Below are positions 1-64,000 of a stretch of 64,000 nucleotides of DNA, one piece after another; the first letter of the stretch is position 1; every line of letters begins with the position of its first letter. The stretch comes from Anolis carolinensis (Eukaryota), in NCBI RefSeq assembly GCF_035594765.1, contig NC_085841.1, positions 62,727,636 through 62,791,635 of the forward strand. Direction: 5' to 3'. Position numbers and translations under genes: made by a program. A model generated the notes under the pieces. That model ran no database searches and was not told where the DNA came from. It saw nothing but the letters and a program-made list of their open reading frames with translations.

Positions 1-743
1 CAAGAATTGTGCTCTCCACCAATCCTGCCTCTAACCTACAGGCAAGATCTGACATTTAGTATTAAACTGAACTTTTGAGCCACTCTCAACAACTCTTATG
101 ATTTAATACAACACTCTAAGGCACTAAAGAAAGCTGTGACCCCCACACTACCTCTTTCACCAGTTTACATTATTCATTGTAATTTACATATAATTTACAT
201 TAAATGGAATACATGAAGAAACTTTCCAAATGAATATTCATTGCTGTTCCTGAACTAGAAAAAGTAAGTAATCCAGAGCTGAGTTCCTAAGCATGTCACA
301 TCACAAGAGGACATTAAACTTTATTCAAGTGCATGTTTAGGTTCCCCAAAGGGCAAGAACATGGATAGGACTAATGTCCAATAAAAGCCAACAATACCAA
401 CAATGCCCACCATGCAATTAGAATAACAAAGGGTTACTGTATGGGGGGAAAAGCTGTCTACTTCCCAGGTACAACTATAAGAAATCCAGTCCTGTGAAAA
501 TGTAGCATTTCTGCAACGGAAATAAATTGCAGCTGGATGAATCACACCATAAACAACAAATAAATAAGAAACACCCACCGCTGTTTTTTTAAAATTGTAT
601 CATTAAAAAAGATATTTGCACCAGATTGTTATTTTTAAAAAACCTATGAAAAAAACATGGGGTTGTTGTAAGTTAACAACGTACTTGAAGGCACATAGTT
701 GTCACTGTTCTGTGCCTTAATTTCCAACATGGTGACTCTAAGG

Positions 744-1186
744 CAGTGGTTCCCAACCTGTAGTCCGTGGACCATGTTTTAGCAAGAACTATAACATGGT
801 CCGCATTCTCACCTTTACTACTATGGATAATAACACAGCCCAAGCAAAAAAAAAAATTCTTGGTGTCGTTGTTTTTAGACCTGTTCCTGGGGTTATTTGG
901 GGTGCTGATTCAGAAAATTGCATTGGATAGACCACATCAGCTCTAGATGAATACATATGCTTTTTTTATGTGGGCGAGCAGATGGAGACTACTGGATGGC
1001 ATATGTTCCATATCAGAAACTAGAGCTGTTGTGGTCTATCCAATGCAATTTTCTGAATCAGCACCCCAAATAACCAAACCGAGTCTAAAGTTGACCAAAA
1101 ACTAGTTCATAATCCTTTTGTACTAATATTGGAGAGTGGTCCTTGGTCAAAGTGGTCGCTGGTCAAAAAGAGCTTGGGAACCACTG
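744..1186. mobile_element. Non-autonomous hAT DNA transposon with an internal inverted repeat
   Basis: TIRs CAGTGGTTCCCAA...TTGGGAACCACTG; perfect 8-bp TSD CTCTAAGG (736-743 and 1187-1194). Confidence 0.9.
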
Positions 1187-1699
1187 CTCTAAGGCGACCT
1201 GACCATGGGGCTTTCAAAGGCTGAGAGGGTGTCTTGCCTGAGACCACCAGTAGGCTTTCACAGCCAAGCAGAAGTTTGAACCTTCGTCTCGAGTTGTGGT
1301 CCAGCCCTCAACACTACATCATACATACACACAGAGGTGCATCTACACTTAAGGATGCATGCAGTTTGGTGCCACTTTAACTGCCCTGACTCAATGGCAT
1401 GGAATCATGGGAGCTGTAGTTTGACATGGTCTTTAGCCTTCTCTGCTAGAGTGCTGGTGCCTCAGCAAACTCCATAGCACTGAACCAGGGCAGTTCAAGT
1501 ACAGTCAAACGGCATTAATTCTGGTGTAGAGGCACCCACGATGCTTAAAGATGCAGGGCCTTTCCTAGCTTTCAATCTGGGCAGCCCAATTGGGAGATAG
1601 TGTCTGAATGGCCAGAAGACGTTGTTATTCAAGGCTCAGCTCCTCCCCTCACCCCAAAACAACGCTCATTTCGGGCCCAAAGAGAGGGAGGGTCAGCAG

Positions 1700-2205
1700 C
1701 TGAAGGGGAAGCTGGGGGACACCTGAAAAGCCAATGCCCGAGGTCCCTCCTCCCCTCCCCTTCCCCGGTCCCTCTCTCCCGCTTCCTGCAGCCACCTTCT
1801 TTGCCGCTCATGGCGCCCGCCAGTTTCACAAACCGGAAGAAGGAGGAGATAGAAGCCCCGCCCTTTATGAGCGGCGCGCGCCCCAGAATCCCCGCGCGCC
1901 AACTCCGCTCCTTCAGCTCCAGCCCAGTAGCGAGCCACACCTGTGAGGACCTCCCCTCCTTTCTCTGCCCCCCCCCCCGGTCTTATAGGTGTCTAATCCA
2001 AATTCCTGAAAGTACTGTAGTTATTAATTTCGAAAAGCTGTACATTTCACGCTGCCTCCGACCTTCACGCTCGCCACGACTCAGCAGACAGTTGCTTTTC
2101 TTATCAGCTACTTTCTAGACATGTCGAGGGTAAATGCAATAATCCTTCGAAACAGGCATTTCTAAGCACGCCTCCAAAAAAGGGCATTGTGGGAAATGTA
2201 GTTTT
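1700..2205 (-). promoter_or_regulatory. TSNAX CpG-rich promoter with ETS, TATA-like and ZNF143/THAP11 motifs
   Basis: CCGGAAG at ~1833; CATAAA on minus at ~1864-1869; AACTACATTTCCCACAATGC on minus at 2184-2203; local CpG enrichment. Confidence 0.6.
1796..1811 (-). CDS. TSNAX: Translin-associated factor X (TRAX), coding part of exon 1 (MSGKE-G); remaining exons lie left of the window
   Basis: Minus strand reads gccATG AGC GGC AAA GAA G|gtggct: good Kozak context, 16-nt coding exon, GT donor, inside a small CpG-rich patch. It matches the recalled TRAX N-terminus (human MSNKEG). Head-to-head orientation with EGLN1 fits known synteny. No exon 2 was found in 1-1795. Confidence 0.8.
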
Positions 2206-2224
2206 TAAAGAAAGTAAGGCCTGG

Positions 2225-2918
2225 GTTTCTGTGATTTTTCCGAGCTGTAAGGCCATGTTCCAGAAGCATTCTCTCCTTGACGTTTTCCCCACATCTGTAA
2301 CAGCCATCCTCAGAGGTTGTGAGGTGTGTTGGAAACTAGGCAAGTGGGGTTTATATATCTGTGGAATGTCCAGGGTGGGGAAAAGAGCTTGTCTGTTTAA
2401 GGCAAGTGTGAATGTTGCAACTGGCCAGCTTGATTTAGCATTGAATAGCCTGGCAGCTTCAAAACCTGGCTGTTGCCTGTCTGGAGGAATCCTTTGTTGG
2501 GAGGTGTTAATTGGCCCTAATTTTTTCTTGTCTGGAATTCCCCAGTCTTCCGAGTGTTGTTCTTTATTTACTGTCCTGTTTTAGAGGGGTTTTTTAAATA
2601 TTGTTAGCCAACCAAGGATTCCCTCAGGCAGGAAGCAGCCAGGCTTTGAAGCTACCAGGCTATTCAATGCTAATCAGACTGGCCAATTGAAACATTCACA
2701 CTTGCCACAGGCAGACAAGAGTTCTTTCTCCCACCCTGAACGTTCCACAGATAGATGAACCCCACTTACCTAGTTTCCAACAGACCTCGCAACCTCTGAG
2801 GATGCCTGCCATAGATGGGGGCTAAACGTCAGGAGAGAATGCTTCTGGAACATGGTCATACAGCCCAGAAGACTCACAGCACCCCAGTGATTCTGGCCAT
2901 GAAAGCCTTCAACAACAC
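2225..2918. mobile_element. Penelope-like retroelement termini in inverted arrangement
   Basis: ~2225-2600 (minus) and ~2610-2918 (plus) are inverted copies of the same terminal sequence (...gaggatgcctgccatagatg...gaaagccttc..caacaca). The family recurs at ~14035-14200, 18770-18875 and 43055-43181. Confidence 0.8.
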
Positions 2919-3599
2919 AAAGTAATGTCTGATCTGCACAAAACCAGGAGGCGGTGTTTTTTTTTTTAAACACACTGGGGTTATTTATGTTGGAAGAGGT
3001 ACTATAACATGCATTTAACTAAAAGTCTGTGTAAATGCCATTTATAAACATAATAGAAAAAGACTTAACAGAATGCATCCGGTAAGTGCCATCCTTTATT
3101 TTAATTCACCTATCCCTTATTCTGAGCTGTGAAGAGAAGGAAACATCTGAATATATTTTTGAAAAACACATTTTTCATTCATCCTATAAAATGCAATTGG
3201 TTTTACTTTGTTACAGTCTCTTTTCCTAGTCCATCATTATTATTATTTCTTTAAAAAGTGACCAAAAGCAACTAACAATAAAAGCAATACAATATATAAT
3301 TTAAAACCTAAAAAAAACCCATTAAAATAGAATTAAACATATAAATATTTAAAATCCAGCTAAAATCGTTCACTTTTTACAAATTTCAGGATTCCATAAC
3401 AATGAACCATGGCAGTTAAAGTGGTGCCAAACTGCAATAATTCTGCAGTGTAGACACACCCTTGATGAAATATATATATATTTCAAGTCACTGATTCTTT
3501 AAAATAGTCCCAAGATAGAAACAGCACATAGCAAACAAGGATAGATTCCTATACATACAACAAATAGGTTTCATTAAACTATTTTATTCAAAACTAACA

Positions 3600-4130
3600 A
3601 TCTATAATCTGTATTGGTGGGGACGAAGGAGAGGGCCTTCTCAGTGGTGGCCCCGACTTTGGAACTCCCTCCCAAGGGAAATTAGGCAAGCCCCTACATT
3701 CTTTTCCTTTCGCAGGATTTGAAAACCTAGATGTTTCAGCTTGTATTTAAGAACACCTAGTACCTAGTTATAAATGCCCAGTTCCTAGGTTCCACAATAA
3801 TATGCTGTTCACCTCACTTTATCCAATACCCGGCCCTATGATACGCTGCTTGTACTATCTCATGCCCAGCGCTTTTATAGCCTGGTCACACCCATTGTAC
3901 TACTGGCAATGGCTTTGTTGAGTATTGTTTTGAGTTTTAACACTGCTGTTTTACACTCTTATGCTTGAGTGAATTGTGCTTTTATCCAGATTGTTATATT
4001 TATGTTTTTATTTTAATTGTGTTTTTGCTTTGATAGATTGTTTTGTATTCGTGCCTGTGGGCATTTTGTCCCATATATAAGCCACCCTGAGTCCCTTCAG
4101 ACAGATAGTGGTGGGGTATAAGAATAAAGT
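3600..4130 (+). mobile_element. L2 LINE 3' fragment
   Basis: RAFSVVAPxLWNSLP-like ORF2 end (agggccttctcagtggtggccccgactttggaactccctccc), followed by the L2-type tail ataagccaccctgagtcccttc...ggggtataagaataaa. Confidence 0.65.
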
Positions 4131-4765
4131 TATTATCATTATTATTATTTTACTGATACAAAAACATAGTATGACACAGAAAATGAGATATATATGTTGG
4201 ATTTCGTATCACAAAACACAAGTCGAACACTGCCAAAGCATTAGCATGTATTTTCGAATGATGTGCACAGATCCAAGTAAGGTGGCCTTTTGCAGTTGAC
4301 AGACTGTAATTTTGTCAATGTTTATTGTTTTCAAATACTGGCTGAGATCTTTTGGCACAGCACCCAGTGTGCCCATTACCACTGGGACCACCTATACTGA
4401 TTTATGCCAGACCCTTTGCAGTTCGATTTTGAGGTCCTGATAATGGCTGAGTTTTTCCTGTTGTTTTTCATCTGTTCGACTGTCAGCTGGTATGGAACAT
4501 AAATAATCCAAAAAAATTTCTTTTCCACAATTGTGAGGTCTGGTGTATTGTGTTCCGAAAGGCTGTCAGTCTGAATTCGAAAGTCCCACACTATTTTTGC
4601 GTGTTCATTTTCCACTACCTTTGCAGGTTTGTGATCCTACCAGTTCTTTACTACTGGCAGGTGGTACTTGTGACATAAGTTCCAATGAATCATTTGGGCC
4701 ATGTAGTTGTGCCTGTTTGTAGTCCATCTGTGCAATTTTCTTGCACCTGTAAGGATGCTGAGAGC
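4130..4765 (-). mobile_element. R4/Dong-clade non-LTR retrotransposon 3' fragment (restriction-like endonuclease domain)
   Basis: Frameshifted ORFs 4376-4615 (WDFRIQTD..HNTPDLTIVEK) and 4209-4391 (VPVVMGTLGAVPK..QLQKATLLGS) carry REL-domain motifs. The element ends in a (TAA)n tract. Confidence 0.8.
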
Positions 4766-5053
4766 TGTGCTGGTGGTAGTGTAACTACCAGCAGGTTCAA
4801 CCAAGTCAGAGAGGTCTCAGCTGAGGGGTGGAACTAAGAGCACCTAACCCATTAACACTATGGAGAAATAAACCAAAATGAAGTCTATACTGGCTTGGTT
4901 GTCACTCAGCATAAAAAGGACCGTGGTGGATGCTGCCAATTCTGAGCATCCATTGACAAGTGGGCTACAAAATCAAAATACAAATGAACAGTCACAGAAG
5001 CGGCAGAAATATACAATGCCAGAAAACAGCACAGCTATGAAATGCTATTACAA

Positions 5054-5061
<8 letters not shown>

Positions 5062-5104
<43 letters not shown>

Positions 5105-5130
5105 GCAGAGTGTGTGTGTGTGTGTGTGTA
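5062..5130. repeat. (TTA)n and (GT)n microsatellites
   Basis: Seen directly. Confidence 0.95.
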
Positions 5131-7364
5131 TGTGTCCGTTGATTTGTACCACAAAGACTACTAAATCACATTATGGACCTGGACCAAACCTGACACACAT
5201 ACCCTTCATTGCCCAACTAAAACACACTGTTTGGGGCCCACAATAAAAGGAAAGAGAAAGGGATATAGCTGATTGGCTGTGGCTTGGTGAAGTGGCCCTC
5301 TGTCATGTGACGAGGAAATAAAGGGAACCAAACAGATTGGTTGCTGCTAAGTCACATGTGTATGAGGGGATGGAAATAAATGAAAATGCAAAGGTATGAG
5401 GATGGAGGAAAGGAAGAGGAAAAGAAGATGGAAGAAAGAAAAAGGAGGAAAGAAGAAAAGAGAGAGTGAGAAGGTGTATGAGGGAAATAAAGGAAAGAAA
5501 GACCCACAAAGAGACCCGGCCCACCATGTTGCCAGGAGACATTGCAAGATAGGCTTTCTCAGAACCAGAGAAGGGAGGACACCGTCCTCTGACACCTGGG
5601 CAACTCTGGGTATATATTTTGTCATAGGCAGGTACATGCAATTATAACAGGACTTTGCGGTACAGCGCAAGCTGTACTGCAAGCTCACTGTTGCAACCTG
5701 GCAAAGAACATCTGTATTTCCACAGTCTTCCACCATCTTCCTGAGCTGATGTTGCTGAAGGTATTTCCTCCTAGATGGAGGAAAGGGAGGCTGAATAGAC
5801 CCAAAAAGACAGTTAAAAATGAGCTTCTTCATCAAACATTTTGTCAAATCAAGTGTATGCTCCTCTATCAAGATCAGCTCATTTCTAACATATCTGTATG
5901 TCTTTTCAGTGATAGACAATTGCCTTTTTATTGTTCACTGTGTTTTATAATTGTTACTCATAGCAATTTTATACTACCAATGGTTGAGCTACATGTACTT
6001 CTAAAATACCTTGTTTTATGCTGTTATTATATGGGGTATTGTTTTACTATTTTCAGCTTTCCTGGAAGTACTAAATGTTGAAAAACAGAACATAAAGCTA
6101 CAAGGTAAATAATTAAAACAATAGAGCAGCCACGGCTGAGTTATGTGAACTTTGGGTGTGCAAGCTATATCGTTCCACCTGGTTAACATCTCTCCTCAGT
6201 TTACTTTAGTTGTTTATTAACATATTTATATCATCCCCTCTATCATGGGATTTCAATGTGATGTACAAATACAATCAACCTAAAGAGTCTAGAGCCATTT
6301 ACATTTTTAAAAATATAATTTTAAAAACACATTAAATAATTTACTAAGTTAAAACAGCTGAAAAGCCTGGAGCCATTTAATAATATAATAATAATTTTAT
6401 TTTTGTATGCCACCTCCATCTCCCCAACGGGGACTCAGAGCAGCTCACATAGGGGCAAGCCCAATACAATCGTACAATATCACAAAATCAATAGTTACGA
6501 CATCAAAGAATGCATTTAAAAACAAATTAACATGTCATGATTTAAAATAGACATAATTTAAATAATTTAAAACCACACATATGTACATTTTGGGGAAAAA
6601 CAGATCCTGAAGGATATGTTTTAACTTGTGATGGAATGAAACCAAAATCATGAAAATAATGAGGGTAGGTTCCTACACCACAAAAAAGAACTTTAGTTCA
6701 GTGTGTTTCAGCAAACTTGTTATCTAAACAAATAACATGCACACATGAAATGAAACTATCAGGTTGAGTAAACTTTGCAGAATTAAGCAAAAACAGTTTA
6801 ACCTTCTGAGACTGCTTGAAGGCTTTTTTCTAAAGTGTATTTGGGAATGATTGTTTTCTTTTATCAGCTTCCATTTCTTGTTTACTTGCTTTTCACACAT
6901 GATCAGTACAAAATCCTAGAGGCAGCTATTGTTTGTATTGCCTATTGTAGGCAGGCACACACAACTACAGTAGGATCAGAGTGGAATCCCATTCTTTCCC
7001 AGCTCAAAATGTATTACATGGTTTACTACAGGCACAACAAGGTCTGTGTTTCTCTACCTCACCTTCACCAGCCTCCCAGTGCTGATGCTGCTCAAACAAC
7101 ATCCAGCTAATCATGAGGATGAAAAGGAGTGAAGCGAGCATTAAAGGTATTCGTAAAAAGGAGCTTAATTGCCAAGAGACCTTGTTAATTTATGTATATT
7201 TGAAAGAACATTTGAAAGAGGTCTGCTTTCAAACATTAAGATCCCAGGCCATTTAGGGCTTCAAATGTCACCATGAGCACCTTTAATTCAGAAGATGGTT
7301 TGACAGCCAGTGCATTTTTTTCATACCCATATGGTTTATATAAGACATTCCTAACAACATATAG

Positions 7365-7585
7365 CATACAATCATAGAGTTGGCCCATCCAGTCCAACCC
7401 CCTGCCAAAGAGCAGGAAAATCGCATTCAAAGCACCCCCGACAGATGGCCATCCAGCCTCTGTTTAAAAGCTTCCAAAGAAGGAGCCTCCACCACACTCC
7501 GGGGCAGAGAGTTTCGCTGCTAAACAGCTCTCACAGTTAGGAAGTTCTTCCTAATGTTCAGGTGAAATCTCCTTTCCAGTAGTTT
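7365..7585 (-). mobile_element. CR1 LINE 3' fragment
   Basis: Typical squamate CR1 3' end (atccagtccaaccccctgcc...ggagcctccaccacactcc...aggaagttcttcctaatgttcagg); related copies at 55626-56360. Confidence 0.8.
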
Positions 7586-8807
7586 GTATGTACAACTGTA
7601 TAGTACATTAGTTGCATCTTCTGCTTCATCTTTGTAGAGTGCACTGTAGTAGTCCTATTGAAATTCTATGCCCAGATTATCCTCTCACAGTAAAATTGTA
7701 GTTAAAAGGCCAGATAAAGCTGATCCCAGACACTCAGAGCCACCCTGTCTACATAAGGTGAAAAAAAATACTCTTTGTGAAGCTGCTACTTCACAATGAA
7801 TACAGTCCCACCCAAGACCACTCGTTTGTCAAATTTCTAAACCCATAAACCACTACAAACATTCTGACTTATTAGGATGCAATATCAATGTATTCACCCT
7901 CATCCAGCACTAGCTGCCCATTTAGATGGAGAACTGAATGCCATTGGCATTATAAAGTTGCCAGAAAAAAACTGGAGAAGTCTTCTGTACCTTTAAATGA
8001 TTATGTTGAAAAGGCAGTCCCAGAAGTTGTTACTTGTTCAATGGCTGAATGACAAAATACACCAGTTGAAATAAGCCGCCTTGAGTCCCCTCTGGGGTTG
8101 AGAAGGGCTGGGTAGAAGTGCCGTAAAAAAAAAATCCATCTTCTGTACATCCATTAAAGATTCAATACTTCAACCAGTGGCTTCATAAAGGTATTGCAAA
8201 CATGATAAATAGAATGGAACTCAGTGGCAGTCCATATTATAAAAGCCATGGGGTCAAAAGGATTCCCTAACATCACTCTCTGGAACCAGCCCTGCATATA
8301 GGCATGAGACTACTGTAACATGGTGCCTCCTTTTCCCATCTTGCAAAATTTGACCAGTTGAATATTATGTTCAGTGGTTCTGAGAGCTACAGAAGGATCA
8401 ACAAGGCAGCTCTCAGTGGCTTTTATGTTTAGTAGATCATTAGCCATGGCAATGAAGACCATTTCAAGGTCACACCCTGGCAGTGTATCTTGAAACAGAG
8501 AGGCTGGGGAGGTCATTGATCTCGGAGTTAAGTCTTGTGAACTGCAGAGAGAAGTGTTGCTATTACCAAACCTGTCAGTGTCTTTTAAAATAAGGACCGT
8601 GTAAGGGAATAGTTGCAGGTGAAGGGGCAAAATGAAGGTGTTTCCCTCACTAAATAAGAAGTCTGCATCCTCAATGAAATTTTTCTTCAGTCTCCAAATT
8701 TCTAGCATTTTAGTCACTCAGACCTTCTGAGTATTTGGAAACACAGTTTAAGTAGTAAAAGAAAGGAGACAGGCAAAGTGAGTAAGGAAATATGAGCACA
8801 GCAAATA

Positions 8808-9365
8808 CCCTGTTTCCCTGAAAATAAGACATCCCCAGAAAATAAGACCTAGTAGAGGTTTTGCTGAATTGCTAAATATAAGGCCTCCCCTGAAAGTAAG
8901 ACCTAGTAAAGTTTTTGTTTGGAAGCATGCAGGATCAGTAAATGTACATACCATCGATTGTTGTACTTGGAAATAAAGGTAGTAACAAGAAATAATAATA
9001 ATATATTAACTTTATTCTTGTATCCCACCTCCATCTCCCAGAAGGGACTCAGGGCAGCTTACACAGGGACAAGCCCAACAACAACATAAATTTACATACA
9101 ATCAGAAATTTAAAACAGTAATTTTAAAACAGTATAGCAATAAAATATAATATAGAAATTCTTGAAAGGATTGACAGTTTGGTTATGGTGGTTTGTGATG
9201 ACAACTACTGTACAGTAGATAATAAATTTTCATTTTTTAAAAATTCAACCATAAATGTGAATTCTTCTTTGTGGAAAAATATGACATCCCCTGAAAATAA
9301 GACCTAGCGCATCTCTGGGAGCAAAAATTAATATAAGACACTGTCTTATTTTCAGGGAAACAGGG
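8808..9365. mobile_element. Tc1/mariner-superfamily (pogo/Tc2-like) MITE with a nested L2 tail
   Basis: TIR CCCTGTTTCCCTGAAAATAAGACA at both ends with TA flanks; L2-type tail inserted at ~8995-9160. Confidence 0.8.
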
Positions 9366-11914
9366 TACAGTCTAAGTCCTGGTTCTGAATAATTCTTAAT
9401 GTCCCACTCTCTGCAATACTTGAAATGTTAGGATTGAAAGAACATTTCACTGAGGGGCAGAATTCACCCTCCCTTGTAGCTATACTGTGGACTATGAAGC
9501 CGGTTTGTGCCTTCCGTACAGCCTCCAACTTTCCTCAGCTGGTCCAGTGACTCATGGCTTTTCTCATTTGTTGAAAGTAGGATAGCTTCAGTTTAGTCAT
9601 TCTGGTTTCAAGTGAGAGTTTTAAAAGAGGATTGAATTTTGTTGTTGTGTGCCTTCAGATTGTTTTTTTATGGTAACCCTTTCACAGGAACTGAGTGTGT
9701 CACACAGTGGGTTTCCATGGCTGAGTGGGAATTAAAACACCCAAGCTACTCACCCATGCTGGCTATCTTGATTTTAATAGGACACATTTATTTCTGTTTG
9801 GGGCAGCCTGTGGTGTCTGTAAAATTCTTGTCTAGCATCATGTTTCAAATTAGGTTTTTTCCTATGAGCTTTTTTCTGTTTTCCAGCTTTCACACCCATC
9901 AAATTAAAAATACCATGGTACAATAGTCCTGACAGTGGTTTTCAATCATGTATCTTTATTATTTGAAATTTACACTTGAATGTCTTATTTGTTTGGCTGT
10001 TTATTAATTAAAATATTTCTATCTTGCTTTCTATCTAAAGATCACATCACAGTGTGGCCAAGATGGCAAAGGATATAAAGGGGAAAGAGTACATAGGCTA
10101 GGAGGGGCTGCACTTATTTGCTTTTGCCTGCGTCTACAAGGAAGAGCAAATGTCCACACTCTCCCCTGGTTTTATCTCCACTGTGTAGAGTGAAAACTAC
10201 TTCTGCATTTTTAACTCAGTTTGGAGCAACTGAAGTAAGCTGAAGACCAAAGGGAAAAGTGGGGGGGGGGGGGAGGAGAGAGAGAACTGGAATATCCTAA
10301 AAACAGTCTGAAAAGGGGGGGGGGAAATGAGAGGATGGAGTATTGATTGCAAGAGCCCCTGCCTAATCAGAACAGTTGGAATGTATTAAGCACTAGAAAC
10401 GGGTTTAAAGAAATCTGATTTTTAAAATGCCAGTTAAAATATGTTCAAATACGTAGCTCCAAACCATGCTCAAGTATGAATCTGTATAAAATCACTTGGG
10501 TATGGATCTGTATAAAAGTAGACTTTTTGTAAATCACTACGCTTCCATTGGTGCCAAAATGAGTACCACATAGGAATCAGTTGGGACTCTAAGGATATCT
10601 ACAGCTATCTTTCTGCGTGTGTAGCTTTCACTATTGTGGATTTGATTATTCACAGATTTGATTAATATGTTCTTTCTAGAGATTTCTAATTCCTCTAGCA
10701 TGACTCTATGGCCAACCTCCATCAGTGGTTGATTATCAAGTTGCACTGGAGGATCCAGAGCTAAACTCAGGGGAGGACAAAAAAACATAAAGGAGTGGCA
10801 GATAATCCCACTCTCCCTAAGCACATAATGACCTTCAGAATTGCTGAACTAGCAGATGAGTACATCCAAATTCCTTTCTTGCCCCCCTCACCGCCCCCAT
10901 GGAGTGGGATAATACATTTACTTTTTCTTTGCAGCAACTCCTTCAACTAGGGAAAAGGAAACATTCTCTCAGCAACAGTTGCTATAGAAGGAAAGGAAAG
11001 TCTGAGAGAAGCAGCTTAATCATTAAACAAATTTATGCCAAAATCCCCTTCACTTAGAGCAGAGGTTGGCATTCTAATGTTGTTTTCACCAGATGAGCCA
11101 TCAACATGTTCTTATGCTGAATCATGATGATGCAACTGTATTAAATAAACAACACAATGCACAGCAAGAAGGTCATGTTATAATTACTTTGTGGCTCTTT
11201 GGAAAAGAGTTTACTGCGGAAGAGAGTTCTTTTCAGCTTTTGAGAATTGCTATCATTCTGTAATGCAAAGTTTCCAAAATGAGGGTTATTTTTAGAGATC
11301 TGCTTGCATTAGTGCAATTCTGTTTGTATAATAGGCCCATGGTATTAGCTGGGCGTTGGTTCTAGCCCCCCACCCCATGGATACCTAAATTCAAGTCTCA
11401 TTCTGTACAGTAGCATAGTAGAATGGCGTTGTTATATAAAATGGAAAAATCAATGTTTACTTTGGAAGATTCAAAAAAATATTTTCAGGCTAAGGACATT
11501 TGAATCAATGGATACAAAAACCATGGATATAGAGGGCCAATTGTAACATAGTATAGAAAGGGATACAAAATACATGTAGGTATATCCAGTCAAACTAGTC
11601 CTTTCTCAGATAAATAGGGGAGAAGGAATTTGCATGTAACCTAACTAGTAGTAATTGGGGACAGATGCCTGTTCTTCACAGTTGTGATTTTGCCACCTCT
11701 CAAGCCACAATGGTTGTTGCTGATGTAATAATCCTTCACTGAACATTAACAGAGAATGCAAGATATCTGTTGCAGATGTCTGTTGTGCTCTCATAACAAA
11801 AAGACCAATTATATTCCATTATTATTGTCAAATATTTCTTCTTCCAATACATTTATAAGAACCTTATAAATGTTTTATAAGCATCCTGTTTTCGTCCCTG
11901 AAAATTAATAATGT

Positions 11915-12262
11915 GCCTTCATGTCACCTGTCAACTTATCACAACCCCATTAATTTGCTAGTTTTCTTAGGCAAGGAATACCCACAGGTGGTTTTCCCAG
12001 TCTCTTCCTCTGAAATATAGCCTACTACAGCATCTAATACTAATTGTCAGTCTCCCATCCAAGAACTAACTAGAGCTAACGCTGCTTAGCTTCCAAGATT
12101 AGATAGGATCTAGTCCAGGCATGGGAAAACTTCGGCCCTCCAGGTGTTTTGGACACCAACTCCCACAATTCAGTATTGTGGGAGTTGGTGTCCAAAACGC
12201 CTGGAGGGCTGAAGTTTGCCCATACATGATCTAGAGTCTTTAGGATATTTAGGACCTATAGC
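11915..12262 (-). mobile_element. 5S rRNA-derived SINE interrupted by a palindromic hAT MITE (12116-12228)
   Basis: Minus strand ...atcttggaagctaagcagcg..gttagttcttggatgggagac.. resembles the 5S internal control region. Related degraded copies lie at ~30270-30390, 31105-31280 and 44120-44260. The MITE has TSD-like flanks ATCTAGTC/ATCTAGAG. Confidence 0.7.
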
Positions 12263-14632
12263 TTGTTGAGCTGAGTATACTATCAACTGTACCTTCTCTA
12301 CAAGCTCATTTCAATGATTTTTTTATATATACATTTTTTTCCCATTCCTTCTCTGGAGAAAAACTAGGAGAAAGTAATTTTTTAAATTTATAGCATTATT
12401 TTAAAACTATCATAATGTTGTGGGCAAATAACATTTCTCATACAGTGCAGCAGCCCTGACATAAAGTAGTGCCCAATCAAACAAGATTTGTTGTGAGAAA
12501 AACAGATGTTAACAAACCTTGTAGAATCATAGAAATCCTCCAGGATGTTTTGAAACAAATCTTCCTCTCTTTCTCCATCAATGGCTGGTGACTTGTCTGA
12601 GTCAGAGACAATGGGCAAAATCATCTTCATCAATAACAGAACCTAGTTGGGAAACCTCCCAAAATTAGATTACATAACTTTGAACTTTTCACAAGGGTAC
12701 TGATGTTGTCCAAGCAGCAAAATAAAAACAAAATATAAATTTCACAAGTAGTGAGACCAACTTGGGCCAACTTCAAAGCATGAAACACATCATGCAAAGT
12801 TTCAAAGCTCCACTGGCATTTTCATCAGAGAAAGATGTTAAAAGTCACACAGGAGAAAAATGATGGTAATATTTGAGTTATAGGCCCACACTCTGTCTCC
12901 AATTTTATTCTTATGGGATTAAATTGCTCTCAAGGGATTTCAGTGCAGGCAGAGGCCAGCCGCTATCTTGATTATGTGATGAGTAGGGACAAAGGATAGT
13001 AAAAGACAGTTAATAATTGTTTAACTCCATTGACAACAGAAAAGTAACTTCTTTTGAGCTCCACTGTCCCGTGTTTATAACTACTTATGATCTGAATAAA
13101 GTATTTCTCCCAAGTTCAGATTGTGATGAATTTGAATATTCTCAAAGTCCTATTGAAGCAAACTCTTCCCAGTGCAGGTGGTGGTGGCGGTGGCAGCAGC
13201 AAAGTATTTTCTCCTACTCTGAGCAACTCGATGTCAACCATCTACACTGCCATATACTGTTGTTTGAAACTGCATTATATGGGCAGTGTAAACTCATATA
13301 CTGTGTCAAAGCAATATATAGTGTCACTACATCCTATGGATAGGCACTACTTTGTACTGCTCTGTAAACCTCATCTATATTAAGCCATTAAATCTGCAAC
13401 ACAAATCAAACTCAAGAAGGGGTCACAGACTTAAAGCTAATTTCACACAGTGTGAGCTATATAATCAAAAGCTTGTGAGAGAATCTTGTCTCAATGAATG
13501 CAATGCCACTGGAGGGATTTTTCTCTTTACACATTCTCTATTACACATTTTCCTCCAAAGTAGATCAATTTGGCCAAACAAAGGGGTGATAACAGTAGGC
13601 CTAAAAAGATTTTCCCATGGCCCTCTTTTCCCCCTCCTTTCCAGTACATTGACCTTAAAATAGCACTGCCACACTATCCTTGACCTCCAGCTCAGTCCCT
13701 TAAAGCCAGGAGAAACAGCTGGGATAGCCCTGTAGTGGATTAGTCTGCAAGGAAAAAATAAGAGCCCAACATTTCTACCAGAATTAAAGAGCAGCAGCGA
13801 AGAACACACACACAGGCTGTATGTTTTGTATGCAGAAAGATTGATAAGGGCATGGGGAATTAATTAATGTAAGAAGCTCAGGGGTTTGATCTTGAGCCAG
13901 TCATAGAACGGGAAGAGGCCTCATAAGCCATCAAATCATACCCTCTGCTCAAGACGGGACCTGCAGCTAAAATGTCCCCAGGAAGACAGCCTTTTTCTAA
14001 AAAAGACACACAGAGAAGGAAACAGCCTTTGATGTGAGTTTTCCAGGCTGTATGGCCATGTTCCAGAAGCATTCTCTCCTGACGTTTCACCCACATCTAA
14101 GGCAGGCATCCTTAGAGGTTGTGGGGTATATTGGAAACTAGGCTAGTGAGGTTTATATATCTGTGGAAGGTCCAGTATGGGAGAAAGAACTCTTGGCTGT
14201 TGCACACCTAGGCCCAGTCTGCTCCCCTATGCAGCAGTATAGTCTATGCCTAATTCAGTGGCGAATAATACCAAAGGTCCATCTATACTGCAGAATGAAT
14301 ACATTTTGGCATCCCCTTCACTGCCCTGCGGCACAAAGCTATAGAATCCAGGGTGGTAGAGTTTGATGATGCACCAGCCCCCTTGGGCAGAGCAGGCTGA
14401 AGACCTCGTGCAAGCAGTTTCCAAACTGCACCGCTTATACAGCGCAGGTGATCCCTATGTAAAAGTCCCAAGCAGCTTGAAAACAATGGGTTTGGGCCGT
14501 GGCCATGTGCGTGGTGCTGCCTTGGGGATCCTGGTAGCATATCTGATGTGCTGCTTGTGTTTCCCCCTTCTTCAGGTGCACAAGGGAGGCCTCCCTCTCT
14601 CCCTCCCTTCCTTCCCCAGGCACTGCGTGCGT

Positions 14633-14885
14633 GTATTTATTTATTGTATCAGATGTGAACCAAGGGTACAGTTGTAATGTATTTAAAAACACAAAGTTAA
14701 ATACTTGGCATTATAATACTATAAGTCTTTTGACCAGTAGCTGGCCACTTGGGGTGCCTCTAGTGTTGCTATAAGGTTCTCCATAGTGCATGTGGCAGGA
14801 CTCAAGCTGCATTGTAATAGGTGGTCTGTGGTTTGCTCTTCTCCACACTCGCATGTTGTGGACTCCACTTTGTGGCCCAATTTCT
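14633..14885 (-). mobile_element. Vingi-type LINE 3' end
   Basis: A minus frame encodes ..GHKVESTTCECGEEQTTDHLLQCSLSPATCT.. (CCHC-type C-terminus), followed by a (TAAA)n-like tail. Confidence 0.7.
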
Positions 14886-15013
14886 TGATTTAAGGCATTG
14901 GCATGCTGGCTGATATCCAAACAGGGGATGTGCCAGAGATGTCACTGCCTTGGTCCTTTCATTGTTGGCTGCTACTTCCCGGTGGATGTCAGGTGGTGCA
15001 ATGCTGGCTAAAC

Positions 15014-15150
15014 CAGTGGTTCTCTACCTGGGGATCTCCAGGTGTTTTGGCCTACAACTCCCAGAAATCCCAGCCAGTTTACCAGCTGTTAGGATTTCTG
15101 GGAGTTGAAGGCTAAAACATCTGGGGGGACTCACAGGCTGAGAACCACTG
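15014..15150. mobile_element. hAT MITE (CAGTGGTTCTC ends) inside an inverted duplication
   Basis: TIRs seen directly; same family at 18114-18248, 44282-44399, 55350-55484 and 59759-59885. Confidence 0.85.
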
Positions 15151-16139
15151 GCTTAGCCAGTATTGCACCACCTGACATCCACTGGGAAGTAGCAGCCAAC
15201 AATGAAAGGACCAAGGCAGTGACATCTACGCCAACGCTTTAAATCAAGAAATAGTTGAGAACCACTGGGCTTAGCAGTATATTATCTCCACTGCTGTGAG
15301 CTGTAGACATCCTGTGATAATGTGGCATGTCTCATTAAGAGCCACATCCATTGTTTGATGTATTCCACACTGGGCATGCGTATTCAGCAGCAGAGTAGCA
15401 AAGCACAAGGGCAGATGTCTTCACTTTGCCAGTCAGCTTTCCTATGATATTATTTCTAACGCCCACTTTTTGCTTGATATTTATTTGCTACATTTATATT
15501 GCACCTTTCTCACCTTGAAGGGGACTCAGAGCAGCTTACAAATTAAATTTACATACAATATTATATTATTAGCATAGTACAGTACCGGCAATAAATTACT
15601 ATATTGTACTATATCAATATATTGTAATATTATTAGTAATATTACATGTAAAATATAATATATAATAGTCAAGCAGGGCTTCTCGTAGGTCAGAGCACGG
15701 TCCAGGGTAACTCTCCAAGTATTCTGGTGGACTGCAATGCTCCAGTGGGATTCCTTCCCAGGTAATCCCTATGTAAAAAGTCCCAAGCGGCTTGAAAACA
15801 ATGGGCTTAGGCCCTGGCCACGTGCGTGGTGCTGCTGCCTCGGGGATCTTGGCTGCCCCTCTGAAGGCGCCGCTCGCGCTCTGAGGAGACAAAGCGGTGT
15901 CCCCCTCCTGCAGGCGCACGCGGGAGGGAGGGAGGGAGGGCTTTCCCCCTCCCCCTCCTACAGACACCGCGTGCGCTGAGCAACGGCCATTCCGATCCCA
16001 ACCCCGCCCACCTTGAAGCGCAGGGAGACCTCGCCTTCGCGGAGGTGCGGGACACGCATGCGCACATCCGCCCCAAGCCCCTCCCCTCGCGTGGGAGGGA
16101 GGGAATCTGGGAGAGAGGGCGTGCTGACTGGAAGTGGCG

Positions 16140-16146
16140 TACGTGC
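16140..16146 (+). promoter_or_regulatory. Hypoxia response element (TACGTGC) of EGLN1
   Basis: RCGTG core in GTACGTGCAG context, 420 bp upstream of the ATG. The functional human PHD2 HRE lies at about the same distance (~0.4 kb, from recall). Confidence 0.75.
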
Positions 16147-16478
16147 AGCGCGGAGTTGGAGAGTGGCGGCGCAAGCTCCGCCCCCCTCGGCGCGAGAGAG
16201 GAGGGACGGGGTCTCGCGCCGGCCACGGAGGAGGCGGAGGACGTCGACGAAGACGCGGGTTCTCTCTCGCTCGCTCCGGCTTGAGGGGAGGAGAAGCAAG
16301 GGAGGGAGGCCTCGGCGGGAGATGAGGCGCTCCCTTCCCCTCAGCCGGCCATGAAGCGGTGGCGGAGGCGGCGGCAGAACTACTGAGGGCGGGCGGGCGG
16401 ACCGGCGGGCGAGGAGGCCTCGCTGACGAAGGGGTGGGAAGAGAGCGGCGGCAGAGCACGACGGCCATGATGAAGTGA

Positions 16479-17872
<1,394 letters not shown>

Positions 17873-20800
17873 CTCTAAACCCATTTACTTCCAGGTATTG
17901 CTTTTTAGAGAAACATTCACAAAAGATGCCTAGTGAGAGGTAACATTCTGAAGCCAAGGGTGAAAACTATTTCCCCATATTTAGGAGGAACAAGTGGTGA
18001 AAGCTGACTCTGGAGACCAGGGTTCAATTCCCCACTTGGCCATGGAAACCCACAGGTGAACTTGAGGCAAGTCACTCAGCCTGAAGAAGCCCTGTGATAG
18101 AATTGCCTTAGGGCAATGGTTCTCAACCTGTGGGTCCCCAGATGTTTTGGCCTTCAACTCCCAGAAATCCTAACAGCTAGTAAACTGGGTGGAATTTTAG
18201 GGAGTTGTAGGCCAAAACGCTTGGGGACCCACATGTTGAGAACCACTGCCTTTGGGTCTCCATAATTTGGAAACAACTTAAAGACACACAACAATTAGCA
18301 GAACTCCCCCAAAATCCCACAGCTCACAAACAAATCAGATGGCCACCTGGAATTGCCAGGCCATTTCTTGACCAAAAATCATCAAAACAGCTTCCTAACC
18401 ACTCCCACACATGTGGTTTGCACTCTTTCTCCCACACCTCAGAAATCTGACATGTTGCCAACATACTAAAGTGGCCCACAGGGAGAAACTGCCCCTATCT
18501 AGGTAGCTTTCCCAACCTACCACTCTTAGGTTGTTTTAAACTACAAGTCAGGTCAGAAATTAGACTTTTACATGCTGGCATGTGAGAGGAGACCCCCAGA
18601 CCACTATGACCAACTTGCCACATTATATTGACTCCTGTCCTTCCTGGAAAATGGGGAACAATTCTCAAATTCTTTAATGGGAACGTGATACATGCTTGAA
18701 TAGATTAAACCTTGCTTCCCAATAAATAAGCAGTGAGGTCCTCCGAAAGGGATCTAACAAATGCATTGCTGGGTTGCTGTGAGTGTTCTGGGCTGCATGT
18801 CCATGTTCCAGAAGCATTCTCTTGGACGTTTCACCCACATCTATGACAGGCATCCTCTGAGGTTATGAGGTCTTTAAACAACAAGCACATTGTTGTTTAA
18901 AGGTCTGCAAGGGCAGCAGGGTGCACATATGCTTGTAGACATCAATGATCTCTCTTCATTGATTTCCCCCCTGCAGCTGTTTAATGTAATGGTTGACCTA
19001 CAGAGGCAGTGATTGCAGTGATTGGAAGGAAGCTTTAGGAAATTAACATTCCGCTTTGTAATCAAATAAAAAAAGTAATAGTGGGTGTGGTCACAGAAGC
19101 AGTAAAGTGGGGTTATTCTTCATGATGAGCAGCCTTTTGCTTGTCAGTCTCATTCTCAGCTATGACTTACAGTTATTCTCAAAATCTTTGGGGGGGGGGG
19201 TAAAGTTTATGAATCCTGTCTAAAACTGACAATTGTGCTACCTACAGTTGTTTTGATGTCATTCCCTGTTTTTTTTTAATACTGAAAGATTTCTTGAGTA
19301 CCTAAAAACATCAGAGTCCAATAATCAAGGGACATATGCCATAGAAAATATGTTATGCCACACCTATTCGTTTAAAGGTGCTGAATGTATCACACAAATG
19401 AATTAGGATTGTGGGGTTTCTGGTGGTTTGCTTCATGTAAACATTTGAAGCTCAAAAATGTTCTTGGAGGGCATAGTGCCTGTTCCTCTGTGTATACTGT
19501 TTTGTGCTCTGTGTGTGTGTCTGTAATATAAAATTCACGCCTATAGGAGCTGTGCTAACCATCAGATCAGAAGCATTTGATGCCAGGAGTATAACAATTC
19601 TATATATTAATGTAACACTACCCCAGTGATTGGTTCATGAGAACATCAGTGCACAGTACCTTCTCGGGGCCTGTTTTTTCATGCTTTATATGTTAATATG
19701 ACCACTGGTGTTTGTTTCATGAGAACTTCAGTGTCTTCTCAAGGTCTGTTTTGTTTTTTAATGTACTATGACATTGTTGACAGAAGATATTGACCATCAG
19801 ACAGCAGGATAAACAACTGAACTTGAGGGACTGTTGTAACTTCAGAAGTAAAGCTGTTCCTGTCCCACTCTTCTACAGATCTTGGAACCAGGGAGAGAAT
19901 TGAGTATTATAGTACTTATGAATACATTTTTTTATTCATGTTCTGTTGGACACCTCTTGAAATGGGTGGGCATGTTTGTTACTGTTTTAGAATATTTTAT
20001 ACAACTGTTCTTAAAAATAGTATACCAAAAACTGGTATACAGCTAAATCTTAAACTCTTGTTTTATTAGATAGTTTAATATGCTGAAAGTTAGAATAAAA
20101 ATACATAGAACATCAATTCTAGCTACTGTTCCATGTGTGTTCTTTGTCTTCCTAAAGTCTCTTATCAGGCTTATGGTACTGGCAGCTTCTGGATTTTGAA
20201 ATTCTTGGTGGAAGAATTTGGATGTGCCTTGGGGACAGGAATGGAACCAGGCCTCCCACTAACCCTCATGTTATATATATATATATTCACAGTGAGCAAA
20301 GAAGTGACTGTAAAACCTTTACAAATAAATTAGCATAGGGTTTTGTTTGGGTTTTTTTTTTGGTGATGTTATGAATCAGTAAATGTCTTTATTTAATCAT
20401 GTGTCACAGTTCTGTCTTGTATCCTAGAGTGAGAGTTTAAACCCCTTAAAACCATTTTTTTCAATGTTCCACTGAATCTTAGCAATATTCTCCACATCAT
20501 TATATCATAAAACTACCCATGAACCGAAATGAATCTTAGACGACAGTAGCTGTTTTTAGGAACCCTGCTTCCTCTCTGGATAACTTAATGTCCGAAAGGT
20601 CTTACAGGTTACAAGTTGAATGGTGGTTACATGTAGCAACATTGAAGAAGGATTCTGGTAATGCTAACCCAGCTGGCCTAGTATTTTTTTCTGAATTATA
20701 TAAATCATTGAATGCCTTGAGGTTATCAATGCATATAGCAGTGAGTATGTTGTCCTGAGAACTGATATATCAAGACTTTCATTCAATTTATGTATTATTA

Positions 20801-23800
20801 GGGTTATAAAAATCTGTTCTCTATTTGGTGTGTGAAAGAGCATTCAGTGTTTAGAAGCTGAGCATGGCATGTATTGAGAACTACTGTTTATAGGTAATTT
20901 AGCTTATATTTACTTTTTAAAAGTCTAGTGCACCACTTGAAATTTCTAGCTTTCGTTATATAAAAACTGTGTAGTTTCTTTCTGTTTCCTACCTGTTACG
21001 GATCATGTGTGATTTTCCTTAACTGGACTCACTGCTTATTAGATTTCTGTATTGAATTTCTGACAGGTAGAATTTAGCATCCATACAGATTTCTATTTCA
21101 TGAATAAAACGATCATTTGGTGAGTGGGTTAGCTAATCAAAACTAACAGAGTAAACCCTGTCTAGAAGACAATTCCAGGTAGCAGTTGGATTTTATACCT
21201 TCAAAAAATGATGAATCAGTCATTACATGCATCACCTCAGTTATGCATGCAATCTAAAGACAGTCGTAAGTATGATCTGAAATGAGCAGGGTACGCCGAA
21301 GAATCTAATTTTAATTACTACTCCCTCCTCCCACATTCTCATTTTAAGGGGATGACTTCAGTATCAGCGAGTTCTTTTTATTCCTGACTTCAGTTTTGTT
21401 TAAGATCTTGTCTCTGTAGATTTCTGGAAAACTGAAAAGCTTGTATAGCATGATACTTCATTTGGTCTCATAAAAACATGGCTCTAAAATGTATTTTAGA
21501 ATGTCCCCTTGTAATCCCATGTCTTCTCAATGAGCCAGTTATCATTTTTGGGTGAACTTCAACATTTGCTTCCTTATGATAATATAATTGCCTTTCATGC
21601 TGTCACCTTTCTGGTCACTAAGAGTTGCAGCATCATAATAGTTTTCAGCACCTCAATGTTTTTGTGCATGTATTAATTTTGTCCAGGTCATTACTTTACA
21701 CCAGCACATTCAACAACTTCAACTAATTTCAGAAATTCTCTGGAAAGATGGCTTCAGGATTTTCTGGCAGAATGGTATGTCTTGGCACATGTACACTTTA
21801 GAATTAATGCTGTTTAACACCATTTTAGCTGCCTTGGCTCAATGCTAATAGGAGTACTAGTTTTACAAGATCTTTAGCCGTCTCTGCCAAACAGGTCTGG
21901 TGTTTCAAACTACAGCTCCCATGATTCCATACCATTAAGCCATGGAAATTAAAATGGTGCGAGTTTGCATTAATTTTACAGTGTAAGTGCACCCTCATTC
22001 CCAGTAGATGCAGATAAAGAGGGTAGCTGGAGGAACAGAGACAGGAAAGAGTTGTCACAGAGAGTAAGGGAGTGGACTTGACTACATTTATCTCTTCCAT
22101 CTACCACTGGCTTCAGTCCTACCTGCTGCTGGTATATTGGTTTCTTAACAGATTAGCACAGTTACATGGCTCTCAGCAGAACAAAGTTTTCCCACCACTA
22201 CTTTGAAGTATCTCTACAGTCCTAGTCTGTTCTTTATGCTGATTTTTAAAATGGTGCCTGTACTATAACTGCTGTTTGTTTAGACTGATACTGTTCCTAC
22301 TTGTAGTTTTTTCCTTCCTGATGGCTCAAAACACTTCTGTTTGGCTTTTTCTCTACTTTTCCTTAGGTACCTCTGTGTAGTGCACATACTCATGTTTTAG
22401 GTTTTTTTCTAAAACTCAGACCCTATTGCTCTTGTTTGTCTTTTTGTATTGTCAAAGTGGAGGGTGTGTTTATTTAAGAAAGCAAAAAAGTTGTGTGCCA
22501 ACTTTAAGACAAACAGATTTAATATTAAACTTGTAGAGTTCCCCAGAACCTTAGTGATTGTTTTCAATCTTTTGTGTTGCTTCTGTCCTTGTAGTCAGCT
22601 TAGAAGTTTGGCTTCTAATGGTCAGATTGCCCCTTCTCTTTTTCCTTCACAAAATCGATTTGGCTTACCTGGTGTGTGCATGTGTGTGTGTGTTTTTAGT
22701 ATCATGTTTTTCTGTTTTGCTCAGTTCTCATACTCCACTGAAGGTTGTCTTTTCAGTGTAACTAGTAATCTCCCATGCACAATACTTTCATATTTAGATT
22801 ATATTTATCATTTGTCTAAATGTTAGTGTGAGGGTATTCCTTATCAACTTGACTGAAAGTATTGTATATACTAATGCATATGTCAACATCATGTCTAAGC
22901 CAAGGGCAAGTTTTGAAGCCAAAAATATATAGTTTGCTTTGTTCTGTGAGTAAATCAAGGATTGAATATAGGGGCATGTAACAAACGGATCTTTTCTCCT
23001 TTTTAAAATGCATAGAGGGAATATACATAGGAAGAGTTAAAGAAAAGGAGAGGATCCTTCTATTTGAACAGTTATAGTGATGTGAAATTATATTGCTGAT
23101 CTTAAAATGTTGACAAATAATGATAATAATGATAATGATAATAATAACTTTATTTTTGTATCCCACCTCCATCTCCCCAAAAGGACTCGGGCAGCTCACA
23201 TGGGCACAGAGATACAAAGGAATATTAATGTAGGAAAAGAATAAGAATATAACCTGAATTAATAAAAAGGAGTGAGAGCATCAAGGAAATCAATTTGATT
23301 CTATTAGGAAAGGTTATGAGAAGAGGCAAGAAGCTCCTGCACCATTGCCACTCCCTTGGCCAAACTAGAAGCCTGGTGGGGTGGGAAATGGCAGCCCTCC
23401 CTTCATCCTCAATTCATCAGTGACATAGGGAACCATTTTGGTCTTGCAGTAGGCCTCCAGTTAAAAATAACAGTTCTGGTCTCTCTGTAGAGCTTATGCA
23501 GAAAGCCCTAACTAAAAATGGTCGCCACTGCTCCACTCTCCCTCAGGTGCCCAAAATGGCTCACCTGAACTCCTCCCAGGCTGAAAAAAAGATGTTGGGG
23601 AAGGAGGCGGACCTGCTTTACTTTCTCCAGTTTGGGCAAGGGAAAGGTATGGAACAGGAACTTCATATCCCTGTCTGTTATCACTGCCATTGCATTGGGT
23701 TCCTATTCCTGCATCGATCTGCGGTAAGCCAACCCACAATTTTTGGGGTCATTGCCTGTGGGTCTAGGTATGAGTAAAAGGTGGTTTTTAATATATGTAC

Positions 23801-25147
23801 AATAGATTATTCCTTATTGGCCTCTCTTTTTTGTTAAAAGGGACTTTCTTAAACTGTAGTTTGCCTTTGTGGAATAGCCTCTCTTTGATAACAGCCAGAA
23901 ATGGAACCTAAGGAATGTTGCTGTGTTAAGAATTAAATATGTTGGTTGACAGAGGAAACTGTAAGAAAGCCTTAGTATTTCTTGTTCCCTTATACTTACC
24001 TTTAATTTTCAAAAATCTGAAATTCAAAGCAAATGGACTGGGAAGTAAACATAGTGTAAAGAAAATGATCACTGCATGCTCTCAATGATATTTGTGTCAG
24101 CTAAAATACATTTTGTTCTTATTTAAACTCCTAAAACTTGGTTCACCTTTCTTAACTTTAGAGATCAGTCATATACGTATGTGTTGTTTGAATATGATGG
24201 TATTTAACCATTGTTGAGATTATACTTGGGAAGTTTGACTTTCTGTTAGGTATGAATGTTTCTTGCCATTTCTCAGTGATGCATATTTTTCAAATGTATA
24301 CTTGAGATCTAACCCAGCTAACATACATCAATGAATAAAGGACAGAATCTAGATATTCATACATCAGTGAATAAAGGACGGGGTCATAAAGATGACTTGT
24401 GGCTATGAAGTATTGTTAAAACATTAAAACATGCTTGTGATCCAAGTAAGATGAAAATAGGCATGTCAGTTAGGTGTTGTTTATTCAAAGATTGTTGATT
24501 GATGAAAATCCTGCCAAAAAAACCAAAACAACACTTGTGGGTACTTGATTCCTTTCAAAATAAATACTGTACACAATTTCTTTAATTGAAATACTGATAG
24601 AAGTAATACGGAGAATCTTAAATCTTACATGGTAAATCTCACACAATCAGTCAGAGAGGGATTTAAAGGCCAATCCCCTCTGAACAAATTTTGGAAATAA
24701 AACCTTATGATATGTTCACCTTAGAGTCATCAGAAGTTAGAAATAACTCAAAGGCACACAAGAGCAGCAGATGTATAGTATCTCTATTTTTATACGGATG
24801 TTCGAAAAAGTTTGCAAAATGGGGTAAGTAATACAGTAGTAGCAAAATTTAATCTGGAGTAAATAGTATGTTAATGTCATTTCCAGAATTCCAGTTATTC
24901 TCAGAAATACAACATCAGTAGTAATGAACAAAAGGAATACATTTATTTTTTTAAAAAAATCTGATGCAAACAAGAGTGAATTAAATGTATTATTTTTAAT
25001 TAGAAAGAGCTCTTTAAAGATTGGAATAAAATAGTGCTGAAAATGCTTGACAAGCAATAGTGCCATTTGGTTTGACTTGCTAGTGGGGTCAACCCCCATT
25101 CAATAGGTCTACTGTAGAGGCGGGTAAAGTGTGGCTTTTGGACCATA

Positions 25148-25470
25148 GGTAAAGGTAAAGGTTTCCCCTGATGTTAATTCCAGTCGTGTCCGACTTTTGG
25201 GGTTGGTGCTCATCTCCATTTCTAAGGCGAAGAGCCGGCATTGTCCGTAGACACCTCCAAGGTCATGTGGCCGGCATAACTGCATGGAGCACTGTTGCCT
25301 TCCCGCCAGAGCGGTACCTATTGATTTACTCACATTTGCATGTTTTCAAACTGCTAGGTTGGCAGAAGCTGGAACTAACAGCGGGTGCTCACCCCGCTCC
25401 CGGATTTGAACCTTCAACTTTTCGATCTGCAAGTTTAGCAGCTCAGCACTGTAACACACTGTGCCACCAG
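25148..25470 (-). mobile_element. Sauria SINE
   Basis: tRNA-like head at the right end (ggatttgaacc B-box complement), Sauria core (ccttcccgccagagcggtacctattgatttactcacatttgcatg) and (ACCTTT)n tail at the left end. Confidence 0.9.
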
Positions 25471-26348
25471 GTTTTTTTTTACCCTGAAAATCTCCTGGGA
25501 GGCTCCCAAATCCATTGTATGGGGTGAAGAAGGCATTTCACGACATCTCTCAAAACAATTTTCAGCATGCTCTTAAAAACTCTTTGCCTTACTAGGAGCA
25601 TCTTCACCCCCACCCCCAGTACTAACTTAGGCCTAGAATGTGCCGTTTTTTCAAACACAGAAGATGGGGAAATTGCCATCATTTTCCTTAGATGTGTTTG
25701 GAGGGAATATTGTTTTGGGGGAGATGGGAGCAGGTGCAGCTTTGTAAGGTCTCAGTTTTGCTGCCTATTAGACATCCCCTACTTCAATCTTTACAGCATT
25801 TGCAACTCATGGCTGGAAAGAGACTATGTTGGTGTTTTTGGCTTTTTGTTATAATTGTATTGTTTTTCATTTTATGGAATTGCAGTGCATTGAAAATATG
25901 TTGTACTTCTGGAAAACAGCTTCTGCATATTGGATTTCTGGTGGCTATGCATGATACTTCTTGAAGGAGTAAATAAAGAGAAGGGAAGTGTTCTTCTTTT
26001 CCCTCTGCTGGATAGAATTTAGAACATTATGTTCTCTATCTTCCAATACTAATATTTCTAGGAGAGATTAATTACTACTTGTTTGGTTTTTAAACTGTTA
26101 GAAAAGTGGTCTGTCCTATTAGAAAATGAAAGGCCTGCCCTGCATATTAATAGAAGCCACAAGGATGTTTTGGTAAGATGCATAGATTTTTACCTATGTT
26201 CTGGTTCTCATTCAAATGTCCACATTATAATCACAGTATGACAGTGAGCAAAGTACATTATTGTGAGATAAATTGAGAAACAGAAAAAAAGAGAACAAAG
26301 AAAAATGAAGTACATAAAGTGACTAGTTGCTAGATTAGCATATTTAGT

Positions 26349-27964
26349 CACCGGTTATCAAGGGTCCAGGAAAAGAAAATTCGAGTGGTTCTTACTGTAG
26401 GAATATTGGTATCTAATACTATCTATAGCAGAGTAGGAAACAGACGGGAAAATACACAGTATACTCTGGTAAGATTTTTTTCAAAGGTAAAGGCTATTTT
26501 TATTTTTGGGGATAACACATCCCATTATTTTCTTGGTTACTTGGTTTTTGGACTCTTTCCTGGGTTTATTTGGGGCATTTTTTCAGAAAATTGTATTGGA
26601 TAGATTGCATCGGCTCAAGTTTAGATGTGGTTGGATTTATACAATTTTAGCTTGTTTCTTAAAATATCTCATCTGCAGAATTGGAATTTCATAACAAGCA
26701 TTCTTATTTAAATGGGAAATGTATGTATGTAAATTACCACTTTTGTGAATAATTACCTTTGTTTCACAACTGTTTATTTACTTTCCTTTAATACATACTG
26801 ACATAAATCTTTAAGCTTAAATGACATAGTGCATATGTTACCTGGACGTACCATGAAAAAACTGAAGACAAGAATTGTCCACAGCTCAAACAACTTATAA
26901 ATGACCTACATTTCATAGTATCAGTGAATGAAATCAAATCGTGTGCCTGGTCTTTATTTGTTCTTGTTGTGAAAAACCTTCTTGCCAACAAGAAGGCAGA
27001 CAATTACACACAATTAGTAGAGGATATGCTCTTTCATTTCCGTAACATGAGTAAAGTCCATTATCTGCACAAACACTTAGATCACTTTCTAGAGAACTGT
27101 GGTGACTTAAGTGAAGGACAAGGTGAAAGATTTCACCAAGACATAAAAACAATGGGAACCAGGTACCAAGAAAGATGGGATGCACACATGATGGCAGACT
27201 ATTGTTTGAATCTTATATGGGACTATCCTAGTAGATCCCATTCTCGAAAGTTTTACAAAAGGAGCTTCTTGTATGTTGAATGACTGGAATGTTTGTATCA
27301 AATATGTGCTTTTGGTATCAATTAAGTAGATATTTATGTGGTGTACTTTTAATTTTTAATGTCTTCTTTCATTTCTATGGGTAAACAGAGTGAAGATACA
27401 TGTCATATGTTCTATATCTCAAAACATAGAACTGATATGGGAAAACAGGTGCCATTTTTGCAATCAGTAGGTCAAATATACCCAGAAACAGTCTCATGTA
27501 TGTTGCCAGTACAGGGGTTCTCAAACTTTTTCACCTGCGGAACCCTCTTTGAAGCAAAAGTTTCTTGTGGAGCCCCAAAAATGTGTATATATTGTATTTT
27601 ATCATGCAGGAAAAGCATAATCAAAGCACCTCAACAGATGGCTACTCAGCCTTCGTAATAATAATAACAGAAATCCCAGGGTCCATCCAGTTCAACTCCC
27701 TTCTGCCATACAGGAAAAGCACAATAAAAGCAGCCCTTGAGCGGTGGGAGGGAAATAGGGTTTTGGAAGCAAGGAAGGTGAGGGAAAAGGGCTTTTGGGG
27801 GTGAGGAAGGCAAGGAAAAAAGGCTTTTGGGAGGGGGTGAGGGGGATGAGCAGGAAAGAGGAAGGAAAACTTGGGGAGGAAGAGGGAACCGTGGAGCCCC
27901 TCAATATGCTCCATAGAGCCCCAAGGGCTCCATGGTACACACTTTGAGAACCCCTGGGCCAGTG
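26349..27964 (+). mobile_element. Degenerate Chapaev (Chapaev3-like) DNA transposon with transposase C-terminal remnant; 5' boundary uncertain
   Basis: ORF 26924-27283 carries AWSLFVLVVKNLLANKKADNY..KVHYLHKHLDHFLEN..LSEGQGERFHQDIKTM..RYQ..W..MMADYC, matching recalled Chapaev transposase motifs. Imperfect subterminal inverted repeats lie at ~26545-26630 and ~27410-27495; the 3' end is CCAGTG. Confidence 0.8.
27512..27956. mobile_element. Non-autonomous hAT element inserted at the Chapaev 3' terminus, with a nested CR1 tail
   Basis: TIRs CAGGGGTTCTCAAA...TTTGAGAACCCCTG; degenerate TSD TGCCAGTA/GGCCAGTG. Confidence 0.75.
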
Positions 27965-29209
27965 TAATACATCGCAGACAAAGTCATTAGACAAAAGAAA
28001 GTTACCTAAGTATAGAAAAAGAATTGCTAATGCTGACTGTAATGTATAAGTGTAAGCCATATAGAGTCGGAGAGAGGCCCTTCTCAGACAAATGGTGATA
28101 AAATGTAATTAAAATTGTCACATTAGAATGATAGATTTTAAATAGTATAAATAAAATAGTGTCATCTGCCTTTATGATTCTCCTATGAACCAGGATGAAT
28201 AGTGTTGTTAGAGATGGCCTAGAAACACAGACAAAATAATTTAAGTTTTGTTTCTTGATTTGTTTTTTTCTCCTTTTCTCTTTGTCACATTGTACACATT
28301 TCAGTACATTTTTCATTAAAATTGATGGAAATATTTGAAAACCACATTTTAATTTATAAAGTGATCACATCGAGTTTTTAAATTTCTGTTACTGGAAATA
28401 ATTATCATAACATTGTTCTGTGCTAAAAAAACACAGGAATTTCTGAATCTTTTCCCCCAGTTCAGGTACTAAGATGTTATTCCCTTAGAGTGAAGGGAGG
28501 AAAGGCCTTGGTACTCTGGGGCATACTTTTGAATCAGAAACTTTCCTTAGTTTTATATATAATAATATATATTATACATTTATAATATATATTATGTATT
28601 TATAATATGTATTATAAATATATGTGGAACTAGGTACGACACAATATAAATACAATAAATAAACATTTATTTTGGCTCTGCTAATTTGATTTCGTAGTCT
28701 TCTTTCAGCGAGTACTTTGCTTGGTCAGTTTTTGACAGGAAAAGAGGCTTTGTAGCTTTTCTCTACACAGGGACAGAAACCTGTTTATTTTGACATAAAA
28801 GGGATGTGGTATTAGTTGTGAATTATGAAGGAAGTGGAAGACTTTTGTATTTATAGTATTAATGTCATTATTCAAGGAATTAGCATAATGTAAAGGCACT
28901 TTGATAATGATACTACCTCCAGGTGGAAGTAATAGCTTTTAATTTTTCTCTTCCAATCTGAATGGATGGAAAGAACATATTGGCCCAGCACTTACTGTGA
29001 ATAATTCCTACTATTATAATTCACAATAATGTGATAAATGGATCTATTTTAAATGCTGAAATAAATGTTTTAAACAATATTTTTTGAATAAGTGTATTTT
29101 TCAACCTTTGCTTGGTTGCTTTTCCAAAACTTGACAGATATAATGGATTACAGAAATCGGTACTGTTCCATTATCCGGGCAGAGGCCACCAGGGAGAAGG
29201 ATTAGAGAG

Positions 29210-29342
29210 NNNNNNNNNNNNNNNNNNNNNNNNNNNNNNNNNNNNNNNNNNNNNNNNNNNNNNNNNNNNNNNNNNNNNNNNNNNNNNNNNNNNNNNNNNN
29301 NNNNNNNNNNNNNNNNNNNNNNNNNNNNNNNNNNNNNNNNNN
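29210..29342. other. Assembly gap (133 N)
   Basis: Run of n. Confidence 1.
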
Positions 29343-31539
29343 CCATTTTCCTGTTATTTCCCCCACCCATGTCCCAGTCATGGAAACAACCCTCGTTTAT
29401 GAATTGGGAAGCAGGGAGGGGGGAATAACCAGAGAAAATGGGATATACAGTGTTCCCTCACATATTGCAGGGGTTATGTTCCAGGACCACCCGCAATAAG
29501 TGAAAATCTATGAAGTAGGGATACTATATTTCAATACTTATACATTATTTTAGTAGTTATACACTATTTTAAGTCTTTATCAACCAATCATGTGTTGATA
29601 AATCGTCTCCTTCTCTTCTCATTGCCTCTTGGGCTCGTTTTCGCTAAAATTCTTCAGGGACATGATTAGTAAGTACAGTAAATGTATATAGAGAGAATAT
29701 AAAACTATATTATTCTGTTACTATTGTCAAATTAATATAACTAAATATTAGTTTTAAAAGGGAAAACATATCACAAAACTGCCTTGCTTTGTTGTCCCAA
29801 ATTGCTCATGGTCCATCTCAAGAAAAATGATGTTCTGTGACCCTCCTTGATCACATTTCTAACCCTGAAATGACTTTTAACACCCATGTCTGATGAAGAT
29901 ATCTGGGAGCGGCAAAATCCTATGTAACATATTTTGTACCTTTTAGTTAAGCTAATAGAGGCATCTTTTTTTTTAAAAAAAAATTGCTATATGCTTCTTC
30001 ACGCCCAATATAGCTATCCCTGGATGTAGTTCTGTCTGCAATGAGCCTGCTGCTGCTACTTTTATTATTACAGTATTATATTCATTTATTTATTTATATC
30101 TGCTTTTCTCTCAGAACGGAGACCCAGAGCAGCTCACAACCTTAAAAACAATACAGTTAAAAATGTACTAAATATAAATATTAAAATTAAATTCAATTAT
30201 TCAGTTAAACTTTCATTAAAATGAATAAGTAAAAGCTGTTTATTTAGCTGCCCAAATATCTTAAAGGCACTAATCCTGTTTCACCTTGGAAGCCAAGCAG
30301 GGCTCATCCTTGAGTATTTCTTGCCTAAGAAAACACTGAAATTTACAGGATCCCGATAAGTTGACAGACGACTTGAAGGGTGTGTACACACACACACACA
30401 CACAACGGGTCATATAAATCTTTAAACATAACATTTGAAGACTTCCCCCTTTTCCCTGCCTCTAAAACCCTTCTGTCTTTGCTGCATGCTAATTTTTAAT
30501 AAAAAATGTAATTATTTTCATATTCTCAGTCATTAGAACCAAAGAAAGGACTCCATAGAGACTGCGGTTCCCTCTTGTTCATTAACTAATCGTAATGGCT
30601 AAAACATTTCAGAGGCATGCTCTATGTGTTCCAGTGTTCCAGACAAAATATCTGTGTTTATAAAGTGTGTATGTATGACTTTAAATGTCCAGGGAGCAGT
30701 TGGATCTCCAGCCACTGAATATTAATCTACTGATGATATAGGAATTGATTTTCAGTTTACTAGCATGTTCGAGTACAATCCAACAAGCAGTAGAATTATT
30801 CATTGTTTCAATATGTAGACTGCCACATCTGGGGAGCCCAGCATAGATAACTCATAAAATCCAGAATAGCATATTCATTAAAATATAAAGATGTATGCCC
30901 AAAGTTTTTTGTGTGTGAAAAAGTACTTGTTCACTGCATTTTGCATTGTGTTTGGGGAGGAAGGCAGCAAGCAAGTAAGCAGGCAGAGAAAGGTTCTTCC
31001 CTCCCTTTGTCCAGGCAGCATAGGACATATGAACAGCAGGCTTCTGCGTACAGGGGACCAGCGGACAGCTACGGTGACAGTGCAAGTTGTAGTAAAATGG
31101 GCCTAAAGATACCAGAACCTGTCTGATTTTGAAAGCTAAGCAGTGTCAGCTTTAATTAGTACTTGGATTGAAGATGGCCAGTTGATACCCCCAGATGCTG
31201 TAGGCTATATTTCAGAGGAAGGAAATGTCCCAACCAACTTGCCTATGAAATTATTAAGGTCACCATAAGTCGAAGCATAAGTCAAAGCATATAACATACG
31301 TTGTAGTAAAAAGTGCCAAGTGGGAGCATTTACCCTTGGTGAAAGGGGTATTCTCTGTACGGAAGTTTGGCTTTATAGATATGTTTTAATAATTAAGTGA
31401 TAAGATGTCAATGTGGCTTTTTCCTAAGAAAAAGAATCTAAGGCAGCAGTTTTACCTTTTAAGATGGTAGTTTTCAAATAAATAGCGTATTGGTCTCTTG
31501 AAACCTTTTTAAAAAGGAAGGAGGACTTTTCAGATTAAC

Positions 31540-31950
31540 TGGTTTTTATTTTTGCAAGAGCTTTTATTCATATAAACCCACTTCTTCAGATGCAGTACCG
31601 AGAGGTATTAAGGCCTCTGGTATAAAACATATTTATATAACTGGGAGTGATATACTGTAATAGTATCCAGAAAGATGCATTGAAAACTATCACTGATAAG
31701 TTTATACGTGTTTTGTTATATATATGAGGACTCTTGCATTAATATATGCATTAATATATGCAGTATGCAATGAAGCCATAATCTTTGTTCATACCTCTGT
31801 TAATGAATTGGAACATTATTCAATTTTGCAGTTATTTTTTATAGTATTCCTTTGTAATTTCCTGTTTAAGAACCTCAGCCTGTAAATCACTTACTGTGTG
31901 ATGAGGAATGTTTAATTTTTTTGCATTTGGTATTTGGATAAGTTGAATAT
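31540..31950 (-). mobile_element. Old Penelope-like fragment with degenerate hammerhead-like terminus
   Basis: Minus strand gcatctgaagaagtgggttt...aaagctcttgcaaaataaa terminal motif; upstream sequence loosely resembles a GIY-YIG C-terminus. Confidence 0.45.
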
Positions 31951-34439
31951 CCCTTACCAGAAATTACCTCCACATGGGTGGTTCAGTTACTAACACCTAT
32001 GCTTTCTGACAGTTCACTATACACAAACTTTGTTTCATGCACAAAATTACTAAAAGTATTTTATAAAATTAACTTTAGGCTATTTTTATAAGGTGTATAT
32101 AAAACATATGCACAATATCCTATTTTGTGTCTGTGTGCATGCACACAGACATACACACACAGAGATATTCCAAAAACCCAAAATAAATCTAAAATCCAAA
32201 ACACTTCTAGTCCCAGCTGTTTTGCATAAGCAACCTGTACTTGTTCTCAACTGGGAACAGTAAGTGACTACTAGTGATGTTCTGTCAATTTGTGTTTTTG
32301 ATTTGTCCTGTGGTCAGTGAGTACTTCAAAGTGTATAGCAGGCATAGGCAAATTTTGGTCCTCCAGATGTTTTGAACTTCAACTCCCACAATTCCTAACA
32401 GCTTATCGGCTGTTAGGAATTGTGGAAGCTGAAGTCCAAAACACCTGCAGGGCTAAAGTTTGCCCATGCCTGCTGTACTGTATATGTAAGAACTGATACT
32501 TTATAAATGTCATTTCCTAATTTATTCTACCATAAAGACACAGAAAACATTTATTAAACTGCAAAAAACTTTGTTTTTGCGGGTCATCCTGTAGCACATT
32601 TCAGTCACTTCACCAGCTGTTAGGATTTCTGGTAGTTGAAGGCCAAAACATCTGGGGACCCACAGATTGAGAACTACTGTCATAGAGTCTCAATCAATTC
32701 AACATAGTTTGTGGCAGCCACAAAAATGAAGTTTCTGGAGTATAACAACTGCTTTCAAAGTAAGTGCCCACAATTGAACAGGAAACAACACTTTCAAACT
32801 AGAAATAAGATTTTGTTACATAATGTTATTTATGTGACTGTTTTATGCTGAGTCATTATGACATCTTGCTAGATTAATGTGAATATTTCCTTACATCTTG
32901 AGTTTGTTGTCTGTTGCCGTCTTATATTTTTTAGCTGTAGTAACATAAGGCTAGATTGTTCTTATTCTGTTTGTTGTTTTATTCACTTTGCTCATACTGT
33001 TTTATTTAAATTATATACAGGGCAAAAATAGTATTTGATATTTTGTATATTTTACCATTCATAATGCCACAATGAATGGTAATATTTTAAATAACAAGCT
33101 CCCAGAAACATTTGTTTGGCCTACATAGCATGTTACAAGAGATTACACTTTCGGAGTCTTTTCCCTCACATTCATATTTTCCAAATTACTACTTAATATC
33201 AATTTTAAAAACTTTTTAAAAATCCCTCTGAGAAGTGCAGAACAGCTTGTTAAATAGAATGCAACATGTGGAACTTCTCATGGTGTTCTTTCTATCATGT
33301 TTTTATGACAGTAGCTAAAAGAAAGGATGAAAGGAATCTTATTGTTTGTAAGAATACTTGTATTCATTCACTGACATACTTATAATGGTTCCTTTATAGC
33401 TTTTTGCAGTGTCAGTGATGTTTCTTGCTGTATAGTTGACTAAAATGACCATTTGAAGTTCTCTATTTTTTCCTAAAAACAGTTTAGAGTATGAAAATTC
33501 AATCTTTGAAATGTCATTTGTTCATTCAGTTATTGCAAATGATTATGTATGACCCTTTGAGGGGTTTTAAAAAATCTTTAAAGTGAAAAGTATTAAGGAT
33601 AGAAAAAATTAAAGTAATATATATTCAGTGTAGAGATGTCAAATTTCCCACAATGTGGAAGGGATCAATTTTAATCCCCCCCTCCCCCCCGGGATGGTGG
33701 TGGAATACATTTTCCAAAAAAAGGAGTGATATTGGCATTGATTGAATGTCCTGAATTGTCAGGATTCTTTTTACTTTTGTTGGTTTGTTAGGAGTGGATA
33801 AAACACTAAAGAAATAAAATAGATGAAACCACTGGCATTAACAAATTTGTGCAAATTATTTCTTCTCCATAGTGTGAAGGTACCATAAGGCATTTATTGC
33901 TATAAAAAGAAAGAAGGGATACTAGACCAGCTATTGTGGTGTTTATTGATTATTATAAGAAACTTCTGCAATCTATTTCACCAATTTTTCCATTCCCCCC
34001 CCTGGGAAATAGAGGTATGGGTGAGGGTTTTCTCCTGTTTCTTCATTTTTTTAAGTTAATGTGTTTTTAGTCTCATGTCTAATATCTTACTGAAAAATAA
34101 TCAGGAAAATAAAATGTGTTTCATTTGTACAACAGACCCCATACACATTTGAAGGTTCATGACTTTAAATGTAATTTTGGTGTTGTTGTTACTGTTTTCT
34201 CATTGATCTTTTCCACCCAAGATCCAATAGTTTGTTTAGTGAAGTACTTACATAAGTGGAACTGAAAGGAGTCTCTTGTTCTCTTGATCCCCCCCATGTC
34301 TTGTCAGCACTTCCTCCAGATATCTGAGTAGTCCTCCAAAACTGAAATTTATTTCTATTGACTTTTCTTGCTTTGGGATTTTTAAAACTTTCAGAAGTGG
34401 AGGGAAAAGTTATTTTCTATTCATGTGTTGATCTTTTGA

Positions 34440-34610
<171 letters not shown>

Positions 34611-35504
34611 TAATTTTTTTAATCATTTCAATAAATCTATGCATAGTCACTTAGAACAATACAGCTTCTCCATACCCCCTGAAGCGACTCTTGAGAGCAC
34701 ATGGTAAACTTTATCAAAGGCTTGCAGCCAACTTTTAGGGTCGACAGCATCTCATTTAGATACAATACAAAAATACTTGCTCAACTGGGAGAGGTAATTT
34801 ACTCTTTTCTCCAGCACTGACCTTTTAGGTACTTCACTGCTGTAAACCTTCCCAACTTAGAGAAATTGCTCCTAAACTTGTATATTTTATAAGTCCAAAG
34901 GATCTCTTCTCCTTCATCAAGGTTGCAATTTTGTTCAGTCCCTCTTGTCCAATCTGAGATGCTGGCTAGAGCCTTGGATCTGCACTCCCCTGCCAATGAA
35001 TTTTTATTTTTGGCTACTCAGAACCATGAATGAATGCCAAAAATCTAAATTCATTGGCAGGGGAGTCCTGATCCAAGGTCAGTATCATTTCTAGCATCGT
35101 CCTTCTTAGACTCTTCTCCTATCCAATAGCATGGTGTTTTTGAACACACTGCTATTATTTCCCTGCTATAGGTAGTGTCCCACTTTTGCCAGTTTTCTTT
35201 CTGAATCTCTTGAAACCCACTGAATTGGCATTGCATCCATTTAGATGTGTAAAGGATTATTGCATTCATGGTGGTTAGAAGAAAGAGCTTTCAATCTTGG
35301 AAAGGGTTTTACATATAGAATGGAGGCCCTCAGAAATGGATACTTAACTGCTCACAATACATTTCAGAGTGGGTTACCACTACCATTTGCCTGTATTGTG
35401 GCCAAGGAACTGCTGCTTCCTTCAATCAAGAGTTTTTCTCCCGATAAGTTTTCTCTCTTAATATTCCATAGCTAGATATTTGTAGTTGTTTGTAATTCTG
35501 ATAA

Positions 35505-35699
<195 letters not shown>

Positions 35700-37594
35700 T
35701 AAGATGAATGAATGTTTGCATACTAACTTGTATATTTGGGTGGGAATTGAAATCCTGCCAATAATGTTTTGTTTTTTCTTTCAAAAATTGATTCCTCTCT
35801 GTAAGTCTTGGTGATTGTCTTGCTTTTTCAGGAAGTATAACTTATGCTTCTCTAGACTTGGGAACAGGAGTTTAAACTTGGAATAATTAGCATCATGCTG
35901 CATTAGCATAAGTTATGATCTAGCAGAAGTCATGATTCAAGAATGTATTGAAATGAGTAAAAAAAAGTAGATTTCTATGTAGTTGCAAGCTTTTTTTTCT
36001 TCTTCAGGGCATATTGAACCCCAATACATTTAAGTGTTTCATGAGAAAAATGTTTAAATTGAATTTTTAAAGTCAGCGAAGGTGAAGGGATTAATCATGG
36101 AAGCCAGTTTCTGAATATGGAAATGTTGACATGCATTTTTTGCTTTGATTTTGTAATGTTTAAGAAAAGGGGGGAAATAATTACATTAATGGATAGATAA
36201 CTCATTGATTAATTGGTCTACTCAAATTTGGGACTTAGCCACTTTATATATTTTTTATTATTAGACATGTTCTGTTTTCTGAGAAACTGGTGCCCATTTG
36301 CTGATGAACAGTAGTGTCATTTGCTTTGCTGATAACATTTAAAATCTTACTAGTAAGTGGAAAATGACATTTCCTCAGTGTACCCTTCCAGTTGGACCCT
36401 CCTTATTCATTTTATTTTGCTAAGGCTCTGGTCAGCCTTGTCTATAATGATCTTTAAGTGTTTCCTAGTCAGTAAAACCATAAGAGAAAATTTCATTTCC
36501 CATTTTATTGAGTCCATTTTTTCCTCATTCAACAGATAAAGTGCTACTCCTGTGGGAATCTGCATGTTCATGTTGAAGCCGATAAAACAACCCATCTTAA
36601 ATTTGCAAATATTTTACATGAAATCATGCACACACACACATGCATATGAGAACATGCACACCCCACACATGCATGCACCACCACTACCATCAAATCATAT
36701 ATCATATATGTCCCACAAAGAGATAAAAAAAATCCAGGCTTTGCAGCGACACAGGGGCACATCCCCATGCAATTGAAGCACAGATAGTTCTAGATCAGGC
36801 ATGGGCGAATTTCAGCCCTCCAGGTGTTTTGGATTTCAACTCACACAAATTCTAATAGCTAGTAAGCTAGCTGGGATTTCTGGGAGTTGAAGTCCAAATC
36901 TCCTGAACCACTATCAATGTATAGGTGGAACATAAGGGTTCATACATTTTCTATGATGTTGCTTTTTAAAGCATTCCACGTAAATATGCTTTATTTCACG
37001 GCAGTTCTGGCCAGTACCAGATCTGTGATTTTTTAATATAGTCAACAAAATTTTCAGTAGTGTTTTAATAGTGGCTTTGGGGGGGGGGGTCTCATCAAAA
37101 TCATGCATATCAATAAATGTCCCTTTTTAATTTGAGATCTAACTTACCTACATTGTCCTATGACAGCCATTTTGTAATTTTCCCCTTAAGACTTTTGAAC
37201 CTTTTAAAATCTGTCCATGGGCCTAAAAAGGTGGTGGATTCCTGATATATTATGAGCCAAAATGACTCATTCTACATATTACTTACAGGGGAAAATTGTA
37301 AAAAGTTCTTTCTCATTTGAAATGTTTTTTTCTGATCATACTTCACACTGTTGAGATATGAGCTATCAGCCTGTCCAGCTAGAAATATTGTTTTCCAAAA
37401 AGAAAAAAATGTGGTCTTTGAAGGGCTGTGGAAAGTCTCTACTGAAGCCATGATGTCCATTAGCACCATATTGAGAGGAGGCAGCACCAGGGGTTAGTCA
37501 CAATTCTTTGTCAAATGTCACTAGAAAGATATTTCAAAGAATATTGAAATATATTTAAAAACATGCTACTGCTTTGTTTCATTCATTCTTTTAA

Positions 37595-37708
<114 letters not shown>

Positions 37709-39782
37709 TAAAAGACTCACTATTTCTTAACCATGAATTCTTCAGAATATAACATACAGCAGTATCTGCTGAGTACCATGGTCATTACGACAACAATTAA
37801 TAACTGAACTTCTGTGTTTAGAAGTGAAATATAGATTGCTTTAATGTCATTTTATCTCATCCCAATGGCTCAGCATCTTTCTAACATCCCTTATTACTAA
37901 AATTTAGTGCAATCAGATCACTGTAGATTACGTTGAAAATTCTGATTAATTTGACTGTATATTTCCGATTTAGCACAAATTGATTACTCAAAACATCTGA
38001 TGAAATGTGCTAATTTATTTGTCATTAAAAATTTGATCATGTCACCCAAGAAAAAGAGTATACGAGAGACATTAACAAATGGACCAGTGCAAGGATAGAC
38101 AGATTCTATGGATGGTGAGACACACTACATCTGACAGGGTTTCACTGTACCCTCCACATCATTATACAGTGAGCCCTCAATATTTGTGGAAGATTGATTT
38201 CAGAACCCACCACAGATACCATAAACCAAGGGTGCTCATGTCCCTGTTACGGCAGCAGTATAGATGTGGACAAGACCCATATGAACAGCACGAGCCCACT
38301 ATATACACAATGACAGAATTAGTCACCAAAACTCACACCTTGTATGTCCTTTGTGGACAGTCTCCGAATCCAAATGCTCTGGAGGTTGTACCATAATTTG
38401 ATAGCTGCTCCCAAGAGGTACACTACTTCCTTGTTTGCCATGTGCTAAATTGCAGTGCCAGCTCCCAACAGTTTCCTGTAATAGGGGAAAGTGGCATAGT
38501 GTCCTCCTGTTCCATGGAGCCCCACAGTCTGGCAGGGCAGAGTGCCTCCTTTCTTTTTCGTATAAAAAATTATAAATACTGTTTTTGTGGTGTGTAGAAA
38601 TGCAGCAATGGCAGCAGCAGAAACCCTATACTTGCCCACTTATTATAATGCTCTCTTAATTATGGCATTCACTTTTTCCCATTCAGATTAAAAATAAAGG
38701 TAACCATGTTAGCCAAAAGAAAGAAAATGAGAGTAATAAGTCAGCTAAAAGCTAACTAAGTATTACGCAAACTTTCACGTTCGCCAGAACTGTTACTCAA
38801 ACAAGATGTGGCATTAGGGATTGAGGTTTAAGATAAGGAGACTTATCCAGTTTCAATTTTTATATGAAAAGTGGAAGGAGCCTTTAGTTGTTCAGATTAG
38901 GCTGTTTCATGAACTGAAATCATTTCAGGCACCTGGGACTCTCCAAAGGGGTTTTCAAAAGAAGAAAAGGGTTGGGGATGGTTTCTTGGTTGATAAAGCA
39001 TTCTGGAGAACTGAAAACCTTATCAAATATGTTGTGATTTTTCAGTTGGATTATGATGATACCAAATGCCATATGTACCCATGTATGACTCAGTGGTAAG
39101 TTTTGGGGCCAAAATTAGGACCTTTTTATGAATAAATCGAGTTTATATTAAAAATACCCTTCTTCCTCTCTCCACCACAGTGGGGAAGTGCCAAAGAGTA
39201 TTTACATTTATCCATACATAAGGTCATTCAGGTTTTGGAGGTTGATTTTTTGTCAATGTTTAAAACATTCACAGATATATATGGTAAGGCTTTTGAAAAA
39301 TTACGGCATTGTTTAGGCAATTATCTAGTTTGTAAAAATAAAAATCAGAGTTAACCAATCTTAGGGAATTGCACATTATAGAGATGCGAGGAAATTGGCC
39401 AAGGTAACATTCTTCCCATTCAGCCAACAGAAAAAACTCAGGTGCATTAAAGTTTCCCATTGGTAGTAGCGGCCCTTCTATCCATAAGAGGCATTTGCTG
39501 GATGCAGCCCATTGTCATTCCTTATTTAATGTATGTTTTCTGTTGCAACAGTTAAGGTGGTACTGACTGTTTTAGAAGATACCACATTTCATCCTTGGGC
39601 ATCTAAAATGGCTTTACATTCTTGAAGGTATTGAGGTGTTTTGTTTATTCCTAGAATATCTGTGTGTTTAATTTAAATTGAAAGTGAACTCATTCTTTTA
39701 AAAGTATATGTTGCATCTGATTTAGACGTTTCTAGAACATACATTAGTATGATAATCTCTAATAATTTCCCCTTTTTTCCAG

Positions 39783-39847
39783 GTGAAAAGGGTGTGAGGG
39801 TTGAACTCAACAAACCTTCTGATTCAAATGGGAAAGACCTTTTATAA
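39783..39847 (+). CDS. EGLN1: EGLN1 exon 5 (terminal coding part)
   Basis: ccag|(G)EKGVRVELNKPSDSNGKDLL*. The five exons total 1290 nt = 429 aa plus stop, with consistent phases. Confidence 0.95.
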
Positions 39848-39970
39848 AGCCTTCGATCTAGCAATTCCTTGGCTCTTCTCCTCCTGCCCCCAAACAGTCC
39901 TTGGCGCTGTCTGTAACTTTTGAATGTGAATATTAAGATAAAGGAAAATCAACGCCAAATCAACACTTGG

Positions 39971-39988
39971 AATAAACCAATCAATAAA
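39971..39988 (+). terminator. Proximal poly(A) signals of EGLN1
   Basis: AATAAA at 39971-39976 and 39983-39988. Confidence 0.5.
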
Positions 39989-42324
39989 TAATAAGTTTCA
40001 GTGTTGCATCAAATGGATTTTGTAACTGCTGAAGCGTTGTACTACATGATTGTGACTCCAGTCCTGTGACTGCTTATTTGAAGATAAGCATTGAGAAGAA
40101 ACAGCTTACACATGAAGTGCCCTACATAGTTTTCTATGTTGATATTTTGCCATTCAGTCATCCGGCTCAATGATGTTCATCTCCCTCTTTTTTTTTTTTT
40201 TTAAGAAAAGTGGTAACATTTGAATTTTTTTTTGTATAAACCAAGTTCAACTGATCAAAATTAAGCAAAACAAATATTATTCTTCAGAATACCATTTATC
40301 TATTTTTGTAAATTTGCTGTTCACACTGTTATCTTACCATGTAAAACCTAATTTAAATAAGAGTTGCCAGTAACTGATGATCACTTTGTCTTTTCACTTA
40401 AAATCCCAAAAGGAGCACTTTAATTACCATCTGAACCCAACTGTTTTTATTTTCATATCTTACACTAATTTGAACATTTTTTTAAAAGATTGCTGCTGTA
40501 TTGTGTTCTTTGAAACTTTTAAAAAACTGAAACAGATGCCTATCTTGCTGTCAATTACTTTGTTAAATTTGTGGTTTTATATGTTGAATGCAGAAAGCAA
40601 ACATTCTGTATACTGTCTCATTTGGGTTTTCTAAGTGACTGGCTTGCACTAAGTGAACTTGACGCTATCTGTACTGTCCTTGGTGTTGGAAACTGTGGGC
40701 ACAATCCATTGGGAACTTCATCTATGAAAGCCACTTGATAGAAGTAAAAAGTCATTCAAAAACACAGCTGTGCTTTTTTGCAGCTTCTGCTTTTAATAGG
40801 GCTTGTGCAGATGGATTATCAAGTGGACTATGCCCATAAGTACCATCAAACCCCTCTAACAAATACAAGGGCTTTTCTAGGCTTTTAGATGTACCAATAA
40901 ATACCCTTTCTACTACCTTGATGGGAGACCTCTGTTTTGACTCTTCAAAAAAAAAAAAAAAAAGCTTATTACCTGCCACTGTAGGGCAATGCAATTTAAA
41001 ATCAGAGATGACGTTTCTCTCAAAGCAGTAGTATTCCTTCTCATTTACAGTTGAGTCACTTGATCTTACATAGTGTCAAGGCTGTATTCAGTGCATTAAT
41101 ACTGAAGTGCATCACTACGGCCTTAATAATGTAAAGGTTGTCATACTGCTGAGAAAGTTTTAACGTTTGCTTCTGATCAATATGGAGATGTTTTTGACAC
41201 AGGAAAATAATTATTTGCTTTAAGATGGTGAAGCAATAATGTTCCCTCAACAAGATTTTTTGAAATGTTTGTTTGGGAAGGGATGGCTATGTGCTCAAGA
41301 ATAACCCCTGAAGGAAAGTTTTTATTCTACAAGCCTTAGAAACATGAGCCTCCCTACACAATATTTCATCATCTGCCCCTTGATTCCCTCAACTAAATCA
41401 GAACAATGTGAGTGTACAGAAATATTTCTGTATGTACGACTTGGACCATTTTAGCATCTGTATAGTGTGTATTCTTATTAGAGACCTTTTCTATGGAAAG
41501 TTCAGTAATTTTTATTAAAAAAAACCCTTACTATTCATGTAAAACATGAAAAAGGAGTGTATTTAATGACAACTGACGAAGAGGGAAATTCAGTATTGTG
41601 ATAGCATAATTGGGGAACTTGTGACAAGAGTTCTGGGGTTTTTTGTCCCTTCCCTCTCCCCTATAAAAACAAGCTGTCAAAACTTTTTAACAGTTTTTCT
41701 CTTCATCCTGGTAAATCAGAAGAAAACATCTCTATTGTAAGTGCCTCTACAAGCCTGACCAAGGAGTGTAAATCTTCTTTTCTGTCTGGTCTGCAGTGCA
41801 ATGCACTGTTTTAGGCCTAAAGAACACCATTTCTGACTCTTAACTGCTTTTGTATTTTGTTTAATATGTTAGAAATGCACAACATACGCCTTTACATTTT
41901 TGTTTGTCCCTCTGTTCAAAGTATTGATGTCTTACATTTGTGCTTGCTGGGGAGATTTAAACATGGTTAAATCTCTCAGTTTGTTATTTACAAAAGATTG
42001 CCGAACTGGGTCTTATAACAACTGTTTAGAAAACCATTCATGTCAGTTTAGTCTCCAGTCTTGGGCATCACCAAGCATTAACCTACCAGTTGCAGACTGT
42101 TTTTAAACTGTCTTATGGCCTGTATGTGTGTTTAGTCCTGGTTAAAGATAAAGCTTCATAATATCTTTATTTCATGACATTAGCCAGCTGTAAAACACAA
42201 GACTTTTATCTAGCAGGCAAAGAAATTCAGGATTCATTTGCAGATTTCCTATGAAGTCATGTAACTTTTGAAAAACAGTGTTCATTACTGAAAGAGCTCT
42301 CAAGTTGCTTGTAAAGCTAATCTA

Positions 42325-42372
42325 ATTAAAAGATGTATAAAGGTTCTTGAAACAATGTGGTGGTTATTTGGA
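42325..42372 (+). terminator. Likely distal poly(A) signal of EGLN1
   Basis: ATTAAA at 42325-42330, followed ~25 nt later by GU-rich tgtggtggttatttgg. It ends a stretch with no recognisable repeats that starts at the stop codon. Confidence 0.55.
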
Positions 42373-43054
42373 ATTATTTAATATTTTTAAAGTTTACATT
42401 ACTACTAAATCTGATGGTGTGTATGTGTGTGTTTAGCAGTCAGTGATATTCCAGCTTGCAGTCAAGGGTCTTCTGCTAGCTTCATTTGTAAATCCTGTTT
42501 TTTAATTATCTTGCAGTGATGAGCTTTTAAAGAAAATGAGCTGAGGGTAAGGGGTGGACTGTGGAGAAGATGGCTGCTAGGAATTTCACCCCGCTGCTTT
42601 CATACTGTACCATCAATGCCCATGCTGTTGTCTCTGTCCACCACTGATACCTTGTTTCCTTCCTGTATCATCCCTGGAGTAGTTTTGCATATCAGAACAT
42701 CTCTTGTGCTCTGTTTGTATGGTATTTTCTTTTCTCCTTTTGTATTTCTTTCTTACCCTTCACTCCTCTAATCTCTTTTAACCCCTCAATCCACATCCAT
42801 TTCCCTCCTCATCTCTTGTCTTGTCTTCTGTCCATCCTTCATTTTCTCCCTCTGATTATGCAGCTACTTTCTATAATGCAGAGCTTTCCAAATATTTTAT
42901 GTTGGCGACACACTTTTTAGACATGCATCATTTTACAACATAATTCAGTTTTACTTGCAAACTGGAGCTTAAACCAAACCCCTTATGAAGATACATACAT
43001 ACATACATACATACATACATACATACATTGTAATGACAAAATAATAATAAAATA

Positions 43055-43095
43055 CCTCTGAGGATGCCTGCCATAGATGTGGGCGAAACGTCAGG
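43055..43095 (+). ncRNA. Minimal type I hammerhead ribozyme motif (Penelope-associated)
   Basis: CCU-CUGAGGA-U-GCCUGC(cauagau)GUGGGC-GAAAC-GUC-AGG: intact CUGANGA and GAAA core, helix II, palindromic ACGU helix III, 3-bp helix I. Confidence 0.7.
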
Positions 43096-43181
43096 AGAGA
43101 ATACTTCTGGAACATGGCCACACAGCCCGAAAGACATACAACAACCCTGTGATCCCGGCCATGAAAGCCTTCGACAACACA
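43055..43181 (+). mobile_element. Short Penelope terminal fragment
   Basis: Same family as 2225-2918; flanked by (AAT)n tracts. Confidence 0.85.
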
Positions 43182-43775
43182 ATAATAATAATACTTTATT
43201 TATATTCCGCCCTATCTTCCCCAAGGGGACTCAGGGCGGATCACAGTACACATACACAGCAAACATTCAATGCTGTTTGGAGACAGGACAGAACATAATA
43301 AGACAAACAGAAGAAGGTATGTAGTCTTGATGTATGAGGACATGATATATCTCATAAAAATCTTTTATATTTTCTAAAATACATAATGTATTGCTTATTT
43401 GACATTGACTCAGGTTTCTCATTATGGTCGCATGACACATCTGCACACAAACTTGTGGCATGTTACAGCACTAGGTAGTTTACTTCAGACATCCTATTCC
43501 TGCCCCTACCTCTCATAATCTTTTTTGAACTTCATCTCTCTATCTCTCTCTCTCTTTTTTTTTTTTGCAATTTCTACCTCTACAGCAACCGTCATAGAAT
43601 ACAAAATTTCAGGGTGACTGGGGAGGCAATGAAGGGGGAAAGAAAAATACAACATAGTATACAATAATGTTATCCCTCATATTTTTATGAGGGTGGGAAT
43701 CCTAAAAAATCCTAAAAGGTTTTGCTTTGTTTTCAGAAGACTGGTATCAGTGAGCCTGCTTTATGGGTGTATGTC

Positions 43776-44111
43776 CAGTGTTCCCTCACTTATCATTGGG
43801 GTTAGGTTCCAGGACCACCCGCAATAAGTGAAAATCCGCAAAGTAGGGACACTATATTTTAATATTTATATATTACTTTAGTAGTTATACACTATTTTAA
43901 GTCTTTATCAACCAATCGTGCGTTGATAAATTGCTTCCTTCTCCCATTGCTGCTTGGGCTCCTTTTCTCTCCCTTTGACTTCTCCTTTCTCCCTTCCTTA
44001 GGCGGTAAATTGTAATTTTTTATGATTTATAATAGTCTTCTAGAGTTTATTGAAAAACCGCAAAACAGCGAATCCGCAAAAAGTGAACCGCGAAGTAGTG
44101 AGGGAACACTG
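43776..44111. mobile_element. Tigger/pogo-like MITE
   Basis: TIR CAGTGTTCCCTCACT...AGTGAGGGAACACTG; a partial copy lies at ~29448-29640. Confidence 0.8.
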
Positions 44112-47100
44112 TACTTTCAAGTTGCATGATGATGACCCCAATAATTTCTTAGAGGTTGATTGCGAAGGCCATTTTGCCAAGTCCTTCAGCATGTGGTATT
44201 CATTTGTGGTTCCCCATCCAAGTACTTGCCAGAACTGATCCTCCAAACTCAGAAGGGAGCTTTATGGTATTAGCTCTATTCCAGTGATTCTCAACCTGGG
44301 TTCCCCGAGTGTTTTTGGCCTTCAATTTCCAGAAATCCTAACACCTGGTGAACTGGCTGAGGGCAAAAACATCTGGGGACACCAGATTGAGAACCACTGC
44401 TCTATTTAGTTTTGGTTTTGCCAAAAACATGTAGCAAGCATACATTGGTTCCTATCTCTGCTCCCTGTCTTAAATTGCGGCATACATTTTAGCTGAACTT
44501 GAAGTGTTACTGTTTTAAATATGGTGATTTTAAAATGTGTGAAATAACCTGATTCTTTGGACACTCGTTCAACTTTCCTTTAGCCAGTCCTGTCATTTTA
44601 AAAAGGTTTCCTGTTTTCAAGTTGAATGGCACTGTGTTGGACTTCCTTGGCAATTTTCCACTTATTTGCTGAATCTGACCATGCTATACTCACTGTTCCC
44701 ATTTGATCTATGAATGCAATTCAACTTGCCCAGTATAATAGTGTTCTTGCTTTTGACAGTCTCCCTTACCATTCTTTTGTTTGTGGTCATCCTATTTGTT
44801 GAGATAAGTAATATCAACAACAATATCCTAGTATCAAATTACTTTTGGGACATAGTAGAGCTACCTAAGTCTGTGGAAAACTGCTACTTATGTGTGTGTG
44901 TTCACCACCTCCAATACATCCTTTCTTGTACTTTCTGTAATGATTGTTAAATATTTCCATTCCACCAGGTTTCTGCTATGGTCACAACATTAATGTTATT
45001 AGTCAGCACTTTTAACACTTTATCCTCAAATCCAGGAAGCATATTCAATGTTGGTCATGCTGCAAAGCAAAATATGCAAGAGTGATACCAAATACATGGG
45101 GATCGTGACTCAAGGGCACTTAAAAACCAGTGAGGCCTCTACCTCTGCCAATGGTAAAATTCTGTTTTAGACTACAATTGGCTGTTTTACCTATTTAGCA
45201 CCTAACATTTTTCCAAATGTAGCAGTACAGAGGCTCCTTGAGAAATTCAGTGCTCTCTGCCTAAGAAGGGTCTTTGACTTCACAAAACAAAAGGGATATC
45301 CTGGATCCATAGAGGAATTGCTTTACAGCTGCAAAGGGAATTACACTTTCTGCCCTTTGTCTCAGCCACCACATGGCCGAAAAGATGGGAGTGGCCTCTG
45401 ACGGCATGAGATACCCCAACAATAGAAACAATGTCTAAGACAAAATGTAAACCTGTGGCTGTAACCCCATCACTTTTTAAATCTTTAAGATCTCTTAACA
45501 TCTTTTACCTGAAAGCCAGTAGAGCTTTGAAAGTGTCATGTGTGTTGTGCATGTATTTGGGATGTTATCTTATCCTACTTGTAGATCAAAGGATCCTGTT
45601 TTTTCAATAGCTCCGAGGTCTTGAGAGGTTCTTCAGGTATAGAAGAATGCATCATTGTTGGGGAAAAACATCACTTGACAAACTTCTCCCTGCCTTTTAG
45701 CTATTAGAAAATTACAGTACTGGCACATACTGTCCTTTTCTTACTAAGTTTTCATGCAAATCACTTGCCTTGGGGGAATGATCATGCAAGCTTCCACATT
45801 GTTCAGTAGCAGAATCCTCATGGATAAAACGACTTCCTAATTTGCCCATTTCCCCCAAAGGATAGTGCTCAGGTTCACACTTGCACCAGCCTGGTCTTGA
45901 AAACTCCCAACATGAGTTTCCTTGTTTGCTTCGTATCCTGTCCTTGATGTTTAGATTCTTCTAGCACAGAAAGAGCAAGCCAGACAATGGGGCATATGCA
46001 GGCACATATTTTGAAGATGTTACTTTTCTATGGACTTGAGAATCTTGTAGGCTTCAGAAAGTGTGTGCTAGTAGGATGTCTGACCTGCCAGTTAAAGGCA
46101 GTATGTATGACAGGTTTAGCCCTCATTTAGATCTTCCCACAATCACCTTGTATTTGATATGTTTCTGTCCAAGTTAACCCTTCACAAAACATGTAGTTAT
46201 AGGAAATCACGTTTTTTTTAAGCAAACAAAAAAATGCCTCAGACAGAAGTGCACAAATTCTGCCTAGATGGAGCACCATCTAGTGTCTGCTTTGAGAAAA
46301 TAGAACTTCTGAAAAAAGTGTTGCGTCTTTTGACTTTAATAACCAACAAATCTAAAAGCATGGGTATATATGATGTAGCCCTTCAGATCTTATCTGAATG
46401 CAGCTGTGCCAATAACATTCTGTGAGATATAGTCTGACTACATATGAACTGCCACATGATTTCCATCCCTAATTTATGGTCTGTGGTATAGAAATCTAAT
46501 ACACTCAGGTATGTGTATAATGCATTTGCCTTTCATGTATCCACAGCTGCTATGAAGTGCTACTTTTAGGGCAAGGGGGACCAAGGTACTGTATTTTAAA
46601 GAAAACAATATTCAAATTTGAATCAGTCTTAATTTTGGTTGTTTATTCTATTGAATTGTAACAGTTATGATTCAACAAAAGAAATGTCGGTTGCTATCCT
46701 ATTAGTGAATTAAAATAATGCAAGTTCAGCTTATGTCACTGCAACTCATTTTTATAGTCATTGCACAGGTTAGGATACTGTTCCACTTACACAACAACCA
46801 CAATCCCCATCCCCAAACTTGTGTTGTTAAATAGTGAGAGGGGCGAATGGGACATAGCTTAATTCCTGTTCATTACTTCATGTTCTGAAAAAAAAAATTG
46901 TCATGTTGGAGGGGCTGCACTACTTCAAATGTTTTGGGAGCTATAATATTGACTTAGTTACTGCATATTCTCGTGATACATAATCTCAACTGTAGTTCTG
47001 AACACAGAACCAGCATTTTTGCATCCTCCATATTAAACCCACAAAATGCTAAATGTCACGGGCTTGTTCTAGAAGACCATCATACATTTCCCTAACTACC

Positions 47101-47989
47101 TGAAAATCCTGACCATTCTAAGGTTTGATAGGAAGATGGGTTTGTGCAACTAAATTCTAGGCACAAGATATCACAGAACAAGTTGGAAAGGATCTTGGAA
47201 GTTATTTTCAGACTAATGGTGATTCTTCAGAGCAGAATGCAGCTACAACATTCATGGTAGATTGGTACCTCATATTTCCAGTGTAGCCCACCATGCTTGA
47301 CTCATGTTCCACTATCAAACAGCAGCAGAAATGCCTCCTAGTGTTCAGTTGATTCCTGGCAATCTCATTTCATTAGTCCTAATTTCAGAGCAATGCAGAT
47401 GTTTGTGCCATCTTTTACATCTCGTTCCTTCATGTTGAAAAATCCCTGCCTTTATATACCAAGCTTTGTCCAGTATTACATCCCAACCCTCTATTGATGA
47501 TGGGAATTGTGCCGGTATCATTGATTGTACCTCCCAAAATTCCATGCCATTGGCCATGCTGGTAATGGCTGCTGAGTAATGCCTACAAATATAGTAACCA
47601 GAAGACTACACAATTCCCACCCCCTGGCTTCTGCAAATCAACCCCTTTTGAGATACACTATTCAAATAGCACATCTATAGACACAAAACATGAATTGTCG
47701 TCAGAGAATTTTGTGGGTTTCTAACTCGGTGCCAGTGCATAAAATAATAGTGTACTTGTATGTTCTCTTAAAGGTCTTCAAAAGTTCCCTAAGAAGCTGA
47801 TCATAAAGTATCAACTTTGAGTGCTGTCTGTACAGAGTTGTGCAAAGCCACTCTTTCTGTGAGTAGCCTCAGAACAATAAACTACACATAGGTCATTTGA
47901 TGGGGAAAGGAATTATTTCTCTGCTGTTAAGCATCCCATACTGATACCAAGAAGTTGTGGTAGAATATCAGCATGGTTTGTTGATTATG

Positions 47990-48600
47990 CATTTTTATTA
48001 GGAGCATTCAAGTCAAATCGGGACACTAAATGTATAAAACAACAGAAACTACACACATTTTGACATACTTCCCTGCTACATTTTACACTTATTCCAGCAT
48101 TTAACAAATGCCTGGAAAGTTTCAGCATAGAAAGATTTGTCAGTACGCCTGAACTTGTGCGCTGTCCTGGAAAAATAGGAAACCCTTAGTGATCAAGCCA
48201 GGCCATTCATTCTGCTGACAGATATGCACATCACTCAGAACACAACAGTAATACTCACTGTTGATAGTGGCACTATGGGGTAGAAAATCCATGTGAAAAA
48301 ATGCCAAGCTTCTTGTGTAATTTCACAACTGGTTATGTGTCAATGATCTAGGATAAGCATTCAACACACTGAATGTTCAAGTAATAACTTTCAATTGGGT
48401 ACCACCACACCCGGGATCGTCACTGATGGATGTACAGCCATCTTTGACATGTTCACACCATTCAAATGTCATACTGCCGCTAAGCATCTCATCACCATAC
48501 TGTGCTTATAAATATACATGTTTTATGCCTTCATTTATAAGAAACTTAATCACCACAGGCAGTTTCATGCAACCACTAATACTGTCGTCTACTATCTAAA
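47990..48600 (-). mobile_element. Ancient internally deleted mariner transposon
   Basis: Minus-strand remnants VIKFLINEGIK.., QYGDEMLSGSMTFEWCEHVKDGCTSISDDPG (mariner HTH region) and FQAFVKCWNKC..GKYV (mariner C-terminus). Confidence 0.65.
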
Positions 48601-49909
48601 CAGTCTCTGGACTGGCCCTAACAGTCTCTGGACTGACCCTTAATAATAAATAGAAGACTTTATAGACAGCCGTATTTCCCCAAAGGGACTCAGGGCGGTT
48701 TCCAACAATATGGCAACCATTCAATGCCAAAATAAAACCATACAAACAGTTCATATCAGGGCAAGGCACATTAGACAATATAAACAACCTAACTGTAACT
48801 TTCTAAACAAAATGACAACAAATAAAATAAAGACTAAAAAATAAAATACAAAAACCCTGAGAAAACACACTAACATTGTTATATATATACACACACACCC
48901 CTATTGATAATAGGACACACCTAGCCACTTCCTACTGCATGCAATACCAACACACTAGGATCCATTTTAATATCTGTAAAAATAAAAGTCTGACTTGAAC
49001 TGAGTTTACCCTACTGTTCTACAAACATGTACCATTACACCATGAATTTTTGTCACCATATCTGCACATACTTTTCCATTTGTGTCCTGAAACATGCCTC
49101 ATAAGCCAACAATTTGCTGTGTTCTGCAACTCCAGAGCATAACAGATTTTAAGATAGAATTTTATACATTTCATTCAAATATAGATTGCCTTGTCACCTG
49201 TCTTCCAAACTCATTTGCCAGGACACATTTAAAAGATTATCATACAGTAAAGTCTCACTTATCCAACATAAACGGGCCAGCAGAATGTTGGATAAACAAA
49301 AATGTTGGATAATAAGGAGGGATTAAGGAAAAGCCTATTAAACATCAAATTATGCAATGATTTTACAAATTAAGCATCAAAACATCATGTTTTACAACAA
49401 ATTGACAGAAAAAGCAATTTAGGTGTTCAACAAGAGAGACTGACCAGCTCTGGATTTTTGAGGTATGATTGGGCAGCTATTTCTTCTTTTTCTACTCTGG
49501 CAGGTGAGAAGCATGGATAGCCCAGAGAACATCAACTGTCCCCTTTGCCCCAGGTGTTGGCTGCTGGTTTTCCTCAGTACATAAGTCAATTCGTCTTCTC
49601 CATCTTCTGAACACTAACAAGTAGTAGCAGCAAGTAGACTGGTAAAATCACTACTGGATGAAGAGTAAAACCTTTGTCTCTACTGCTTTTTTTCTTGCCA
49701 TTAGTGGACAATTTGGGGAACTGGACCTTTTCACAGTACATTCTCTCTGGCAATTACTTGATCACAATGATCTCTCTGGCAATTACTTGATCACTCAAGA
49801 CAAAATGTGGTAGAGCAGTGGGATATATAATTGAAGAGAACATGCAAGGCTACTTGTTTGAAGATAAATGGATTTCCAGAAGCCATCTATGAATAACGTA
49901 CTACTTAAA

Positions 49910-49997
49910 TTTATTGAAACAGAAAAATAAGCACTCAATATGAAATTTATTCAAATTATATTGACTGTTCCACTGTATCCAGAACAGGTAAATTTAT
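49910..49997 (-). terminator. Cluster of candidate SPRTN poly(A) signals
   Basis: AATAAA on minus at 49910-49915, 49946-49951 and 49992-49997, about 1.4 kb after the stop. Confidence 0.45.
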
Positions 49998-51343
49998 TTT
50001 GGACATTTACCTTTGTGAATCAGATCTTTTTGAACTTAAGACCCTGTTTCTGAAAAGTTATTACATACCAGAATTATCAATAGGCTACCAGTTTTTAAAC
50101 ACAAACCTGAATCTCTAGAAGAAAAAAGAACTACTCCTTATATAAATAAATGAGGCTTCATCCAAAGGCACTTTATCAGACAGAGTGAGGTGGCTTACCA
50201 CTTGTACACATGTGTGTATCAACTGAAAGATATCTCGTTATTAGAAGGTAATGTCAATGGAAAAACTTTTGGAAATCTGACAACTTTGTACCAGCTTCTT
50301 AACAGAAATGGGAAATCCGATACTAACATTTTCAACACAGACATAAACATAATATTCATGGACTCTACAAGGCCAGAATATTAAACAAATCAAACTAAGA
50401 AAAGAACAAAAATGACTATTTCAGAACAATAGCAAATTTAAATAAAAAGCTTATGTAATCCACATTTGGTTCTCATGAAGAATTAGGTTGATTTTTTCTT
50501 TGAGATGGAACAACTCTTAAGTTGTTTCATCTCAAAAAATTTTTAACCTTGTCATGTGATTAGACTAGTACAAAGTGCAAATACTCGAGGAACATACAAA
50601 ACATTTAACTTGAAAGAATCTTCCTAACATTTCAAGACAGTGAAATGGGCCAATGAACAGTTTTAGGGTCAGTGCCGGAACTTATTTACATAGTTGCCAA
50701 AAGTATTTTAAAGCTTTGCAAAAACTGTTGGTCAGAATAGTCTACTGCTTCCAAATGATTAACGGCTTGATTCACACGTATGTGAAATCAGCCGTATTTA
50801 AATTTACACTTATTTTATCCCATGAATACAAATTCTCTTAAGCCATTTTGAATTTACACAGTATTGCTTTGCAAAAGCTGTAGCAGCTTAAAACTCAGCC
50901 TTCAAAAGCAAACATGCAAAAGGCAGTTTTACAATATCAACTTTCTGTGTCTTTAAAAAAATTTTAATTTTAAAACATATTTTCTTTAATGAATATACAC
51001 ATTTTTCATGGCTATTAAAGTGTATTCAGAGCTCACTGTATCACTGACATAAAGGTGCAGAGAAAGGTTACTTATTCAAGTTGAAGAAACCTGAGACTTT
51101 GAGGTACTCATGGAAAGAATTTCCATTATCCCTAATCAACAGAGACTATCATGAGGGAAAATGGGATCTATAATCCACATGTACATCCTTCCTGCCTTAT
51201 ACTTCACACACAAAGTGAGATCATAAATAACATCAGCTCACCCAACAAAATATAAAGCCAAGATGGGCAATAAAACAGATGGATAACCCAGGAGAAAGCA
51301 GCATTCTTTTGATTTAGAGTTCAGCTGTGCGAGATCTGAAATC

Positions 51344-52029
51344 TCAGAGGCAGACGTCTAAATGTTCATTAATGTTTGCTTCCAAAACCTCAGACTGGCA
51401 GACAGGGCAGCGAACCTTTTTCTTTTGATTACTGACAGAAGGCGTCACAGTTTTTATGGCTGCTGGTTCAGCCTCACTTTTCACCAAAGGCTTTTTCTTT
51501 ATAAAATAGTTTTCAAAGGCAGTTGTGTCTTCCATTCTTGCCCGTTTGGATGCTCCGCCATTTTGTGGGCTGTCATTTCCATGGGATGCAATGTAGGATT
51601 TAGGTGTTGAAGTAGTTGGTTGAAAAATACTTTTTTCTGGTGTCTCCTTTGACAGTGGCTCTGATGTATCATTTGTAAAGCTTGAATTAGATCTTCTTTC
51701 AGTAAACAATACATTTTTAATTGGGGATCCATTAACATTCCTGTAAACTTTTTTGTTAGCAACTGAAACTTTAGGAAGCATGAGTCTAGAAGTAAAATTA
51801 TTTTTGTCTTCAATGGAAGAAAATGAAGGGGGAACATTTGTAAAGGAAAAGTTATCTTCGTTTTTAGGATTTTTTCTAGTCAAATCAGATGGTGAATGAT
51901 ACCGTGACCTCTTGTTGTTGCTGGGACTTGTGGTTTTCTCTGATGATGTCATATCACTTTTCCTTCCAAGGACATAACCTTTTCCACTAAAAGGAATTAT
52001 GCTTTGTATGTTCTTTCCATCCGTTATTC
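51344..52029 (-). CDS. SPRTN: SPRTN exon 5 (SHP box, NLS-like motif, UBZ4 finger)
   Basis: tttacag|(G)ITDGKNIQSIIPFSGKGYVLG (SHP)...KRARMED...VRCPVCQSEVLEANINEHLDVCL* (UBZ4); 686 nt. Confidence 0.95.
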
Positions 52030-52369
52030 CTGTAAAAACTCAAGAAAAAATAGTTTTAAAATGTTGTAATCTGCTTTTTGTTTTTTCGTGTCAGGAGCAA
52101 CTGGAGTTGCTTCTGGAGTGTAATCTGTTAAAAATAGTTAATTATATCTCTTTGTCATCCCATTAATAATTTCATAAACATGTTTTTTTAAATGCAGTAG
52201 TTAGCTATGACACACAATACTGAAAACGCCAGATGTGAATTAATTTTCATGCTAGCTAGGTTCACATAATTAGGTTCAACATCACTCATCCCTTCACTGC
52301 ACGACAGTATTCACAAGCAACTGTTAAAGACAAACAGCATCTGGAACAGATATATTAAAGTGTGATTTC

Positions 52370-52890
52370 TTGAAACCTGAGCTATACGGCTTGGGTCCAG
52401 GTTATTTAAGGACTGTATCTCTGTAAAGCCATCACACATCTACGATCATCAGGGAAGGGTTTTCTCTCTGTCCCACCACCAGCTCAAGCACATTTGGTGG
52501 GAACAAGGCCTTTTTGATGGCTGCTCCCAGACTGTGGAACTCCCTCGCAAGAGAGACCAGGATGGCCCCATCCCTGCTGGCCTTCCATAGGCAGGTCAAG
52601 ACTTTCTGTGTCAGCAGGCATTTGGAAGATGACAAACACATTGCTGGAGAGGCTGTGTGTGGGATTTGGGAGGGGGGGGGGGTGAGTTCTGAAATGTAAT
52701 TTTAATTATATGAGAATTTTTATTATATCTCAATGGTATTTTAACTTTTATCCATGGCATAAATATTTAATTGTTTTAAACTGTTTTAACTTTTGTATTT
52801 GCTATGTTTTTAAAATTGATTGGGTCATGTAATGTTACTGTAAGCCACCTAAAGTCTCCAGGAGCAGAAAAGCAGGGTAAAAAAAAGTTA
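52370..52890 (+). mobile_element. L2 LINE 3' fragment in SPRTN intron 4
   Basis: AF.MAAPRLWNSL.RE.R.APSL..F.RQVKT motif and gtaagccacct...gcagggtaaaa tail. Confidence 0.7.
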
Positions 52891-53165
52891 ATAATTAAAA
52901 AATATTCAGTTTGAAAACTCCCAGTATATTCAGCAGGAGTTTGGATATTCAAACTATATTGTTTTCTTGTCTTGCCGAGTCTGATATTTTAGTTCAAATG
53001 CTCACAGCTCAAAGCTTATCTGGATACTAAGAATTTCTGTTTAGTAAATACAATAAAATAAGCATACTACATTGAGTCTCTCTATTTTGTGATCTCAGAA
53101 AGTATGTAATTCACATTTTCCAGAAAAAAAATTCATTGGTAAAGATAGAAACAAGACTTAAATAC

Positions 53166-53424
53166 CTTTGCCATTGGCTGGAACTTCTGCTTGACTGTTC
53201 TTCTCTTTGTCTTTCTTTGCGTAGTTCTCTGGCTCTTTGATTTTGGTAAATGTACCGCCACAAGTCTGTTGATGATCAGACCACCAGTAGTCATTTGCAG
53301 AGGGTGCTCTGTTTATTGCACGCTTCACATAGCCAAAATATGGCATTCTTTTTTGACAAGGACCGTTGCAGCGCCACCAGTGCTGGCGATAAAAATCCAC
53401 CTCATCGTGAAAATTATGATAGAC
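53166..53424 (-). CDS. SPRTN: SPRTN exon 4 (zinc-binding subdomain)
   Basis: ttag|VYHNFHDEVDFYRQHWWRCNGPCQKRMPYFGYVKRAINRAPSANDYWWSDHQQTCGGTFTKIKEPEN...K(G)|gtattt; 259 nt. Confidence 0.97.
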
Positions 53425-54069
53425 CTAAGATTAACCCAAAGGGAGAAAAAGGCATCTGCTGTAGAATTTTGTAAAATTATATTCTAACAAAATATGTCAT
53501 ACTGACCCATTACTCTTAACAGTGTTAATGTGCTGGCATAACAATTGGATCATGCATATACAGTGTTCATGGGGAAATTATGTGCTGTTGTGATCATATC
53601 CTGTTGTCAGCTTACGGTGGGAAATGACTTGGACACTATGTGAACAGAATCTTGGATTAGATAAGTCTCAGGCCTGATTCAATATGGTTGTTTTTGCATT
53701 CTGGACATCATAGTTATACATGAAGACAGAGCTCTATCAAATGAATTGTTCCTTTATTATATATCCTTTATGTATTGAGTTTGGTCATAAATTAAAAGCT
53801 GCAATCTAATAGTAAGCTTCATACAGTTAAATGACAATGGTGCAGATATAAACACTGCAGGACTAATGAGCCCTTGTGGTTTATTTCATCACAAATCTCA
53901 GTGGTAAACAAAAATAGGCCAGAGATCTTTTAAAACTAATAACACTGACTCACTCTGGTTATGTGTCCATTTTTAAAGTTGTATATATGCATGCATCTTC
54001 CTCACATAATTTTGCTCAGATATGCTCATTACTAGCCTGGAATTTTCCATCATGTCATGTAGTCTAGTC

Positions 54070-54433
54070 CAGGGGTCCTCAAATTTTTTAAGCAGAGGGC
54101 TGGTTCATGGTCCCTCGGACTGTTTGGGGGCTGGGCTATCGTTTGGAAAAAAAAATGAACAAATTCCTATGCACAAATTCCTATATCACAAATGAACAAA
54201 TTCCTATATCTTATTTGTAGTACAAAAAAAATGAAAGAACAATACAATATTTAAAATGAAGAACAATTTTAACCAAAATTATCAGTATTTCAATGGGAAG
54301 TGTATGTCTGTTTTTGGCTGATGACATAGTCAAGTTAATTAGGATTATTGTTGATCTGTGCCTTTAAGTTGTTTCAGGTATATTATGTTGGAGCGCCGCA
54401 TCCGGCCTGTGGACCTTAGCCTGGGGACCCCTG
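54070..54433. mobile_element. Non-autonomous hAT element
   Basis: CAGGGGTCCTCA...TGGGGACCCCTG with perfect TSD GTCTAGTC. Confidence 0.9.
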
Positions 54434-54500
54434 GTCTAGTCTGTTGTACTTCAAGCATTGAGAAGTTTACAAATTACAGTGCCTCACAGATAATGTTTAC

Positions 54501-54629
54501 CGTAATATTAGTGCCAGTTAAGCGATTTATCCGATCCATGTGTTTGCAGAACTCAGGGCCATGAGAATCATGATCTTTGTTATTATAAGTGACAAACAAC
54601 AGAGCATGAATCATTTCATGCAAAAGAGT
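54501..54629 (-). CDS. SPRTN: SPRTN exon 3 (HEXXH metalloprotease active site)
   Basis: ttcag|TLLHEMIHALLFVTYNNKDHDSHGPEFCKHMDRINRLTGTNIT|gtaaac; 129 nt. Confidence 0.97.
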
Positions 54630-55625
54630 CTGAAATTTAAAAAAAATCACTGGATTAGTTGAAGTGTTTATTTCTTAATAAGAAGCAGTTATCTACAATT
54701 GACTTAAAACAGAGATTGGCAGAAACAGTTTAAAATAAGCACTGTTCATTGTAATCGATCTGGCCTTTAAACTAAAATCAAAATGCCAAAGCTGGCAAAC
54801 AAGGAAAGGAACAAAGAAGGATGCAGGAGCTCAAAATTCACAGCCAGCTTTATAGGATGTCAAATTTATTAGTCTGACCTGACATTTTATTTGACCTGAC
54901 ACCCAAGTCCATAAATGAGGTGGGCAAGAGTAAATACATGTCTGACTGTGACAACTACGTGAGCTAGTACAGTTGGGTGAGAGATACTTCCTCTCTTCAG
55001 ACTTTTTCTGGGCACTGGGGTTGTGTTACTTTTAAAGGGCTCTTAATTTTTGCCAGAAGAGAAATGTGATTCTATGTTTTTCTTGAAACGAAAATGTGAG
55101 GTGAAGTGAGTGTTAATATTTTTGTTGTTTTTGTATACAGCAAATTACCTCAAAACAAAACAAAATTATTTTCCATTTTAAGCATTTAATTTTGTGATGC
55201 CTCTCCTTCTGTACAAATTTCAAAGGTTGAAGATCTGAGAAGCATATTTCTTTAAAATCAAAGTTAAAGTATATTCAATATGCTACATGCATCACACCCA
55301 CCTTACTTTTTGACAGCTGCTCAAATCATTGGATCCTATTATTTTAGAGCAGTGGTTCTTAACTTTTAGTCTGACAGGTGCTTTGGACTTCAGTTCCCAT
55401 AATTCCAAACGGCTGGTAAGATGGCTATGATTTCTGGAAGTTGAAATCCAAAATACCTGGAGGACCAAAGGTTAGGAACTACTGTTTTAGAGGATTAAAA
55501 ATCACTTACAAAAGATAGAGTACTCCCTTAAGCACAGCTGTGTCTCTAAACATCTAAGAACATCAACAGCATTAAAAGCAGAAGACAAATGCAGTCACAT
55601 TATTTAGCAGAGGGAAAGGAAATTT

Positions 55626-56360
55626 CACAGAATCATAGTTGGAAAAAACCACGTGGGCCATCTAGTCCAATCCCTTGCCATGCAGGAAATGCACAACCAA
55701 AGCTCCCCCGACAGATGCCCATCCAGCCTGTTTAAAAGCTTCCAAAGGAGGAGCTTCCACCACACTCTGAGGCAGAGTTTCATTGTTAAACACCTCTTAC
55801 GGTCAGGAAGTTCTTCCTAATGTTCAGGTGGAATCTCCTTTCCTGTAATTTGAACTGATTTCTCTGAAACCTAGTCTCCAAGGCAGCAGAAAAAAAGTCT
55901 GCTCCTTCTGTCTTATGACATCCTTTCTAGTATTTAAACATGACTATCATGTCTCCTCTTCTCAACCTTCTCTTCTGCAGGATAAACAGCCCCAGCACTT
56001 TAAGCTGCTTCTTTGATCATTTTAGTTGTCCTCCTCTGGACACATTCCAGCTTGTAAATATCTCTTGTGAAGTCTGACCAAAGCAGAATAGAGAGGGCAC
56101 CATTACTTCCCTTGATCTAGACCAGTGGTTCTTAAAGTGTGCTCTGCGCTTCCCTCAACTCCAAAGGGTGGTGGTCAGTGGGCTTGGTGAGTCTCATCAG
56201 CCAGTCAGTTACATGGTAATTTTTGCCCCAGAGAGACAGCATACTTAGAATCATAGAGTTGGAAGAGATCTTGTGGGCCAAACAGTTCAACTCCCTGTCA
56301 AGAAGCAGGAAAATCACATTCAAAGCACCCCCGACAGATGGCCATCCAGGCTCTGTTTAC
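55626..56360 (-). mobile_element. CR1 LINE 3' fragments (two) with an intervening hAT piece
   Basis: CR1 3' UTR and ORF2 end; (TTCTA..)n-type tails on minus. Confidence 0.8.
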
Positions 56361-56980
56361 TTCTCGAGACATCCTATCATGTTTGCAAATCACCGGTTTT
56401 GTTCCCCTCCGGAGGGAGTCCCCTACCACCAGCACACGTCTGTGATGCACGTCTACTGTGATGACTAACAGGGTCACCTTCCTGTAAGGTGCTCCTCAGG
56501 TCTCCTGAGACCAAGAGCCATATAACCCAAACTATCAAAGCAGATAATTCATATTATCTGTTTTGAACTGGATTATCTGAGTCCACACTGCCATATAATC
56601 CAGTTCAATGTGGATTTTATACAGCTGTGTAGAAGGCTCCATACCCTGTTGTCCTCGTTCTTGTTATCACTTTTGACTGAAATCTGTAACTCTAAACTGG
56701 CCTCCTCCTCAAGCATCCCCCCCCCCTCTGCATCATCAAGAACAATCTAGTCAGTTATGTCCAAGACCCCTTCAGAGATAAATGATCTGTCTTTCCTATC
56801 CTGGGGCTTAATAAACTCATATCAAATAGGACATCAAACATAATGTTCATATAAGGAGCTAGATAACTACTATTAAGATTCAAGGGCCTTCTGGACACAT
56901 GAATGTACAGGCATGCTAGCTACAATAAATATACTACAATTTGTTCCATGTCTCTCTAAAAAGACTACCATCAACAGTAC

Positions 56981-57080
56981 CTCTACAAGGTCCTTCCTTG
57001 GTCGCAACTTTAGAAGGGGCTCACTAAGTCGAATGGAGCACATTCCACCACGGCCTTCATAGCAGCAAACTCCTGCACAT
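56981..57080 (-). CDS. SPRTN: SPRTN exon 2
   Basis: ctag|(L)CAGVCCYEGRGGMCSIRLSEPLLKLRPRKDLVE|gtactg; 100 nt. Confidence 0.97.
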
Positions 57081-57657
57081 CTAGAAGAGTATAAAGCAAA
57101 AACAACAAACATTTACTTTCTACTGCATGTATGTATAACACATTAGGTTTATTGCCTTACTTGAAATAGAAGGCTGGACGATAGTTCTTGGGAGTAAATA
57201 ATCAGGATCCTTCTTTTTTACAGTAAATTTATGTTAGAAAACCTAAGACTGTGATTAGTACCCATTTTTTCAACAAGTTTATTGATCAACAAGTGAACTG
57301 TCACATCTTCCTGACTTCTAATTTGATATCACATACCGCAAGCTATTTTTAAATTGGATACAAAGTCTAACCTAAGAGACTGGTACCCAATGTTTTATTT
57401 ACTAATTGTAAGTGTATTTATTAAGAAACAGGTTCATTATTATTCAATAACTTAAGCTAGTCATAAATAAAATATCACTCAAGTGTAAATTTAGATTTTT
57501 TTTCTTAGTCTTTTCTCTTCCCCATCTTTTTTCCTTTGGGGGTGGTTGTAATCAATTTCACTTTCCCCAGGAGCCTTACACAATTATAGTGCTGTCATTC
57601 CACTTTAACAATCACACCTACACCGTGGGGAATACTTAGGTTTAGAATTTGGGGAGC

Positions 57658-58569
57658 TGTTAGAACTTCCTGATAATAAGAACTGTTTGGCAGTGGCATA
57701 TGCTTCCTCAGAGGGTGGTGTGATGACTCATGGGCCATGTAGTCCCGTTCCTAGTACTATTGTGGCAGATGAAGAGGAAAACTTGGGTTTTCCACCGTTT
57801 CAGCCAGAATTGGAGCCCTTGCACCTGCAAGATGTTTGGCCACAAGAAGTCAGCCAAACAAGCCTTGAGCAGAAATCTCCCCCATTTTCTCGCCGGGATT
57901 ATTATAATCAAGATAGAAGCGCTCGGGAGGCGACTCGCAGGAGCGCCAGGATAGCTGCCAGACAATTAGCTGATTAAGTCTGTTTCCCTTGGGAAACTTT
58001 AAGGAGTCATGCATCTGGACACAGTATGGGTTTCGTTTCTTGTTCCCAGGGAAAGTGTTCCTTGGCGGGAAAACAAGATCCTATATAGGTGTTTGTCCGC
58101 AAAGAAATCCTTGCGGAGTCAATTCGTCAGCTGGAGGAGTGAGATCGTGTGTAGACTTCGTACTCCAGTTCCCTGTTTCCCGGATCAAATTTCCAGCCTT
58201 GCCTTGTCCCGCGTTTACCACGGACCTTGTATTTGCTCTTGTTGCCTTGTTTCGAGTCTTGTTCTAGCCAAGTATCAAGTTTGCTTCCAGCCTATTTGCC
58301 AAGTTTCTATGGACTTAAGGACCTTGTCTTCTCCCCACACTTTGCTTGGCAAAGTGTGTGTTTCGGTTATTGGATTATAACTTTGGACTTTAATATCACA
58401 TATTGGACATTATTTTCCTGGACTATATTTGACCTTTCCTGAAAGGCCTACTTCTGAATTATATTCTACACTTGTTTTTATTGACTTTATATATTTTCTT
58501 AATAAAGACATTAGATAGATTCTGGTCTCTGCGCATGGTTATTGGTGCTCTGCAGCCTGGGTCCTGACA
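57658..58569 (+). mobile_element. Solo LTR (probably Gypsy-type) in SPRTN intron 1
   Basis: TG...CA ends with inverted termini TGTTAGAAC/GTCCTGACA; TATATA at ~58082; AATAAA at 58501; 912 bp; no clear TSD. Confidence 0.75.
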
Positions 58570-58654
58570 GGTGGTGGCATCTCCTTTTCTGGATGTTTTT
58601 AAGCAGAGGCTGAATGGCCATCTGTCAAGGGTGCTTTCATGGTGGCTGAAGTAA

Positions 58655-58850
58655 GATTGCCTTCCAAGTCAAGGATCTTGGAGGTGGGTCCGTAAGTGTC
58701 TGTAGAGATCTATTCTTGATCCGCACGTTCTTCCACAGTGAGGACATTAGTTTCCAGGTAGAAGGCGGTCCTAACAAGGGTTGGCTTGATTGACACGTTT
58801 CTTCCTTTCACACTTCATTCGAGCCTCTTTATGGCTCATACTAGCCTTCC
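58655..58850 (-). mobile_element. RTE-clade LINE 3' end
   Basis: A minus frame encodes HCGRTCGSRIDLYRHLRTH, the C2H2-like RTE C-terminus. Confidence 0.7.
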
Positions 58851-59984
58851 TTATCCATACTTCCTGGTACTTTTAACCCAGGACTGGAATGGTTTCTTCC
58901 ACTTTGCCCTTTCAAAACTGTGCCATGTAAAGTGGAATAAAGGGGCTGTAATTATGTACTACTGCTGAGTATCCCTTATCCAGAATCCCAAAATATCCTT
59001 AAAATGTCCTTACTGAGATAGTGACACACCTGCTTTCGCATAATTCAATGTACATACATTTTGTGTCATGCACAAAATTATTAAAAATATATCATGTACA
59101 TATTTAGCTTCAGGCTAGGTGTACAGGATGCCTATTAAACATCAATGAATTTAGTGTCCTATCTCCCAGATCTCTCCTTATGTTCAGGGTGGTCCAAAAG
59201 TCACAAAGGCATCTGATATTTTAATACCTTTTTGAGAAAGGAACTGAAAAGATTTTTCACACAATGCAATGCAAATTCATCAATATTAGAACTTTCCAAA
59301 TATTTTATGTTGACAAAACTCTTTTTAGACACAACTCATTTCATAACAACTTTTTTTCTAACAAATGAGAGGTTAAATCAGGCATGGGCAACGTCTGGCC
59401 CTCAACTTCAACTACCACAATTCCTAACAGCCTCGGGCCCCTTCCTTAATGGCTGAAGGGGGAAAGGAAGGGGCCTGAAGCCAGTAATTGTGAGAGTTGA
59501 AGTCCAAAATACCTAGAGGGCCAAACTTTGCCCATGCCTGGGTTAAACCAACCCCTTAAAAGAGGTATGGACAGAGACATAAATTCTAATAACAAAACGT
59601 ACGGAGACACCACATATACCATGAAAACCTTTCATTTATATTTTTAGAAATATATGGTGTATTGATTATTTCACACAGATTCAAGTTTCTTGTTACATTC
59701 GCACGACCCACCTACACACATTAATGTATCGTGAGACAATGTTTGGAAAGCTCTAATGTAGTGGTTCTCAATTTGTGGGTCCCCAGATGTTTTTTGCCTT
59801 TAACTCCCAGAAATCCTAACAGCTGGCTGAGATTTCTGGAGTTGTAGGCCAAAACACCTGGGGACCCACAGGTTGAGAATCACTGCTTTACTGTATCTTA
59901 CGCTACGGCATTGCAGATGAAAAACAAAGACACAAAGGAGTTATTTGATACTGAAATCCCTTCATGGCTTTTGGACCTGGATAT

Positions 59985-60527
59985 CAGGCATGGGCAAACC
60001 TTGGTATGGGCAAACCTTGGCATGGGCAAACTTCTCCAGCTCCAACGCTATGCCTACTTGCTCCCTTCTCCAGCTCTAAGAAGGAGACCTACTTGCTCCC
60101 CTCTCCAGCTCCAAAAATAGGCCTACTTGCTCTTCTCTCAGCTCTGAGAAGGCCGACTTGCTTCCAGCTCTAAGGCCTACTTGATCCCATCTCCAGCTCT
60201 GAGAAGGCCGACTTGCTTCCAGCTCTAAGGCCTACTTGATCCCATCTCCAGCTCTGAGAAAGCCTACTTGCTCCCCTCTCCAGCTCTGAGAAGGCCTACT
60301 TGCTCCCCTCTCCAGCTCTAAGAAGGCCTACTTGCTCCCCTTTCCAGCTGAGAAAGCCTACTTGCTCCCCTCTCCAGGTCTGAGAAGGCCTACTTGCTCT
60401 CCTCTCCAGGTCTAAGAAGGCCTACATGCTCCCCTCTCCAGGTCTGAGAAGAATTCCTACTTGTTCCCTTCTCCAGCTCTGATTTGTGGTCCAAAACACC
60501 TGGAGGGTCAAAGTTTGCGCATGCCTG
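59985..60527. repeat. hAT MITE containing a ~32-bp minisatellite array (~60035-60480)
   Basis: Unit GGCCTACTTGCTCCCCTCTCCAGCTCTGAGAA, roughly 13-15 full and partial copies, between CAGGCATGGGCAAAC and GTTTGCGCATGCCTG; TSD CTGGATAT/CTGTATAT. Confidence 0.9.
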
Positions 60528-60681
60528 CTGTATATGCAAGTGTTCCGAACACCGGAAACACATCCAAGCAGGGCGCACTGTGGGCCCCGGCCGTTTGTTT
60601 CGGAGGAGGCCTGCTGAGCCTTCTTGGCTTGGGGAGCCCCAAGCGAGGCCCCGCCCGCCCGCCGGCCCGCTCCTCACGTAC

Positions 60682-60923
60682 AGCGTCATGCGGGGGCTCC
60701 ACTTCACCTCCACGGCCTCCAGGGCCCCCCAGAAGAGGCTCTGGTTGAATTGCACGAAGAGGCCTCGCACGTCCGGACTGGGATCCAGCAGCTCCCAGCT
60801 CTCATCCACCAGCGACAGCGGCCGCGCCGGTGAGGAGGCCGCCTTGAGGGAGGCCGCACGCTCGCCCTCCTCCGAGTTCCACTCCTCTTGGAGCCGCAGC
60901 GCCAGCAGGAAGTCGCCGTCCAT
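60682..60923 (-). CDS. SPRTN: SPRTN (Spartan/DVC1 DNA-dependent metalloprotease) exon 1
   Basis: MDGDFLLALRLQEEW...SLVDESWELLDPSPDVRGLFVQFN..LFWGALEAVEVKWSPRMT(L)|gtacgt, phase 2. The five exons total 1416 nt = 471 aa plus stop. Confidence 0.95.
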
Positions 60924-61276
60924 TGAAGCGCAGCCTCTCGTTGAGCCCACGGTGTTCAAATCCCGGCGCATGCGCTGTGGGATTGTTGTCTTCCTGCCTC
61001 TAAAAGGGAGTCTCGCCGTCCACTGAAGCGCAGCCTCTCGTTGATCCCACGGCGTTCAAATCCCGGCGCATGCGCTGTGGGTTTGTTCTCTTCCTGCCTC
61101 TGACAGAGTCGCGCGCCTCGCGTAACTGCGACGAGCCGCGCTTTGACGTTTCACGCACCGGCGCACGTAAGCGGTCTTCCGGTCAGGGGCGGGCCCTGCT
61201 TCCGGCGCAGTGACTGACGACTTTCTTCGCGTCGTCCTCCTTTCCTTCCTTGGCGAAGGTTCGTCTCGGCCCGGCC
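60924..61276. promoter_or_regulatory. SPRTN/EXOC8 bidirectional CpG-island promoter
   Basis: 353 bp between divergent ATGs. Two NRF1 GCGCATGCGC, two CHR-like TTTGAA (minus), two ETS CTTCCGG (~61176, ~61199), GC box GGGGCGGG (~61186), TGACGT (~61144). Confidence 0.9.
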
Positions 61277-62842
61277 ATGGCGCTGTCTCTGGGCGAGGTG
61301 GCTCCGGGCGGCGGCGGAGGAGCGGGTGGGAGCCGCTTGAGGCGGCAGCTGGAGTCCGGGAGCTACGCGGCCGAGGAGTACGTGAAGCAGCTCTCGCAGC
61401 AGTCGGACGGCGACCGGGACTTGCAGGAGCACCGCCAGCGCATCCAGGCCCTGAGCGAGGAGACGGCGCAGAGCCTCAAGCGCAACGTCTACCAGAACTA
61501 CCGGCAGTTCATCGAGACGGCGCGCGAGATCAGCTACCTGGAGAGCGAGATGTACCAGCTCAGCCACATCCTGACCGAGCAGAAGGGCATCCTGGAGGCC
61601 GTCACCCAGGCGCTGTTGTTCTTGCAGGCCGACCGCGACGACCCCAGGGCGGCGGGGGCCGCCTCCTCCTCCTCGGACCCGCACGCCAACCCCTTCCTGC
61701 CCCTCTCGGCCAAGGAAGCCGCCGCGGCCAGCGAGGAGGGCCGCCAGCGCAGCCTGACCACCCTCCTGGAGAAGGTGGAGGGCTGCCGAGACCTGCTCCC
61801 CGAGAGCCCCGGCAAGTACCTGGTCTACAACGGGGACCTGGTGGAGTATGACGCCGACCACATGGTCCAGGTCCAGAAGGTACACGCCTTCCTGATGAAC
61901 GACTGCCTGCTGGTGGCGGCCTGGCTGCCCAACCGCCGGGGCACCTACCGCTACGACGCCCTCTACCCACTGGACGGGTTGGCCGTTGTGAATGTCAAGG
62001 ACAACCCACCCATGAAAGACATGTTCAAGCTGCTCATGTTCCCTGAGAGCCGCATCTTCCAGGCTGAGAATGCCAAGATCAAGAAGGAGTGGCTGGAGGT
62101 CCTGGAGGAGACCAAGCGGAGCCGCGTGCTGAGCGAGAAGCGAAGGCTGGAGCAGGAGGTGCCGGCGGCCCGCACGCCTCTCCCAGCCCCTCCAGAGGCC
62201 ACCAACCCCTTTGAGGAGGATGAGGAGGAAGCCGGAGAGGGGGGGACCCCAGAGGAAGAAGTGGTGGATCTCTCCCTGGAGTGGATTCAGGAGTTGCCTG
62301 AAGATCTGGATGTCTGCATTGCCCAGCGAGACTTCGAAGGGGCAGTTGACTTGCTGGATAAGCTGAATGAGTATCTAGGGGATAAGCCCGTGACCCAGCC
62401 GGTCAGGGAGCTACGCGCCAAAGTTGATGAGAGAATCAGGCAGCTCACTGACGTGCTTGTGTTTGAGCTCTCACCAGATAGGTCACTGCGAGGTGGGCCC
62501 AGAGCGACCCGTCGTGCTGTTTCTCAGCTCATTCGGTTGGGTCAGTCAACCAAGGCGTGCGAACTTTTCCTGCGGAACAGGGAAGCGGCCGTTCACACAG
62601 CCATCCGACAGTTGCGCATTGAAGGTGCCACTCTACTGTACATTCACAAGCTTTGCCATGTCTTCTTCACCAGCCTGCTAGAAACTGCAAAGGAGTTTGA
62701 GACGGACTTTGCTGGAAACAGTGGGTGCTATTCGGCTTTTGTTGTCTGGGCTCGATCAGCAATGAGGATGTTCGTGGATGCGTTTAGCAAGCAGGTGTTT
62801 GACAGTAAAGAGAGCTTATCTACTGCTGCTGAATGTGTAAAG
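61277..62842 (+). CDS. EXOC8: Exocyst complex component 8 (Exo84), first coding exon (522 codons); C-terminal part not in window
   Basis: SRLRRQLESG..YVKQLSQQSDGDRDLQEHRQRIQAL..NYRQFIETAREISYLESEM; PH domain (FLMNDCLLVA..KLLMFPESRIFQAENAKIKKEWL); helical domain WIQELPEDLDVCIAQRDFEGAVDLL..SLSTAAECVK; then AAG|GTAAGG. Confidence 0.95.
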
Positions 62843-64000
62843 GTAAGGGCCTAAAGTGACAAGATGGGGGGAAATTGTGTTACCCTTAATTACATGTCCT
62901 CTAGATCACAGCTTCATAAAACTGTGGGCTCCGACCTCAAGTGGGGTCCCTTCGCTCAATGTTGGGGTCCAGAAACATTTGTCTACAGTAAAAGTTTTCT
63001 GAATGTCGGCTAGTGGGTGTTTTGACATTTGCACAAATCTGTTGTGCAGTGTTTACAGTGAATTCTGCAGAAGATGCTTCAGGTATCGTTCATAAAAAGG
63101 AAAATCAGTCTGTTTAGCAATCTTCACAAGTGCTGATTTGTTATCACTAAATATCCTATTGCTACTTATTTTATATACTTGTGTACCCAGGATCACACAA
63201 AAAATTCTTAGGCCAAAAGGAGTCCTGAGTGCAAAAGTTTAAGAATCCCTACTGTGTATGGACACTGCCCTTAGTTCTTTAGTTTTCCAAATAGTATCCT
63301 TGAATGTAGAAGCGAAGTATTGAGTCATCTAGCCCAACTTCCTGTTCTGAGGCAGGATATTCTTTGTGTATGCAGTTATTTATGATGGCTGTGGCTTCAT
63401 GTGCTTCACTTATCCCATGACTCAAGCGCTACTCCAATCATTTCCCCTGTTTTGCTTTCTTGTGCTCTCAAAAGATCTATTGCTATATTTCATAGCAGGG
63501 TAATACCTGTTTTTCTTGCCTCCCTAGCACTAAAGAACCCCGCCCTCTTATCATTTTTGCAGCTAATGTGCAAACTCACTCTGTAACTTGGCTTTATCCC
63601 AAATGCTTTGTTCCCATACTTTCAAGACAAGGTTTTCCTCCTTGTCTTGACTGCCAAAGAAAGACAGCATGTACTGAAAAATGTAGCAGAGAATATAGGT
63701 TGTAATAGTCAGGACAATCTACAGTGATGGTGAGAGATTTTGAGCACTTAATTTTAATCACATTTGGAAAATATTGGAGGGGGGAATTATATCCCAACTC
63801 CACCCCCTTTCCTTCAATTCTTAGCACCATGGAGTGAGTTACAGATTGCCTTTTTCTGATGGCTAGAATGGTGGCAGAAGTGGAAATAAATGCAGTGTCA
63901 TGTACTGCTTTCTGCTTTCCTGGCAGGTTTCTATTTAAAAAACTAATGTTAAAGATTTATGGACCTGACATGACTCAAATTAATGAGGACTGTGTTTTTT

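What the first reader, a model, noticed from the sequence alone, without database searches (positions are those of the whole stretch)
62820..62860. EXOC8, a single-exon gene in human, is interrupted here by a splice donor after a 1.57-kb exon
Seen: EXOC8 similarity runs without a break for 522 codons and stops at ...ECVK. A consensus donor AAG|GTAAGG (phase 0) follows, then an in-frame TAA 4 codons later and AT-rich, repeat-containing DNA. Known from recall: human EXOC8 is intronless and continues ECVKVAKEHC... for roughly 200 more residues. Inference: this is either a rare amniote intron gain or the last survivor of ancestral introns removed by cDNA-mediated loss. In the second case the 5' introns were lost and a 3' one kept, the reverse of the usual 3' bias. 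Intron retention would give a 525-aa Exo84 lacking its C-terminus.
Basis: partly seen in the sequence, partly recalled or inferred. Interest (0 to 1): 0.7.

Follow-up and report, generated by a model that had tools for sequence, protein, structure and literature searches.

The report
Intron gained in reptile-bird EXOC8 gene
This lizard's EXOC8 gene, one unbroken exon in humans, is split by a 2.2-kb intron found at the same spot in snake-, gecko- and bird-like sequences, and it was likely inserted once in the ancestor of reptiles and birds, a rare kind of event in land vertebrates.

Summary
The intron is real. Exon 1 (522 codons, ends at 62842) is followed by a 2,198-bp GT-AG phase-0 intron; 1 kb beyond the window a 202-codon exon starts VAKEHC. 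The two exons translate exactly to the 724-aa RefSeq EXOC8 of Anolis carolinensis, so this is neither truncation nor misassembly, and the splice is already implied by the annotation. It is not peculiar to this lizard: gecko-, skink-, snake- and bird-like ORFs break at the same codon, and a bird-like contig has a 645-bp GT-AG intron there. None of 174 mammal-, frog- and fish-like ORFs breaks there; frog- and perch-like ones carry their own introns at other codons, and invertebrate ones break 8 codons downstream. Human EXOC8 is a published orphan retrogene, and SPRTN sits head-to-head in anole and fish. Best reading: one intron gain at an AG|GT site in the sauropsid ancestor; the 'last surviving ancestral intron' reading is not supported. 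No junction read was seen; no turtle, crocodile, tuatara, monotreme, shark or lungfish DNA was available. I found no paper on it. A modest new example of vertebrate intron gain; the bolder point is that this retrogene seems to have regained introns three times independently.

The parts
61277..62842 (+). EXOC8 exon 1, coding part (522 codons; Vps51/Exo84 N-terminal, PH and most of Exo84_C domains)
   Evidence: identical to P0436 1-522
62843..62848 (+). 5' splice site GTAAGG, phase 0, after AAG (K522)
   Evidence: bird-like L009 has AAG|GTAAGA at the same codon
62843..64000 (+). Intron, first 1,158 of 2,198 bases. It goes on past the window to L002:4676 (G000:C1:62792675), ending TTGTTTTTGTAG. 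Beyond the window lie a 328-bp inverted-repeat element inside the intron (L002:4194-4521) and EXOC8 exon 2 (coding part L002:4677-5285, VAKEHC...TTSVV and stop)
   Evidence: exon 2 identical to P0436 523-724; for the element (40 of 40 scored candidates match at 87-100%, one being this copy; 4,049 candidates)
60680..60923 (-). SPRTN first coding exon, head-to-head with EXOC8 (lower bound approximate; further SPRTN exons within about 56876-57112, 54477-54674, 53161-53424, 51347-52039)
   Evidence: SprT-like PF10263, SPRTN_ZBD PF22934; the same exon is head-to-head with exoc8 in fish-like L008, E 2e-27

Best explanation
A spliceosomal GT-AG intron of 2,198 bp splits the anole EXOC8 coding sequence between K522 and V523, and it was likely gained once, in the common ancestor of lizards, snakes and birds, by insertion into an older intronless EXOC8 retrogene. 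Shown: the two exons, the splice signals, identity with the annotated 724-aa protein, the same break in squamate-like and bird-like sequences, and its absence from mammal-, frog- and fish-like ORFs. Inferred: that splicing is constitutive and yields normal Exo84; that the bony-vertebrate ancestor was intronless here; that turtles, crocodiles and tuatara share the intron. The insertion was precise (no residue gained or lost) at an AG|GT proto-splice site, which fits duplication of AGGT by tandem duplication, transposon insertion or break repair; which of these acted cannot be read any more, since anole and bird introns share no alignable sequence.
For: Exon 2 found, product identical to RefSeq. 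Of 42 unnamed sauropsid-like ORFs, 21 break on the 5' side of the site, 10 on the 3' side, 6 start at its GTG, 3 are full length, 2 do not reach it; of 174 others none breaks there, 97 span it, 75 do not reach it, 2 start at the GTG. The tree puts breaking ORFs with geckos, a colubrid snake, other lizards and galloanserine birds. Bird-like DNA L009: 645-bp GT-AG intron, AAG|GT...AG|GTA. Named penguin (P0121) and cuckoo-roller (P0047, P0049) models break at the same codon. 50 of 69 neoteleost-like and 3 of 24 amphibian-like proteins that span the site carry read-through of a different intron, so they come from unspliced sequence. Invertebrate breaks fall at 530|531 (P0139, P0145, P0167, P0545, P0520). 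Human EXOC8 listed as a single-exon orphan retrogene, compared with Drosophila as parent orthologue (PMC3548309). SPRTN head-to-head in anole and fish.
Against: The outgroup evidence is mostly protein from ORF calls on unnamed contigs, not aligned genomes; full-length ORFs may come from RNA. No DNA-level evidence for turtles, crocodiles, tuatara, monotremes, marsupials, salamanders, caecilians, lungfish, coelacanth, sharks or lampreys. One rodent-like ORF (P0429) starts at the GTG of V523, as six sauropsid-like ones do; a fish ORF (P0366) does the same although fish exons span the site, so a start-codon choice can explain it, but it is not resolved. One Menidia gene model (P0150) jumps into VAKEHC from upstream, while another model of that species (P0123) is continuous. 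The counted ORFs are not independent: many are close relatives and at most 15 members per cluster were listed.
Confidence: 0.72

Rival explanations
1. The intron was gained in a stem amniote and precisely lost again in mammals (or in therians or placentals) by recombination with a cDNA.
For: Precise intron deletion through processed copies is a recognised route (TOGA2 preprint passages; PMC3443670 passages), and losses outnumber gains in mammals (start of abstract of PMC3257199 in the listing). No monotreme sequence was seen; the one marsupial-labelled protein (P0229) nests among placentals and was not used. P0429 is unexplained.
Against: Needs two events instead of one. 17 of 23 mammal-like unnamed ORFs span the site and none breaks there, including a full-length ORF on an 11-kb ENA contig (P0059) and a JGI ORF identical to beaver (P0426).
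Confidence: 0.14
2. The intron is an ancestral one that survived only in sauropsids, perhaps the invertebrate 530|531 intron shifted by 24 nt.
For: An invertebrate break lies only 8 codons away and is also phase 0. The state in sharks, lamprey, lungfish and coelacanth was not seen.
Against: Needs at least three independent losses (ray-fins, frogs, mammals) and, for the shifted version, a 24-nt slide that leaves the protein unchanged. No non-vertebrate fragment ends or starts at 522|523 among the 560 proteins held (two end at about 526 and are ambiguous). Frog and percomorph introns sit at other codons, a pattern of separate gains into an empty gene.
Confidence: 0.09
3. Birds and squamates gained introns independently at the same AG|GT site.
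For: No alignable sequence between the anole and bird introns (best hit 16 nt, E 0.05). This gene seems prone to gains at AG|G sites.
Against: The anole coding sequence has 12 AGGT sites, and gains in other lineages used other sites; lack of intron similarity is expected after so long.
Confidence: 0.04
4. Truncated gene or assembly error; the 525-aa product is what is made.
For: The second exon lies outside the window, and an in-frame stop follows the donor.
Against: Intact exon 2 with a canonical acceptor, 100% identical in protein to Anolis sagrei over 202 residues; independent contigs cross the donor; the same split in birds and snakes.
Confidence: 0.01

Closest known systems
Human EXOC8 as an 'orphan' retrogene (Ciomborowska et al., PMC3548309)
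   Same: Same gene; single-exon in human; orthology supported by SPRTN adjacency and by the tree.
   Different: The passages, section 15 and the one readable supplement say nothing of an intron in sauropsid, frog or fish EXOC8; Fig. 1 and two supplementary files could not be read.
Lineage-specific intron gains in percomorph fishes: MC2R, MC5R, P2Y, CHRM3 (PMC3151243) and serpins (PMC2746811)
   Same: Precise new introns at MAG|R proto-splice sites in genes that lack them elsewhere; the three percomorph EXOC8 introns seen here look like further cases.
   Different: [quoted passage not shown]
Intron gain in mammalian retrogenes and domesticated genes (PMC3002245, PMC3565874, PMC3257199; search listing and start of abstract only)
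   Same: An intronless retro-derived gene acquires an intron.
   Different: The two retrogene abstracts speak of intronization of exonic sequence; here no coding residue is lost, so it is an insertion in the middle of a conserved domain.

Membership tests
U2-type spliceosomal intron | GT donor and AG acceptor with consensus context | tested here: met
   AAG|GTAAGG ... TTGTTTTTGTAG|GTG
U2-type spliceosomal intron | Removal restores the conserved reading frame | tested here: met
   522 + 202 codons equal P0436; full-length vertebrate orthologues show no indel at the junction
U2-type spliceosomal intron | Junction seen in RNA | tested here: inconclusive
   No junction contig was laid in the three runs guessed to be RNA; the tool warns that conserved exons are filtered
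Lineage-specific intron gain | Present across the ingroup at one position and phase | tested here: met
   Anole DNA, bird-like DNA L009, gecko-, skink-, snake-, bird-like ORFs; turtles, crocodiles and tuatara not seen
Lineage-specific intron gain | Absent from successive outgroups | tested here: inconclusive
   Absent from placental-, ranoid-frog- and percomorph-like ORFs and from invertebrate fragments; deeper or intermediate outgroup genomes not available
Lineage-specific intron gain | Proto-splice site (MAG|R) at the insertion point | tested here: met
   AAG|GT in anole and bird-like DNA
Gain by tandem duplication or transposon insertion | Intron resembles flanking exon or is filled by one element end to end | tested here: not met
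   No match better than E 0.05 between either intron and the exons; the inverted-repeat element covers 328 of 2,198 bases, 155 bases from the acceptor. Age can erase both signs.
Orphan retrogene EXOC8 orthologue | No multi-exon parent left in the genome; conserved neighbour | tested here: met
   One locus only in G000 (6 of 6 candidates scored); SPRTN head-to-head in anole and fish; EXOC8 and SPRTN adjacent in the cattle gene list

The most novel reading that the evidence does not exclude
EXOC8, an intronless retrogene since early vertebrate evolution, has regained introns independently in at least three lineages, each at its own AG|G-type site and without changing the protein: sauropsids (codon 522|523), ranoid frogs (inside codon 180) and percomorph fish (inside codon 422, 506|507, 589|590), while mammals and probably basal ray-fins stayed intronless. 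Old intronless genes would then be a general trap for intron gain in tetrapods, not only in compact fish genomes.
Probability: 0.55. Interest if true: 0.6.

Novelty: new member of a known kind. Interest (0 to 1): 0.42.

Why it matters
Coding-region intron gains are considered very rare in vertebrates, with the cases in the two abstracts read confined to compact-genome ray-finned fishes (PMC3151243, PMC2746811). A precise gain on the sauropsid stem would be one of few tetrapod examples and a rare genomic marker uniting reptiles and birds. With the frog and fish introns it makes EXOC8 a compact test case for where and when introns arise in a gene whose starting state is known. It has no expected effect on the protein, and the two-exon structure is already implicit in RefSeq, which limits the surprise.

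Tried and rejected
RNA evidence: no RNA holder listed for this stretch. Eleven runs guessed to be RNA hold 0.70 of the words, close to the exon-only share of 0.73, but they are not on record as RNA and this is not used as evidence. The lay on junction plus intron showed no junction contig for the three guessed-RNA runs and was swamped by repeat copies, so it shows neither splicing nor retention. Origin of the intron: no similarity to the exons or to the bird intron; the inverted-repeat element is internal and about 90% alike to other copies, so it is likely a later arrival. First tree run timed out; the FastTree result (SH-like support only, 86 rows chosen by hand from 438 held) was used for placement only. 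Motif flags for mammals and for P0044, P0232, P0288, P0334 were pattern artefacts (4 of the 9 flagged mammal rows were looked at) and were dropped; P0149 was not resolved. Fourteen short fragments assigned by best hit to non-neoteleost fishes are too short and conserved to place, so the fish introns are claimed for percomorph-like sequences only. P0229 (labelled Petaurus) was not used as marsupial evidence. The metagenome scan gave only 2 loci from 333 pattern matches. Literature: eight searches; EXOC8 with 'intronless' gave 2 papers and with 'intron gain' 1, none seen to treat this intron (one of the 2, PMC5407610, seen in the listing only); TOGA2's main text does not name EXOC8 and its supplements were not available; PMC7272323 passages say nothing on exon structure. 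Earlier scan findings: none in three look-ups.

Full report
Observation. The window ends with the start of EXOC8 on the + strand: ATG at 61277, 522 codons to ...STAAECVK at 62842, then GTAAGG; read-through adds V-R-A and stops. Pfam finds the Vps51/Exo84 N-terminal, PH and Exo84_C domains, the last cut at profile position 189 of 205. The window is G000:C1:62727636-62791635. In the stretch beyond it tblastn finds the missing part at L002:4677-5282, 100% identical over 202 residues to Anolis sagrei EXOC8. The intron is 2,198 bp, 36% GC, and ends TTGTTTTTGTAG before GTG GCA AAG GAA CAC. The two exons translate exactly to the 724-aa RefSeq EXOC8 of Anolis carolinensis, P0436, whose contig has the length of C1. 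A search of the genome with P0436 returns these two exons only. An unlabelled run from another study has contigs across the donor and along the intron. So the gene is whole and correctly assembled. Junction reads were not seen.

How widely is the intron shared? No other animal genome is held here, so I used ORFs called on unnamed public contigs, which run into an intron and stop, or start inside one. Three protein searches and three cluster look-ups gave 216 such vertebrate-like ORFs, picked by hand from the tables and sorted by best hit to a panel of 43 named proteins. Of 42 sauropsid-like ORFs, 21 end ECVK-V plus unrelated residues, 10 have unrelated residues before K/Q-VAKEHC, 6 start at the GTG of V523, 3 are full length and 2 do not reach the site. 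A tree (FastTree, SH-like support) places the breaking ORFs with geckos (P0015, P0018), with Pantherophis (P0394, P0395), among other lizards (P0188, 99% like Lerista; P0030) and with galloanserine birds (P0036, P0038, P0195). One metagenome contig with bird best hits, L009, shows it in DNA: a 645-bp intron AAG|GTAAGA...CACAG|GTAGCT. Named models of a penguin (P0121) and a cuckoo-roller (P0047, P0049) break at the same codon. I saw no DNA-level evidence for turtles, crocodiles or tuatara; their state is inferred from their place between birds and squamates (established phylogeny, recalled).

Outgroups. Of 174 non-sauropsid ORFs none breaks at the site; 97 span it, 75 do not reach it, and 2 start at the GTG. 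Spanning alone could reflect RNA, but many are evidently unspliced: 50 of 69 neoteleost-like proteins that span the site show read-through of another intron, some with a whole in-frame intron inside (P0171, P0184-P0186), and three frog-like ORFs begin in a pyrimidine-rich tract and then run unbroken to the C-terminus (P0243, P0245, P0248). For mammals, 17 of 23 span it, among them a full-length ORF on an 11-kb ENA contig; PMC3548309 lists human EXOC8 as a single-exon orphan retrogene (I read its abstract, passages, section 15 and a passage of one of three supplementary files; Fig. 1 with the dating is not held). Against this: rodent-like P0429 starts at the GTG, unexplained, though fish P0366 does so too; and one Menidia model jumps into VAKEHC while another is continuous. 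The ORFs are not independent samples, and two of the searches were aimed at short proteins.

Is it an old intron? A profile anchored on P0436 was run over all 560 proteins held, including the 150 listed by the 50%-cluster search. Non-vertebrate fragments near the site break at 530|531: Saccoglossus (P0139), Bugula (P0145), Portunus (P0167) and two unnamed (P0545, P0520). That is 24 nt downstream. None breaks at 522|523; two end near 526 and are ambiguous. Other vertebrate lineages have introns of their own: percomorph-like sequences inside codon 422 (792-bp GT-AG intron in L008), at 506|507 and at 589|590, and ranoid-frog-like sequences inside codon 180 (protein evidence only). Of 35 ORFs with non-neoteleost ray-fin best hits, 20 are full length (sturgeon-, eel-, catfish-, smelt-like), 1 is partial but spans the site and 14 are short fragments that cannot be placed; this suggests but does not show intronless genes there. 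No position is shared between lineages. SPRTN lies head-to-head with EXOC8 in the anole and in fish-like L008, and the two genes are neighbours in cattle (one passage of PMC12090490), so these are one orthologous locus, not a parent and a retrocopy.

Mechanism. The simplest history is an intronless retrogene in early bony vertebrates, then one precise insertion at K522|V523 on the sauropsid stem (0.72). The site reads AAG|GT in anole and bird-like DNA, the proto-splice sequence at which tandem duplication or transposon insertion can create an intron without changing the protein (passages of PMC3443670). It is one of 12 AGGT sites in the anole coding sequence; another is 506|507, where a fish intron sits. 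The route cannot be read: neither intron resembles the exons or the other, and the 328-bp inverted-repeat element in the anole intron is internal and about 90% alike to other copies. Rivals: gain in stem amniotes and loss in mammals (0.14); an ancestral or slid intron lost at least three times (0.09); parallel gains in birds and squamates (0.04); truncation or error (0.01).

Known and new. Precise gains at MAG|R sites are described for GPCR and serpin genes, in both abstracts only for compact-genome ray-finned fishes (PMC3151243, PMC2746811; abstracts read); gains in mammalian retrogenes are described too (listing only). Eight searches of the open library found no paper on an EXOC8 intron; subscription journals, two supplements of PMC3548309 and TOGA2's supplements were not visible and could hold it. 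The splice itself is implicit in RefSeq proteins. Verdict: observation confirmed; a new member of a known kind; interest 0.42. The bolder reading, three independent returns of introns to one retrogene, I put at 0.55.

Noticed in passing
P0241-P0248 (unnamed, ranoid-frog-like); anole codon 180: Frog-like ORFs stop after ETPGR or start in a pyrimidine-rich tract before R-YLVYNG: an apparent intron inside codon 180 not seen in other lineages. Protein evidence only.
   Followed up: partly
L008:2503-3294 and about 100 unnamed fish-like ORFs: Percomorph-like exoc8 has three introns (inside codon 422, 506|507, 589|590) absent from the anole; one is shown whole in DNA.
   Followed up: partly
P0369: A divergent vertebrate-like ORF runs through 589|590 but leaves homology near residue 636 (LYMAE|V), perhaps yet another intron in an unplaced lineage.
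   Followed up: no
window 62789-62800: An in-frame AAGCAG|GTGTTT 48 nt upstream of the donor coincides with a fish intron position; gene models of Crotalus horridus (P0389) and Naja naja (P0407) splice from it and lose 16 residues, while other models of the same species do not. Predictor artefact or minor isoform.
   Followed up: partly
window 60913-61112: Tandem duplication of 100 bp (89% identical) covering the SPRTN start codon and 5' region, in the 350-bp gap between the SPRTN and EXOC8 start codons.
   Followed up: no
L002:4194-4521; L002:4017-4089 and 4105-4139: Inside the intron: a 328-bp inverted-repeat element with thousands of candidate copies (Tc1/mariner-type MITE by recall), and small tandem duplications of 37 and 18 bp.
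   Followed up: partly
G000:C1:62805131-62809312 and 62821045-62825175 (- strand): Two long open frames (1,394 and 1,377 codons) downstream of EXOC8, probably retrotransposon-derived (guess). Not identified.
   Followed up: no
P0229: The EXOC8 labelled Petaurus breviceps papuanus (a marsupial) is 95% identical to placental proteins and nests among them in the tree; label or tree may be off.
   Followed up: no
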